DNA of 63,594 nucleotides, filler included, from Salisapilia sapeloensis CBS 127946 (GCA_023334545.1; 15 parts of 15 records of this genome joined end to end with filler, not necessarily neighbours in it); one strand, 5' to 3'; shown: positions 1 through 63,594, counted from the first letter of the whole stretch. A program made the numbers and translations. The notes: generated by a model not told the origin, from the sequence alone.

Positions 1-513
1 CATCCTGTGACACATGTCGTCGCACGACTTTCTGACTTCTCCTGATAACGGCTTCAACATATTAGCCTCTGGCAATCGGAATGATGACGCGTGCATCATC
101 ACTTCCGCCTCACTTCGTATGTATATGTACGAAATCATCGGGAACAATTGTCATTGTGTCCCATGTAATGATTAGCCCATTACAATAAACGTAGACTTCG
201 TTTTGAAAGCCCTTCTTGTTGTCCGTTAAGTTATATCTGTCAACTCGAACAGAGTACTGTTGACCGGCATAACGCAGTTCTCAAAATCAACAATGTATCA
301 CGGGGCTGTCATCATCGTTTATGTCAAATCTTCTGTTTTTCTTCAAAACACCATATGGGGATCTCCTCATCCATCACATACAAAACGCAGATCAATTGAT
401 AGAGCGTAGTTGACTATACCAAACCACCGCCGACTGTGACAAAATTAAGACCATGTCTTAAATCCTCTGCGCACAATAGTAGCATCACACCTCGAGTAAA
501 AACGCCGTTGTAA

Positions 514-762
514 ATGAAATGGAGAAAAATCATTAGGTTCATTGTTGAGCACGACGTTGATGCGATCTACAATGCTGACCAGACTGCTGTATTTTTGAAT
601 GCATGCCCACTAACACCTTCGCTCCTCTTGGCAACAAATTTTCATGAGTACATAATGCTGATGGAACAAAGAGGACTTCACAAGTGTCCTTCATACTGTA
701 CCACATGGACGCAAGTTACTTTCGTTTGTCGTGGTCACGATTACACCTTCAACAAACCCTAA
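514..762 (+). pseudogene. pogo/Tigger-like (DDE_1, CENP-B family) transposase fragment
   Basis: IYNADQTAVF matches the IYN(A/M)DETGLF motif around the first catalytic Asp. The rest is short and degenerate. Confidence 0.55.
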
Positions 763-916
763 GCAATAGATCAAGAATCAGGCCAAACACCGCAAATTTG
801 GTAAAAAAGTGAAAACCATGAAGGAAACCCACGATGATAACGATGTTAAAGATTACGCAAACGTAAAAGAGTGCTCGACAAGTGCTATTAAATACAATTC
901 TCGCAGACATCACTTT

Positions 917-1266
917 TGTAACGGGAAGTTACATGGATGTAGCCCAAGCTGGGGTAGCATTCCGGATCTTGAAGTGGAGCCTTGTATTGGAGCATGTGAT
1001 GCAAATACAAAGGTACAAGGAACAGGAATGGTCGTTAGACCTTTCCATACTAAGAGTAAGATTAAGGAGATTGTATTAGGATTTAGTAGGTATATAGAAA
1101 CGCTAAGTCTAGTATTCGGATTAAACCTCAATACAATCAGTTCTCATTTTGCTTTCCAAAGCACAAGTGTCTTACACTTCTTCCGTACTTTTAGTACAAG
1201 AGTTTCATACTCCGCGTTTAACGCTTCCCTTACATTTAAAGGGCTATTGTTGTGACTTCCGTCACA
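917..1266 (+). mobile_element. 350-bp solo LTR-like repeat (copy A)
   Basis: Starts TGTAACGGGAAGTTACA and ends TGTGACTTCCGTCACA (TG...CA). Internal TATATA at 1091 and an oomycete Inr-like TCATTTT at 1144. Colinear, same-length copy at 46961-47310 and partial copies at 45712-45929 and 46600-46817. No TSD visible (ACTTT/AAAAG). Confidence 0.7.
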
Positions 1267-1550
1267 AAAAGAACGTTTGACTTTCATCATATCTTTTTTG
1301 AAGTTTTCCTTTAGTATCTGAAATTGCGGATTAAGTAATAGCTGCATCTCAAATATGGAGTCTGCTGAATGCAGCTCCATGTAGTCTACATACCGCTTCA
1401 AAGAGCGTTCATTTAATGTCTCGGGAATGAATCCCGTGAGCTTTCTTACAACAGCGCTTGGGGAAGCTTGATTGAAAATAGAAGTGAGGTTTATTCGGTG
1501 CTTTAGATCTTCCCTACTTACACATCCTTTCTGAATACAAGTACTACGTA
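1267..1550 (-). pseudogene. Possible hAT-like transposase remnant abutting the LTR
   Basis: The minus frame reads ...SIFEMQLLLNPQFQILK..., loosely like the hAT L(D/H/N)P(R/Q)F motif. No catalytic motifs are visible. Confidence 0.25.
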
Positions 1551-1639
1551 TATCTTGTATCAGACAACTGGTAGGTCATTTAAACATGTACCAATGCGTA
1601 CCAAATCCAAACAAAGTAGCAAAAGAAAAGAAAGCGACC

Positions 1640-4600
1640 TAGCCTAAAATAACAGGTATCTACCCACTACATTGACGAAGCGTTTGCTGAGTCTGTTCAA
1701 AGCGACGTAAAAGGGACTACAGGCAACATTCAAGCGGGATGTGTGCATCCTTCGGAAAGGAAAACATGAACTTCGTGCATACAATCACTCGTCAAAAGTA
1801 TACGTCACCAATGCTGTGAGTCGAGAGTGCACATTAAACCAAAGAATGATAGGCCAAGTAATGAGCTTATCAGCTCACGACAATGCCGTGGTGGATCAAG
1901 TGTGGCACCAGCGTCTCGGAAATCTCAATGATGCATCGACGGCAAAGCTTTTGAAGGAGTATGGCATCCACTACAAGCAAAGTGCGCCATGTCAGTGCAT
2001 GCCGTGCGTGAAAGCGGAATTAAGTCGTAAGCCGTTCTATGAAAAGAAACGTGTTGTCGGAAAAGATTAAGCATTCATATCAGTGGACTATGTGGGGCCA
2101 TTCAATCAGAAGTCATTTGATGAACACACGCGATTGATGGTATTGATAGCTGAGCCATTTCACATTGCAGCGGCATATTCACTCAAAGGACAAACAGGAA
2201 CAGAGCAATTGGAAGGTCTCGCCTATCTCATCAAATACGTTGAAGCACAAGCCGAGCCACAAGTCAAGGTGAAATTTCTGAAGACGGACAATGCGCCAGA
2301 GTAAGTGGGAGGTGTAATTGCGGAATACTGCCACCAAAATCATATAACAAAGCACTTCAGTGAACCTTACACACCACAACAAAATGGTCTCATCGAGCGA
2401 GAGAATCGAGTCATTTTGGAAATGGGAAGGTCAATAATGGAGCATGCAAAACTACCAACAAAGTTCTGGGCCGACGCAATGTCCACGGCTGGGTACATTT
2501 GTAATCGATGTCCAACCAAAACTCTGGGCAACAAAATGCCTATGCATGCTCTCAAAGGAGATCGCCCTACAATATCGAACTTGCGCGTGTTCGGATGCGA
2601 TGCGCAAATATGGGTACCGGATGTGAAGCGGTCAAATCTAGTAGCAAAGACACAAGATGCAATATATGTCGGATACGCACAAGAAGGTGGATACCTCTTT
2701 CGCACGCCAGCAGACAATTTCAAGAAGCTTTCAACAGCCCGATATGCAGTCCTCCTTGAAGACAAGTTCATGTATGGCCAAGAAAACGTGCCTCGAATGA
2801 ATCAATCAACAGGCTCGCTCGACTTCATGGACCATACAATATCTGAAAACAGTGGAAGGTCCTCAGACAGTGGGAGTCCTCTAGACAATGGAAATTCATC
2901 AGACACCAATGGTAGACTAAGTAGCCATGATCCTGGAAGTCGAGCACGCAATACAAACACACCACAAAGAAGCACGCAGGACGCTATTACAGACACATCA
3001 CCCGGGGTTCAAGGGCGTAGTGTGGCTACCATGTCGGCACCAATGATGCAAGATGCCAGAAATATTACACCGACGCCACCACAAAGACGTAGTACAGGAA
3101 TTATGGCAGCACCGAGAGATCAGGAGGCCACTTCGGATACATCGTCGCTAATAAGAAGACGTCATGCTGCCATCATGTCATCTACAAACACACGAAACGC
3201 CACAACGGGTACAGACAGATCGCTAGTGAATCCGCAAACGACGAACGAAGGCTCTCAAGCCTCCCTACCACCGTCATCTCTGAGAAGGAACCTGATGAGT
3301 GGCATGAGTTGGCGCACACATCGATACGAACAACAGATACAAGACCTGACACAGGGGCTGCAGGACCTTCAAAGACGATACAATGAACAACAGGAACAAC
3401 AAAGTAATCGACTGAATGAGATATTAAATCAAGTGGAAGGCATTCGCCTGGATAATACTGTAGACACAAATATGAACCAGCGAACACAAGAAGATCAGTT
3501 AGTTCTGAACACCCAGCAGTCGCAAGTAGCTCAGCTGAACCATCAAATGTATGAAGATGAGGATGATTACTACTACGGTTATCCCATGGTGGAAGAAACT
3601 GACAATGACCACCATGGAAGCAGCAATAACATTGAAGATGACAGTGATTTTGAGATGGATAACTCTCAACGTCAACTTTCCTACGTTCAATCAGGACTAC
3701 TGACGTTTCCTCCACTACCAGCAAACTCATCTGATGAGCTAGAGGATAATCGCATGAGCAACGAAGAGTCCGAAAGTAAAAAATCGCATGACAGTGAGGA
3801 TAGTCCAGTACAGCTCAGACGATTTACCAGAGTCAGACGACTAAGTTGGAGACAAATTTTACACAACGAATGTTACAATGTACTGCAGGCTGAGGTTGAC
3901 ACGAGGAGCTTTGAGGCATCGAACCCAAAAATGCAGATGAAGCGATGGCGTGAAGTGACGCAAGCGAATGGCAAGGTGCAATGCAAGGTGTAATGCAAGA
4001 TGAATTAAATTGCCTCAGCCTGAATAGAACGTATGAACTGGCTGAATTGCCGCTTGGACGGGATGCCATTGCAACGAAATGGGTGTTTAAGCGCAAGACC
4101 TTCGCAGATGGCCAGCTGGACAAGTACAAGGCTCGTCTTGTGGTAAAAGGCTTCAAGCAAGAGCCAGGAATCGACTACTTCGATACGTTCAGTCCTGTTG
4201 CAAGCTACAATACCCTACGACTGCTGCTGGCACTGGTGGTTGAAAATCAATGGTATCGAAGTCAGCTGGATGTGAAGACAGCCTTCCTAAACAGCAAGCT
4301 CGACGAAGAGATCTACGTCCAGCCACCAAAGGAAGTTGACAGCCTCGGTCGTGTATAGAAGCTACACAAGGCACTATATGGATTGAAGCAAGCCAGCCGA
4401 GCATGGTGTGAAAACTTGTCTAACTTCCTTCAGAAGTATGGATTTGATCAGGGCAAAGAAGACACATGGATCTTCACGAAGCGACGCGACTGAATATTGG
4501 TCATTGTACTACTCTACATAGATGATATTCTTATGCTAAGCGACAGCAGCAAAGGAATCCAGTCAACGATACGAGTCATCGAAGCCAACTACAGCGTCAA

Positions 4601-5470
4601 TGTGTTCGAAAAAGTCAGCTCATTCCTGAGAATTCAACTGAGCTGGAACGACACTGATAAATGCATGGACATGCATCAGGTCAAGTATATCGAAAAAATG
4701 ATCAAGCACTACCGGATGGAAGAATGCAAAGGATCCGACATTCCCATGAGTGAAGGATTTAACAAGGAGCTGCTGGCAGATACGGACATTATTCGTTATG
4801 ATGCTCGAAGTCCATTTGGAAGTATACTTTGAGCAAGTACTCTTACAACACCTGAAATCGCGGTCGCAACTCGGCTACTGGCGCAACAAGTTGACCGGCC
4901 AACCATAACTGTCAAAGCTGGAATTAAAAGTATACTTCGATACTTAAAGGCAACTGGTGATAAAGGTCTGCACTATAGAGCCTCGAAATCGAAGACCAAA
5001 GACGGATTCACGGTCTACGTCGAGGCTGCCTTTGGTGCAGAAGAAGAAAGACGCTCGACGACTGGATATGCTATCTACTACAGCCAAAATCTAGTCGCGT
5101 GGGGGTCGAAGAAGCAGCCGATTGTGACATTGAGCGCGACTGAATCAGAATATGTGGCGATTTGTCATGCGCTGATGGAATGTATCGGACTCGTGAACGC
5201 CATGAAGGATCTGAAAATGAAAGCCGGGATGATCAAGGTGCTCGAAGACAATTAAGGGGCTATTTACTTGGCACACAACAAGTTGGTGATGCAGCGCTCC
5301 AAGCATATCGACATCAAATACCACTGGATTCACGAATTGATTAAAAGGGAAATGGTCACCATCGAGTATTTTCCGACAAAGTGCATGATTGCGGATGTAC
5401 TCACCAAGCCTCTTGCGAAGATAAAGTTTGCAGTGTTCAAGGATCAGCTCATGCTTCATCGAGTGGGAGT
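1640..5470 (+). mobile_element. Decayed Ty1/copia LTR retrotransposon pol region (5' truncated)
   Basis: Copia domain order: protease end (TKRLLSLFKAT*KG...CI), GAG-pre-integrase (WHQRLGNLN), integrase (DYVGPF; TDNAPE; PQQNGLIERENR; FWADAMSTAGYICNR; LRVFGC), RT (KWVFKRK; KYKARLVVKGFKQEPGIDY; QLDVKTAFLN; LYIDDIL), RNase H (RRSTTGY; ESEYVA; EDN*GAI; RSKHIDIKYHW; ADVLTKPL). PPT-like GAGTGGGAG near 5461. Many stops and frameshifts. Confidence 0.93.
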
Positions 5471-5607
5471 TTCGAGAAGCGGCACGGTGACGACGACAGC
5501 ATCGCGGATCTCAAGCGACAACTAGTCGGCACTACGGATGTCAGCCAAATGACCGTTAAAGCGCAACGGATATCAGGACCGAAGAAGTCGTCGCGGATCT
5601 CAGGTCG

Positions 5608-6350
5608 TTGCCTGATTCTGCAAAGAAGACAGTAGCAGGGTTTTTTGTTTTTAGGACTAACTTTCAAATTCACTCTCCAAATTTCCAGCAACTTCCCAAG
5701 TGTGATTTCCAATACAATGTCGCTATTAGTACCCTGACACTGAAGCCAGTACGCAATGTCGAATGGGATCGAGTGCCTAAAACTTTCTTTCGTTCAACAG
5801 CTCTAGATTGCAAAATGATCAACGCATGCCAAGTACGAATTACTGGAATATCTTTTGAAGCTACGTGCATGGATATCAGGAGAACGATAGAGGACAATGA
5901 TTTTGAAGTCATGGATGTGGAAGTGAAAGGTGCTCGACGCAATTGAGCTTTAGCGGAACTCAAAACAGACACTCACGTTCAAAACTTATTGAAAAGTTCG
6001 GCCCTGATGGTCCTGGGTCAATGTGGGTGGGAAATGTTAAACTTCGTTTTTATCCTGTGGACAATACCAAATCAAATATGTGCTATAATTGTCGCGAACC
6101 TGGCCATTTTCGTAACAATTGTCCTAACTTGACGGCAGGTACAAGTACTGTAACCTCTTCTGTCTCAAGCAGCTCCATTGCCAGTTCCTTATTTGCGTCA
6201 AATGCAGTCCAAGTCCAATTCCAAGAGATGGTTCAAAGTCATATTCAAGCTTACGTTCAAAAGATTGGTCAAACGTCGAATCGTCTTGATATTCTTACGC
6301 CTGGTGCCCAGGAAACGACCCAGCGCTTAATCGCATCAGAAGCAACTTAG
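5608..6350 (+). pseudogene. LINE ORF1-like: RRM-like segment plus CCHC zinc knuckle
   Basis: VRITGISFEATCMDIRRTIEDNDFEVMDVEV resembles an RRM beta-alpha start. CYNCREPGHFRNNC (6081-6122) is a perfect CX2CX4HX4C knuckle. Frameshift near 5943. Confidence 0.65.
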
Positions 6351-6949
6351 CGTGCATTTGATGAAGGTATGAACTCGTATGAGTATACTCAAAAGGAGCT
6401 GGTTGCAAGTCACAAACAGTCTGAGCAAAACATTTTGGCAGCTATAGCAGCACTACGTTCAGAGCAGAATTTTCAGAAAGGTGTTCAGTCACGCCAGTAG
6501 ACAAGATCACCAAGAAAAATTTAGCTGGCTGTAGATTAGTAGTGGTATGGATTGGCATGCTAGCATGTCTGATACATCTTCAAGTCACGGGTGTTGCTGC
6601 ATCGACTCGAGATCTAACTGAAGCGGTGTGTTTAGACTCTCCTGTTGGTGTTACTTCCAACACAGCAGGATACACTGCACCACAATCAAGTGGATACAGC
6701 TATCATGATCATTGCGAGTCTGATGGGTCTGAGTTTAACGATCTCGAATACGCAGGTTACCAACCTATTCGGCAAAGCCGAGGAGGAAATCGCCATCATC
6801 CTTGGAGACCAGATAAAGTAAGATTCACTGACAACAGTTCTAGCGGTTATCTACGTGTACTCGCAGACATGCTACAGCAAGAACACTACGCAGGTGGTTT
6901 CATCGGCGATGACGGCAGTACGAATGTTGATGCAGAATCTGACAATACC

Positions 6950-7690
6950 GTCAAAATTGGAACTTTTAGCATCAATAAAAGTATTCGCCTTAGGATCGAA
7001 AACGAGGTTACTGAATGGATGATAGGGCACAAGATGGATATATTCGTACTTAGCGACGCTGGTCTACCGGGCAAAACAACACAAAGTATATGGAGTAAAT
7101 CAATAGACAATGACGCTCGAGCTCCTGCTTTGACTTTAGTAGGATGCAAGCTAGTTGCAATACTTCTTCACCTGGAGCGTTGGGAAAATCGTCTTGATAA
7201 GAACCAAATAGTATATTCGGAATCGTAGCGATCAATTCTCATCGTATTACGCTTAGGAAATGGTCGCAAGTTGTGGATTATTGGGACATACATACATCAT
7301 ACGCCAGATCAGCATGAACAAGGAGTGCTCGCGGAATGAAATTGGATTCATTACCAAGTAGCTACAGGTCAAAAGCTTCGAGCACTTATATTGGTATCTG
7401 GAGGCATTAATACTTATCAAAATGAAGAGATCGATCGCCATGGTAGTACCCCGAGGTCCCCTGCAGCGGTGCAAATGGGACAGCGCTTTAAGGCCTGGAT
7501 AAATACTATGAAGCTGACATCGACATTTCGCGTTCGTCATTCTTAGATACCTCGTTTTACATACAATCACGGCGACACCAGGACGCTTGACGATATATAC
7601 ATAACTCAATCTCATTCAGTAAGTGTACGCCAAAGTGACATCTGGATTGATTCGATCCACTCGAGTGACCATACGGGTGTTCCGTATAGA
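6950..7690 (+). pseudogene. Apurinic-like (APE/EEP) endonuclease domain of LINE ORF2
   Basis: Motifs in the expected order: VKIGTFSIN, DIFVLSDAG, VAILL, WIIGTYIH, ILVSGGIN (GDFN position), TFRVRH..PRFTY, RTLDDIYI, SSDH (7664-7672). Confidence 0.8.
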
Positions 7691-8685
7691 GAGACTCACT
7701 TAGATCGATATTCGACTATATCTCATGCTTTAAAGGGGGCCAAAGACATCCGGGTGGTCAACACAAGGAAAAAAATCCGGATGAATTGACAAAGTATTCC
7801 GTGCATACACAGATCGTGTTTGGTAGTGGACATCTCCACCCTATTGACGATATGATTCAAGACTATAGTTCGACCGAAGAAACACTCTGATGGCTCGAAG
7901 CAGCTATAATTGATGTACAGCAGTGCCTCTATACTAGCGGCAAGTCGCTTTGGGGCGAATCTAGCCAGAGCAAGCATTATCTCTCCAGGCATATTGGTGT
8001 TGAACATTCACGTATATGCAACGGCCAGATTAAAGCTGTACGCAGACATGTACGAGAAGATGATTTAAGTGACACAGCGATCAGAGATCTCGTCAATGAC
8101 ATTCAGTGGCCGGTTTGGGTGACACAGCCCGAAAGATTGATACCAGGATCAGCACACGAAATACCGACTCAAGTGTTGCTATGCTACTTGGAAAATCTAC
8201 CACGCACATCCCCTGGCGGTAATTATCGGGACTAGTCTGATAAGGTGTACAAGGCCTGACGAAAAGTTTTGAAGATTTGGAGGGACTGGCGATAAAATTA
8301 ACAACAGAAGACTATCCAAAGCAACCGACAACAGTACTTTAATAATCAAAACTTTCGTTAATTTCTAAGACACACTTAACATAAAGGCTCTCCACTTGTA
8401 TCGATCCGTAGTGCTATAGTCACGGGTAGCCATGCAGAGCCAAGATACACGGAAGATCGAGCTGAAGTCTCCCATGAACTCACTCACCTGCTGGACACTT
8501 GGGTTCTACCGTCGGAGCGTACATTGAGACCATAACACTTAGATACATGGGAAAGCGATGATACAGAAGAATTTCCAACTTTCATAAAGGAGTGGATTGT
8601 ACCTGGCATGCAGCAACAAGATCATCAAGCGAGTCTATCTACTAATTTTCCAACAGAGTGATCTGATTATCAGTACACGGAAGAG

Positions 8686-9990
8686 ATGCAACGTAATGTG
8701 GATAAGATCCTGAAAAAGCGAGTTGCACCAGGGCATGGAGTATCTCAAGAGATGTGGATCACGGCTCCATGCGTAGTTCGCTGTCGTGAACGGCGCATTA
8801 TCGACTTGATCCTGCAAATTGGGAAAGCTCCACAAGTCATTCGACGAAAGCAGATCGTATTCCTCCGAAAGACACAAGATATAGATTCTACACTTGACAA
8901 TAGTAAGGGACTGCCACCACGGAGACCTACTACAGTCCAAAGTGCCTTCGCAAGTCGATTACAGTGCGTTATTAAACAATACGTGGAAGCAGGTTTACTG
9001 AATCATATTTTACAACACGGTTTTCAGAAGACTCGGACGGTGAATGATGCATCTCTCCTTACTACACTGCTAATTGAGCACGCAAAGGAAAATCAAAAAT
9101 CTTTGTTTTTAGTGAGTAAAGATTGTCTCAAGCGCTATGATCGGATTCCTGCCTGGGTAATGGACTACATTTACCGACGACTCAATGTTCCTGATACTCC
9201 GCGGACCCTTATGCTGGACCTTCTCGGTCCTGGACAAATGGATCTACGAACAGACTTCGGATGGATAAACACAGGAGAACGGGAATTTGGTATTGGTCAA
9301 GGCTCCATTCTATCGATATTACACATTGGATACTATATGGATCTCCTTCAAGAAAAAATGCACCAGGGTAGAGACCAAGTAAGCATACATCATCATCAAA
9401 TTGGAGATGGTATGTCGTACGCCAGTGCCGTATTTGCCGATGACAAGCTTGACATCGCTACATCCTATGCCGGCATCCAGGAACGAGCAATAATTTCTAA
9501 TATATTTACGGGTAAGCGTAGTACGGGATGTGTCTTTGGCGCTACTAAATCGTTTATGGCGTACTACACTCCATGTCCGCTACACTTTGAGCCAGTCCAG
9601 TTCAATGATGGAAACGGAAACCCACACCGATACAGATTGTTGCTCCATCTGAAGGATTTAAGCATCTAGGTATTATGCAAGGAATAGAGGACCAGTGGGC
9701 AAGAACGATAAACCCCGTTTGGATGCAGCTTCAACAGGATGCAAAAAGAATCACGCGCATGCAGTTATCTTTGCCTAAATTTCGGTACATAGTCAATCGC
9801 ATTTGGATCCCGCGTCTACGTTATCGTACTACGCTTAGTGGAGCTGTCCGTATTGCGGATGACATGGATAAGTTTATACGGCAAATTGCACGTCAAGTTC
9901 TACGCTTACCGTACTCCCTGCCACAGTACGTCTATCATGACGATACTATCGGTCTCGGTCTTCAGAGTTGTGCAGCTGATAGCCAAGTAT
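8686..9990 (+). pseudogene. Non-LTR reverse transcriptase domain
   Basis: KRVAPGHG, RRPTTVQSAF (RPIsl position), QHGFQKTRTVND, SKDCLKRYD (D..KAFD position), GIGQGSILS, VFADD, then thumb motif DDTIGLGL after a frameshift near 9670. Confidence 0.9.
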
Positions 9991-10598
9991 TTCAGGGCAA
10001 TGAGTTTCTCCGTATACTTAATACACCAATGTTACCTGTTTATCATGCTGTCATGGATAGACTAGAAGCATACCAAGGGCGGGCAGGTCTTACAAGGTGT
10101 CCTCTAGAAGATGTTATTCGTCCTCCGAAGCACATTCAAACCTGGCTTGCAAATAACATTCGAGCTCTGGCGGATATGCGCAACGTGACAAAAGTGATAG
10201 CAAAGTGGAAAACACCGGATCATTTAAAGTCCAATCGCTCATGTGATAGATCACTTACGGCGACGTTACCTCCTTATTTACAAACCAAACTCGTTGCCTT
10301 CAATTGGAATTCTAGTCGTAAATTACGATATGTTGGAGACTCGTGTAACGCATCGGGCACCAAAATGCAAATACAGGACGACTTACAGAATTAATTTAAG
10401 TGGAAATCAAGTCAACGGCATCGCGTTACTGAGCTATATTCATTTTGGCAGACGACATTGGTAAATAATGAGACGCAACTGCTGCACGAGGCTGTCGGGT
10501 GCGTGCCAATGGCTCCAAGCATGTTCGGCTATAGTATGCGGATCGGAATCGGTTCATGGATACTTGCTGCACAAATTTTAGTTGACCCAGGTACTCCG

Positions 10599-10724
10599 GA
10601 GTATTTGACGCATGAGATAGGCTATAGACTGGATAAACGGGTTCAAGAGGACGAATTCGGGAAGCAAATACACATTCGTTGGTGGCATGAATATCCGTGT
10701 GGGAGTGACACTTGGATTGAACGG
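10599..10724 (+). other. Chromodomain-like segment within LINE ORF2
   Basis: EYLTHEIGYRLDKRVQEDEFGKQIHIRWWHEYPCGSDTWIE parallels the chromodomain pattern EY....ILDKR.....YLVKW.GY....TWE. It is in the same frame as the RT thumb and RNase H. Confidence 0.45.
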
Positions 10725-10955
10725 GCACACAATCATACAAGCTGGGAATACGAAGATGTGTGTGTCGTTATTGAGCCAGAACATTTTCCTGTGGTCAGAG
10801 GCAGAAAATCTAAAGTCATTGTTTGGTCAGATACGTGTGTCGGGGAAGTACAAGGAAGAACACCACGAGCCGCACTCACTGAAACTATCTCCGGCAGTCA
10901 TCGTCGCTACATGGCAATACAACGTAGTGAAAGTGTGCCCGATATGGCTACGAAT

Positions 10956-11111
10956 TGCTTTGTATGCAATAGGTAACGACATGCTGAATTCTGCTCACAG
11001 TGTATACGATATCACCATCGAAATTGTGTCCTTACCACATGCAGCGCAAATTGGGATCCGGTCGACGTATACGATCAGTATATCGAAGCAGCGTGGCGGT
11101 GTATTACCAGT
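10956..11111 (+). other. PHD-finger-like segment within LINE ORF2
   Basis: Read-through gives CFVC-NR*RHAEF-CSQC-IRYH-H-RN-C-x22-WRCITS, i.e. C-x2-C-x8-C-x2-C-x4-H-x2-C...W-x-C-x2-(S; AGT is one substitution from TGT). It is hidden from the ORF track by the TAA at 10974. Confidence 0.65.
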
Positions 11112-11141
11112 AATGCCGAGGCAAGTGAGTGTACGTATAAA

Positions 11142-11590
11142 GTTGGCGATGGCAGTGTCACTGACGCAACTACCGAAATGGTTGCTGGTGGATGATCATA
11201 TTTAAATGGTCACGGTGAGCAAATGCAAGGACAGTTAATAATCCACCGCTCGGACATTACGTCAACACGTTGTGAGCTTCACGTGCTTATTGCTGCGTTG
11301 GTTCATGCTCAGGATACTGGTAATCAAATATGCGATAATCGATGTGCTATTTCGCTTTTCAATAAAGCACGCAGAATCAAGACTCGAACATCTAAAGAGA
11401 TTGTTAAATATGGTGATACACATCGAATGGAGATCAAAACACTAATAACACTTATGCGGGAGTTTGGTATGATGACATGCGAGTGGGTCGGCTCTCATCA
11501 TGAACACGAGGCTACTGCGGATACAACACTCTTTCATAAACGACAAACACTGGCGGTAGCAGATACAGCAGCGAAATCTGCTCTTAGCAC
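11142..11590 (+). pseudogene. RNase H domain of LINE ORF2
   Basis: VGDGSV (D1), STRCELHVLIAAL (E), QICDNRCAI (D2), EWVGSH, AVADTAAK (D3). Confidence 0.85.
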
Positions 11591-11903
11591 GACTATGAGT
11601 CAGTCCTATCAGGATAATATGTGTATGGACACTTGAATACTAGTAGATGACACTGACCGTATTGTGACGGGTAACGTCCTCGAGTATTTGCATCGAACAC
11701 TACAGCGACAAAATCTAACAGAGCACATTAAGCGAATCCACGACAAACCCGCCGAATTACAATACTTACACACGCGCCCATTACCGATGCCGAAAATGTG
11801 CCACTGGGACCAACACTTGTGCCGGTTCTATCGGAGAGTTGTTACCGGCCAACTGCATACGAACGCGAAGAAACATTTGTTCGACGACCGCTGGAGTCCA
11901 CAA

Positions 11904-11972
11904 TGTCGTGTTTGCCCGAAGTTTCACCATGATGCTCAATCTCATCGCTTTGGTGTCAACGATCCTCAATGT
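11904..11972 (+). other. C-terminal CCHC-type finger of LINE ORF2
   Basis: CRVCPKFHHDAQSHRFGVNDPQC sits after RNase H, as expected for the LINE ORF2 zinc knuckle. Confidence 0.55.
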
Positions 11973-13628
11973 ATACTCGCATCCAAGCTTGACATGATGC
12001 TAACTGAACCTCATTGTGAAACTGAACGTGAACTATTTCTACCTGATCAACGGTTCTTTCCTCCGATTATAGGGTCCAGCCTAGCGCAATCGTTCAATCT
12101 GCCTGCTCGAGTTCTATGGACGGATGGTGGAACTAAAAGATGCCTTTGGTCGATGATGGTTGAGTTGACAATTGGTCTTGGTGCGACTCCCAGTGACCTC
12201 ATACTATCGCCGATCCGACTGACAGTACTCAACGATGTATCACTCAAACCCATTTATTTCGTGAACACAGCGAGCCAAAGCTCCATCCTGGTGGTCGACT
12301 AATACCTTGTGCATCAAGTGAAGCATTAAGACAAATTATGAATGATAAAGGCGGACGATATGATATTCGACTGAGTCAATGGACACCGGGGTGGTACACT
12401 GCAAAACTTACGTTTCGACTTCAAAAGCCTAGTTTACTGGTAAACCAGCTCGCAGAACCATCATTATGTCGCGAATGGTGGGAGGATACAATTGCAGATA
12501 TTAAATTGCAGGGAGCTCAACCTACAGTTGACGTCTACTGGGTTACCACAGATGCACTTCAACCAGGTATACGTGCCGTCGAGGAACTACTGCCAACTTG
12601 GATGCTAGAGATACCACCAGGGTCATTGAAAATGCCAACCGATAGATCAATTTATCAAGCGGCATACATCAAATTTAAGGAAGTATTCTCGACGAATCCG
12701 GATACTATTAAAGTTGGGTACATCTCTCTTCGCTCATCGGACGTTCAGTATCACGCACGAGCTATGCAAGTATTAACGTCCAGCTTGATACGGGATTTTA
12801 GTACTTCCTGGATTCGATATGGATTTACGAGCCAGATAGATCCGTTTACTGCACTTCCACATCCACTTTTTAACCTTACAGAGCGGAGGATGTTCCAGCC
12901 TGCACCTCGTGCACTCTCTGTCCTCGGTACTTTTGCGAATCAATTTCCGGCGGTATATGACGCTCCTGTGGGGTGGAAAAAGTTTCCTACTATGACCGAA
13001 GACACGCAATCCTGGTGTCGGGCCATGCCGTATACACATAAAGGAGTCAAAGTTCTGCACACGCGGTTATTCACACGTCATTGGGAAATACTTCGCCGCT
13101 ATTGAAATATGTCGTGTCAACGTACGATCGAAATAATCGAAGATAACGCTCTCATGTCACTCCACGAGGACGTGAATACAAGCATTCGAAGTAGGGTACA
13201 AGAATGTGACTATATAGCAGGGTCGAGTCAATAAAAGCGGATATCTTCGGCCTTAGAAAGATTATCTGTACGATTGGCTTCATGGCATCACGAGCGCGAA
13301 AATGCTAGACAACGTGAACGTCTATTTTTCAGTGTGCCTCTGCTAACAGCTCCCGGTGCAAGTACGATCCCTCCTTCACCGCTTCCCCCTCCGGAACCTC
13401 CTGATCACACTGGACGCATGACGCCAACCTCCAACTGATAACTGTCTTCTTCTGCCCTGGGTTGCCCCGGTTCGCCCCACCAGATTGCCGACTCGCTTGT
13501 CTTTCCTTTCATTTTCTATTCAGTTTCACAAGATGTAGTTGTTCTTTTCAGCTTCGGGCGCAAGATGGGCAAATGCTCATCTGAGTCCTGGGCTCCTACC
13601 ACAGGGTTGTCTCCGGACTGCTCTGTAG

Positions 13629-14237
13629 TTAACGCCGCTGCTTCGCGCGGTGTTGGGTGTAGTTAGCCGACATAACTTCATAAATAAATAGCTCATGTGA
13701 ACTTCTCTCCAGAGCTGCCAGTGTCTTGACCGTGGCTAGGCCAGTCCTCCACAGAGATGAATTGAGCAATAGCGATCCGGTGAGATTGAAGCCAGCTTGG
13801 AGCAAAAGTCGATGACCAGGATGCGAAGTTGGAAGGCCTCGGCAAAGCATTTCAACCACACGTTGTGAGGTTGCAGAACAGCCCATTGACCATGCGCGAA
13901 CCGTACTCGTGGCTAACGTGAGAAGCTCAATATCAAGATTTGGTATACCGATTCCGCCCGAAGAAATAGAAATAGGCAAGCGAGCAATAGCAGAAGCGAC
14001 CCATGCCCGCTTAACTGCATGTCAACGACGAAAGATCCCTCTCCAGGTATATAGAATGTTCGTATAGCATTGTCGTAGGCGATAATGCATTCGAGCCATT
14101 TGGGCACTTTCATTTATCAGTGAATCATCATTAAAGTGGTCTGTTCTCCATCGCCAGATCGCATGGAGCATTTTTGCTGCTCGGCCCGCCCAGCATTTGT
14201 CTAGAATGGACGTGACCAGAAGTGAAGACATGGTCAC
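13629..14237 (-). pseudogene. Second non-LTR (L1/Tx1-like) RT thumb fragment, opposite strand
   Basis: PISISSGGIGIPNLDIELLTL is the conserved LP...GGLG.P.L motif that follows the RT core. Upstream frames are broken. Confidence 0.55.
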
Positions 14238-14428
14238 TTGGAAGAGCAGTGTGCGATGATCCTCTTGGGAAGTTTAATCGAGTTAGAAGAAGCTATCAGA
14301 AACAAAATATTCAAACGGTAGTTTTTGACCGACCATTTCATTTTTCTGGCACTCACAACGATATTCGCAGGCCAACACACGAGCGCTCTTGTTCCAATTG
14401 AAGGCTGCAACATTGCCGTTTGTAGAAG

Positions 14429-15163
14429 ATGACAGAGATTACACCACCTTTTCTCGTCCTTGCCGGCGACAAGCAGCCCGATGAAGAGACTGTAGTTGCT
14501 CTGGCACTGGAAATTACCGCTGCTAGTGATGGTGCAGCTCGAACGAGTACGTTTTGCTTGGACACGAACAATGAGGCGTTAAGTTGCCGCGGTAATGTCT
14601 ACCGATCGACAGGAAGCAAGCTCTGTTTCTGCGCCCATGAGCTCACAGGGCTCATTATTGGCATGGATCGCTATTGGCGTGTGCGGAGAGTCTACGACGC
14701 TGTACACCAAGATGAGCAACTCCAACATCTTTTTCACGATCGGAGCCACCTGCAGCTGCAGCGTATGTGGCGATTGCTCTCAAAGCGACATACTGACCTT
14801 AATGCATACGAAGTCAGTCGGTCCAAAGCGTTTACTCGAAAACCATTCAGCGATGACGAACTGCAGGCTCTTATTGATGGCTACCAAAAGTATTCCAATT
14901 CCAACGCTAAATGCATTAAGATCCTTCAAGACCCGGAATTTAAAGAAAGACTAAAAGATCGGAGCACCGCACAAATCAAATTGAAATTTAACGCTTTCAA
15001 AGCTTCAGGCAAACTCGGCAAAACGAAGGCTAGCCAGAACGAAGAGCAAAGCGGCAACGAGGAAGGTTGCCCATCTACTCACCAGGAAGATCAGCATCAG
15101 CCTCCAGTGGCACATCTGCAACAGCAGCAGACGCTTCAGGCGGAGGGACAGAGAACGATCGAG
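14429..15163 (+). CDS. Protein with two tandem TRF/telobox-like Myb repeats (3' truncated by contig end)
   Basis: Repeat 1: FCAHELTGLIIGMDRY...LFHDRSHLQLQRMWRLL. Repeat 2: KPFSDDELQALIDGYQKY...ILQDPEFKERLKDRSTAQIKLKF. Confidence 0.6.
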
Positions 15164-15263
15164 NNNNNNNNNNNNNNNNNNNNNNNNNNNNNNNNNNNNN
15201 NNNNNNNTTAATTAATTAANNNNNNNNNNNNNNNNNNNNNNNNNNNNNNNNNNNNNNNNNNNN
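15164..15263. other. Artificial contig-joining linker (first of 14)
   Basis: 44 N + TTAATTAATTAA (stops in all six frames) + 44 N. Identical linkers at 16970-17069, 23577-23676, 25462-25561, 28261-28360, 32286-32385, 35416-35515, 45612-45711, 46818-46917, 48792-48891, 53214-53313, 54825-54924, 58348-58447 and 61399-61498. Adjacency across linkers has no biological meaning. Confidence 0.98.
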
Positions 15264-16816
15264 CCAAACCGGAAACAGTGAAGGCTGTAGCAACGTTGGG
15301 AAGAGCTTCGGCATTGCTCTTGGCCTCATTCCGGAAATCGGTGGAATCGTCAGTGCCACTGTCGCGATCCAGTGTCTGTTCGAATGAGCGATGCTGTCTG
15401 GTCTCCAGGAACGTTAGGATGATTCGGATGAAGCTTGAGAGCTATTGTTGATTCTTGAACACTAATTCCTGCATGAAAATTTGACCTTTTTCTCTCGATA
15501 CTATTTCATATTTGTCGACACGTCTTCACTCAAAGCAAGTGCCTTCCCTCGTGTCGCCCACACAGCAGGTGCCTACCACATCGCAAATGTTGAGTTCTAT
15601 GACTCGCGTCGCCGTGGCCTCGCTGTCTTCCATCGGTGTCACGCCACCCACCGCCTCGAGATAGCGGAGCGTTGGCGCTGTGGATGGCAATGGAGCACTC
15701 GCCGAAGCACCGGCGGCGAGTACAGCCAGACATGCGACGACAGCAGTAGCAGCAGCAGACTTGATGACGACTGGGTCGACGAAAACACGTGGACGTAGAA
15801 GTGAGGGAGGCAACTTGAGCTGCTGGTTGCGAGATAGAGAGTGGGGAATAGAATTCCGCTCTCCGTGGCACCTAGCGAGTGGTCCGCTTGGCTCATGTAA
15901 CTCGCTCGGCCCCAGCGGAGGGTGTGGCCAGGCGCGTTGACTGTGCATTGGCTGGGGTGGTTGCATCAGGACACGATTGGAGTGACTCGACCACGATGCT
16001 GGTTGGCGTAACTTGACCCAGATGGATTGACCGGAGTCCTGGAGCTTATCAACTCGAAAGCCCCACCCTTCCCATCAAGACGAGTCGCCTCGGTGTTGGC
16101 CACTGTGACGGGCGAGCGAGAAAACCGGGAGGCTGCGTGGATCGTGGCAGCTCCTCCGCCGATCTGGATGCGCGTGGAAACGTCACACGACGCAAGGAGG
16201 GGTGCGTCACACGCTATGAGGTCGGCATACGTGGCGAATGGTGGCAACTGGTGGCGAGTTGCAGCGAGTGGAGGCAAGTCGCGTCGAGAAGCGCGTGGCG
16301 TGGATGCGAGTCGCGGGCAAAGAGGGCCATCGGAGCTGTCCAAGCTGTCGGAATTGGTCGACTCGTCCGATGTGGCGGTCCGAATTGGTTGCGTTGGTCG
16401 GATTCAATGGTTCGACTTGGTTGGCCACGTCTCTAGAATTGGCGGTGACAGGCCGTAGTAGCAGCAGTGAGTTGCACTGGCTACGAGTGCTGCTGCCGCA
16501 TGTTGTCCTCATCAGCACCCAGGGTGATAAGGATGAATAACATCGTCTCTCCGACTACATTTTGTTTTTGTATTACTAGTGTGCGTAAGTATCATCGAAT
16601 CAAATTCGTATCTGAATTTTAACCAATTACACGTTGTCATGACGGGGTATTTCAACGAATGGGAACGAGTAAAAATGCACTGATCGGAATTGCATTAATA
16701 TCGACGTATTTGGCCGGAACCAAGCCGCAGATATGAATACCGGTATGCAAACCGTCTCTCAGCCATGTATCACTCGCATATTTACCCGCTCTCCGACCAA
16801 GAACGATGAGTCTCAG

Positions 16817-16969
16817 GTGCCACGCGTCAGACGCCTGCTGCGACGATCATCAAGTATCTGTTAGAGGAGAAGGCCCAAGTGTCCGTGTACGACCCCAAGG
16901 TCAAGGTTGAGGACATGATGTCGGAGCTCAAGGAGCACGGCGTGTCGCCACAGACGCATCCGTGGATGG
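16817..16969 (+). CDS. UGDH: UDP-glucose 6-dehydrogenase C-terminal domain fragment (exon at contig end)
   Basis: TRQTPAATIIKYLLEEKAQVSVYDPKVKVEDM matches the UGDH UDP-binding domain pattern (TRE.PA.....LL.E.A.V..YDP.V). No upstream part was recognised, so it could be a pseudogene fragment. Confidence 0.6.
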
Positions 16970-17069
16970 NNNNNNNNNNNNNNNNNNNNNNNNNNNNNNN
17001 NNNNNNNNNNNNNTTAATTAATTAANNNNNNNNNNNNNNNNNNNNNNNNNNNNNNNNNNNNNNNNNNNN

Positions 17070-17210
17070 TACGCATCCACGCAGTCATCTCGAGCCTTGC
17101 ACAGCTTTGTATCCGACGGACACTCGACGGCCGGATCGAACTCTCGCTTGCATACTTCGCACCTGTTTCCACCCATAGCTTTGTCGTTACATTCTCCATT
17201 GCCATACGCA
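17070..17210. repeat. Contig-terminal inverted repeat, left arm (partner 23436-23576)
   Basis: Exact reverse complement of 23436-23576 for 141 nt; mismatch at position 142. Confidence 0.97.
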
Positions 17211-18469
17211 GCCGCCAAGATGACTGGTAACAAGTTGCCTTCCACCAGTCGTTATTAATGCAGCGTACGCGTCCTTGTACACATATCATTCCATCAACCT
17301 AATCCTGGTGTGCAGGATGTGTTTGCTGATAGATTGTTCAGGATAGAAGACCTTTGCTGATTGAAGATTGTAGATGCCTTTGTGTGCAAGGAGCCTAGGA
17401 TAACGTAGAGTTGACATCAATGCTTTATTGTTTAAAGCGCTTTTGCGTCTATTTGTGAAAGATTGCCCAAGTTTCCACTGCTACGTCTGGAGAAGAGCAA
17501 GAATGACAGGCTGTTTGGTTTTGCATAGAAAATGACATGCACATCTTGCGCGATAGCACGGATCGTATCTGCACTATCGCTGCGCTGGGGCAGCTGGAGC
17601 CACCTGTAGAAGTTATTCAAGATGTGGACAAGGCGTGTGCCAACGCCGATAGGCTAGGAAGGTGCAATGACAAGCCTCCTACGTGCATCGACATATCAGT
17701 CTTGCGCTGTTGGATGTTTTGATGCGACGATCATTCCATTGTGGATGCACCGAGAGTGCAAAGAGCGTATCTCTCCTAGACATCGCAACGTCGTATGCAG
17801 GGACAATCAGTATAAAATGGGCATCCCATTCCTCTCAGCACGACGCCTTTAATCGCCGACGTCCTGCCTCAGCTTTGAGACAGTGCACGATCATAAATTT
17901 CCTATTTAAAGGCAGCCACGTGCACCCCGTACAGACTGCTGGACGACTTGCGTGTCGTTCGTGTAAGAATGAGAAACAAAAGTAATCAACTGTCACATGA
18001 TACGGATGCACTCGGATTTCCCGTGCTCTATAAATCCATCGATACCAATGTAAAAGAACCAACATTTCGATAAAGCTGCACGCCATGTTCACTTTAACAA
18101 TATTGCACTTCCTCCAATTCAACGAACGAATGCTCAGGCACGTGTGGCTAGGCGAGGATCAGCAGTGATTAGCCGGATTAATTGCACTTTATATTTCGAA
18201 CCATACAAATCCCACGAGACCAGAATATCGACAACACGTTTCCTAATGATCTCAGCTCGTACCAATATCCTGAAGCATACAAACAGTCATATTAAGACGC
18301 TGTCAAATCCAGTCTCGACTCCACTGGCCGGTCTCATCCCATCCGTGCCCGGCTCATTTGTTGGACTTGTAAATTGTAGGAGGCAGGGAGCCGTTTTAAT
18401 CAGCGTACCAGAAGCAGTCATTTCGAAATTTGCCTGACCCATCCAACATCCAGCTCACAAGAACGATTC

Positions 18470-19372
18470 ATGATCGACATGGCGTGCACACAATCAGAAG
18501 CGCCACGTACACCGACGTCTTCCAAGCAGAATGATACAATCGCCATTTCTATTTGCGGCCAAGAAACTCCAATCATGCTCCCACGTAACCACGAGATCGT
18601 ACGAAATCTCCAACAATACATACCGGCATCTTCCACGGCTTCGTCGACGGCATCCTACTCGCCTAGATCCGACGCTTCATCCTCCGATAAGGAAGCAATC
18701 TCGGCTCTACAAACGCTGTCTGCCAAACCGTCTTCCGATTTAACGTCGACGACCCGGCGGCGTCGACGCCGTGGTGTGAACGGCAGTGGTAAAAAATGCA
18801 AAGTCGACGATTGCGATAAAATTTCGGTCAGTCGAGGACTTTGTCGAGGCCATGGAGGTGGCCGTCGGTGCCAGCACCCACAGTGTTCCAAGGGGGCGCA
18901 GAGCCGGAGTGACTTTTGCTGGGCGCACGGTGGCGGCCAAAGATGCGAAGTACCGCACTGCATGCGAAGTCGAAAGAGCAAACGTTTTTGCGTCGCCCAT
19001 TTGAGTTGGGAAAGCCAGACCCCGTACTCGACGACAAACGCGTCCCGGTATCCGCTTTCCACTAGTTCTCCTCAGTTCTCGCAGCTTTCGTCTGCAATGG
19101 GGAACGCCATGTTCCCATCGAGCTCTTCCTTCACTTCAAGCACCCAAGTATCGTTAGCGCCATTGGTGCCTGGATCGATTCCAACACCGCCGACACAGCA
19201 AACGTGTTGGACCGAGCCGAGAGCGATTTTACCGAAACTGGACATTTCGGATCATGCTAGCAACCGACTGCCGAGCCTGCAGCAAGCTTTAAGAAAGAAC
19301 CAGTGTGCAGAATCTGAGAAGAGCATGCAGTCCTCTTCGTCAATCTATGCGAGCGGGATGCACATATACTAA
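18470..19372 (+). CDS. WRKY19-like Cys/His repeat (Cx4C...C..HGGG) zinc-finger protein, oomycete-expanded family
   Basis: KCKVDDCDKISVSRGLCRGHGGGRRCQHPQCSKGAQSRSDFCWAHGGGQRCEVPHC...FCVAH, in an intact 300-aa ORF with Ser-rich flanks. Confidence 0.85.
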   Translation: MIDMACTQSEAPRTPTSSKQNDTIAISICGQETPIMLPRNHEIVRNLQQYIPASSTASSTASYSPRSDASSSDKEAISALQTLSAKPSSDLTSTTRRRRRRGVNGSGKKCKVDDCDKISVSRGLCRGHGGGRRCQHPQCSKGAQSRSDFCWAHGGGQRCEVPHCMRSRKSKRFCVAHLSWESQTPYSTTNASRYPLSTSSPQFSQLSSAMGNAMFPSSSSFTSSTQVSLAPLVPGSIPTPPTQQTCWTEPRAILPKLDISDHASNRLPSLQQALRKNQCAESEKSMQSSSSIYASGMHIY

Positions 19373-20286
19373 GCTATTAATACCAGAAGCACTCTTTTAT
19401 ACTATATCACTTTCATCTTCCTTTCTATCATTCTTTATACAAGTTCATCTTTCAGTACATAAGAAGCAGTAACAGTCGTAAAATAGATAGTAAAGGAATT
19501 TTATGCGACGACTAACGATTATGCGGTAGATGCCGGCAGAATCATCCATCACCGATCTATAATCCTTTATCTTCGTGTACTTGGAAGCATAGTCTAGCAT
19601 TTTCAGGAAGCCTGGTGTATGGAAATTATTCATATAGTCTATAGTTCCTGTTAAAAGAAATGTCTTCATGTCTTCAGTGCTCGAGTAGTTAAAAGGAAAC
19701 GCTAGAATGCAAAAGGCCAATATTGAAACACGACGGGAAATCAATATAGCTATAGTCAATCTATAGCTTCAAATAAAAGAAAAATCGAATTTATCATCAT
19801 ACATTTTCCTAAGAAAAATAAGCATGTAATACAACGTAATTAGATGCTTCAAAGGTGATTATGCTCCCTATCTACATTGGGATGCCGATTGTCTAGTGTA
19901 TCCGTTGTTGAATCTTCATCAGGCGTAAAAGGGAAGCAAACCCAGGTTTGCATTACGTACAAGCATAGAGTGCGATCATGTTGTGTAGCCTCTCATGGGA
20001 TATACACCCACTTCATAGTCTCAGAGGTAGATACCACTCTCGCTCAGCAACTGGTACATCTGCAGAGTCGGTAGACAACTCAAGTTGGCATCCCACTATC
20101 GCTCTCTTGCGCCTGATCGTATCAGTGCGTACCTTCACCACGCAATGTTTTTCAACGCCTACGCTTCTGATCTCTGATGTCACGGCTCCTGTGCCGAATC
20201 TACTATTGTCTATATTAGGGCCATCCTTTTGGTCAATGAAACGACATTTAAAGTCATCGTTTCATTCGAGCATTTTCGAAGCAGGC

Positions 20287-22625
20287 ATGAGACTCCTACT
20301 CGTCATACCTTTACTCTTACCCATTTCTCAAGCACACAAATACCTTTCGACGAAATCAAACGTACGCCCATGGGTCGATGTCGATACACCAAGTGACCGT
20401 CAAACGGTTCGGAGTTCTCGAGGCCAGATATGGGAACTAGTCATGAGTGACGAGTTCAATCAACCTAATCGATCTTTTGCACCTGGAGACGATCATCTAT
20501 GGACAGCACTAGATCTTCCGGACGGTGTCAATGCAGCTCTTGAATACTATTCACCTAACATGACGACAACACTCAAAGACAAAGCCGACACGGACGACGA
20601 TGATAACGGTGTTTTCCAAATCGAGATCCGCAATGACGAGAATATTACTTTTAATGTATTCAACGCGTATACGCGTCCACCAGGCTTTGAAGATCACTCG
20701 ATGTACTACCGAAGTGGGATGGTCCAATCTTGGAACAAGTTCTGCTTCCAAGGTGGAAGGATGGAGGTGCGAGCTCAATTGCCTGGAGCAGTATCTAAAG
20801 CGTCGCAAAATCCAGATCTAGACAATGGAGATGAGTACAAGCGCGTAGAGGAGTTGTCATACTATCCGACTTGGCCAGGTATTTGGTTGCTTGGTAACTT
20901 GGGCAGAGCGTTGTTTACTGGAAGTACCAATCGCATGTGGCCTTGGAGCTACAACGAGTGTGATGATACGCATGCTCCAAATCAAAGAATTAACGCTTGC
21001 AATAGCAAACCTGGGTTTGGCTTGAACAAAAATCAAGGAAGAGGAGCACCGGAAATTGATATTTTGGAAGGTGGTGGGACGGATGTCAGTACGTCTATCC
21101 AAATTGCTCCAGGAATGCACGAAGACTTTCGAATGTTTAAACCAGACGATGACAAGGACAACCCCTACTGCTTTTACAGTGGCAACTGTGATACAAAAGG
21201 AGCCAACTATCTAAACGCCCCCACATCTACGTATGAAAGTCGAGGTCACAAGAGTTGGTATCAAGGTCTTCGCTATGCTCCGAATGGGGCTTGTACTTCC
21301 AGATCGTCTTTAAAGCAGGATTACGCAGCAGTTAAAAAGAGTGTAGAGAGTGGTATCAAAAGTAACACTTGCGAAGGCTTAAACACTTGTCCGGCTAGCT
21401 ACGACGGGTACTCGGACCTTGGTCTTGTCGACGGAAAAGGAAGCAACCACTGGGGAGTAAACTTTAATGGCGGGTGCATGCCCAAGATCAATTCGTACAT
21501 GGGATCTTTCCTCTGTGATCCTGACAATACGGATCAGCGATGTGCAGAGCCTAGGAAAGAAGGAAACCAGAAAACAGACATTATGGAGCCTTTCAAGTAT
21601 CAGATGGATGCCATCTCGGCTAATAGTGGTCTTCCTGTCAAGGCATACACTGGATACCTCAACTACCAGCTCGAGTGGGTCACTGGCAAAGACGGGTACG
21701 TTTCCTTTAGTTTGTGGTAACCTTGAAAATCTTCTTACGTCATTGATGTAGTTGGGTGCGATGGGAAGTCGATGGAAGAGTGGTGTTTGAGATCACGAGT
21801 GCATCGATTGAGAAGGTGCCGCAGGATGACAAGAACAGAAACCCGTCAAAAGTATTCCCGGAGGAGCCTCTATACGTCATTTTTAACGTTGCGCTATCAA
21901 CTAGTTGGGGTTCGAAGCCTCCTAATCCTGGTAAACCTTGTCATGGTGACAGAGGGGATGCAAAAACGAACCGCATTTGTGACGAGTTTCCCATGTACAT
22001 GAAAGTGGACTTCATTCGGTTGTATCAGGATGTGACCGAAGGTTCTAGCATGTCTGTCGGATGTGACCCTTCCACTCATCCAACGAAGGAGTGGATTCTT
22101 GGTCATCTCGATGAGTACGAGAATATTGACAATCCGATTGTCGACGTCGTTGGCGGCGCGTCATGCAAATCTCATGACGATTGCTCTGTTGGTTCGGTGG
22201 GAGCAGCGACGATTGTGACCGGACGATGTGACGAAGATACACATCGGTGCCGCTGTTTAACACCAAACTCGTGGGGCGGACCGAGATGTACTCTGGCCTA
22301 TAGCAATGAAATCGAAGAAGGTAAAGTCAGCGGATATGGCCCGGGATTGGAGCTAGCGCTGCCGTTCGCAGTCTTGGCCCTAGGAGTTATGGGTTTGGTA
22401 GCATACAAAATTGTAAAGAGAAGACGCGAGCAGAGACAGATAGCGAAAGAGGCGGAGGCAGTTCTAGCTCGTCAGATGGAGATTGAAAATTCGGCTCGAA
22501 AGCTTGCACTCGGAGGGGATGAAGTGAGCGGATATGTTGAGCCATCTCCCCGCTTTCCTACGTTGGAGCCACCGATTGCAACTGGCTCACGCGAGGATCG
22601 AGCAGTAAATGACAGATTCCTATGA
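20287..22625 (+). CDS. SKN1/KRE6-family beta-glucan synthesis-associated protein (GH16-like), two exons
   Basis: Signal peptide MRLLLVIPLLLPISQA; WELVMSDEF, YRSGMVQSWNKFCFQGG, WPGIWLLGNLGRA, GRGAPEIDILE, PEEPLYVIFNVALS; C-terminal TM helix. Intron 21696-21751 (GTACGT...TAG) restores KDGWVRWEVDG. Confidence 0.92.
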
Positions 22626-23435
22626 AGATGGTGGATACTTGGACATATTTTCGAATAGAAGCAATTGAGCATGAACTTTGGTTTCACACTCGACAGCGTA
22701 AATCCTTATTGGCTTTTTATGACATCCAAATTTGATGTAAGTATATCTAGATTAGGCGCTTGCGAAAGCATGCCATGCAGCTACTTGGCTATTTATCTCT
22801 TCCAAGGCATGCTCTTCAGTGAATACCATCGATATTAGATAGCATAATACTCTTCTACTGTCCTGCACCGCTCTATATCATAGCCTTCCTAGTAGCTCAT
22901 TTGTCGTGTCAAAGTATCTTTTGTCTCAGTTGATAGCGAGTATGCTTCTACTTCATTGGGATTGGGATGAGGAATCTTATGATGGACAGGTATGTTGTAT
23001 TAATAATAACAGGTGGAAGTCAATTGGCTCGGAGGAAGTAGACAGGAATGGGGAAAAAGTGTCGGCATACGCTCCAGGCGGTGAATCTATCGCACTACCG
23101 ACGCGGTCTTAAGGACCAGTCGACCGTTCAATGCAAGGTAGTGAATGCATGTATATGTTGATATGCATTTGTAGATGCTGAGTTGGAACGTGGAGATAGC
23201 TATGTCCATCAGCGACGGCGTGTGACGAGCCACAGCCCGAGTCTCTGGTAGCGTGTTTGAGCTGTGGAGAGGCCTTGTGCCTCTCGTCGTCCCACTTTTC
23301 CCAGCACCTTAAGTACGTACTATTTAGTCAAAAAATCTTGCATCCGTCGCTCATGTGAGACCAGGTCCCATCCGAAGCATTTTGCCGGACTGCAGCTCAA
23401 GCACCAGACGTTCTGGTACGATTCTTCCTGATGAA

Positions 23436-23576
23436 TGCGTATGGCAATGGAGAATGTAACGACAAAGCTATGGGTGGAAACAGGTGCGAAGTATGCAAGC
23501 GAGAGTTCGATCCGGCCGTCGAGTGTCCGTCGGATACAAAGCTGTGCAAGGCTCGAGATGACTGCGTGGATGCGTA
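23436..23576. repeat. Contig-terminal inverted repeat, right arm (partner 17070-17210)
   Basis: Exact 141-nt reverse complement of the contig start. Confidence 0.97.
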
Positions 23577-23676
23577 NNNNNNNNNNNNNNNNNNNNNNNN
23601 NNNNNNNNNNNNNNNNNNNNTTAATTAATTAANNNNNNNNNNNNNNNNNNNNNNNNNNNNNNNNNNNNNNNNNNNN

Positions 23677-23817
23677 GACTCGTCAAGCTGAAGGCCGAGA
23701 GTACGTCTGCTTTGGCGAGAGCATGATATTCGCGTCCTCGTCTTGTGGCGATGGCATTGCCAGTAGCCGCCTCGCAATGCGCGCAGGCCTCTAAAGTGCT
23801 ATGTGCCGGCTTGCAGG
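23677..23817. repeat. Contig-terminal inverted repeat, left arm (partner 25321-25461)
   Basis: Exact 141-nt reverse complement of 25321-25461; the arms diverge immediately afterwards. Confidence 0.97.
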
Positions 23818-25320
23818 CTTGCTTTAAGTCTCGGAACGACTATGCTGGTATCTCTAGCAACAGAGATTTTTAGCACTCGAGTGCAATGGATGTGGATTGT
23901 TTGATCGACCCTTTGTGATCCATAGTAGAAGGAAGCTGTCGATGTGAGCAATACTCTTCGCTGCTGACGAATAGTTCATATTTATTGTTGTGCGCATCGC
24001 TTGTTTAAATTAAAATCATAAGCAGTGGAGTTTACCTGGTGAAGTGGTTTTACAGTTTGAAAGCGGAAGCTATGAAACGAAGTATCCATGGCATTTATGA
24101 TGAGGCTTGTACAAATCCGATCAAAGTGCAAGGACCAACAGCCACTATTCTTACAGGATTCAGTGTAGCGGCAGATAGCAACCGTGCAACTCGAGTCTAC
24201 GTCAATGTACTCCCTTGTCTGGCCTATAGGTGCATATCGGCGGAAACCGTCGTTTGTCTAGATTTCCATACTTTTCGCATAAGTTTGAGTCATGGCTTTG
24301 ATATAAAGATTTACAAGAGAGGTTAGAAGCTGGAATAACGAAACAGATACCGCCGAGGATAATGCTGATGTACCAATAAGGCTACAATTTAGCTGAAACT
24401 AGGCAACAATCCAACATAAAGATCGTGAATTGTAAGTATCTTTTTAACTTTCAATCATGATTTTCGCGACAAGCAAGAGCTACGTATATGACAAAGTCTT
24501 TTATGGTCAAAATGAAACCGGTTGGCGCTACCAGCTACTATCTGAGCAGGTTCTTTGGATGTCTTCGCGCTAAGGCGACAAAATAGCACCATTTTTAGGC
24601 TGTGCTGGTTGAAAACATGATTGATATCATACCAGTCAAGACTTGAGTTGCTATCGGTACTGCGCAAGAATATATGCTCTTCTGGTATTTGTACATAGAA
24701 CAGTTTAAGGCACAGACAATGCCACTTTCAGTTGTCTATGTTGTTGTAAACCTCGCCGAACAATTTTGCTTGTTGATAAGTCATTCTCTGATGAGATTAT
24801 CGGTGCTAAATATAACTCCGATGATGGGGTGTGTAGAGTCCGCGAGCGAGACTACATTAACGCGTCATGGAGGCACCTTGATGGTAGCACAAAATCGGCA
24901 ATTCCAAACAAAGAAGAATTTGATCGTCAAGAGATGATGATACTAGTGTCAAATCTTTAATTATAAATAAAACAAACTCAGCGTAAACAAGGCTTTACCT
25001 CTTGAGCATTTATGCTTTGAATCGAGTCGTCTTGCGTGCCGGTATCAAACACATCATATTGAACTTTTAGCAACTGAAGGAAAAGAGAGCTGACACGGAT
25101 CAACCCAAAAACGGTATGAGTCTGCCCTACTGATCCCCAACTATGCTCGGATGCATCTCGGATATGCAGACCAAATAAAATCAGAACCGAAACACCGGTG
25201 CGAGCTACCAACTTCAAATACAACCTTCAACAACGAGCGGTCACCAGATCTGTACACTAAACTTTGCTTACTTCGAGTCAAACAAAACCTTGTCACATGT
25301 TTTTTGCTGATCAATCCACA

Positions 25321-25461
25321 CCTGCAAGCCGGCACATAGCACTTTAGAGGCCTGCGCGCATTGCGAGGCGGCTACTGGCAATGCCATCGCCACAAGACGA
25401 GGACGCGAATATCATGCTCTCGCCAAAGCAGACGTACTCTCGGCCTTCAGCTTGACGAGTC
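25321..25461. repeat. Contig-terminal inverted repeat, right arm (partner 23677-23817)
   Basis: Exact 141-nt reverse complement of the contig start. Confidence 0.97.
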
Positions 25462-26086
25462 NNNNNNNNNNNNNNNNNNNNNNNNNNNNNNNNNNNNNNN
25501 NNNNNTTAATTAATTAANNNNNNNNNNNNNNNNNNNNNNNNNNNNNNNNNNNNNNNNNNNNCTTGACTTCATTTCCCTCGGAAGTTACATAGACGGTCGC
25601 TGTCGTAGAAGGGGAGAGCATCAAGTGATCGGCAGAGTGGAACGTCGCTTGCTCGTTACCTGGGACGATCATCTTTAATACCCTACATCCCAATCTTCCT
25701 ACATTTCGCCAACGTCATTTGCATTTTCTTTTAAACAGTTGGACTCACTACTGCTTGATCCTAGAGGTATATTTTAGTAGGATAACCTACACCAACAACG
25801 CTGCCTTATGAACACGTGCGTTGTTTCCCAGGCACTTTGAGAGCAAGCACTGAATACGATTGAGATAGCATTTGAAACTTTTACGATCCTACGAGTTTTA
25901 GCTACCTTGACCATTTTCTGACCGAGTACTGCTAGAGTACCTAGGGAACGTAAGTCCAATTTGACAGAAGTGACGGCTTATGAAGTACGCCAGAATTGTT
26001 TCCCGCCGTATCGTCTCCACCCAAAGAATCGACAGTGCATCTTGCATCCATTCATATATTTGCATGCTGCCACCGATTTCAAGATC

Positions 26087-27646
26087 ATGGCGACGCAGTG
26101 GAAAGCAGACGCATATGAAGGCTTCGATCTCTCGGATGCGAAAAAAGCTGACTGCAAACGTATCGCCATGATACTCGTACACGAAGCACTCAGACATTAC
26201 AAAAAGTTCGATCGTTCGGTACCTCGGGAAATAGATAGTAAGCGCTGGAAGCCAATCAAGACATCGAATAATGTGACCATGTACCGTGAACGACACCCAT
26301 CTCGGCGTGTGGTGAAAGATTCATACACCAATAGTGCAGGATGGCAAATACCTCGAATCATCATCGGTAATGGGACGATCTCGAGCAGTATGGATGAACT
26401 CTTGTTCGGTCTCGTCAACGGCGACGAAGCAGCACTTTTGCAAAGCGCTAACTACGCCGGGCAGCCAATGATGAATGCTCAGATTCTCTCGACGATCGAG
26501 AAGCCGAGTCTGGAGCATCCGTATCGTTGCACTACTCTCCAATGGCATGCTGGTAGTCCAAGTCTGGCACTCCGAGGGGTTGTCAAGGACCGAGATGTCG
26601 TCTACATTCGGGCAAATGGCATTCTGCAAGTCAATAAAGACGAACGCATCGGATACTATCTCGCGCATTCAGTCGACTTACCGTCGACTCCTCCACTCGA
26701 TGGACAAGGCATTGTCCGTAGCCGTATATCGACTTGTGTCCTTTTCAAACCCACGTCGGATGAATCAGTCGAAGTGTTCGCCAAAGCATATTATGAAGTG
26801 TTTGGAAACAACCTCCTCGACTCGATCGCTGTGGTCACACTGGCCAGTGCACTCATGGACACTTGGTCCTCGGCCCATTGTGCCAAGATGAAGAAGCTTT
26901 CGTGGCTCCTTCAGAGAAAGAATGTGAACAAGAATGATGTGATGGGCTTTATTGGCAACGGAGAAGCTGAAAACAAGTCCAACTGTCGGTCTTGCAACAA
27001 AAAGTTTGGGCCGTTACGCAAAGCTTACCCGTGCACCTTGTGTGACTCATCCGTCTGTAGCAAGTGCGTAATTTCTCTGGAGCTACTCGAATCCGGTTCC
27101 GACTTGAAGCTGATGGCCAAGAAGGTTCGGCTCTGTCTCACTTGCGACCAGTTCACGAACCAAGTCAGCTCGTACAAGGTAGCTCGACAGGAAATTCGAG
27201 CGGGGCGGTACGAGAGGGAAGGTAGTGGATCTACTATGGTCGAGCCATTGAGGATCTCACAGATGACGGAAGAGTCGAATGCTTGGTCTGGGAGAGAATC
27301 CTGCGCTGGTGAAGTGTATGGCTTTGACTCGGATAGTCTCAGCTTTTCAACGGAAGATTCACTGAGCGCGTTTGCCCAGTTCACGTCCATCAATGACGAA
27401 GTGCCGATCATCGAGTCCAAAGCTAGTTCTTCGGATGAGGGTTCCATCATGCGAGGGGCCTCGACGGATTCAGAGGAATGGAATATGATCATTGAAAACG
27501 CATGGAGGACTAGCTCAGTGGAACTCGATCTGAAAGACCGAGAGCGTGATCGTCAGTTAGCATGGCTGAAGATGACTGAACTACGACTCCGTCAGGATGA
27601 AGTAAGTAAAGTGGGCTGCAAACAAGAGGATGAAGTTGATATCTAA
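26087..27646 (+). CDS. Oomycete START-like + FYVE-like zinc-finger protein
   Basis: START-like region (WKPIK...VTMYRER; KDRDVVYIRANG; GYYLAHSVDLP; IVRSRIS) followed by CRSC...CTLCDSSVCSKC...CLTC. The canonical RHHCR patch is absent. ATG at 26087 chosen because the paralogue at 53056 starts at the equivalent Met. Confidence 0.85.
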   Translation: MATQWKADAYEGFDLSDAKKADCKRIAMILVHEALRHYKKFDRSVPREIDSKRWKPIKTSNNVTMYRERHPSRRVVKDSYTNSAGWQIPRIIIGNGTISSSMDELLFGLVNGDEAALLQSANYAGQPMMNAQILSTIEKPSLEHPYRCTTLQWHAGSPSLALRGVVKDRDVVYIRANGILQVNKDERIGYYLAHSVDLPSTPPLDGQGIVRSRISTCVLFKPTSDESVEVFAKAYYEVFGNNLLDSIAVVTLASALMDTWSSAHCAKMKKLSWLLQRKNVNKNDVMGFIGNGEAENKSNCRSCNKKFGPLRKAYPCTLCDSSVCSKCVISLELLESGSDLKLMAKKVRLCLTCDQFTNQVSSYKVARQEIRAGRYEREGSGSTMVEPLRISQMTEESNAWSGRESCAGEVYGFDSDSLSFSTEDSLSAFAQFTSINDEVPIIESKASSSDEGSIMRGASTDSEEWNMIIENAWRTSSVELDLKDRERDRQLAWLKMTELRLRQDEVSKVGCKQEDEVDI

Positions 27647-27952
27647 CTTTTATAAAAATTACATTGAAAAGTTGTAATTGATGGACAGTTTGCTTCGTTG
27701 GCGGTGAAGTTTAAGCGCGATCCAGTCGTTAAGGTCATTTGCTGCTTGTATCCACTATTTCTATTATAAGAGCATCTCACCAACAGTGTCTATGACTATA
27801 TGGGCGCCTCGAACCTGCAAAAAGTAATAAGTAGTTGGTGCACCGGTTGTGTCTATGGCTATCTTTAAAACTGTTGTCCCGTCGCAGTGTCTATTCAGGA
27901 TCGTATAGCACCGAAATACTATTGCCTAAAACAAACGATCTTAGAGAGAAGG

Positions 27953-28260
27953 ATGCCACGAGGCAAAGCGTGGTGCGATCAAGAAGACCAGACCTTATAC
28001 ACAGCTTGGTGTACAGCGTCTGAGGGCTCTGCGACTGGAGTGGATAAAAAGTATGACACTATGGGCAAATATAAAGAACACATGTACGGAATTTGACACT
28101 TCTTCTACGCAAACGTTACCAGCAATCAAAAGTAGATAAGTTGACATCAACCGAGAAGCTGGACGGTTTTCAGGCTATGTCTCGATGAAAAATAAACTTA
28201 ACGAAAGCGGCACTACGGATGCCGAGAAAATGCATGGTGCAATGAAAATGTAAGAAGCAC
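27953..28260 (+). pseudogene. Myb/SANT-like (NAM-associated, Harbinger-partner type) remnant
   Basis: MPRGKAWCDQEDQTLYTAWCTASEGSATG followed, after frame breaks, by RFSGY...ESGTTDAEKMHGAM. Confidence 0.5.
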
Positions 28261-28360
28261 NNNNNNNNNNNNNNNNNNNNNNNNNNNNNNNNNNNNNNNN
28301 NNNNTTAATTAATTAANNNNNNNNNNNNNNNNNNNNNNNNNNNNNNNNNNNNNNNNNNNN

Positions 28361-28571
28361 CTCCACCATTGCGTAGTAGCACCTCCACCACCTCCGCGTG
28401 TCCATTCAGAGCAGCCCAATGAAGCGGAGTCCAGCCATCTTCTTTTTGCTTGTTCACATCCCCACCCTTATGAATCATCTTGCGAACGCTTTCTACATCC
28501 CCTGCCTTAGCGTACTCCCACAGCTTCTCGCTTGTACTGTCGATCGTAAACATTGGCATTCCTTGTAGCAC
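28361..28571 (-). CDS. Ankyrin-repeat protein, N-terminal part (truncated at contig start)
   Basis: [54 protein letters not shown]. Confidence 0.85.
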
Positions 28572-31500
28572 GACTCGATGTTGCGTCGAATGAAAACTTG
28601 GGCTTGGAAGGTCAAAATGAAAAATGAATCTGTTGCTGAATACGGACTTGCAGGGGACAAGATCGCTCCAGTAGATATATCCAGAGAATATCCAATTGGA
28701 GTCGATGTGTTACAGCAGCACAATCCGAAGAAATCGACCCATTTGGGCTAGCCGAGACTTTTAAATCAGCATGATCTACGTAGAGTCGGAGAGTGTCCTA
28801 TAAATTCTAATTCACAAGCATCGTATTTATTATCGTCTTCAGCGCGATAGATGGCCAAGTTGCATCCATTCATAAGCACCGACGCATGATTGCCACACCC
28901 GAAGTGTATTCTCCTACGACTTAACCATATGGACTCTTCTGAATCCAGCCCACCCCTTCAGCTCACTTGCGACTGTACCTGTAAGGTCATCGTTTGCACG
29001 TTGTCTGTACTTCTAGTCGGTCAAGTTTGCTTTCTTCTTTCAACTACTTTCCAAAGAATTGTTTCTATTTTTGCACAAAAGTTATAGCTTAGATTTAAAA
29101 TCTCTGACGTGTACTGCCTAATTTGTTTGACGAGCTCTCATGACTTTTAAGGATGGCAGTGAGCGAGGATAGTAAGAAGTGAAACCTTTATTAAATTCCA
29201 GGCCTTTGTTTCCATAGATTTAAAATAGCCATTACTAGAGCCAAGTCGCAAGTGTCTCTTTCCACTGGATTGTTCAGTTACAAAAGTGGCGTGCTAGAAA
29301 ATGATGCACCAACAAAAGGTTTTATTAGTATAGAAAGCACCAAATTGTGGAAGTTCGTAAGGTTTTTATCGTGTTTAGATGCTTTGTCAGCAGTCTAATA
29401 GATATTCGCAGCTTGTTCGAATCTAAATAGCTTCGAATCGTACCACCTCTCCGGTCTCAACATTTGAGCTTTCCAGCCGTTCTTGCGTGCATCGTGCACC
29501 CTTAAACGAATCAAATATGATCCGGATCATGTCGCTTCACGATTGTCCGCCCTATCAATATTATGGCTGGAATTGGTGGTAGTGTGCGTAAATCTTTGAA
29601 ATCAATTCGCAATATAGATCTTTCTTTGGTTAATCAAGCATATCATTATTTAGATCTATGCGCTGTAATTATCCTGTGCTTCGTGCCTGTCTACACGACT
29701 CATGTGCGTAGGTTGGAAAATAAACAACAATATAATGGTCAGGAGCATTTATTGGCACGTATAGGATGGAGTCGAAGTTGACAACAAGTGCTCGAATCAA
29801 CACCCCGCCAGGCTTCTAGTTCAAAATCCTTGACTATCAGCTTTTGTATGAAGATTTATATAATGCTGGCAATACAAAAATTAGTCACTTACATGGATAA
29901 AAGATATGCTTTACGAGTAAATTCATCGTCCAGTTCAATTCTTTACCGATGAGTTTGCTTCGCAAGGAACCGTCAGAATAGAGAAACGTTCCGAATCACA
30001 CTTCAATGCTCATTACCCATACTTTGATTCTCAATAGCGTGGATTTGAAGCAGAAATATGTACCAGTCGTTTCGCTTGGGAAGAACTTTAGACTTCGCAT
30101 CTAGGTTTGTACGATTTGTTCTGAGGCATTTTGTCCGCCGAATCCAGTCAACGCAAAGTCGTCACCAATTGACCACTGAAAGTATCTGAATAGCAATCGT
30201 CAGCTCTATCTCTACCTGTCTCAACAAGATCGACAGGCTACATCCGCTGCAGGAAGTGTGTTATAAGCGACAAGATTATGGTAATTATTGATGGGCTTAC
30301 CACTCTTTCTCCCCTTATCAAGGCATGTTGCTTAGCATCCTTAACGTTGATACTAAATAGGCCTGCTCGTGTGCTATCAGAAGTCACTCAAAGCTTTCAT
30401 CTTAAAAATCAAAAGGCCTGTGCTTCGCGATTGCAGTCCCGTGATTGTCTAGTAAAACAGTTTTTCTAGTCAGACTTTGGTTATAGACTTCCACCAGTCT
30501 ATGCGATTTAACTTCAAACGCCAACATCGAGAAGATCGTGCTCTCGGCTAGTGAAATCCATGCTCTACAGGATGACGTGAATGATCTACACTCGACCGAC
30601 GCCACGCCAGAACACTTTCGAAAGCACACTATCTTGTGTGTTGATGTCCTAGGTGAGACCAGGGATCAATAGAAAACTAACATCAACGATCTAAGTATAC
30701 TTTTCCAAATAAATGTACCGAGTCAAACGTACTACTAGCCGCTGTGTCGCATCGTGGAAACGATGTAGCTGCTCTGACTGCGACATGCTCTTCCTTCCAT
30801 TCTTGGATACAAATGTACCTCTAAGATGCAATGACATAGATTGAATGAACTGTAGCTTCATAACAATATGTCGTTCAGTTTGCAATCATCCTCCAGGAAG
30901 ACAAGAGACACCATGAGGAAATGGATGAGCATGACCACTACAGATGCAGAAGGCATGCTCACACCAAGGCGAAGCACCAAGCGCTATTTATTCTACTTCA
31001 GGTTCAGAAGAGCTAGAACTACCTTGTGCTTGCTCTCAAATGAACCAAAAAAGTGGTATGGATTCTTTTTATGCTTACATCGGTGCCGAACTAGCCCCAT
31101 TCGCGAGTAGAGGAAATATGTCGGAAAACCTAAAAGTTACAAAAAAGGCTCGAATACCAAGGTGGAGGTATCAGCGGATAAACTTGGAGACGTCCTGAAG
31201 GTGCGAGTTTTTATTCAACATTATGATCAATGTGCACGATCTGTCAACATGACCATTTTACTACACGTGAACTACATGATTCGCTTAAAGTCACTGAGGA
31301 ACAAAATTTATCTCTAACACTCAAGATGAGGACGGCAAAGCTCTCAAATTTGCCTGCCGTCTTAAACTTTCACATGTAGCCTTGCTTCTTTACCGTCACC
31401 AACTTGATTTGACGGAAGATCTCTTCAGTCTCTTTGGTAGCGAAGATCAGATGATCTTGGAGATACTTCACTCTATTACGACCTGAACCTGTACGTCGAG

Positions 31501-32385
31501 AATCGAATCACACCAAGCTCCTGAACCTCGCGAAACTCACCAGCTAGACAGTATGTACCGTAGTAGATACGACTGTTTGTCACACTACTGAACTAACTTT
31601 TTTCGTTCTCTTGCCTACCTACTCTTTTCATAAAACTACCTAGCTGGACGTTTATCAGCTTAGAGCACACTCCACGGTCATGCAAACTGATAATGCACGA
31701 ATAGGATCCCTTCAAGCGCTTCAACTAAGAGAAACTGAGAACTTACAAGAATACCTATCGACTTGAGCGAGCACACCTTCGCTGGCTCCGATGGTACACG
31801 TACAGTTATACAACGTAATCGATTTACCGCTAAAGTAAGTTCATGGCTCTACAGTTATCAACTGTTCTTGATGTAAAAGCCATAAAAAACACTATCGTCT
31901 AATGTTGGCACAAAGGCGCATATATAATGCTAACATTGATATTGGTAAAATAGCAAAACCACAAAACCCGTATGATCCAACAATACAGCACATTTAAAGA
32001 ACATCAGTTTAGTATGACATTAACAAGAGTACACTCAAAAGTAGCGAACAATCAAATCGAACTCAATAAGAAGGTTTAAAGCTACTCAAAAGCTAAAGTG
32101 ACGGCCAACAAACACAATGATATACTTTGTCCGAAAGAAATAGAAATAGCATATTTTTTGCGCATGAGGGCTCAGCTCATGCATGTTGTTTGTTTGAAGT
32201 TGCCAATGACGACAACAAGCTCTACGAAGAAAGTTACGTCGACGATGTGGCTCGAAGCTGCGAATGCAAACAAGACATGATAGACNNNNNNNNNNNNNNN
32301 NNNNNNNNNNNNNNNNNNNNNNNNNNNNNTTAATTAATTAANNNNNNNNNNNNNNNNNNNNNNNNNNNNNNNNNNNNNNNNNNNN

Positions 32386-32600
32386 ACACGCTTGTCATGC
32401 ACGAAACGCAGACGGCCCTGCTGCCGCCGATAAGACAGCGCCTCGGTCATCCGCCGCTCGAGCGCCATCGGTCCGACTTGGTTTGCGTCATCACCACATG
32501 GCCCACTCCTCGACTCTATCCTTTCGACTCGAAGACAACTTGCTGCTCTAAAAGATCGCCATCATCATCATGCCGCTTGAGGAGCAAACGACAGGATCCA
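32386..32600. repeat. Contig-terminal inverted repeat, left arm, 215 bp (partner 35201-35415)
   Basis: Exact for 141 nt, one mismatch at position 142, then identical to position 215. Confidence 0.97.
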
Positions 32601-33426
32601 GGAGTGTGTGAGAAAAGGAGTATGGGCACGTGCAGCTGATCTTGGCGGGAAAGTGTAACGCTATGCGAATTGAGAGATGGACTGGAAACAGGTCGGAAGA
32701 TATCGGCTTCGCGGATTAAATGATATATTCCTTAGTTTTTCTTCTTTGTGTCGGAAGCCTATTGCTGGTCGTGGGCAATGGCGTTTCGCAGTCCACAATG
32801 GGCAGTAGAGCAAGTGATCTGACGATCGAAGGTGTGCAGCTGCGTGGCGGTCGTTCGAAGTCAAGCATGTCTGAGCTCAAAGTTCTAAATTTGGACGAGA
32901 GGCAAAAGAGGCAGGAAACAGGGTGACGTGGAGCGCTTCGGCGCATGTTCCTATTGTCGCTTCGTGAGCGCGGCGAAACTGTAAGCATTTCTTTTGTTTC
33001 TCGCATACCCGCACTGCGTTACCCGTGGAATTAGCTTCCTCAATACATACTTATCGTGCGCTCGTCTCGCTCCATATTTTCTCTCTTTCACGAAGAGGTC
33101 GGACCACACAAAAATCCCACCGTGTTGTCTTTGGCTACACAGGAGCACGGCATTCCACGGTTACTGACCCGTTGGTCCATCTGTGTCTCGGATTCCCTTT
33201 ATCGCCTTTCCCTTCGTCTTATTTATGCCCCATGCACTCGTCATTAGTAAGGAAACACGAAACGGAGCAGTCGCAAGCTGTTGCGAGAAAAAGGTCCTTG
33301 CTTCAAGTTCAGGCAAGAAAAGATCGGAAATTATCGATTCCATAAAATACAACGCGCGACGTGCGAGCTCGGCGAAAGACTCATTCCTGGATTTGCCCTC
33401 GACCGCTCACTCGACACGACTTGAAC

Positions 33427-34503
33427 ATGGCAACGCAGAAGAAGAAGACGTCGCCCACTACTAAGGCGTCGACACCGACGTTTAAAATCCCTAAATTTCT
33501 ACGGTCTCTCTACTCGATCCTCCAAGCGGAGGATCCGAGCATCGTCGCGTGGGTTCAAAACCAAGATTTGATCCCGAATCGACTCACGGCCTTCCACATT
33601 CTCGATATGGACCGCTTTGAAGCGGAAATCCTGCCGCGGTACTTTAAGCACCGGAAGTTTGCGAGCTTCCAGCGGCAACTGAATAATTTTGGGTTCCGCA
33701 AATGGACAAAGACTCAATCTAGTGGCGTGTGCACGTTTTCCCATAACAACTTTCCCCCGGACCCATCACAGATTGGGTACATGCGTGCTTCCATGAGAGA
33801 GCAGTGGCGTCAAAAGTCTCCGGAAGAATGTGGAGAAAATTTTACCTTTACCATATCTCCGGAAATCATCAGCTGCGCTAAGCTCGCGAACCAAAAGGAT
33901 CGTCGACGGACGACACCTTCGAGTCGGAGTAAAAAGAATATGATGAAAACGCCAAAGATTGAGGGAGCATCGGAGAGTTTTACCGAATTGATTAAAACGA
34001 GCATCCCCAATGCTGCCGTGGAAAGCAATGCATACGGATACGTCAGTCAGCTCGATCCGAATGGTATGAAGAGGTTTCCGATTGAATCAGAGGAAGGAAA
34101 GTCATACATGCCCCTCCCGTCCATTCACTCGCCTCGTCCGCTCTTGACTACCATGGGTAGCACTGCGTACGAGTATCAGTACGCAGCTACACCGTCGCCT
34201 ACCTCCACCACGAGCTCCAAGTCGGACCATATTCGACCGTTTGAGTATCATGGCAAGCCACAACTTGGCGGTTATGCGGGTGACAATATGGATGGCTCAT
34301 TCACAAGCGCTTTGTGGGAACCTTGGCTAGTGGATGCGCACGGAAATCCAGTGCATTCATCGCACTCGCACCATCACCCGACCTATCCGGCGCACAGTGA
34401 CATTTCGATCGAGCAGCTAGAGTACTCTGCCGGTCCGATGCACCCTTCGTCCAACACAGCGAGAGAAGACTGGCAATTTGACAATTTGCTCTTTGCCGAG
34501 TAA
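33427..34503 (+). CDS. HSF-type DNA-binding domain transcription factor
   Basis: IPKFLRSLYSIL...IVAW...ILPRYFKHRKFASFQRQLNNFGFRKW; intact ORF. Confidence 0.92.
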   Translation: MATQKKKTSPTTKASTPTFKIPKFLRSLYSILQAEDPSIVAWVQNQDLIPNRLTAFHILDMDRFEAEILPRYFKHRKFASFQRQLNNFGFRKWTKTQSSGVCTFSHNNFPPDPSQIGYMRASMREQWRQKSPEECGENFTFTISPEIISCAKLANQKDRRRTTPSSRSKKNMMKTPKIEGASESFTELIKTSIPNAAVESNAYGYVSQLDPNGMKRFPIESEEGKSYMPLPSIHSPRPLLTTMGSTAYEYQYAATPSPTSTTSSKSDHIRPFEYHGKPQLGGYAGDNMDGSFTSALWEPWLVDAHGNPVHSSHSHHHPTYPAHSDISIEQLEYSAGPMHPSSNTAREDWQFDNLLFAE

Positions 34504-34610
34504 GCTCAAGCTCCTTGTCGCGTCTACCGATGTATTCTTCTTCACATTTTGAATATTTTTATACTTTCAATACAAAAGAAAGCCGAGGCATCGGTGTTTT
34601 TGAATCCAAT

Positions 34611-34850
34611 TTATTTCGCAACGACTCCTTCTCCATTGCACTTTGAGCAATTCTCTTCGAGCACCATAAAGTTGTACACCTTCTGGACGAGTCGATGACC
34701 AATACATTGAGGACATACTTGGATTGAGGATCCTGTCGCCTCTCGCATCAAAGCCGCGCGGTCTCTCCATTCCACCATATTCGAGCTGCTTAAAATTTCT
34801 TCACGAGTCAACGCAGCCGAGGTTGAAGTACGCTCTTGATTCGAGCTCAT
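34611..34850 (-). CDS. Small protein with DnaJ-type cysteine-rich (CxxCxG) finger
   Basis: VCPQCIGHRLVQKVYNFMVLEENCSKCNGEG; 79 aa from the ATG at 34850. Confidence 0.55.
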   Translation of the reverse strand: MSSNQERTSTSAALTREEILSSSNMVEWRDRAALMREATGSSIQVCPQCIGHRLVQKVYNFMVLEENCSKCNGEGVVAK

Positions 34851-35200
34851 CTCCTGCGTACGACAGTGATACGAACAGGTAGAGAGTAGTATATAGATCC
34901 GATCGGTGAGAAATCGCTCGAGACAAACGCTTCCAGAGCTTCGCACTAGTCTTCGATTCCAGTGAACAGTCGCTCCGTTTCAACGACAGCATGAACCCAA
35001 CTCCCACTTCCCCTTCGCTACACCGTACGTCTCAGGTACGCACGAAGTGTTTTGAATCCGACAACCATGGCATCGTCAAAGGGCTTACTTTCCGCACCCT
35101 TCCAAGATCTCGCAGTCAAGGCATCATTGATCGACTTGGTCATCTTCTTGGTCAACATTCGTATCTCCAGCAGCAATCCTTTTTTCAAATCAGAAGCTTA

Positions 35201-35415
35201 TGGATCCTGTCGTTTGCTCCTCAAGCGGCATGATGATGATGGCGATCTTTTAGAGCAGCAAGTTGTCTTCGAGCCGAAAGGATAGAGTCGAGGAGTGGGC
35301 CATGTGGTGATGACGCAAACCAAGTCGGACCGATGGCGCTCGAGCGGCGGATGACCGAGGCGCTGTCTTATCGGCGGCAGCAGGGCCGTCTGCGTTTCGT
35401 GCATGACAAGCGTGT
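35201..35415. repeat. Contig-terminal inverted repeat, right arm (partner 32386-32600)
   Basis: Reverse complement of the contig start with one mismatch. Confidence 0.97.
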
Positions 35416-35984
35416 NNNNNNNNNNNNNNNNNNNNNNNNNNNNNNNNNNNNNNNNNNNNTTAATTAATTAANNNNNNNNNNNNNNNNNNNNNNNNNNNNN
35501 NNNNNNNNNNNNNNNCTTGCCGTTATCCACCCGGGTGTGTGGTAGCACCCTTTGTGCGAGGATCCAAAGTGTCTTTGAATCTTGCTCAAAGTGCGAGACT
35601 TAGAGACAGATGTCCTTGCTAACAGAGACCTTGGATGCGAGCCCTAGAGTCTAAGCGCCGGACTGCACTGAAAGTTTTCTTAGTGCAACCGAAACGTGCA
35701 CCAGGTACGTTCTTTACAGTGGTTACCAGCCACTCTTCGGATCGCGAGGGTTTTACTTCGCTCGCCGTACTCCAGTAATACGGCAGGAGCGGATCTGGTC
35801 CAGGTCCTTAACCTGGCTGAGGACTATTCCTCCTGTCACAGGTGTTTGACTGACGAGGTCCACGGAGTACCTGGCGTTTCCTCCGGATGGGTCTTGGTCG
35901 AATCCTCTGTTCAGTGAGGGAGACGATTAACAAGGGGGCTCGGGTACGAGCAAGGGTATTCTCTTCTGCAAATGAAGGCCTCGG

Positions 35985-36895
35985 TGTGACCGTGTCACCA
36001 CCGAGCGCACTAACGTGAAGGCGAAGCGCAGCAGGTAACGTACATGCTCCCCGAGGGTCAAATATGAAGTGCACATGCAGAGATGTAGGTCTCTAGCGCG
36101 GCAAGGGAGTTTCTAAGGGCGGAGGAAAACTCAGCTCGAACTTGGACGCACCATAACTACGCACCTGCTTTTGATATCCCATGCAAAGTCTCTTCATTTT
36201 GCTTATACAAATCTCAATTGCTACCACGTATTCTTTTCTACCATGTATTCTTCTTTCTAATCTCTTGTCTCATGCGTCTCAAGCATCTGTGACGCCTTCT
36301 CCCTCATTTCTGTCTTCATCCACCATACGGTTGTATAGTTGTTGTCCTCGCACTGACTTTCAACCTGAGCCTAGACCCCGAGGGGTCCACTCTGGGACCC
36401 CAACCTTCTGCTCGCATCTCCCATGCTTCACTTTCCTTTTGGCCCCTCTTGACCGTCTATGCTATGCCTCTGAAGTCGCCGTCAGTGGTTGATGGCGCCC
36501 CTAGGCCCAGGCCCTGGAGCTAGACACTCCCGTCTCCGGACTCCGGACCCTGGGCGGGGCCCCATGCAGATCTCGAGGCTCCATCCTTCTCAGGACGAAT
36601 CACTCTATGCCGGTACACTCATATGACCTTGATGCCCGTATGTCATACCTATCTCAGCTCCTTCCGTGCAAGGACTCAGAGTCCGGACTTATCATCTTCA
36701 GTCCTTGGGGCTCGGGTCCAGTCCGAACCCAGACCCCCGCTCCGGGGATCTGATCCCTAGGTGGAACCTAGACCCCTAGGTACTTGATTGACCAAAATAC
36801 CTTCTTTTTTAGGTTCTTCCTGGCCAGCTGATGACTGTCGCTTCTCAGCTCAACGATATTCCGTCAGCTGCGAGAAATGATGACACATCATCACA
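35985..36895. mobile_element. Candidate ~910-bp LTR of a second family
   Basis: Begins TGTGACCGTGTCACCA and ends TGATGACACATCATCACA (TG...CA, each end a small hairpin as in the 350-bp family). Non-coding, with GC-rich patches. No second copy and no TSD in this window. Confidence 0.3.
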
Positions 36896-38007
36896 AGAGT
36901 AAGAAGCAAGCCCCCTGAATTGTTGCGAAGTATACCGACGAAATACTGTCTAATAACTGAGGCACATTTCAGAAGCTACGTGAATTCTTGGAGGGCAATG
37001 TGGAGATTGGTGATTTCAAGATTCCACCTGGACTCTGGAACTCACGGATAGTTTCCGTCTGTTATTTCTTTTATGCATACGAAAAGAGGAGTTTCATCTT
37101 CTCTCTCTAGACTGAAGTGTTTACCCTCTATGGCCTTTTCTAACTTTTGTTTACTTTCACTTTTACCAACTACGACCGAGTTGTACTGCAGACAGTTGTA
37201 ACTCGGGCTTTTACTGCAGAAACTATACAGAATTTCGATATTTGTACGGCGAATTGCGGGTGCATTGCTTCCATAAAAGTGACATAAAAGTGTATTGAAG
37301 AGTTGGAAAGTCAGCGACCGTTTTTAATGCGTCTCCTCGTCGATCTCCTGCTCTGCAAATGCATCCGTTTTACAACCTCCCTGACTGTATCCGTCCTGTA
37401 CCGCTAAAGTGCCATATATATTATCACTTCAACTTGCCTTCAATGTATCCTTGGATCTGGAGCTCATGCTTCACCTCAATTTAGTACCTACTGCCTCGCG
37501 CGGCACTGGGTGTAGTCAACCGTTATAAGTAATACATTCAAATCCAAATTCAAATTTAAAGACAGTTTTAAAATGCATTGGTAAATGGAAGTGGGCATGG
37601 AGGGTCAATCAATACATGGATGTATTTTATTTTGCACATGGTGCAATTGTTGTCGGAAAGTTTCAAACGGTGGTACGACCTAGTGTATCTTTCGTTTGTT
37701 CTGAGTACCCGCACTTCCTAAATACACTGTAGGTAACGCTTAGAACACAATAAGGATAGATGCCCTATTATGCTACACTTTGTTCAATACCTTGGTTTGT
37801 GCATCTTGTGGCTATATTTTGTTCAGTTGCTGGCGCAATAGGTAATATGGAATGAAGATTGTATTTATTTGTTTCTCTCTTTCTCTCTTACTTTACCTAG
37901 GCCAAGCAATCCTTCTTCATGGTGTCGATACGAGGCTATGGTCAATACGGTATGACACGATCTCATTGAGCGTATATGTGTGGTAGGTTTATGCTTTCAT
38001 TTGGGTC

Positions 38008-40116
38008 TTAGCATAGTGGAATTTGGTTATCTTTGGGATCCCGTGCTAGGGTTAGTTTGCTATTCTCATCACGAACGACTCCATCAATCTGGTATGTAGT
38101 TGAATCCACATTGGCTTGGGAAGGTGCCATGTCGAAGCTAATCAATGGAAACGTCGGACGCTTCTGGAATTTGCCGTTGAAAATATGGTAATTTTGTTCC
38201 AGGTAGACGAAAGGTCGAATGTACACAGAGCTTCCAAACCTATAACTCATTTGAAATTGGGAGCGGATGATCGCTTTAGCGCGTAATGGGTCATTCATAA
38301 AAACTTCGATCGCGTTGCGTTCATAAGTTCTCCAGAACTTTGCTAGAGAGATAGCATTGCCTCTAGTTCGTATGTACAGCATAACGACTGCCTTGGTTAT
38401 TGCGATCAGGAAGGAGAATAAAATACTGAAAGCGAAAACATTCAGCAGTGGCACGAAGAAGATTCTCATGAGCTCTGCATCAAAAGATAAGTCTCCGTAT
38501 CTGCGCATGGAGAAGCTCATGCTGTGAGAAAGAAGTGTAGTTGTTGTCGGAGCATCATTGCGGTTGCCATCAAGGTGTAATTTAATAACACAAATGCTCA
38601 TCAAAGCATCATACTGTGTCTGAACGGCTAATAAGGTAGCAGCCATGATTTCATAACCCGAAATGTACGTTATTTCTGTTATCAAGGCAGCAAGGCGCTC
38701 GCTCAGCAAAACAACAGTGTAGCGCCAAATAAAGTTGATGAAGATTATGTTCACTGGCCATATTCGGAATGTACTGAGAATTGCACTTATGACTTGGAAC
38801 CAGTCAGTGGACCACATCAATACATTCGAGTTTGGGCTGATGTAGATCCAAGATAGAAAGGCATCGACGACGAGTAGCAGTGACAATAATTTATTGTGAA
38901 AGGAGACGCTACTGAGATCAGTATATAGCAGAACTCGGGATAACTCTGCTTTCTTCTTCTTCCTCTGACTTGCTTCACTTGCGCTTTCACTAGCACCTGT
39001 CGAGGTTCCTGCAGTAGTTTTTTGCCCACTACTTTCTTTATACGAGTTTGCCTTGGATGACGCTGCCACTGTATCTGATCGGTCTTTACGCATGCCTAGA
39101 AGCAAAGGCCGCACAACTCCGTACGCGACTGTGCACGAATCGCCAATGTTGATGTAGATGATTACCATTTCTAAGAATAACAACAAGTAATAAAGATCGC
39201 CAGTTATTTCCACATCCCCGTCGACTAAGTGGTAGATAGTCGTGGCATCAACTTTGTCCGGCACTCGCCTATCGATGGTATAGCGAGTATCTGTGCGCAC
39301 ATCACTACGAATGTACGAGTTGCCGACATGAAAGTAATCTGTATGTTGCCAAAATGTCAAAGCTTCTGACATAATCCATCGATAGTAGACGCCCATGCGC
39401 TCATTAATGTACAGCTCAATGGAATCGCTCTCGGTAGCATCTGACCAAAAACATAGATACTCGGTCGGTATCTTCCGTTCAACAATTTCGCCCTCGGCGG
39501 GATGGTCGACTAGATCAGCGCAAAGCACATAGTCCCAAGTATCCGTACGCCTTCCAAATTTGACAGAGATGTTGTAAGACAGCTCCCAAAGTTCTTTAGC
39601 ATCTTCATCTTTAATCATAGTTTGAAGTTCCCGCAGCATTTGACGCTGTGGAATCCTCCAAGTAGTAGCAATAATGTCCGATGTAGGTGCCTTATATGGT
39701 ATTGGATGATAAAGAGCATCGCCAATCAACTCAGCGGCCCATACCACGGATTCAATATTGACCGTAGGAAGAATGTCTACTGCGCTACCCAGAGAATGTC
39801 CGTCAATGACACAGTCTTTACCGACAGAGGACACATGGATGGGTATGCCTATGAGCTTTGAGAGCACTAACGAAGAACATCTCAAAGCAATTCCATTCCA
39901 CACATTGTTGGGTGCAACTCTGGTGTTGTTTGACTCTCTCATGATCTCGGTCAACTCGTATTCCGTAGGCTGCTCGACAAAATCAAATGTGAAAGACATG
40001 GTCTTCCCTGGACCGGTCATCACAATCTTGTAATACAGATCCTTAATGTCCATAAATGCAAGAAATATCGCAAACAATATCATAAAGATAACGCTGTTTC
40101 TTTTTCCGAGCGCCAT
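38008..40116 (-). CDS. Multi-pass membrane protein of unknown function (oomycete-type)
   Basis: Intact 702-aa ATG-started ORF: N-terminal hydrophobic segment, large loop, then about six hydrophobic helices in the C-terminal half. No catalytic motif recognised. Confidence 0.75.
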   Translation of the reverse strand: MALGKRNSVIFMILFAIFLAFMDIKDLYYKIVMTGPGKTMSFTFDFVEQPTEYELTEIMRESNNTRVAPNNVWNGIALRCSSLVLSKLIGIPIHVSSVGKDCVIDGHSLGSAVDILPTVNIESVVWAAELIGDALYHPIPYKAPTSDIIATTWRIPQRQMLRELQTMIKDEDAKELWELSYNISVKFGRRTDTWDYVLCADLVDHPAEGEIVERKIPTEYLCFWSDATESDSIELYINERMGVYYRWIMSEALTFWQHTDYFHVGNSYIRSDVRTDTRYTIDRRVPDKVDATTIYHLVDGDVEITGDLYYLLLFLEMVIIYINIGDSCTVAYGVVRPLLLGMRKDRSDTVAASSKANSYKESSGQKTTAGTSTGASESASEASQRKKKKAELSRVLLYTDLSSVSFHNKLLSLLLVVDAFLSWIYISPNSNVLMWSTDWFQVISAILSTFRIWPVNIIFINFIWRYTVVLLSERLAALITEITYISGYEIMAATLLAVQTQYDALMSICVIKLHLDGNRNDAPTTTTLLSHSMSFSMRRYGDLSFDAELMRIFFVPLLNVFAFSILFSFLIAITKAVVMLYIRTRGNAISLAKFWRTYERNAIEVFMNDPLRAKAIIRSQFQMSYRFGSSVYIRPFVYLEQNYHIFNGKFQKRPTFPLISFDMAPSQANVDSTTYQIDGVVRDENSKLTLARDPKDNQIPLC

Positions 40117-43100
40117 GTTGATCTCTGAAGAAACCCTACGGCATTGCGGGAAACTTTATTTGGTCAAGTAAGGAATGCTTGGAAGCGAGCCAAACCCGAG
40201 AATGAGACTTTATAAAACTCGTAGAAGCATGAAATTTGTCACGATGAAACCACCACGGCAACCTTGATAAGGTTCAAGCGGTAACGGACCATCTGAGAAT
40301 TTATTTATGGGAAACCAATTAAGTCCCAATTGTAGCTAAAGCGCTCAGTCTACACTAAACGGCATACATTAACTTTATTTTAGGACATTATCGCAAAATA
40401 GACGATGAAACAACCAATAATTTCAAAAGTAGAACTGGAAAAGTAATTTCAATCAGCTTTTCCATGCTCTTATCAATGGAACACTCTTACCGGAAGCTAT
40501 CTAATAGGTCGTCAACTTAGATCCCTATTATATTGCTATATCTCCTTGTAAACTAAAATCGTATACTAAAACAGGGTATTAAAGTTGTCAAAAATCGTCT
40601 TTATAACTACATGTCTTGAGCACTGATGTTTTAGTCTCCCCATTCTTATACTTTTCGTTCTATAATCTAAACTAGCTACCTCCAGAGGGAGATGACATGG
40701 AAATATCGGGTGTTGGTAATCTGAAAGATCTGGATATTCTGCAGGCTGGTGAAGATAATCATGAACACAAACTACTGATAATTTCTGCACGGTCTTCAAA
40801 CTTTATCTCCCTCTAATACTGCCAAATTAGATGACCTCAGTAAAGTTTGATTCAAAGCGTAATTATTTACGAAAGCAAGGTAATTAATAGTTGAATGATT
40901 CGTATCCCAACACTGCACTTCATGCTATTCAAACTTGGCACAAAGTCATCTTTCTAAAGCATCATGACCTTGAGTGCCACACTATATTCGGTACAAGACA
41001 GGCTCTTTGTATACAGTCGTCTTTTTTGCCAACTCGTATGCACTCTTCTTTGCCTGCAGAGATACACTTAAAGCTTGTCTAGCATTTGGCAATTATACAA
41101 TTCGTGTCCACGATATGTTGTCAATTTACGGTACTTTCGTATCATTGAAGTACGGACATTTGTATATCTAGATTTTGCTAATTTGTCCCAACTTATAGCT
41201 CGAAACGTTTCAACTCTCGGATGCTAATCGTTTCTAGGTTGCCATCTTCATGTCCTCAAGACCAGGGTTTCTACTTCTACGAGATAAATGCAATCAAGAA
41301 AGCTTTCTGCTTGGAATTTCTCATTGTATCCAAATTGAGAAAGACGAGGGCTATGGCTTCGATCGGAAGTGAAACATGGAATCATTTGAGCACGACGTTT
41401 ACTAATGCAGCTGTGGATGGCCGGACTGCAGATCACTGTTTGGCATTTACAAGTGTGGAGACTATATCGGAAAATGCTCTGCATTGCTTTATTGTCATTC
41501 CCGTTAAAGTTCACCGGCTATCGGCTATTCTAAGCGAAAACGAAAGAGCATTGGCATCCATACTGGTCTCCCGTATGTGCTCAACAATATATGGCTGTAG
41601 ACGGCTACGCATATATGCAGCACATGTGCCGCATAGCTTTCTGCCCTCATCGATCCCTCACAATACCACCGACGTCCTCTTTTTAAATGTATATCTCCAA
41701 TTGTTCCGCCTTAGCGCTCGCATACCTTCGCTCCATGCACCTTCTTCTGTTCATTTCGGTCGTCGAAGCGTCAATTGTCAGCTGCCTTTGTATGTCGGCT
41801 CCTTTACGTTGCCTTGCCAGATTTATTGAATGCAAGGCATTTCAGTCACACTTCGAGCTCCCTCAGGCTGACCGGCACACGTTGGCGAAGAAGTGACCTC
41901 AAGGAAGACCTGGCCTCCCCGGAGATCTTGCACGTTGAGCGCGGGTTGCTGGTTGTCGGTTGTGTGCGCTGTGGGAGATCGGAGAATGAGCAGTTTTGTT
42001 CAAGGCTTGAAAGTAAGAGCGGATGTGACATTAGGCTAGAAAGATAGCCGAAAGGTCCGAGAGGACTACGATGGGTTAATGCAGATAGAGAAGAGAAGAT
42101 CGGAAATAACCAATAAATATATTGCCCAACACGAAAAGTCTTTAGACTGCAGTCATGCTCCTCTTCCATATCATTTACAAACCCAGTACAGTCTATCTCC
42201 TGGGCGTCGGAGAGCTCGCCTCTACCTGCTTAAAAGTATCTGGACGGTCTTCCTGGAAGAGAGACAGCCGACCTAGATAGCATTCCCACTTTCTTTCACC
42301 ACTGCTTGTCTTGTGTCTTAGGTACACCTTCTTTCAGGTGTTGGACATTAGAGTTCGCTGCTTGTGTGTAGACGTAACACAATATACAACAAACTTAATA
42401 TATATATTTTCCTCTTCCATTCATCTCCCTTCACATAATGGCAAGAAACTAATAAGATTTTCTTACTGCTACCGTTCTGAGAACTGCTCTGCAAAGTCCT
42501 CTTTGTATTGTACTTTTCGCAAAATCATTTTGGTAGCCTAAAGTATACATTTTATAGGTCTGGCGATTCGAGTCTGGCGGTTCAATGAACAGTCGTAGGA
42601 AAGTTTGAGTAGGACCGACAATAACTTTAACCACACGATTTACTGTTTTGTTAGAAAGAGGTTGTTTTTCATATTTAGTAGCCCAAGTTATTTTCACATC
42701 CGCCGCCACCATCTCCCAACAACCCAAGTCAAATAATCTGTAGCTAGAAGTACTCTTGTAGTCGATGTAATGTACAAGGAAGGTTTTAAGGCCGATAGAC
42801 GACTATGCGAGAGCAGGATGCTGATCGAAGTACACTACGTTCGGTGTCTCCACTGGAAATGATGTAGGGGCAGTATGTCTTGTACACTCATAGCTTCGCT
42901 TTTATAGATCAATGCAAATCGCTAGAATCTAAATTTTTATTGAATTTGTACATTCTTATTGCACATGAGTAGCTGTCGGGCACTTATGGCATTGCTGAGT
43001 GGTATCTTCATCCACCCATGCATCTGAGATGGTAGATCTGGCAGGTTCATATTTCTTGTAGATATCACCGCAAATACTCAACGATATGGTCTCTCACCAA

Positions 43101-44096
43101 TGCAGTTGATGTGCTCGTGGCTACACGATCCTTGATTTTGCGATAAAGAAGATTATATGCTGTGTGGCGTGTCCAGCGAACGCTCGGATGGATATCGTCG
43201 ATGGCAACATACTCTTTGTGATGTACGGCATTCGAACTAGAAATGCGGTTCCGTGTGCACAGCTAAAGTATATGTGTGGGCATCCAGAGCAAGCAGTCCC
43301 TTTGCCACCGACACGGGCCGGTGGCTAGAAATTAAACACCTTTATGTAGTTAGAGAACGGCGAGGCCCGTAGGCTGGTGCACGAATCGCGTGTGATGGCT
43401 CGGAGATTAGATATCATAAGTCACTTGACGTCAATGCACCTCACTTTTAATTTAATTCAGAGCAAACAGTCTCCAAGGGAGTAATGCACATTTGATCACG
43501 TGTCGATGCCAATTATTAAGCAGATCAAACTAAACAATGCTAGTGAAAGTAAGACGCAAATCGCCTCGATGCTGCCAAATTTAATAGCACATGGGAATTA
43601 TGTTTAAAAAACTAAAGCGCTTAATGTGCTTCGCACGTTAAAAGCAAAGATGATTATGTTACGGACGCATGAATGGGCATTCTTGGTCAGTTGTTCATTG
43701 TCTTAAGTGCATGGAGATAAGTCAAAACTGTGATTGAAAATATAAGAGAGCCCAACTTGCAGTGATTATAGCATTTTCGATTAATCGATACATTCACAGT
43801 CCATGACTCTGGATGCAGGACGAACTTGGTTTGTTGCAAAGGACGCATCCTCAGATTAGTCACCTATTGTACTTGTACACAAGCTATCGCTACTTGCGCT
43901 TGGCATAATATATCTATATCGTACGCAAGATTGGCCGTCGCAGCTAATCAAATACTCGAAGAAAAGTTTCTTGTATCAACATCCAGAGATAATATTTCTT
44001 GCGAAATTACCCGTACACACTACAGAAACATCCTACCGCATTCTCATGCTACGGTATTGTATCCGTCCATGGCTCCACTTCATCTATGGAAAGCGC

Positions 44097-45611
44097 TTAG
44101 CATCCAGTGCCACCGGCAATCACGAGACAGCCAGTCGCCGGGAAGATGCCCATCAAATTCGTCAAAACAGACCAGACGAGTGCAATGACCATGTAGGCAA
44201 GGGTAGCAACTCCGATCCAGAAGCTGGTTTGACCCTTGCGCTTGAGCTCCTGCGTCTCAGCCTTCTGGCGCGGCAAGAATACCAAGAATGCCCAGGATAC
44301 TACCGTCATGAGGTACATGATAGTCACCTGCCACGTCACATTCATGCGTACCTCGTGAGTGTCATTTTTAATCATCTCATTCGTTGCCGGAAGCTGAGCA
44401 TCCACAAGACGAGAGATAGTGGCCGCGAACGGCTGCGCGAGGTTGTACACGGTCGTGATCATACCGTAGAGCGCACCTTCGTTACCATCTTCAACCAATT
44501 CGACAGTGACGTAGGTACTGATAATAAACTGGATACCATACGGGACTTGCACGGCGATCGGTGGGCCGAGGAAGAACCATTGGCTACGGAACACATCCCA
44601 CACGGAAATGTATGTGACGATTGCATCCACAACAATCACCATGATGCCCGTGACTACCGTCATCGTACGCCAGTTCCATTGCAGACCCCAACGACTCGTT
44701 GCCATGATACCAAACATGAATGTAAGTTGGCCGAGCACAGATGAGATAGTTTGATTGATCGGAGTGACGCCGACCATGTACAGCTGCACCGGCGAAGAGG
44801 CAGCGTACGAGAAACTCGAGAAGAACGAGGAAAAGAACTGGTAGAAGAGGATCTGGTAGATGACGCGCGTCTGGATGTTGCGCCACAAGTCCTTGATGTA
44901 GCCCTTGAAGTTGACCCTCTCACGCTTTTCTTCGTTGATAAAGAACCAGGTGCACGGGATCGCAGGAGCGAGACAGCAAGCAAGGATGAGCATCAACTGC
45001 GGGAAGGTAAGTGAGCCACTGAAGTTGCCACCGTAGTCCTCGCCATTGAAAGCAAAACCAGTGAGCAAGATTCCGACTAGCTGAGTTGCCGTGCGGACAA
45101 TGTAAATGGCCGACTGGGCCTTGCCACGAGTTGCTAGGGGCTCACGCTGAGCCAATTCGGCCATGAAGGAATCAGCACACACATCTGACATGAGGTAGCC
45201 GACGGCAGCAAGCATCATCAGGACAATGTACTTGCCCGCGGAATCAGGGGCTCCTTCGTTGAGGCGGCCTCTGATACCAGGGTGCTTATCGTAATCTTCG
45301 GGTTTGATATCACGATCGGCAGCGTCAAGAAAGTAAGGCTGTTCGACCGGAGTGGCAGCCATGATAATAAGCATAACCAGACAGAGACTCCAGCCCATGA
45401 TCATATACGGGCGACGACGGTATCCAAAGACCGGGAGGCAATCAGACAGCATACCATAGAAGACCTTGAAAGACCAAGGCAAGGTTACCAAGGCTTCAGC
45501 AGCGAGGTAGATGGTACCTTCGGCGTTCAGGTACGCTTGAATGAATGGGTAGATGGTAGCGGGGAGCACACCGTAAATGAGGCCGACGGCAGCGTACTGA
45601 ATGGGAATGCC
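44097..45611 (-). CDS. Folate-biopterin transporter (BT1/FBT, MFS) (5' truncated)
   Basis: LPWSFKVFYGMLSDCLPVFGYRRRPYM; DVCADSFMAELAQREP..TRGKAQS; GNEGALYGMITT; about 12 TM segments. The frame stays open to the contig end. Confidence 0.92.
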   Translation of the reverse strand, partial: GIPIQYAAVGLIYGVLPATIYPFIQAYLNAEGTIYLAAEALVTLPWSFKVFYGMLSDCLPVFGYRRRPYMIMGWSLCLVMLIIMAATPVEQPYFLDAADRDIKPEDYDKHPGIRGRLNEGAPDSAGKYIVLMMLAAVGYLMSDVCADSFMAELAQREPLATRGKAQSAIYIVRTATQLVGILLTGFAFNGEDYGGNFSGSLTFPQLMLILACCLAPAIPCTWFFINEEKRERVNFKGYIKDLWRNIQTRVIYQILFYQFFSSFFSSFSYAASSPVQLYMVGVTPINQTISSVLGQLTFMFGIMATSRWGLQWNWRTMTVVTGIMVIVVDAIVTYISVWDVFRSQWFFLGPPIAVQVPYGIQFIISTYVTVELVEDGNEGALYGMITTVYNLAQPFAATISRLVDAQLPATNEMIKNDTHEVRMNVTWQVTIMYLMTVVSWAFLVFLPRQKAETQELKRKGQTSFWIGVATLAYMVIALVWSVLTNLMGIFPATGCLVIAGGTGC

Positions 45612-45711
45612 NNNNNNNNNNNNNNNNNNNNNNNNNNNNNNNNNNNNNNNNNNNNTTAATTAATTAANNNNNNNNNNNNNNNNNNNNNNNNNNNNNNNNN
45701 NNNNNNNNNNN

Positions 45712-45929
45712 GTATTGAGGCTTAATCCGAATACTAGACTTCGAGTTTCTATATACCTACTAAATTCTAATACAATCTCCTTAATCTTCATCTTAGTATG
45801 GAAAGGTCTAGGGACCATTCATGTTCCTTGTACCTTTGTACTAGCATCACACACTCCAATGTAAGGACCCACTTCAAGATCCGGAATATTACCCCAGTTT
45901 GGGATACATTCATGTAACTCCCCGTTACA
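45712..45929 (-). mobile_element. Partial copy of the 350-bp LTR family (first 218 bp, pointing outward)
   Basis: Reverse complement begins TGTAACGGGGAGTTACA and is colinear with 917-1134. Confidence 0.8.
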
Positions 45930-46599
45930 TACATCCACGTCACGACGGTGTCAACTGAAGATGCTGTCGGCACGTTGACTCCCTGTGCTTCATCTCGCGC
46001 TGTCCTTGCACATGCGCTTTCTTTTCATTCGTGCGAGTCCGCGGATACCCTTTATGGCTCCTGGTACCCAATTGGGGCTGAGGAACCACTTCGAACGTCA
46101 TTTCAGCTGCCATCACTGGTACTCTGCACTGGGTAGTCCTACCTTAACGTCGTCCAAAGTTATTCCACTTTTGCACACCATATTCAGTATCCCAGGCATC
46201 GCCTGATGCATTGGATCGCTGGTTCAGTTATCCTGCGCATGCTCCGCCGCGACCGTCACTGGCTCTGGATGACCCCACCTGAGCCCGTTGACACTTCACC
46301 TCACCAGTTTCTCTGATGGCGATAACCACTAGCTCTGGATGTTCCAACACCCTTCTAGCTTCGCATGAGTCTCCTTGGAAGCTTCTGATGGCAACGCTAC
46401 TGCCTGCACACTCCATAGACCATTTCGACATCGGCATGATATCAGCACCGCTGGTACGAGTAGGCACCACTGGTTCCGTCGGTATACCAGCTCCTCTGGT
46501 GTTCCCGCAAGCTTCAGCTAACCTCATAAGCATCTCCGCAGGCTTAACACACTCCAGCGCCGCTGTTTCCGTCGCTCAACATCTTCCGGTCAGCGGTAG

Positions 46600-46817
46600 T
46601 GTATCGGGATATTACATGAATGTATCCCAAACTGGGGTAACATTCCGGATCTTGAAGTGGGTCCTTACATTGGAGCGTGTGATGCTAGTACAAAGGTACA
46701 AGGAACATGAATGGTCCCTAGACCTTTCCATACTAAGATGAAGATTAAGGAGATTGTATTAGAATTTAGTAGGTATATAGAAACTCGAAGTCTAGTATTC
46801 GGATTAAGCCTCAATAC
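46600..46817 (+). mobile_element. Partial copy of the 350-bp LTR family (first 218 bp, pointing outward)
   Basis: Begins TGTATCGGGATATTACA. Exact inverted match to 45712 onward for 141 nt, then about six mismatches. Confidence 0.8.
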
Positions 46818-46960
46818 NNNNNNNNNNNNNNNNNNNNNNNNNNNNNNNNNNNNNNNNNNNNTTAATTAATTAANNNNNNNNNNNNNNNNNNNNNNNNNNN
46901 NNNNNNNNNNNNNNNNNGATGATGAAGCGATTCAGTTCTGACCACTAGTCAGAACACCGA

Positions 46961-47310
46961 TGTGACGGGAGTCACAACGATAGCCCTTTCAACGTAAGGA
47001 AAGCGTTAAACGCGGAGTATGAAACTCTTGTACTAAAAGTACGGAAGTAGTGTAAGACACTTGTGCTTTCGAAAGCAAAATGAGAACTGATTGTATTGAG
47101 GCTTACTTCGAATACTAGACTTAACGTTTCTATGTACCTACTAAATCCTGATACAATCTCCTTAATCTCCATCTTAGTATGGAAAGGTCTAACGACCATT
47201 CATGTTCCTTGTACCTTTGTATTTGCATCACATGCTCCAATACAAGGCCCCACTTCAAGATCCGGAATGTTACCCCAGCTTGGGATGCATTCATGTAACT
47301 TCCCGTTACA
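46961..47310 (-). mobile_element. 350-bp solo LTR-like repeat (copy B)
   Basis: Same length and termini as 917-1266, in reverse orientation. Flanks CCGA/CCAA are a possible 4-bp TSD with one mismatch. Confidence 0.75.
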
Positions 47311-47633
47311 CCAAGCAAGTGACTTTGTAGGATTCAAAACGACTCTAACTTCAACATAACTTCAAGATAGCTAAAACGAGTGGGTCCTATCCCCACTAAA
47401 CCGACCACGTCGCATCGAATGATACCCTTCTTGTTCTCATCGCATCTCTAGAAGCATGTATCCGATCGACTTTTCACAAAAATGCTCATTTTTGGCTCTT
47501 TGCCGACCTGTACCTCCGTCAGATCAGCGTCACAGAGTCTGGATTTTTGTCATCACGGATAAAGTGTCGTCTTCTTTCAGCCAAATGTGAAAGCAAAGTC
47601 AAAAACGGCCTAGTTTTCTCACCAGACCGATAC

Positions 47634-47698
47634 TAAACCCTAAATCCCTAGATCCCTTGAACCCTTGAACCCTTGAACGGTGACTAGGGTTCAAACCC
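47634..47698 (+). repeat. Short degenerate CCCTAAA/CCCTTGAA tandem array with an inverted unit
   Basis: TAAACCCTAAATCCCTAGATCCCTTGAACCCTTGAACCCTTGAAC followed by GGGTTCAA (reverse complement of TTGAACCC). Confidence 0.5.
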
Positions 47699-48068
47699 TT
47701 CTACCCTATCCATGAACATCATATATTTAGCTTTACTCTGTACCTATCCTTTCATCAACATGCTCTATCTTTGTGATCCACACAATTTTTCTATTCTACT
47801 TGGGCTCATGAACGAAGAAGCTTAGGAACCTCTTCCGACTAAACATGCATTCTACATCTACAACCCAGCTATCTCACCAAGCCGATACTAAACCTAGATC
47901 CCAAATATATTCACTCAAGTGCGATCAACCCAACATGCGTTCAATTGTGGCTTCGCCGTAGAAAAGATACGATCCGGAGGGAGAACTCTGCTTCAATGCC
48001 ACTCCCATGTTTTCCATTTTCCAAAAAATCATCTACCAGAACCAACGAAAGAGAACATCCTACGAGTT

Positions 48069-48791
48069 ATGGATTTGAGTGCTTCCCCAAGGGATAACTC
48101 TGCATCACTCTTCTCTGCTACCCGAAATGGTCACTTGGATGTGGTTCGTTCCCTCGTGGATAAGGATGCCGATGTGAATGCTGCTACATATTATGGAGAG
48201 ACTCCCCTCATTTCAGCGGCTCTTAGCGGTCACTTGGATGTGATTCGTGCCCTAGTCGATATGGGTGCCGATGTGAATGCTTCTGATCCGGATGGATCCA
48301 CTCCTCTCTTTGCAGCGGCTCGTAAAGGTCACTTGGATGTGGTTCATTCCCTCGTGGATGAAGGTGCGCATGTGAATGCTTCTGGAATTAATGGGTGGAC
48401 TCCTCTCTTTGCAGCAGCTCAGGAAGGTCACTTCGGTGTGGTTCGTTTCCTAGTGGATGCCGATGCAGATTTGAATGCTTCTGACGCTGATGGATCCACT
48501 CCTCTCATTCTAGCAGCTCGTAAAGGTCACTTGGATGTGGTCCGTTTCCACGTGAATGCGGATGCGGACGTGAATGCTTCTACAAATCATGAACGGACCC
48601 TTCTCTTTGTAGCAGCTGAGGAAGGTCACTTGGATTTGGTTCGTGCCCTAGTCTATAAGGAAGCGGATGTGAATGCTTCTGCAAATAATGGAGTGACTCC
48701 TCTCATTCCAGCAGCTGTTAAAGGTCACATGGATATGGTTCGGTTTTTAGTCAATAAGGGTGCGGATGTGAATGCTTCTATGAATAATGGA
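48069..48791 (+). CDS. Ankyrin-repeat protein (about 7 tandem 33-aa repeats; 3' truncated)
   Basis: Repeated G.TPL..AA..GHLDVVR.LVD..ADVNAS units with a visible 99-nt DNA periodicity. Confidence 0.92.
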
Positions 48792-50897
48792 NNNNNNNNN
48801 NNNNNNNNNNNNNNNNNNNNNNNNNNNNNNNNNNNTTAATTAATTAANNNNNNNNNNNNNNNNNNNNNNNNNNNNNNNNNNNNNNNNNNNNCAGTACTAC
48901 AAACTCGTACCACCTCGGGAACTACATCGCTTGTGCTACTCTCGTCCATGGTCATTCAATTGTACCGACATGTCGAGATCCTCTTTAGCTTTGCAAACTC
49001 AAGGAGCGAAGCGCTACGGCGTAGACTCTTGACTTGCTGCCACAATTCAAATGCAGCGAATAACGAGTAGACGCGGATGCCTCCTTATCAACACAGTGGA
49101 TCCTCATGTCGAGCTCTCAACAGCAAAGCGACCAAGACACGATGGTGGAGTTTTTTGTGCGTAAGGTAGCACGGTCGATTTCGTAGCATCATTATCTAGA
49201 ACGTTTCAATCTCGCTCTTCCATGGGAAGTATTTACGTGTACATCATCGTACCAATATGCACCCAACTCTCAAGAAATGTGCTATTATATTCTTTTTAAG
49301 TTTGTGTACAGCGCGATAGGGGAGAGAGTACTGAACAACATACTATCTTAATCCCTAGGGCGTCTTACAACCATCCTGGAAACTTCGCACGCCCAGGCTT
49401 CCACTCTAATTTAATGATCTAATACAAAGTCTTTCATTTTGCTTTGGAATTACTTGCTATATATCGCCAAGGCCACGGCTGAACGCAAACTTCGAATTTT
49501 CCTCAGGCTGAATTTGATTTAGCATGACTTTGCATCGTAACGAATGGCCTCAGTGAATCCTCTCGACTTCAACCGTGCCGTTTATCGCATATTTCAAGGC
49601 GAATAAGGTTCTGACTCGGTCGCGAAGCTTGTATCTCAGCTTATCGACAATCGTTCACTTTGAAGCTTAGTAAAAGTAATCTCGACTATTCACCTCTCTC
49701 TTGAAGCAATCTGCATCAGTGGATCCAAACTATTCCGAGCATATATACACCTACACAAAAGCATTTATCCGGTCAACGTCCTCCCTGAGATTTCATTCAC
49801 CATCATTTTGCATTAAGACAAGCAGATCGTACTTACTATATGCACTATTGTCACATGCAGCCCGTGTCAATGAAGTCGCAATCAAACAATCTCTTATTCA
49901 ACGGTGTATCGCTTGCATTTCTTAGCTCGTACCCTAAAATGACGTAGTGTACGGATCCCTTGAAGCATTGGGTATCACCTGGTTGAAGTGCATCCTTCTA
50001 CAAGTTTCAATCTGATGTGTTGTTGTGCAGTCATCGTACTTTAGTTATCGCCTGTTGGCATCGGGTGCATCATGAGTCTTATCTTCTTCATGTGTATGAC
50101 CCATCCATTGATCGGGCAGCTTAAGCTACCTATATTTCTTCCGATCGATATGGCTGCAAATAATTTCTCTAGTCGAGGCAATTTGTTGTGGAATGCTAGA
50201 TTCACATGCATTGATATTTTCCGCGGGGTCCTCTTCACATAGGACGACATATTGTGTAAGCATCTCGATACGGAGGCATCAGCTTTGACCAACAAACTCG
50301 AAGGCTAGTTTCTGAAGTCCCATCAATCTTCAGAGATGTCGACCCGTCTGCAAAGGCTTAAAGTGAAGGTGTACTTAACAAAGTACATAATACCTCGATC
50401 ATATCAATACGAAATTTACTCAGGACAGACCCTTAAACCAACGATTTGTGTTCCGACCTCGATACCCATCTGCCGATAGGCTGTTGTCACCAAAGACTAC
50501 GTGGTTTCTCTAAATGCGGTACAAGTAAACAGCTGCAAGTTGGTATCGTGGATCACCGGCTACTCGTTTCCTCGGGCTATTATTGTATCTGTACATACTT
50601 TCACCAGAAACAAAATGCTTTACATGTCAAGTTTGCGTACAACCAGCTTTGATCCCTTGGATAAGATGATTCCACTTGTATGGGCTTAATAACCGCCTGA
50701 GTAACCAACATGACATCGAGTCACCGGAAAATACCTCCTGTTTCTTATCATTGAAGCTGTGACCGCAATAACACTTCAATGAATACGTGCACAAGCGACA
50801 AGAGATATGCTTCAAGCTGCATTCACTGCTGCGTCCATTCTACAATTTCTTCCTTGCTTCCAAAGACTGCCTCAGCAACGCTTACTGTCTGACAAGG

Positions 50898-52355
50898 ATG
50901 AAAACCGGAGACAACGTCAATGTTGGCCCTGGTCTAGAAGATGGCCTCATCTCTCCAGGCGCTAAGTACCCCGACCAAATCTACTCTCCGATCAGTGATG
51001 GAGAAAAGAAGGAAAACAAGGGCGAGTCATTTTGGGTGCTCCTTGCCATCGCGGCTCCTCGAATTGCTACGCAGATGGCATGGGCAGCTCAGTGGGCCGC
51101 TCTCGGACCGTACTTGAGTACCATGCTTCCGAAATCTGCTGTTCAAGCTACACAACTTATTGGGCCGTTTTCAGGCATTATTGTCGCACCAGTTACTGGT
51201 GTCTTCAGTGACAAGAGCACGAATCGATTTGGCCGTCGTCGTCCACTTCTTGTCGGTGGTGGCATTCTGAGTGCCATTTGTTGGACATTGATGGGGTTCA
51301 CGCGTGAGATGGGGACGGCTTGCGGTGACTATGGTGACGGAACAGGCCCGACCAGCCGTACATACACTGCCTTGTTCACCATCATCTTTTACATTTGGAT
51401 GGACATCACCGTCAACGTCGTGACGACGCCTGGACTCCTCATTATCGCTGACTTTGCCGGAGACCGTCAGACACTCGGCGCTTCTCTCGGACAGGGATGG
51501 GCAATGGTCGGTTCGATCATTATTGCGCTCTACATTGAAATCTTCGGCTCCGCGTACTTGACGCTCCACTGGTTCCTTGGTATGCTTTCTGTGATGATGA
51601 TAGTGTGTGTCGGCATTTGCTGCGTGTTTGCGAAAGAAACTCCGCTCGAAAAATCTGGCGAGGAAGAGCCTGTTATAAAACAAATTGGTCATGCTTTCTA
51701 CCAGATATACTACGGCATCAGGACGTTATCAGGACCACTTGTGGTCTACTGGATCGTCACGTTGATCGTCTGTTTCGGATACGCGGCATACAACGGCAAC
51801 AAGGGACAGTTCTTTGGACTTGAACTCTACGAAGGTCAGTCCGAAGGCGCGGATAGCTGCGGCGCTAACTGTAATCAGGCACAGCAAGACTACAATGAAG
51901 GCGTCCAGATTGCTGGTGGCCGAGCCGATCTGATCTTCAACATTGTCGGATACGCTACGACATGGCTACTACCGTTCTGTGTCAAGAAGTTTGGAGCAAA
52001 GTGGACCTTGTCTATCGCACTCGTCCCGCAAGCTTGCCTCATTGCGCTCGCATACACGAAAAATACCCATTTAGCTGTCTTTTGGGTTGCCATCTGTGGT
52101 ATCTCGGAGTGCACTCTTTTCGCGTTGCTGGTGCCATTCATCGTTCACGTTTACGGAAACGGCAAAATCGGCGTCTACGTAGGAGCGCTTAACTCGGCCA
52201 ACGCTGCAGGAAAACTTTTGAACTTCGCAGTTGGCACGGGAATCGTCAACACATCCATGGGATACAAGCTCCCGGTGCTCCTGGGAGGCATTCTTAGCGG
52301 CATCGCAGCTCTTGTGACCGCGTTCTTCCTCAAGATGAAAATGTACTCAATGTAA
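50898..52355 (+). CDS. GPH-family (SLC45/sucrose:H+ symporter-like) MFS transporter
   Basis: WAAQWAALGP; GPFSGIIVAPVTGVFSDKSTNRFGRRRP; 12 hydrophobic segments; intact ORF. ATG at 50898 preferred over the GTG at 50787. Confidence 0.9.
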   Translation: MKTGDNVNVGPGLEDGLISPGAKYPDQIYSPISDGEKKENKGESFWVLLAIAAPRIATQMAWAAQWAALGPYLSTMLPKSAVQATQLIGPFSGIIVAPVTGVFSDKSTNRFGRRRPLLVGGGILSAICWTLMGFTREMGTACGDYGDGTGPTSRTYTALFTIIFYIWMDITVNVVTTPGLLIIADFAGDRQTLGASLGQGWAMVGSIIIALYIEIFGSAYLTLHWFLGMLSVMMIVCVGICCVFAKETPLEKSGEEEPVIKQIGHAFYQIYYGIRTLSGPLVVYWIVTLIVCFGYAAYNGNKGQFFGLELYEGQSEGADSCGANCNQAQQDYNEGVQIAGGRADLIFNIVGYATTWLLPFCVKKFGAKWTLSIALVPQACLIALAYTKNTHLAVFWVAICGISECTLFALLVPFIVHVYGNGKIGVYVGALNSANAAGKLLNFAVGTGIVNTSMGYKLPVLLGGILSGIAALVTAFFLKMKMYSM

Positions 52356-53055
52356 ACATGCTGCGTCTTTATCAACTTACAATCCTTTTACTGTGTCGCG
52401 GAGCGTGATCTATCAAATAAGAGAAGTTGGATAGCCCTGCGTGAGAAAGTATACATGTCGCCAAGATGTGAGTACGGATGAAACTTTGATCACAGTAACC
52501 GCATTTGTTTGCCACAGTGTACTGAATCAATCAGAGCAAAGTGGCAAAGCTGGAGTCCATGCGATGTGTCAGGTCAAATTAGGCATAATTGCGAAGCTGA
52601 GAGTTTTGGGAAGGCATATGCTAGATTACCGGTAATGAAGACCTTTCGCTTTCGACGAAAATAGCATTGGGTCTTCTGTGTGGTAGAACGTCTTGATATT
52701 GCCTATACTCTAAGGTAATTTAACTGCATTTAACTGCTGAGATGACAATTCCGTCCGCCTGAGTAGCAAAAAGCAACTCTGACAATGAATACGAAGCCAT
52801 GTTCATATTTTCCGATTTCCCGCCATTTTTGCTGATTACGCTATACAAAAAGCAAGTTATTTGGTTGAAACAGACACAGCAGTTTGCTAATTCTGCCAGT
52901 GACGCTACCAGTAGCTCTAGGAGAGTAGGACTAGAATCTATTCCCTTGGAGGTCACAAAGGCTATGCAACTGGAGGACTGGAGGGCATAAGCTGTGTAGC
53001 GCAATGTAACTTCGTGCCATTTCTCAATCAGCCCTCTGATACTGTATTCGAATTT

Positions 53056-53213
53056 ATGACAACGCAGTGGACAGCAGACGCGTACGCAGACTTTCACCTC
53101 TCGGAAGAAAAGAAGGTTTATTGCAAGCGCATCGCAATGATACTCGTCCACGAAGCGCTTACACATTATCAAAAGTTCGATCAGTCTGTGCCTCGGGACA
53201 TGGGCAGCAAGCG
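53056..53213 (+). CDS. N-terminus of a paralogue of the START/FYVE protein at 26087 (truncated)
   Basis: MTTQWTADAYADFHLSEEKKVYCKRIAMILVHEALTHYQKF aligns residue for residue with MATQWKADAYEGFDLSDAKKADCKRIAMILVHEALRHYKKF. Confidence 0.85.
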
Positions 53214-54017
53214 NNNNNNNNNNNNNNNNNNNNNNNNNNNNNNNNNNNNNNNNNNNNTTAATTAATTAANNNNNNNNNNNNNNNNNNNNNNNNNNNNNNN
53301 NNNNNNNNNNNNNAAAAAGGAGAATGAATTGAGTGATCAGAGTCTGTCGTAACTCTTTTACTTGCCACTTGTCCTGCTTCGTTCAACTTCATACCTCTGC
53401 AAGGCAAAGTTTCCAGTAATCGGCACCATATAATCTTCAGCATCCTGCTCTCGGCATGTCAGCTGCAAGGCGCATCCTGTTCATCTGACGTTTTCTTCCG
53501 CACGTCACGTAAACTGGCACGTATATCTCTTCCTCGACGTCACTCTGTGCAAAAGAAAAAAGAAAAAAGAGCGGACTCAACTTGTGCCTCCACTTCTGCT
53601 GACTCAAGTCCCGCTTTCTGACTCAGCCCAGAACAGCTTTCAATTCTCTCTGATGTTGATCGCATCAGCTGGCTGACCTCAACTGACTAATTTGAACTTC
53701 ATGAGGTACCAGAACGGATATATCCAACCATGAATCTGGATGAGCCACTTCCAGTAACAACTCCGGTCCCGATAGTTTTTGGTTAATACCTCGATCTATT
53801 ACATTACATCATTATCTACCTAATGTGAGCGTTAATAGCCGTTTAGAGAAACCTTGCTAGTGAAGTACAGAATCCTCTCGTGACGAGTGAAAGTCGAACT
53901 TAAATGTTCTGAACTCAGTTCCTGTGATCCAAGTGACCCGTAGCGATACCACTGCCTAGTGTCGTCGGACAAGTGAGCTAGGATAGTGGACACTTGGGAT
54001 CATGAAGACTGTCCAGA

Positions 54018-54824
54018 AACCTGGAAGCTGCTCCTCGAGTTTATGGCAATGTTGGCTGCCGAGTTAGCCATTCGATTGAATCGTCGGAGGTCATGTGCCT
54101 ACGAACGAACCCCTACGGACGCAGGTGACGCCCGAGCCTCTTCATACAGCGGTTGTAAATGAGATGCCTTTGGGGAGGTACCTTTTCGCAATTGGCGTAA
54201 GATAATCGCACTGCCACCGATCACATGGATATCAGTTAGGCGCAAACGAAGTGCCGCTTGAAGAACAGTTACCAGTCCTTTGTATTCAGCTACGTTGTTA
54301 GTCGTGGAGGGTGACGCCTAGGAGATGCTAGCAATCCAGACGAGACTTGCTTCCCGAGAGTATAGAGGAGCTTTGACGATAGCTGCGCCTGATTCACGAG
54401 GATCCGGGTTTCCGCGGCTACCTCCATCGAAAAAGAGAAGATGAGTGGTGCTATCAGCTACCGAAGGCGAAGACAGGTTTGGAATTGGGAGGTTCAGGTA
54501 GGACTCAGCAGTAGTAAACATCACTCGCATAGCCTCCGCCGTGGAATTCCGGTCATTAGAATATTACCACTGCAGGATCCGTCTCGAGATCGAAAAGCGT
54601 TTGGTAAGATAAGCAAGAGCAGTGATGGCTGTCCAAGGGGCATCATCTAGCCGGTAGCTTCGATACCACCTCCAAATTTTATGGAGGACACTGCCAACAT
54701 GGACTTGCCATAGATGCTGGCACAAGATTTGTCCGACCGCTAGGGCATCGTGAGCCGACAGACTAGCAGGAAGTCCACTAGCCTGGATTAGCATGGAGGG
54801 AATGTGCGGTACTTCGAGAGCAAA
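54018..54824 (-). pseudogene. 3' end of an oomycete L1-like element with archaeal-type RNase H
   Basis: HLWQVH...KIWRW, then LLFFDGGSRGNP, TNNVAEYKGL, and FNRMANSAANIAINS (N..AD.LAN position). Several stops. Confidence 0.8.
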
Positions 54825-54996
54825 NNNNNNNNNNNNNNNNNNNNNNNNNNNNNNNNNNNNNNNNNNNNTTAATTAATTAANNNNNNNNNNNNNNNNNNNN
54901 NNNNNNNNNNNNNNNNNNNNNNNNAATTACTCATTCAAGCCAATCACGTGCATTTAGTATCTTCAATCGGAGAAGAAGGAAAGAATAGGAATGAGC

Positions 54997-57067
54997 ATGC
55001 GACGAGCTGTGGCTTTCGTCGTGGCCTGCACGGCGGTGCTAGTGTCCTTGGCGGCGGCGGAGGACTCGCTGACGTACAGCCTGACGTCGGAGGAGGTGGA
55101 GGAAGGCTTCTGCGACACGACCAAGCAGCAGAGCGGGTACTTTAAGATCGACGGATCCAGGAGCAAGAACTACTTTTACTGGTTCTTCGAGTCCCGCGGG
55201 AACCCGTCGACGGACCCAGTTATCATTTGGCTCACGGGTGGGTTTTGAGTGCATGCTGTTGAGTGAGTAAAGTATAACGTAGTGTACGGTGGTAGGCGGC
55301 CCTGGCTGCTCGTCCATCTTGGCCTTGTTCCAGGTGAGTTGTGTGCGACTTGGATGCAGTGTTTATTGGGCTAACGTGACCCACTTGGTAGGAGAACGGC
55401 CCTTGCTCCGTGAACGACGACCTGACGCTGAAGCGGAACGAGTTTTCGTGGACCGAGCGCGCGAACGTGATGTGGGTGGACCAGCCCGCGGGCGTCGGCT
55501 TTAGCTACGGCGACCGGAGCGAGTACGACTCGACGGAGAAAGAGGTGGGGGACGACATGTACCACTTCCTTCAGGTACGTTTTTGGCTGATTGCTTTATT
55601 ACTTGTGGCGTCATGTGCGTGTCGGAGTGGGCGCGTCTGTGGTGGTTTGAATGGGATCGCGGGGCGGGGCTTTCGGATAAAGCTGAAAGTCGTGTGTGTA
55701 TTGGCTTTATGCGGTGCTTTTCTACTTTGGCCTGGGCCTTCTCGAAAGAAGCGTACTTGTTGGACCTGGCACGCTGAGCGCGATGGCCGAGCAGGATGTG
55801 GACGGTACCTCTGGTCACACGGATGCGACTTTCTTTCCCAAGTTTCCACATGAAAGCAGTGGAAACCTCGCGTGGAGCGAGCGCCTTCCCGTATGCCTCT
55901 TCCAGGAAGTCGACATGCGAGGCTGGCATTTGCTCTCGCACCGCCCGACTTCGAGCACACAGTCGGGCAGAGCTCCCTGTGCCCTTGTGCCTCCCAATCG
56001 CCATGACGCCCCACCTCTCCATATAAACCCCACTCCAATCGAATCTAACGCAAACCTCCTATAGTCCTTCTTCAAAGCCAACCCGCAGTACCAGTCCCAA
56101 GGCTTTTACGTGTTCGCAGAGTCCTACGGCGGGCACTACGGCCCGGCGATCGCCCACCGGATCTTCACCGGGAACAAGCACAAGGAGGGGCTGCACATCA
56201 ACCTGCAGGGCTTTGGCATCGGCAACGGCCTGACTGACCCGCTCGTCCAGTACAAGTACTACCCACAGATGGCCTACAACAACACGTACGGCGTGCACGC
56301 CGTGTCGCACGCAGCCTTCCGCGCCATGGAGCTGGCCGCGCCCGTGTGCACCAAGATGATCGCGGCATGCCAGACGTCCGACGCGGTGTGCGTGCCGGCG
56401 CAGACGTTCTGCAACATGGCGCTCGTGGCGCCGTACCAGACATCGGGGCTGAACGTGTACGACATCCGGGAGAAGTGCGCGCACTGGCCCATGTGCTACG
56501 ACTTTTCTGCGATCGAAAAGTTCCTCCGGCTCGAGAGCACGCGGGAGAAGCTGCACGTGGACAGCCACAGCGCGCCGTGGACCGAGTGCAACATGGAGGT
56601 GCATGCGAGGTTCTCGGTCGACTGGATGAAGAACTTCCAGCAGCTCGTGCCGCCGATGCTCGAGGGCGGCGTCAAGGGCCTGATCTACGCCGGCGACGCC
56701 GACTACATCGTCAACTGGCTCGGGTGCAAGGCGTGGACGCTGGAGCTGGACTGGAAGCGCCACGCCGAGTTCGCCCGGGCCGAGGACAAGGACTGGCTGG
56801 TGGACGGCAAGAAGGCCGGCAAAGTCCGTTCGGTCGGCGACTTTACCTTCCTCCAGGTCTTTGAGGCCGGCCACATGGTGCCTCTCAACCAGCGTGCGTC
56901 TTGCTTCTTTTTTTCATGATAGTGATAGCGAGGTACTGATGCTCGTGTGTATGACGACAGCCAAGAACGCGCTCGAGATGGTCAAAGAGTTCACGCTCAA
57001 GGGGAAGGAGGCGTGGGCGAGCGAGTCGGAGCTGCAGGAAGAGGAGGAGGCCGCGGCTGTCATGTAG
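54997..57067 (+). CDS. Secreted serine carboxypeptidase (peptidase S10), five exons
   Basis: Signal peptide; WLTGGPGCSS; ENGPC; VDQPAGVGFSY; catalytic AESYGGHY; GDADYIVNW; AGHMVP. GT-AG introns at 55238-55295, 55334-55391, 55575-56064 and 56894-56960 give a continuous frame. Confidence 0.93.
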
Positions 57068-57134
57068 CTTTGGAAAGAGGAATGAACGTGCTGCTTTAAA
57101 AACTTTATACTTTATACTTGCCACCTGTCACCTG

Positions 57135-58004
57135 TCACTTGGTCTCTAGCGGCTTGCGCACCGTCAGCGTCAGGCCCCCGAGGTTGCCGCCCTGGAAGAG
57201 ACTCGCGACGCTCTTGTAAAAGTGCCTCAGCGACTTTGCTGCATCCTCTCCGTCCTGCCGAACGTGCTCCTCCAGCTCCGCCTCAAACGTGTCCGATCGC
57301 TCCGTCACGTACGACACCCACTTGTCCGTCACATCTGCCACTTCGACCTCCTCGAAGCCGCTCTTGGCCAGGAGTTTCTGCAGCTTGGCCAGCGGCAAGA
57401 GCTCTGCGCAGTACACGTCTTCCTTCAGCTGCTGCTTCTCCGTCGACGAGAATCGGTGCTTTTGGAAAAAGTCCTCGATGTACATGACTCCGCCCGGCTT
57501 GAGCATCGCAAAGCACCGCTTGAACAGGGACTTCCAGTCGCCAATGTGCAGGAAGCAGAGCAGCGCCACCACCACGTCGTACTCGTCTCGGATTAGCGGC
57601 GTCTGCAGGAAGTCTCCCGTCAGGTGGGTTACCTTGCGCTCCAGGCCGCAGCGCCGAGTCAGCTCCTTGGCGGCGTCGCTCATGTCCGGTTGCAGCTCCA
57701 GAGCATCTACTCGGCACTCGGCCCGGTGCGCCACCAGTCGAGCCGTGTTCCCAAAGCCGGTGCCAATGTCCATGACCTTGGTCTTGAGGCGATTGCCCGT
57801 CTGGAGGCTGGAGGCTTCGTCCTGCAGCAACGATACTACCTTCTCCACCGGCTCGTTGCCGAAAAAGTGGAGCGAGTCCAGCGTCCCGAGCTGCTCCGGG
57901 TCCACCACGACCGACGGGTCCGAGTACCCGAGCTCCTGGAGCCGCCGCTCAATGCGCTCCAGGTGGTGGTACAGCTTCATCGTCTTGATCTCCTCTTCCT
58001 TCAT
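57135..58004 (-). CDS. Class I SAM-dependent methyltransferase (sarcosine/dimethylglycine N-methyltransferase-like)
   Basis: SLHFFG; KVMDIGTGFGNTARLVA (motif I); CRVDALEL; GDFL; LKPGGVMYIEDF. The substrate assignment is tentative. Confidence 0.8.
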   Translation of the reverse strand: MKEEEIKTMKLYHHLERIERRLQELGYSDPSVVVDPEQLGTLDSLHFFGNEPVEKVVSLLQDEASSLQTGNRLKTKVMDIGTGFGNTARLVAHRAECRVDALELQPDMSDAAKELTRRCGLERKVTHLTGDFLQTPLIRDEYDVVVALLCFLHIGDWKSLFKRCFAMLKPGGVMYIEDFFQKHRFSSTEKQQLKEDVYCAELLPLAKLQKLLAKSGFEEVEVADVTDKWVSYVTERSDTFEAELEEHVRQDGEDAAKSLRHFYKSVASLFQGGNLGGLTLTVRKPLETK

Positions 58005-58729
58005 GCTGGACGCCGTTCGGTGGAATGAAGAGGTGATCGATGGAAAGGATCGATGGAAAAATTTATCCGGCATATGCTTTCGTGCTCCCGTACGTATCCG
58101 TCGGTATCTCTTCCATCCGGTGCATCTGTGTCGAGTCCAACGTATCACGGATGCAGAAACGAGGCTGGAGAACACTTGGCTACGAGCGCGTCCGGGCAAG
58201 AGGCTCCTCCTGCCATCTTTCGGTCAAGAAGACGAGAACGATGCGACTTGTAACTCAATCTTGAACGGTTTCGGCCGAAGCCTTGTCAAAGGTCACACGC
58301 TCGACCTACGTCGATGGACGTCAGCGAGATGCATCATGGAATGGAGCNNNNNNNNNNNNNNNNNNNNNNNNNNNNNNNNNNNNNNNNNNNNTTAATTAAT
58401 TAANNNNNNNNNNNNNNNNNNNNNNNNNNNNNNNNNNNNNNNNNNNNCATCTTTCGGCTCTACTGATCTTATTTCCAAAATAAAATAAACCACCCCCGGA
58501 GGTGGCTTATCATATTTGGAGTCTGACTGATTCATGAGCGCTCGAAATAAAACTTCCGATTATTTAGAAGTTATGGACAATTATTTGGCAATCAGACACC
58601 TCATTATATTTTGCAATTTTGACAGGTTTGACACGCCCTATTTAAAGGTTTTGGTCTGGTAGTCGATAAATTTTTATAAGTACTGCTTGATACATTGAAA
58701 TCATTAATTTGTTGTTTCGTTTTGCTTGT

Positions 58730-60250
58730 CTAGGCGGATCCGCTCATAGCTATCGCATTCTTATCGACGTTCAATAGAATGTTACCATGTTTGTTTGCCA
58801 CCATCATCTCGGCCAGAAGGCTGTTCGAGCTATTTCCAGTCAATACCGCCTTCTCGTTGGATGCGAGTGCCTCTAATACATCAAGTTCGTGCATCTTAAC
58901 CTCGTGCATACGATACTGTTGGAGCTGTTCCGATGCAGCGCCTTCCGCTTCTGCGATAATTTCCTTTGCTTTTGCTTCAGCAGCCATTTGGATTTCCTTC
59001 ATCTCAGCCACAAGCTCAGTATTGATAGCTTCTTTTTCAGCGACTAGCAGCTGCACCTCTGCATCGCATTTGGCACTGATTTCAGTCGATATTTTCGCAG
59101 TCTCGGCTTGTATCTCCTCGATCTTTAAGTCACAGTCCACTTGAATTCGGTTCAACTTTACTTTCGTCTCTTGTTCAATTTCTTCTTCAATGACCCATGT
59201 TTGTGTACTTACCATATCCAACTCCTTTTGAATTGGAGCACATTTTGCTTTTCCACGTTGTTCTTCTTCCATCAACATCATCTTACGCGATAGCTTTGTC
59301 GTATCCATTTCTTCCTTGAACTGCAGCATCTGCATGTCTGACTTCTGCTTCATAGTTTCTTCCTTGATCGTACTTAAATGTGTCGTTCGGCTCTGCATCT
59401 GCTCTTGGAATACCTCTGGCAGGCGAACATTGGTGATAGCAACGCTGTGGATTTCCACACCAAAGCGATTGAATTGGCTATTCAAATTGTTGCGAATATC
59501 TTCGGTAACGTAGTAGCCCTCTTTCTTTCCGGACTTTTCGTTTTCGAAATCAATGACTTTAGAATTCGCTTCCTTAACTTCATCTTCATCAGCCGGATGC
59601 ACCGGGGCAGTACTGCCAGTATTGCATTCGTCATCGCTTTCACGAGTCAACTCGTTCAATTTTCCAGTCTCAAACTGATCTTTCAGTGTACCATCGCGGA
59701 GCTTGTACACCTCTGTGTGATTCACACTTCGAGCTAACGACCGAACGGCTTCTTCTTGGGCAGCGCGCAATTGGACATCCAGTCCATTCGGTCCTAGCTC
59801 GTACACAAATTTGCGCACAAGGCTAGGGTCTTCGCCTTTGGAAATATCTCCCATGATGCGTAGCACTAGACAAATGTCGATTTCCACCGACACATTATCT
59901 CTCGTCTTGCATCCCTTCACTGGTGTTTCAAAAACGATGAACTGCTTCGTTATCAACTGAGAGACCTTCGTGAGCGGTCCAGCGTAATGAAAACCAGCCG
60001 GCCAAACTGCACTAGGCGACCCAGCCCCGGTATAATCAACGTCACTCCCATTCGTTTGTACGAGAGCATAGCATCCTTCCGGGATTCTAATATATGGTGC
60101 CAGCAGACTGCGCCCAGGCATCACCATCAAAACAGTTTCCCCATCGCTACAAGCACCCAATATACGATTTGCCGAGTCTACACTGGGCGCATCAACACAA
60201 AGGAGGGAAGTGGGAGTCACACTACCGTTTGGAATAAAGTTCTCAGCCAT
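58730..60250 (-). CDS. SPFH/band-7 domain protein with C-terminal coiled coil
   Basis: RIPEGCYALVQ...G; PVKGCKTRDNVSVEIDI; AAQEEAVRSLAR; LNSQFNRFGVEIHSVAITNVRLP; long Glu/Lys/Ala-rich tail. Confidence 0.85.
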   Translation of the reverse strand: MAENFIPNGSVTPTSLLCVDAPSVDSANRILGACSDGETVLMVMPGRSLLAPYIRIPEGCYALVQTNGSDVDYTGAGSPSAVWPAGFHYAGPLTKVSQLITKQFIVFETPVKGCKTRDNVSVEIDICLVLRIMGDISKGEDPSLVRKFVYELGPNGLDVQLRAAQEEAVRSLARSVNHTEVYKLRDGTLKDQFETGKLNELTRESDDECNTGSTAPVHPADEDEVKEANSKVIDFENEKSGKKEGYYVTEDIRNNLNSQFNRFGVEIHSVAITNVRLPEVFQEQMQSRTTHLSTIKEETMKQKSDMQMLQFKEEMDTTKLSRKMMLMEEEQRGKAKCAPIQKELDMVSTQTWVIEEEIEQETKVKLNRIQVDCDLKIEEIQAETAKISTEISAKCDAEVQLLVAEKEAINTELVAEMKEIQMAAEAKAKEIIAEAEGAASEQLQQYRMHEVKMHELDVLEALASNEKAVLTGNSSNSLLAEMMVANKHGNILLNVDKNAIAMSGSA

Positions 60251-60758
60251 TATAACTCAGAGACGCGGTCAGGACTAAAAGTTTCCGTCAGAAATAGTAG
60301 TAAGCAATGCGCAATGCAAGGTCGTTTTGCGTTAAATCAGGATTGATAGTTACGACAGATCATTGTAAGCCCCGAAACGACCGACTGACACTGTGGTCGG
60401 TTCAAGATAACGCAGGATGTCTAGTCTAGTTTATGGCTGTAGTTGAACTCGAGCTATGCAGCCATCAATGATAAGAAAAGGAGCAATGGAATTATCATCT
60501 CGTTTGTGTACCTGATAAGCGTAGCTTGTCTGTATTTGCCATGATAATAGAGGTAGTTTCAATTTAATTTCTATCTCTTGCATGCATCATTTAGAAACAC
60601 TTAAAGCAGGAGTTTCATGGTAACTATTAGACTGATATCGAAACTTCCGGCAATGCAAATACAATCACTTCTGGATCTCGATTTTGTTTTCAGTCTTTCA
60701 GCTTCATAAGCTTTGAACTCTCATCAATTTGCGACAATTTTTCGAGTCTTTAACCGCA

Positions 60759-61398
60759 ATGGCAAACCGATACAATCGTTTGGTTCAAATGAACATTTCT
60801 AGACCAATGAAGGGTAAGACTTCACTTGGCACTCAATGCGTGACCGAGCAAAGACCTAATAACCGTGTATGCTGTATTAGCTCTAGAAGTGTTCAATGGA
60901 AAAGTGAAAAATGGTCAAATTCCGTTAGTACTTACGCCGTACTCGATTCTACCAACGTACTATCACCTCTTCATGCAAATACCGTCCGGAGTGTACGTTT
61001 ATACTATTCTCATTCCAAACTGCTTTCGCGTGCTGACCCTTCATGCATAGTTGGGTGCTCAAACAGAAATGGACAGCACACGCCGGCATGGTAGTGCCTG
61101 GAATGAAGATTTTCTGGCCGGGATGGTACCGAGTGAGCCACGTCGTAACGCGACAGACAATTTCCTACTCGGTAAGGCTACTCGAAATATGGGTTACAAG
61201 GTCCCTCTGAAGTCATCTCACTTGAACATTGTGTAGAATCCTGTCAAGGAGTGTCCGACTAGCGATAACGTAATGATAGACATCGACGTATCTATCAGTC
61301 TCCAAATTGGTCCGAATGAAGAAGACGTGGTCAAGTTTGTGTACACTTTGGGAGCTAATCGTTTGGACGAGTGGCTGTACAGTATCACACAAGAGTCG
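60759..61398 (+). CDS. Second SPFH/band-7 paralogue, spliced, 3' truncated (not shown intact in the ORF track)
   Basis: Introns 60814-60880, 60993-61050 and 61172-61236 (all GT...AG) give MANRYNRLVQMNISRPMKALEVFNGKVKNGQIPLVLTP...IPSGVWVLKQKW...WPGWYRVSHVVTRQTISYSNPVKECPTSDNVMIDIDVSISLQIG...KFVYTLGANRLDE. Confidence 0.85.
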
Positions 61399-61498
61399 NN
61401 NNNNNNNNNNNNNNNNNNNNNNNNNNNNNNNNNNNNNNNNNNTTAATTAATTAANNNNNNNNNNNNNNNNNNNNNNNNNNNNNNNNNNNNNNNNNNNN

Positions 61499-61639
61499 AT
61501 TGCTGGCCAAGTGAAGGATACGGGCAGATCGAGCATCGGGCTACAAGAGTGTACATTCGCGCACAGCACACTACAGTGCGCACTAACACTCCGAGCATCC
61601 ATCGGAATGGTACGGTGCAGTTGCTCTAGTGAATGGTTA
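61499..61639. repeat. Contig-terminal inverted repeat, left arm (partner 63454-63594)
   Basis: Exact 141-nt reverse complement of the last 141 nt of the window; diverges at position 142. Confidence 0.97.
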
Positions 61640-62272
61640 AAATATTGGATGGGATAGTACTTATAAATGTCGGACCTTTTAGCTTCAAGAGTGAGCGATC
61701 TGCCCATTTTGGTATTGCATAACGTTGATGGCCCCTTGGCTTTCATGTACGCGTATACCGATGCTAGTGATTGCAGTTGCTTGTTCATAAGTATATCATT
61801 AACGACACAGTATACAAACTTGCGCATGTGAAGGAGAATAGGATTGTACCCATGCATGGTACCCAAATGGTGGATTCTCAACACAATTTTCTCATTTATT
61901 CATGACTGACAAGGAAAAGATGCGCTATAGTTACCCTTTGTATGGCTGTGGTTATGGATGATAGGAAAACTATCATAAGTGGAATGAGAATGCTCGATTA
62001 GACCCAAGTTGCAATGCAACCAATGTTCTCGAAAGCTAGGGCCAAAAGAAACATATTAGCATTCGTGCGACACAGAACTCATCTACGCACCCATCCGGAT
62101 ACGGGTTGATCCCTTGTAATCCTCTTTTCTCAACTTCGCGTGCGAAGTGAGTTTTCTCATTACTCCATACACGGGTACAAACAAAAAACTAATCTAATTT
62201 AGAAGCACATTATTCATTCTCCTCGCCGTACGCAAGCCCATTTCAAAATCTGAAAAAGAGGTCTTAAGCAAC

Positions 62273-62611
62273 ATGACATGGACCATGGATGAGCACAAGC
62301 GCTTTATTGATGCGATCCAGCTCCACCCATTCGGACCTTGGAAACAAATCGCTGATTATGTCGGGACGAAAACAGCCCAGGAGACAGCGGCACATGCTCG
62401 TAATTACATTGCTAAAGCAATGCAAGACAGTGATGTTCAACACGGAAGCCTACCCAGACAGAGAGTTGGATCAGACACATGCGGTCCGCTGGAGTTTGAA
62501 GAAGAAACACGCTTTGCCGCTGGGTTCACTGCCGGACTCGCACTCGTCGCACTTCTCAATAATGAACAAGCACAGGAAGAGCCCGAAAGTGAGGTGGACA
62601 CATCTTCATAG
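62273..62611 (+). CDS. Single-repeat Myb-like (SHAQKYF-related) DNA-binding protein
   Basis: WTMDEHKRFIDAIQLHPFGPWKQIADYVGTKTAQETAAHARNY. Confidence 0.8.
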   Translation: MTWTMDEHKRFIDAIQLHPFGPWKQIADYVGTKTAQETAAHARNYIAKAMQDSDVQHGSLPRQRVGSDTCGPLEFEEETRFAAGFTAGLALVALLNNEQAQEEPESEVDTSS

Positions 62612-63453
62612 GGACTATTTCTGGTCACAGCGTAACGTACTTCACTACAAGTTTTCCAACTACTTGACAGTTTCAACAAGAAACGAGAACATTTCTTTAT
62701 CATTGATAGTTTACTCTACCGTATCGCACCTACGAAAAGTTTCTTCTCTAACCTAGTTATCTTTCGCGCTTATATATAATATTTTGCCTCAGCACGTGCA
62801 CACGCAGTGTTAGATAATAATCTATCTTTATAGTGCGATTTGCTTTGCAAAAAGAAGCAGCTTCGTCCATATCCCATTGAAGTACGATTAAGCATGGTCA
62901 TGTTCGCGTCGAGTCCGTATTCAATTAGATTGGTATGCACACTCTTAAATAGCTTCTTAGGTAAACAGAGGCTGTCAAAGTTCTCAAAAATCGTCTTATA
63001 AGTTCGTGTCTTGGGCACTTATGTTTTGGTCGAGCGACTCTTATATTTTCTCGTCTTAAAGTCCAAATTAGCTGCCTTCGGAGCTAGCTGATATGAAAAT
63101 AATTGTTGATAATCTGGAAGGTACGATATTTCTACATGCCGGTGAAGTAAATAATGGACAGACTGCTGATAACTTTTGCGTGATCTGCAAACTTTGACTC
63201 CCCCTATTAGATATAATCAAACTCTGCAACAAAAATTGTAGGAATTGCAAAAAATAACAGTTGGCTAAAGTTCCGGAAACCTAAAAATGAACTTGCATGC
63301 TAGAAGCCTGGCTTATTCGCCGTTTAAGAAGAAGGAGACTATCAGATCAGGACGCCAATTCCATTTAACGTATTTCCATATTCAATTTACATACCATGCT
63401 TGCTACATTCGCCCATTCTGCCCTTACTAAACACGGCCTACTGTCTAATTCTC

Positions 63454-63594
63454 TAACCATTCACTAGAGCAACTGCACCGTACCATTCCGATGGATGCTC
63501 GGAGTGTTAGTGCGCACTGTAGTGTGCTGTGCGCGAATGTACACTCTTGTAGCCCGATGCTCGATCTGCCCGTATCCTTCACTTGGCCAGCAAT
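63454..63594. repeat. Contig-terminal inverted repeat, right arm (partner 61499-61639)
   Basis: Exact 141-nt reverse complement of the contig start. Confidence 0.97.

Follow-up and report, generated by a model that had tools for sequence, protein, structure and literature searches.

An oomycete-restricted APE-type non-LTR retrotransposon (LINE) has left a decayed copy in the Salisapilia sapeloensis CBS 127946 genome, at 5454/5638-13695 on the plus strand of the window (the whole stretch of joined DNA that was analysed, 63,594 nucleotides with filler). In the middle of its ORF2 lie two modules, a β-barrel with a predicted fold that most resembles BAH domains and a PHD-like zinc finger. The reading that joins these points, i.e. 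a decayed LINE found only in oomycetes, in which the BAH-like/PHD-like pair is an integral part of ORF2 and may serve to tether the protein to chromatin, has in our estimation a probability of about 60%. To our knowledge, no LINE is known that has chromatin-reader domains of its own. The parts follow one another (Table 1) as an ORF1 remnant with a CCHC knuckle, APE, RT, thumb, the two modules, an RNase H-like part, a zf-RVT-like motif, a C-terminal domain and a 3′ UTR, which preserves the order given in the original prediction (APE, RT, two modules, RNase H, CCHC, uncharacterised end), with an RNase H part that is RNase H-like by its motifs.

Table 1. Parts of the LINE copy, in window coordinates
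Feature	Position	Strand	Remarks
Candidate target-site duplication AGCTCATG	5446-5453 and 13690-13697	+	second copy abuts the tail
ORF1 remnant	5638-6131	+	RRM-like 5638-5943, frame 1; one frameshift; CCHC knuckle 6081-6122, frame 3
ORF2 frame pieces	6764-7774; 7780-9642; 9621-12299; 12224-13252	+	frames 2, 1, 3 and 2, respectively
APE-type endonuclease region of ORF2	6764-7774	+	frame 2, 3 stops; from alignment of relatives
Linker and reverse transcriptase	7780-9642	+	frame 1, 9 stops; RVT_1 8959-9456; FADD box 9433-9444
RT C-terminal motifs, thumb, conserved linker	9621-10523	+	frame 3
Thumb-region landmarks	GFKHLG 9654; RYIVNRIWIPRLRYR 9783; GLGLQSC 9951	+	within 9621-10523
BAH-like β-barrel (~115 aa), then helix	10524-10922	+	predicted fold; 'chromo' of the original prediction
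PHD-like zinc finger	10956-11042	+	C-x2-C-x8-C-x2-C-x4-H-x2-C-x4-C; interrupted by TAA at 10974 in the window copy
RNase H-like region	11145-11576	+	GDGSV 11145; TSTRCE 11259; ICDN 11328; WVGSHH 11484; ADTAAK 11559
Cys/His motif, zf-RVT-like	11820-11972	+	FY(W/R)R..LHTN...C-x2-C...H-R-F-G
C-terminal domain (~340 aa)	12224-13252	+	frame 2; stops 13103, 13232
3′ UTR element	13578-13695	+	~85-nt structured region 13590-13674; invariant GCCGACATAAC block; (ATAA)n tail

Reading through 18 in-frame stops and at least three frameshifts recovers an ORF2 of ~2,190 codons (6764-13252), in agreement with the ~2,200 aa originally predicted, and the window copy is dead, as had also been stated. This frame is far beyond chance and has colinear relatives (tblastn E values to 1e-150 and lower). 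The ORF2 of the family is put at ~2,100-2,200 aa. Its central portion, predicted to run in one frame from 9675 to about 12270, does so from 9609 to 12299, interrupted by four stops (10392, 10974, 11193, 11634). The element is a LINE, as proposed, by virtue of its non-LTR-type RT, an APE N-terminal to that RT, and the absence of LTRs (there is no direct repeat longer than 25 nt anywhere in the window) together with a 3′ tail and candidate target-site duplications. At its 5′ end, ORF1 homology starts at 5638, and the element itself would start at 5454 if the candidate 8-bp duplication is genuine.

For the RT, RVT_1 scores under the Pfam cut-off in the window piece (E 5.8e-4, 20 bits) and reaches up to 26.6 bits in relatives. 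On its own, the window piece has a weak phmmer match to the RT of R2 (E 0.065); the family profile (A5) matches the R2 retrotransposon protein across RT and thumb (E 3.7e-9), whereas human L1 ORF2p, also among the solved structures, is not matched. The copy on contig C871 is 59% identical to the window copy in the RT region, and the blocks of the thumb region are kept in the alignment of these two copies and in all relatives (pN 0.39 vs pS 0.75). Upstream, the zf-CCHC knuckle of ORF1 is above the Pfam cut-off (E 4.6e-6, 26.9 bits). Two relatives cover ORF1: residues 243-346 of P0023 align with 5638-5931, and residues 52-99 of P0031 (the RRM tail and knuckle) with 5988-6131 (E 3e-5), the ORF1 part of P0031 having a weak RRM_1 match as well as a zf-CCHC. 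As for the APE, the window pieces themselves have no Pfam match, and its assignment comes from the Exo_endo_phos stretches of P0031 (27.3 bits) and P0018 (23.8 bits, for a cut-off of 24.5), which align at 42% identity with 7247-7786 and 7160-7774, respectively. A third relative, P0023, aligns with 6764-7768, and motifs of the two APE ends (GTFSIN at 6959 and SSDH at 7661) can be recognised by eye.

The first of the two modules was originally taken for a chromodomain, an identity that we reject. Pfam detects Chromo in none of the window pieces, nor in the C871 copy or any of more than 20 relatives, a genome-wide PF00385 scan at E values up to 10 hits 24 places, none of which is on C672 or C871, and profile-profile alignment of the barrel with 10 host chromodomains gives 0.1% (hhalign). 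The predicted structure is instead a seven-stranded barrel of ~115 aa (pLDDT 89-96 over residues 11-140, from an input alignment of 18 sequences, partly from broken genes), for which BAH domains score above every chromo fold. When this model was compared with 48,161 chains, the best 12 were all BAH, with 78-99 aligned residues vs 55-70 for generic barrels, and the best matches in a second structural comparison were EBS and SHL, both of which are BAH-then-PHD proteins. Members of the family share an aromatic cluster (a Tyr, then after ~20 residues an aromatic-W-Y/H motif), seen in the window copy as IRWWHEY at 10674 and followed by VIVWSDT at 10815. BAH is matched in no family member by Pfam, PDB-sequence or profile searches, and the single host BAH found by a genome scan, on contig C169, aligns with the barrel at 0.1% (hhalign).

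The second module, predicted to be a PHD finger, is by its ligand pattern a truncated PHD-like finger rather than a full C4HC3 PHD. It has a C4HC core, with ligands 1-6 at canonical PHD spacing and an aromatic residue, mostly Trp, two residues before the His; the final C-x2-C pair (two of the eight PHD ligands) is missing. In most members a single additional Cys lies 2-4 residues past ligand six, and there is another His. Profile-profile alignment of seven family fingers with 26 host PHD fingers gives 90.6% (hhalign, E 1.3e-6) over 31 columns covering ligands 1-6, and 0.1-0.5% in controls, so that the likeness is specific to PHD among the profiles tested. Pfam PHD scores remain under threshold (the best, for P0004, is 13.9 bits and E 0.055, for a cut-off of 24; E values for P0032, P0012 and P0014 are 0.07, 1.9 and 2.5) but fall in the same register in these four members, and a genome-wide PF00628 scan finds nothing on C672 or C871. 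Foldseek returns mostly PHD fingers among the matches listed, all below significance thresholds. A lack of profile matches, one of the grounds on which the original prediction could fail, thus applies fully to the chromodomain and by half to the PHD finger.

Downstream of the finger, the RNase H-like part shows a D..E..D..H..D pattern (GDGSV, TSTRCE, ICDN, W-x-x-S-H and a later D) in most of 11 aligned members, and is affected in the window copy by the stops at 11193 and 11634. The assignment is made from these motifs only, because Pfam (in the window, the C871 copy and relatives), a PF00075 genome scan and a PDB profile search are all negative for the family, and hhalign with three host RNase H sequences gives 0.3%. 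The APE and RNase H originally named are thus both invisible to Pfam in the window, the former being backed through relatives and the latter by motifs. The next block is weakly recognised as zf-RVT by Pfam (E 0.034 in the C871 copy and 0.12 in P0030) and conserved in relatives. The C-terminal domain is common to the C871, C562 and C1207 copies (31-46% amino acid identity) and to the C-terminus of P0031, and has no usable match in Pfam, PDB or ESM Atlas; with the linker, it makes up ~600 aa of conserved sequence without a known fold.

All relatives come from oomycetes and are unnamed. Three diverged copies in the genome, as well as proteins from Phytophthora and Aphanomyces, have the two modules in one and the same order, which upholds the family-wide presence originally suggested, with relatives that are fragmentary. 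On C871 they share order and frame with the window copy (39-59% amino acid identity), and in Aphanomyces P0028, P0029 and P0030 the FxDD motif, barrel, finger and GDGSV follow one another in a single protein, P0029 having FYWR as well. Both modules have a pN of 0.40 vs a pS of ~0.8, i.e. saturated synonymous sites together with a non-synonymous divergence as low as that of the thumb, which indicates purifying selection with a constraint similar to that on the thumb. Barrel and finger are integral to this LINE family. None of the copies seen is provably intact over its full length, and the relatives in databases are gene models in fragments, none longer than 1,578 aa; the finger is skipped in P0009 and the RNase H-like part in P0021.

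How, then, should the two modules be understood? Within the same LINE family, they could be a generic SH3-like barrel and a small zinc knuckle with roles in ORF2p itself (perhaps RNA/DNA binding, enzyme integrity or host-factor recruitment), comparable to those of the L1 ORF2p tower, wrist and C-terminal segments, their likeness to BAH and PHD being that of a common fold. We consider this possible but doubtful. It would sit well with the two missing PHD ligands, with structural matches of the finger that miss every significance threshold, with the lack of any cellular BAH or PHD protein linked by sequence among 1.84 billion representatives, and with the fact that the only host gene with a Pfam BAH is unrelated to the barrel and has no PHD after it. 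It would leave unexplained why the best structural matches are BAH and align over more residues than generic barrels do, why EBS and SHL have the two domains in the order seen here, and why the finger matches PHD specifically (C4HC order, aromatic before the His). Moreover, chromatin proteins typically pair a barrel with a PHD-type finger directly after it, as a hallmark. Should the modules not read chromatin, the family would still stand out by the unusual size and divergence of its ORF2.

The combination first proposed, a true chromodomain and then a canonical PHD finger, is very improbable in view of the Chromo scans and alignments above, the size and strand number of the barrel, and a finger that is not a full C4HC3. 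Less probable still is an artefactual origin of the long insert in the window copy (a nested element, a captured piece of host gene or a mis-join): the copy is heavily decayed and inside another transposon, and gene models of relatives are patchy, but the modules recur in the same order and frame on C871 and in the three Aphanomyces proteins, are under purifying selection, and there is no composition break across 9600-12300.

A possible mechanism can be outlined. The ORF2 protein would nick DNA with its APE and reverse-transcribe RNA at the nick, the element RNA probably being recognised via its structured 3′ end and the template being taken away by the RNase H-like part. The BAH-like/PHD-like pair could tether this complex to nucleosomes or histone tails, thereby biasing landing sites, a role that would correspond in a LINE to that of the integrase chromodomain in chromoviruses; histone marks may be read for insertion-site choice. 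That this is an ancient oomycete-wide lineage (Peronosporales and Saprolegniales) with a BAH-PHD-type reader in mid-ORF2p steering target-primed reverse transcription is a proposal we make only tentatively. If true, a non-LTR retrotransposon would for the first time be seen to have a chromatin-reader module of its own, gained independently of the chromovirus chromodomain, the ~85-nt structured 3′ RNA end would be what is recognised, and tail-only retrocopies would record where the enzyme landed. LINE insertion-site choice is understood in lineages with sequence specificity and, more roughly, in L1, and the genomes of oomycetes, which include major crop and animal pathogens, are divided into gene-dense regions and repeat-rich, fast-evolving, heterochromatin-marked ones. 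A LINE that reads heterochromatin marks would partly explain the growth of the repeat-rich compartments.

A search limited to papers turned up no account of this architecture, consistent with the original remark that the domain order was unfamiliar. PHD-type fingers are encoded by LINEs of the CR1/L2 group too, but in ORF1, whereas here the finger is in ORF2 beside the barrel and ORF1 has a CCHC knuckle instead. The nearest solved relative of the RT and thumb by profile, the R2 protein (9nl2, 9dou, 8gh6), ends in a restriction-like endonuclease, binds DNA with zinc-finger and Myb domains at its N-terminus, and is without APE, RNase H or a post-thumb barrel/finger. Among cellular proteins, the plant histone readers EBS and SHL (5z8n, 5znr) and the other BAH-PHD cassettes compared (ORC1b 5hh7, ASH1L 8vlh) have all eight PHD ligands and no detectable sequence similarity to the LINE pair (11-14% identity in structural alignment). 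Chromoviruses, i.e. Ty3/Gypsy LTR elements with a chromodomain on the integrase, which include the oomycete Chronos group (PMC5348765), share an integration protein with a module of chromatin-reader fold and a proposed tethering to marked chromatin. The likeness is one of analogy only, since they have LTRs, an integrase and a true C-terminal chromodomain, whereas this LINE would use target-primed reverse transcription and has its BAH-like/PHD-like pair in mid-ORF2. The oomycete L1 and Utopia elements, non-LTR retrotransposons of the same host group, have added an archaeal-type RNase H to ORF2 (Ustyantsev et al. 2017, PMC5348765; Kojima and Jurka 2015, PMC4640811). Their RNase H is profile-recognisable, unlike the RNase H-like part here, which is preceded by two modules and followed by ~340 aa; Utopia has a restriction-like endonuclease in place of an APE, and the paper on the oomycete L1/Utopia RNase H makes no mention of PHD, BAH or zinc (PMC5348765).

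The 3′ end of the element lies near 13695, beyond the predicted limit of 13438, because the 3′ UTR element and simple-repeat tail, (ATAA)n or other, are common to other copies, whose shared homology ends immediately past that tail. The 3′ UTR DNA is kept among copies despite saturated synonymous sites; over 12 sequences, 85% of cells pair in the proposed structure vs 27-47% with partners slid, and Rfam has no match for it. Scattered tail-only retrocopies of ~105 nt have candidate flanking duplications, exact over 8-10 bp in four and, by eye, of ~10-11 bp with one mismatch in three more, and are useful for insertion mapping because they are small and datable. The window copy sits in a Copia element. 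Its own candidate duplication, AGCTCATG, is the sole exact match of at least 8 nt between the 3′ flank and 5300-6000. No second Copia copy was found for comparison with the insertion site. The LINE copy appears to have inserted into the 3′ end of the Copia pol gene, whose frame, upon excision of 5454-13697, would stop directly after the duplicated bases.

The decayed copy in the window is best read as an APE-type non-LTR retrotransposon, as the original prediction had it, because (i) a profile of 23 related proteins matches the reverse transcriptase (RT) and thumb of the R2 retrotransposon (E 3.7e-9), (ii) the related protein P0031 passes the Pfam cut-off for Exo_endo_phos (27.3 bits), the matched stretch being 42% identical to window 7247-7786, and (iii) LTRs were searched for in the window and none was found. 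The APE region (6764-7774) is also covered by alignments of two further relatives, P0018 and P0023. A three-frame map, together with the alignment to relatives, gives an ORF2 path of about 2,190 codons in four segments, interrupted by 18 in-frame stops and no fewer than three frameshifts. This upholds the predicted length of about 2,200 aa, the one frame that extends between about 9675 and about 12270, and the verdict that this copy is dead.

Features of the window copy and its surroundings, and further ORF-bearing copies of the family
Feature	Position	Strand	Remarks
Copia-type pol	1711-5470	+	gag-pre-integrase, integrase/SH3, RVT_2 E 5e-34 (Pfam)
zf-CCHC knuckle in ORF1 remnant	6081-6122	+	Pfam E 4.6e-6
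ORF2 path	frame 2 6764-7774; frame 1 7780-9642; frame 3 9621-12299; frame 2 12224-13252	+	three-frame map and alignment to relatives
RVT_1	8959-9456	+	Pfam E 5.8e-4, sub-threshold; FADD box at 9433
Barrel	10524-10922	+	BAH-like
Finger	10956-11042	+	PHD-like; TAA at 10974 interrupts window copy
Cys/His motif	11820-11972	+	weak zf-RVT matches
C-terminal domain, about 340 codons	12224-13252	+	kept in four copies and P0031
Copy on contig C871			RT to end; 39-59% aa identity to window copy
Copy on contig C562			C-terminal part only
Copy on contig C1207	G000:C1207:1-2666		C-terminal part only; C-terminal domain 46% aa-identical, 3' UTR 79% identical

This LINE family is very divergent. In 30 stop-free pieces of the window and ten of the C871 copy, Pfam recognised nothing beyond zf-CCHC and weak matches to RVT_1 and zf-RVT, and minus-strand ORFs within the LINE region had no Pfam match. 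Genome-wide scans with the Exo_endo_phos and RNase_H profiles, reading through stops, left both the contig of the window copy (C672) and C871 untouched, PDB sequence and profile searches with the APE piece returned nothing, and human L1 ORF2p did not match the 23-protein profile. ORF1 carries a CCHC knuckle, joined by a weak RRM in one relative. Exo_endo_phos matches with internal stops were found on eight other contigs (C1148, C830, C700, C470, C687, C434, C724 and C467), which hold other, more conventional decayed LINE families of the same genome.

Downstream of the thumb motifs (GFKHLG, RYIVN..RLRYR and GLGL, at 9654-9971), a barrel module precedes the finger. This block is kept in all copies and relatives, and includes an aromatic cluster, IRWWHEY, at 10674, as well as VIVWSDT. 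Its original identification as a chromodomain has to be abandoned: no Pfam scan of window pieces, C871 copy or relatives gave a Chromo match, PF00385 run across the whole genome at E up to 10 found 24 places, none of them at the window copy or C871, and hhalign of the block against ten chromodomains of the same genome gave a probability of 0.1%. Modelled with AlphaFold2 from an 18-sequence alignment, the orthologous stop-free piece of C871 gave a confident structure (pLDDT 89-96 over residues 11-140). EBS and SHL, plant BAH-PHD histone readers, are the nearest look-alikes in structure. Foldseek with the two-domain model gave nothing significant (E at least 0.08), BFVD held no match, PDB sequence and profile searches returned nothing, ESM Atlas offered no usable match, and the BAH Pfam profile, run genome-wide with read-through, left C672 and C871 untouched. 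The BAH-like alignment scored 0.1% in hhalign against one host sequence, a template too shallow for this figure to mean much.

The finger, some 30 residues past the barrel's helix, follows the pattern C-x2-C-x8-C-x2-C-x2-(W/Y)-H-H-x2-C, with one extra Cys 2-4 residues further on in most family members. The predicted PHD finger is partly sustained: the module shares its ligand order, its spacing and the aromatic residue that precedes His with the first three quarters of a PHD finger, and seven family fingers compared by hhalign with 26 PHD fingers from the same genome scored 90.6% (E 1.3e-6, 31 columns) vs 0.1-0.5% in cross-controls, but the last C-x2-C pair is absent. Pfam PHD matches fall below threshold, although in constant register (P0004 E 0.055, P0032 0.07, P0012 1.9, P0014 2.5), and a PF00628 genome scan with read-through left C672 and C871 untouched. 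A finger-only model (pLDDT 73) drew mostly PHD fingers, at 16-28% identity, among the Foldseek matches listed. These scores, like those of hhalign and Pfam, were all under their formal thresholds. As the leading alternative, the two modules would be a generic barrel and knuckle that work for the enzyme itself, a reading to be set beside the missing Cys pair and the sub-threshold scores on one side and the hhalign result and PHD-like ligand order on the other. We put the BAH-like and PHD-like fold assignments, taken together, at a probability of about 0.7.

Whatever their fold, both modules are integral to the element, as predicted. A family HMM of the barrel matched 21 oomycete proteins, most of which had also served to build it, at E values as low as 5e-60, and three Aphanomyces proteins (P0028, P0029 and P0030) run from the FxDD box through barrel and finger to GDGSV within a single chain, P0029 continuing to FYWR. 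Between the window and C871 copies, synonymous differences are saturated (pS 0.75-0.87), and pN and pS are for that reason given in place of dN/dS: pN is 0.25 in the RT, 0.39 in the thumb, 0.40 in both the barrel and the finger core, and 0.43 in the RNase H-like part, vs 0.46 (with pS 0.57) in an out-of-frame control. On these figures, selection has retained both modules within a working ORF2.

The domain content is observed here; by the established mechanism of APE-type LINEs, the APE nicks the target and the RT primes on the nick to copy the RNA. The RNase H-like part of this element would clear the template, its structured 3' end would provide an RNA handle, and the BAH-like/PHD-like pair could anchor the complex to nucleosomes or to histone tails, thereby biasing insertion sites. 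Such a chromatin-reading role is tentative; we consider it less likely than not, and distinctly less probable than the folds themselves. Its closest analogy is the chromodomain of chromovirus integrases, including those of the Chronos group in oomycetes (PMC5348765). Among oomycete LINEs already described, the nearest are L1 and Utopia elements that carry an archaeal-type RNase H, in the account of which PHD, BAH and zinc are nowhere mentioned (PMC5348765). Full-text literature searches turned up nothing relevant on non-LTR retrotransposons whose ORF2 carries a BAH domain, a PHD finger or a chromodomain. The architecture may already be a catalogued but uncommented entry in Repbase or Dfam, since these two lay outside the scope of the search. 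The sole Pfam BAH domain of the assembly (G000:C169:51829-52191, minus strand) sits in a 442-aa open frame and has no Cys-rich finger after it, so that no BAH-PHD gene of the host stands out as a potential donor, although the assembly amounts to only 22 Mb.

The RNase H call is a motif-based one, and the prediction stands to that extent: GDGSV, TSTRCE, ICDN, W-x-x-S-H and a downstream Asp, in the order and at roughly the spacing of type 1 RNase H, are kept in most of 11 aligned members, but Pfam, PDB profile search and hhalign were all negative for the region (the 0.3% obtained by hhalign against three host sequences comes from templates too shallow to mean much). Neither Pfam nor PDB offered a match to the C-terminal domain. 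A rolling-circle Rep (Rep_trans) was its sole ESM Atlas lead, of low recognition, and was discounted.

The 3' limit of 13438 originally proposed falls short, because similarity among copies ends only after a simple-repeat tail, which places the end of the element near 13695. Some 330 nt past the ORF2 stop, about 105 nt (13578-13683) are kept at the DNA level even though the copies' coding DNA no longer aligns. They include a structured stretch of about 85 nt with a predicted Y-shaped fold. After this structure come GCCGACATAAC and the tail, which is (ATAA)n in the window copy and (CATT)5 in C871; with them the 3' element spans window 13578-13695. In three sequences, 10 of the 32 predicted pairs show compensatory changes, and in twelve, 85% of cells pair vs 27-47% with partners slid; RNAalifold retains the long hairpin, and Rfam had no match to the 3' UTR. 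Between subfamilies the hairpin apex (columns 66-73 of A8, the alignment of 3' UTR element copies; window 13642-13649) is inverted, some copies reading GCTGCTTCGCGC and others the reverse complement, and this inversion leaves the pairing intact.

A 141-nt query from this 3' end hit 11 further genomic places, namely the ORF-bearing C1207 copy, seven tail-only units of about 105 nt, which start within three bases of the structure's foot, and three that are shorter still. Four of the ten tail copies lie between exact duplications of 8-10 bp that abut the unit, and three more have by eye duplications of some 10-11 bp with one mismatch. The tail copies are therefore retrocopies, at least ten in this genome, and they point to recognition of the structured 3' end by the RT.

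In this genome (22.4 Mb, 1,365 contigs), the three further ORF-bearing copies are all broken and deeply diverged, and C1207 is the one nearest to the window copy. Outside it, a full HMMER pass of the barrel-finger profile over 1.84 billion cluster representatives found only 16 proteins, and a word-based search that took the RT region as its query likewise gave 16 matches. All source-named matches come from Phytophthora (infestans, megakarya, palmivora, fragariaefolia) or Aphanomyces (astaci, euteiches), which bears out the predicted oomycete affiliation; the family spans two oomycete orders. These relatives are all labelled hypothetical or unnamed, the longest having 1,578 aa, and are automatic gene models, some of which skip parts. 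No intact full-length copy was seen among them or among the genome's own copies, which were analysed as they stand. In P0009 (P. megakarya) the barrel runs straight into GDGSV with no finger, and P0021 (A. astaci) is devoid of the RNase H-like part; these gaps are either gene-model artefacts or real family variants.

The first part of the window (15,163 bases) has 40-50% G+C, its composition unbroken across the LINE, which lies directly downstream of the Copia pol. A second copy of that Copia element was sought in the genome and none was found. The sole candidate target duplication of the window copy is AGCTCATG, at 5446 and 13690, and going by these 8 bp the LINE appears to have inserted exactly where the Copia pol frame ends. 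Further downstream, an open frame of 246 aa (14426-15163, plus strand) runs off the edge of this part. Its Myb-like (E 0.0056) and Com_YlbF (E 2.5e-4) matches are weak, both under cut-off, and it may be a host gene adjoining the transposon nest.
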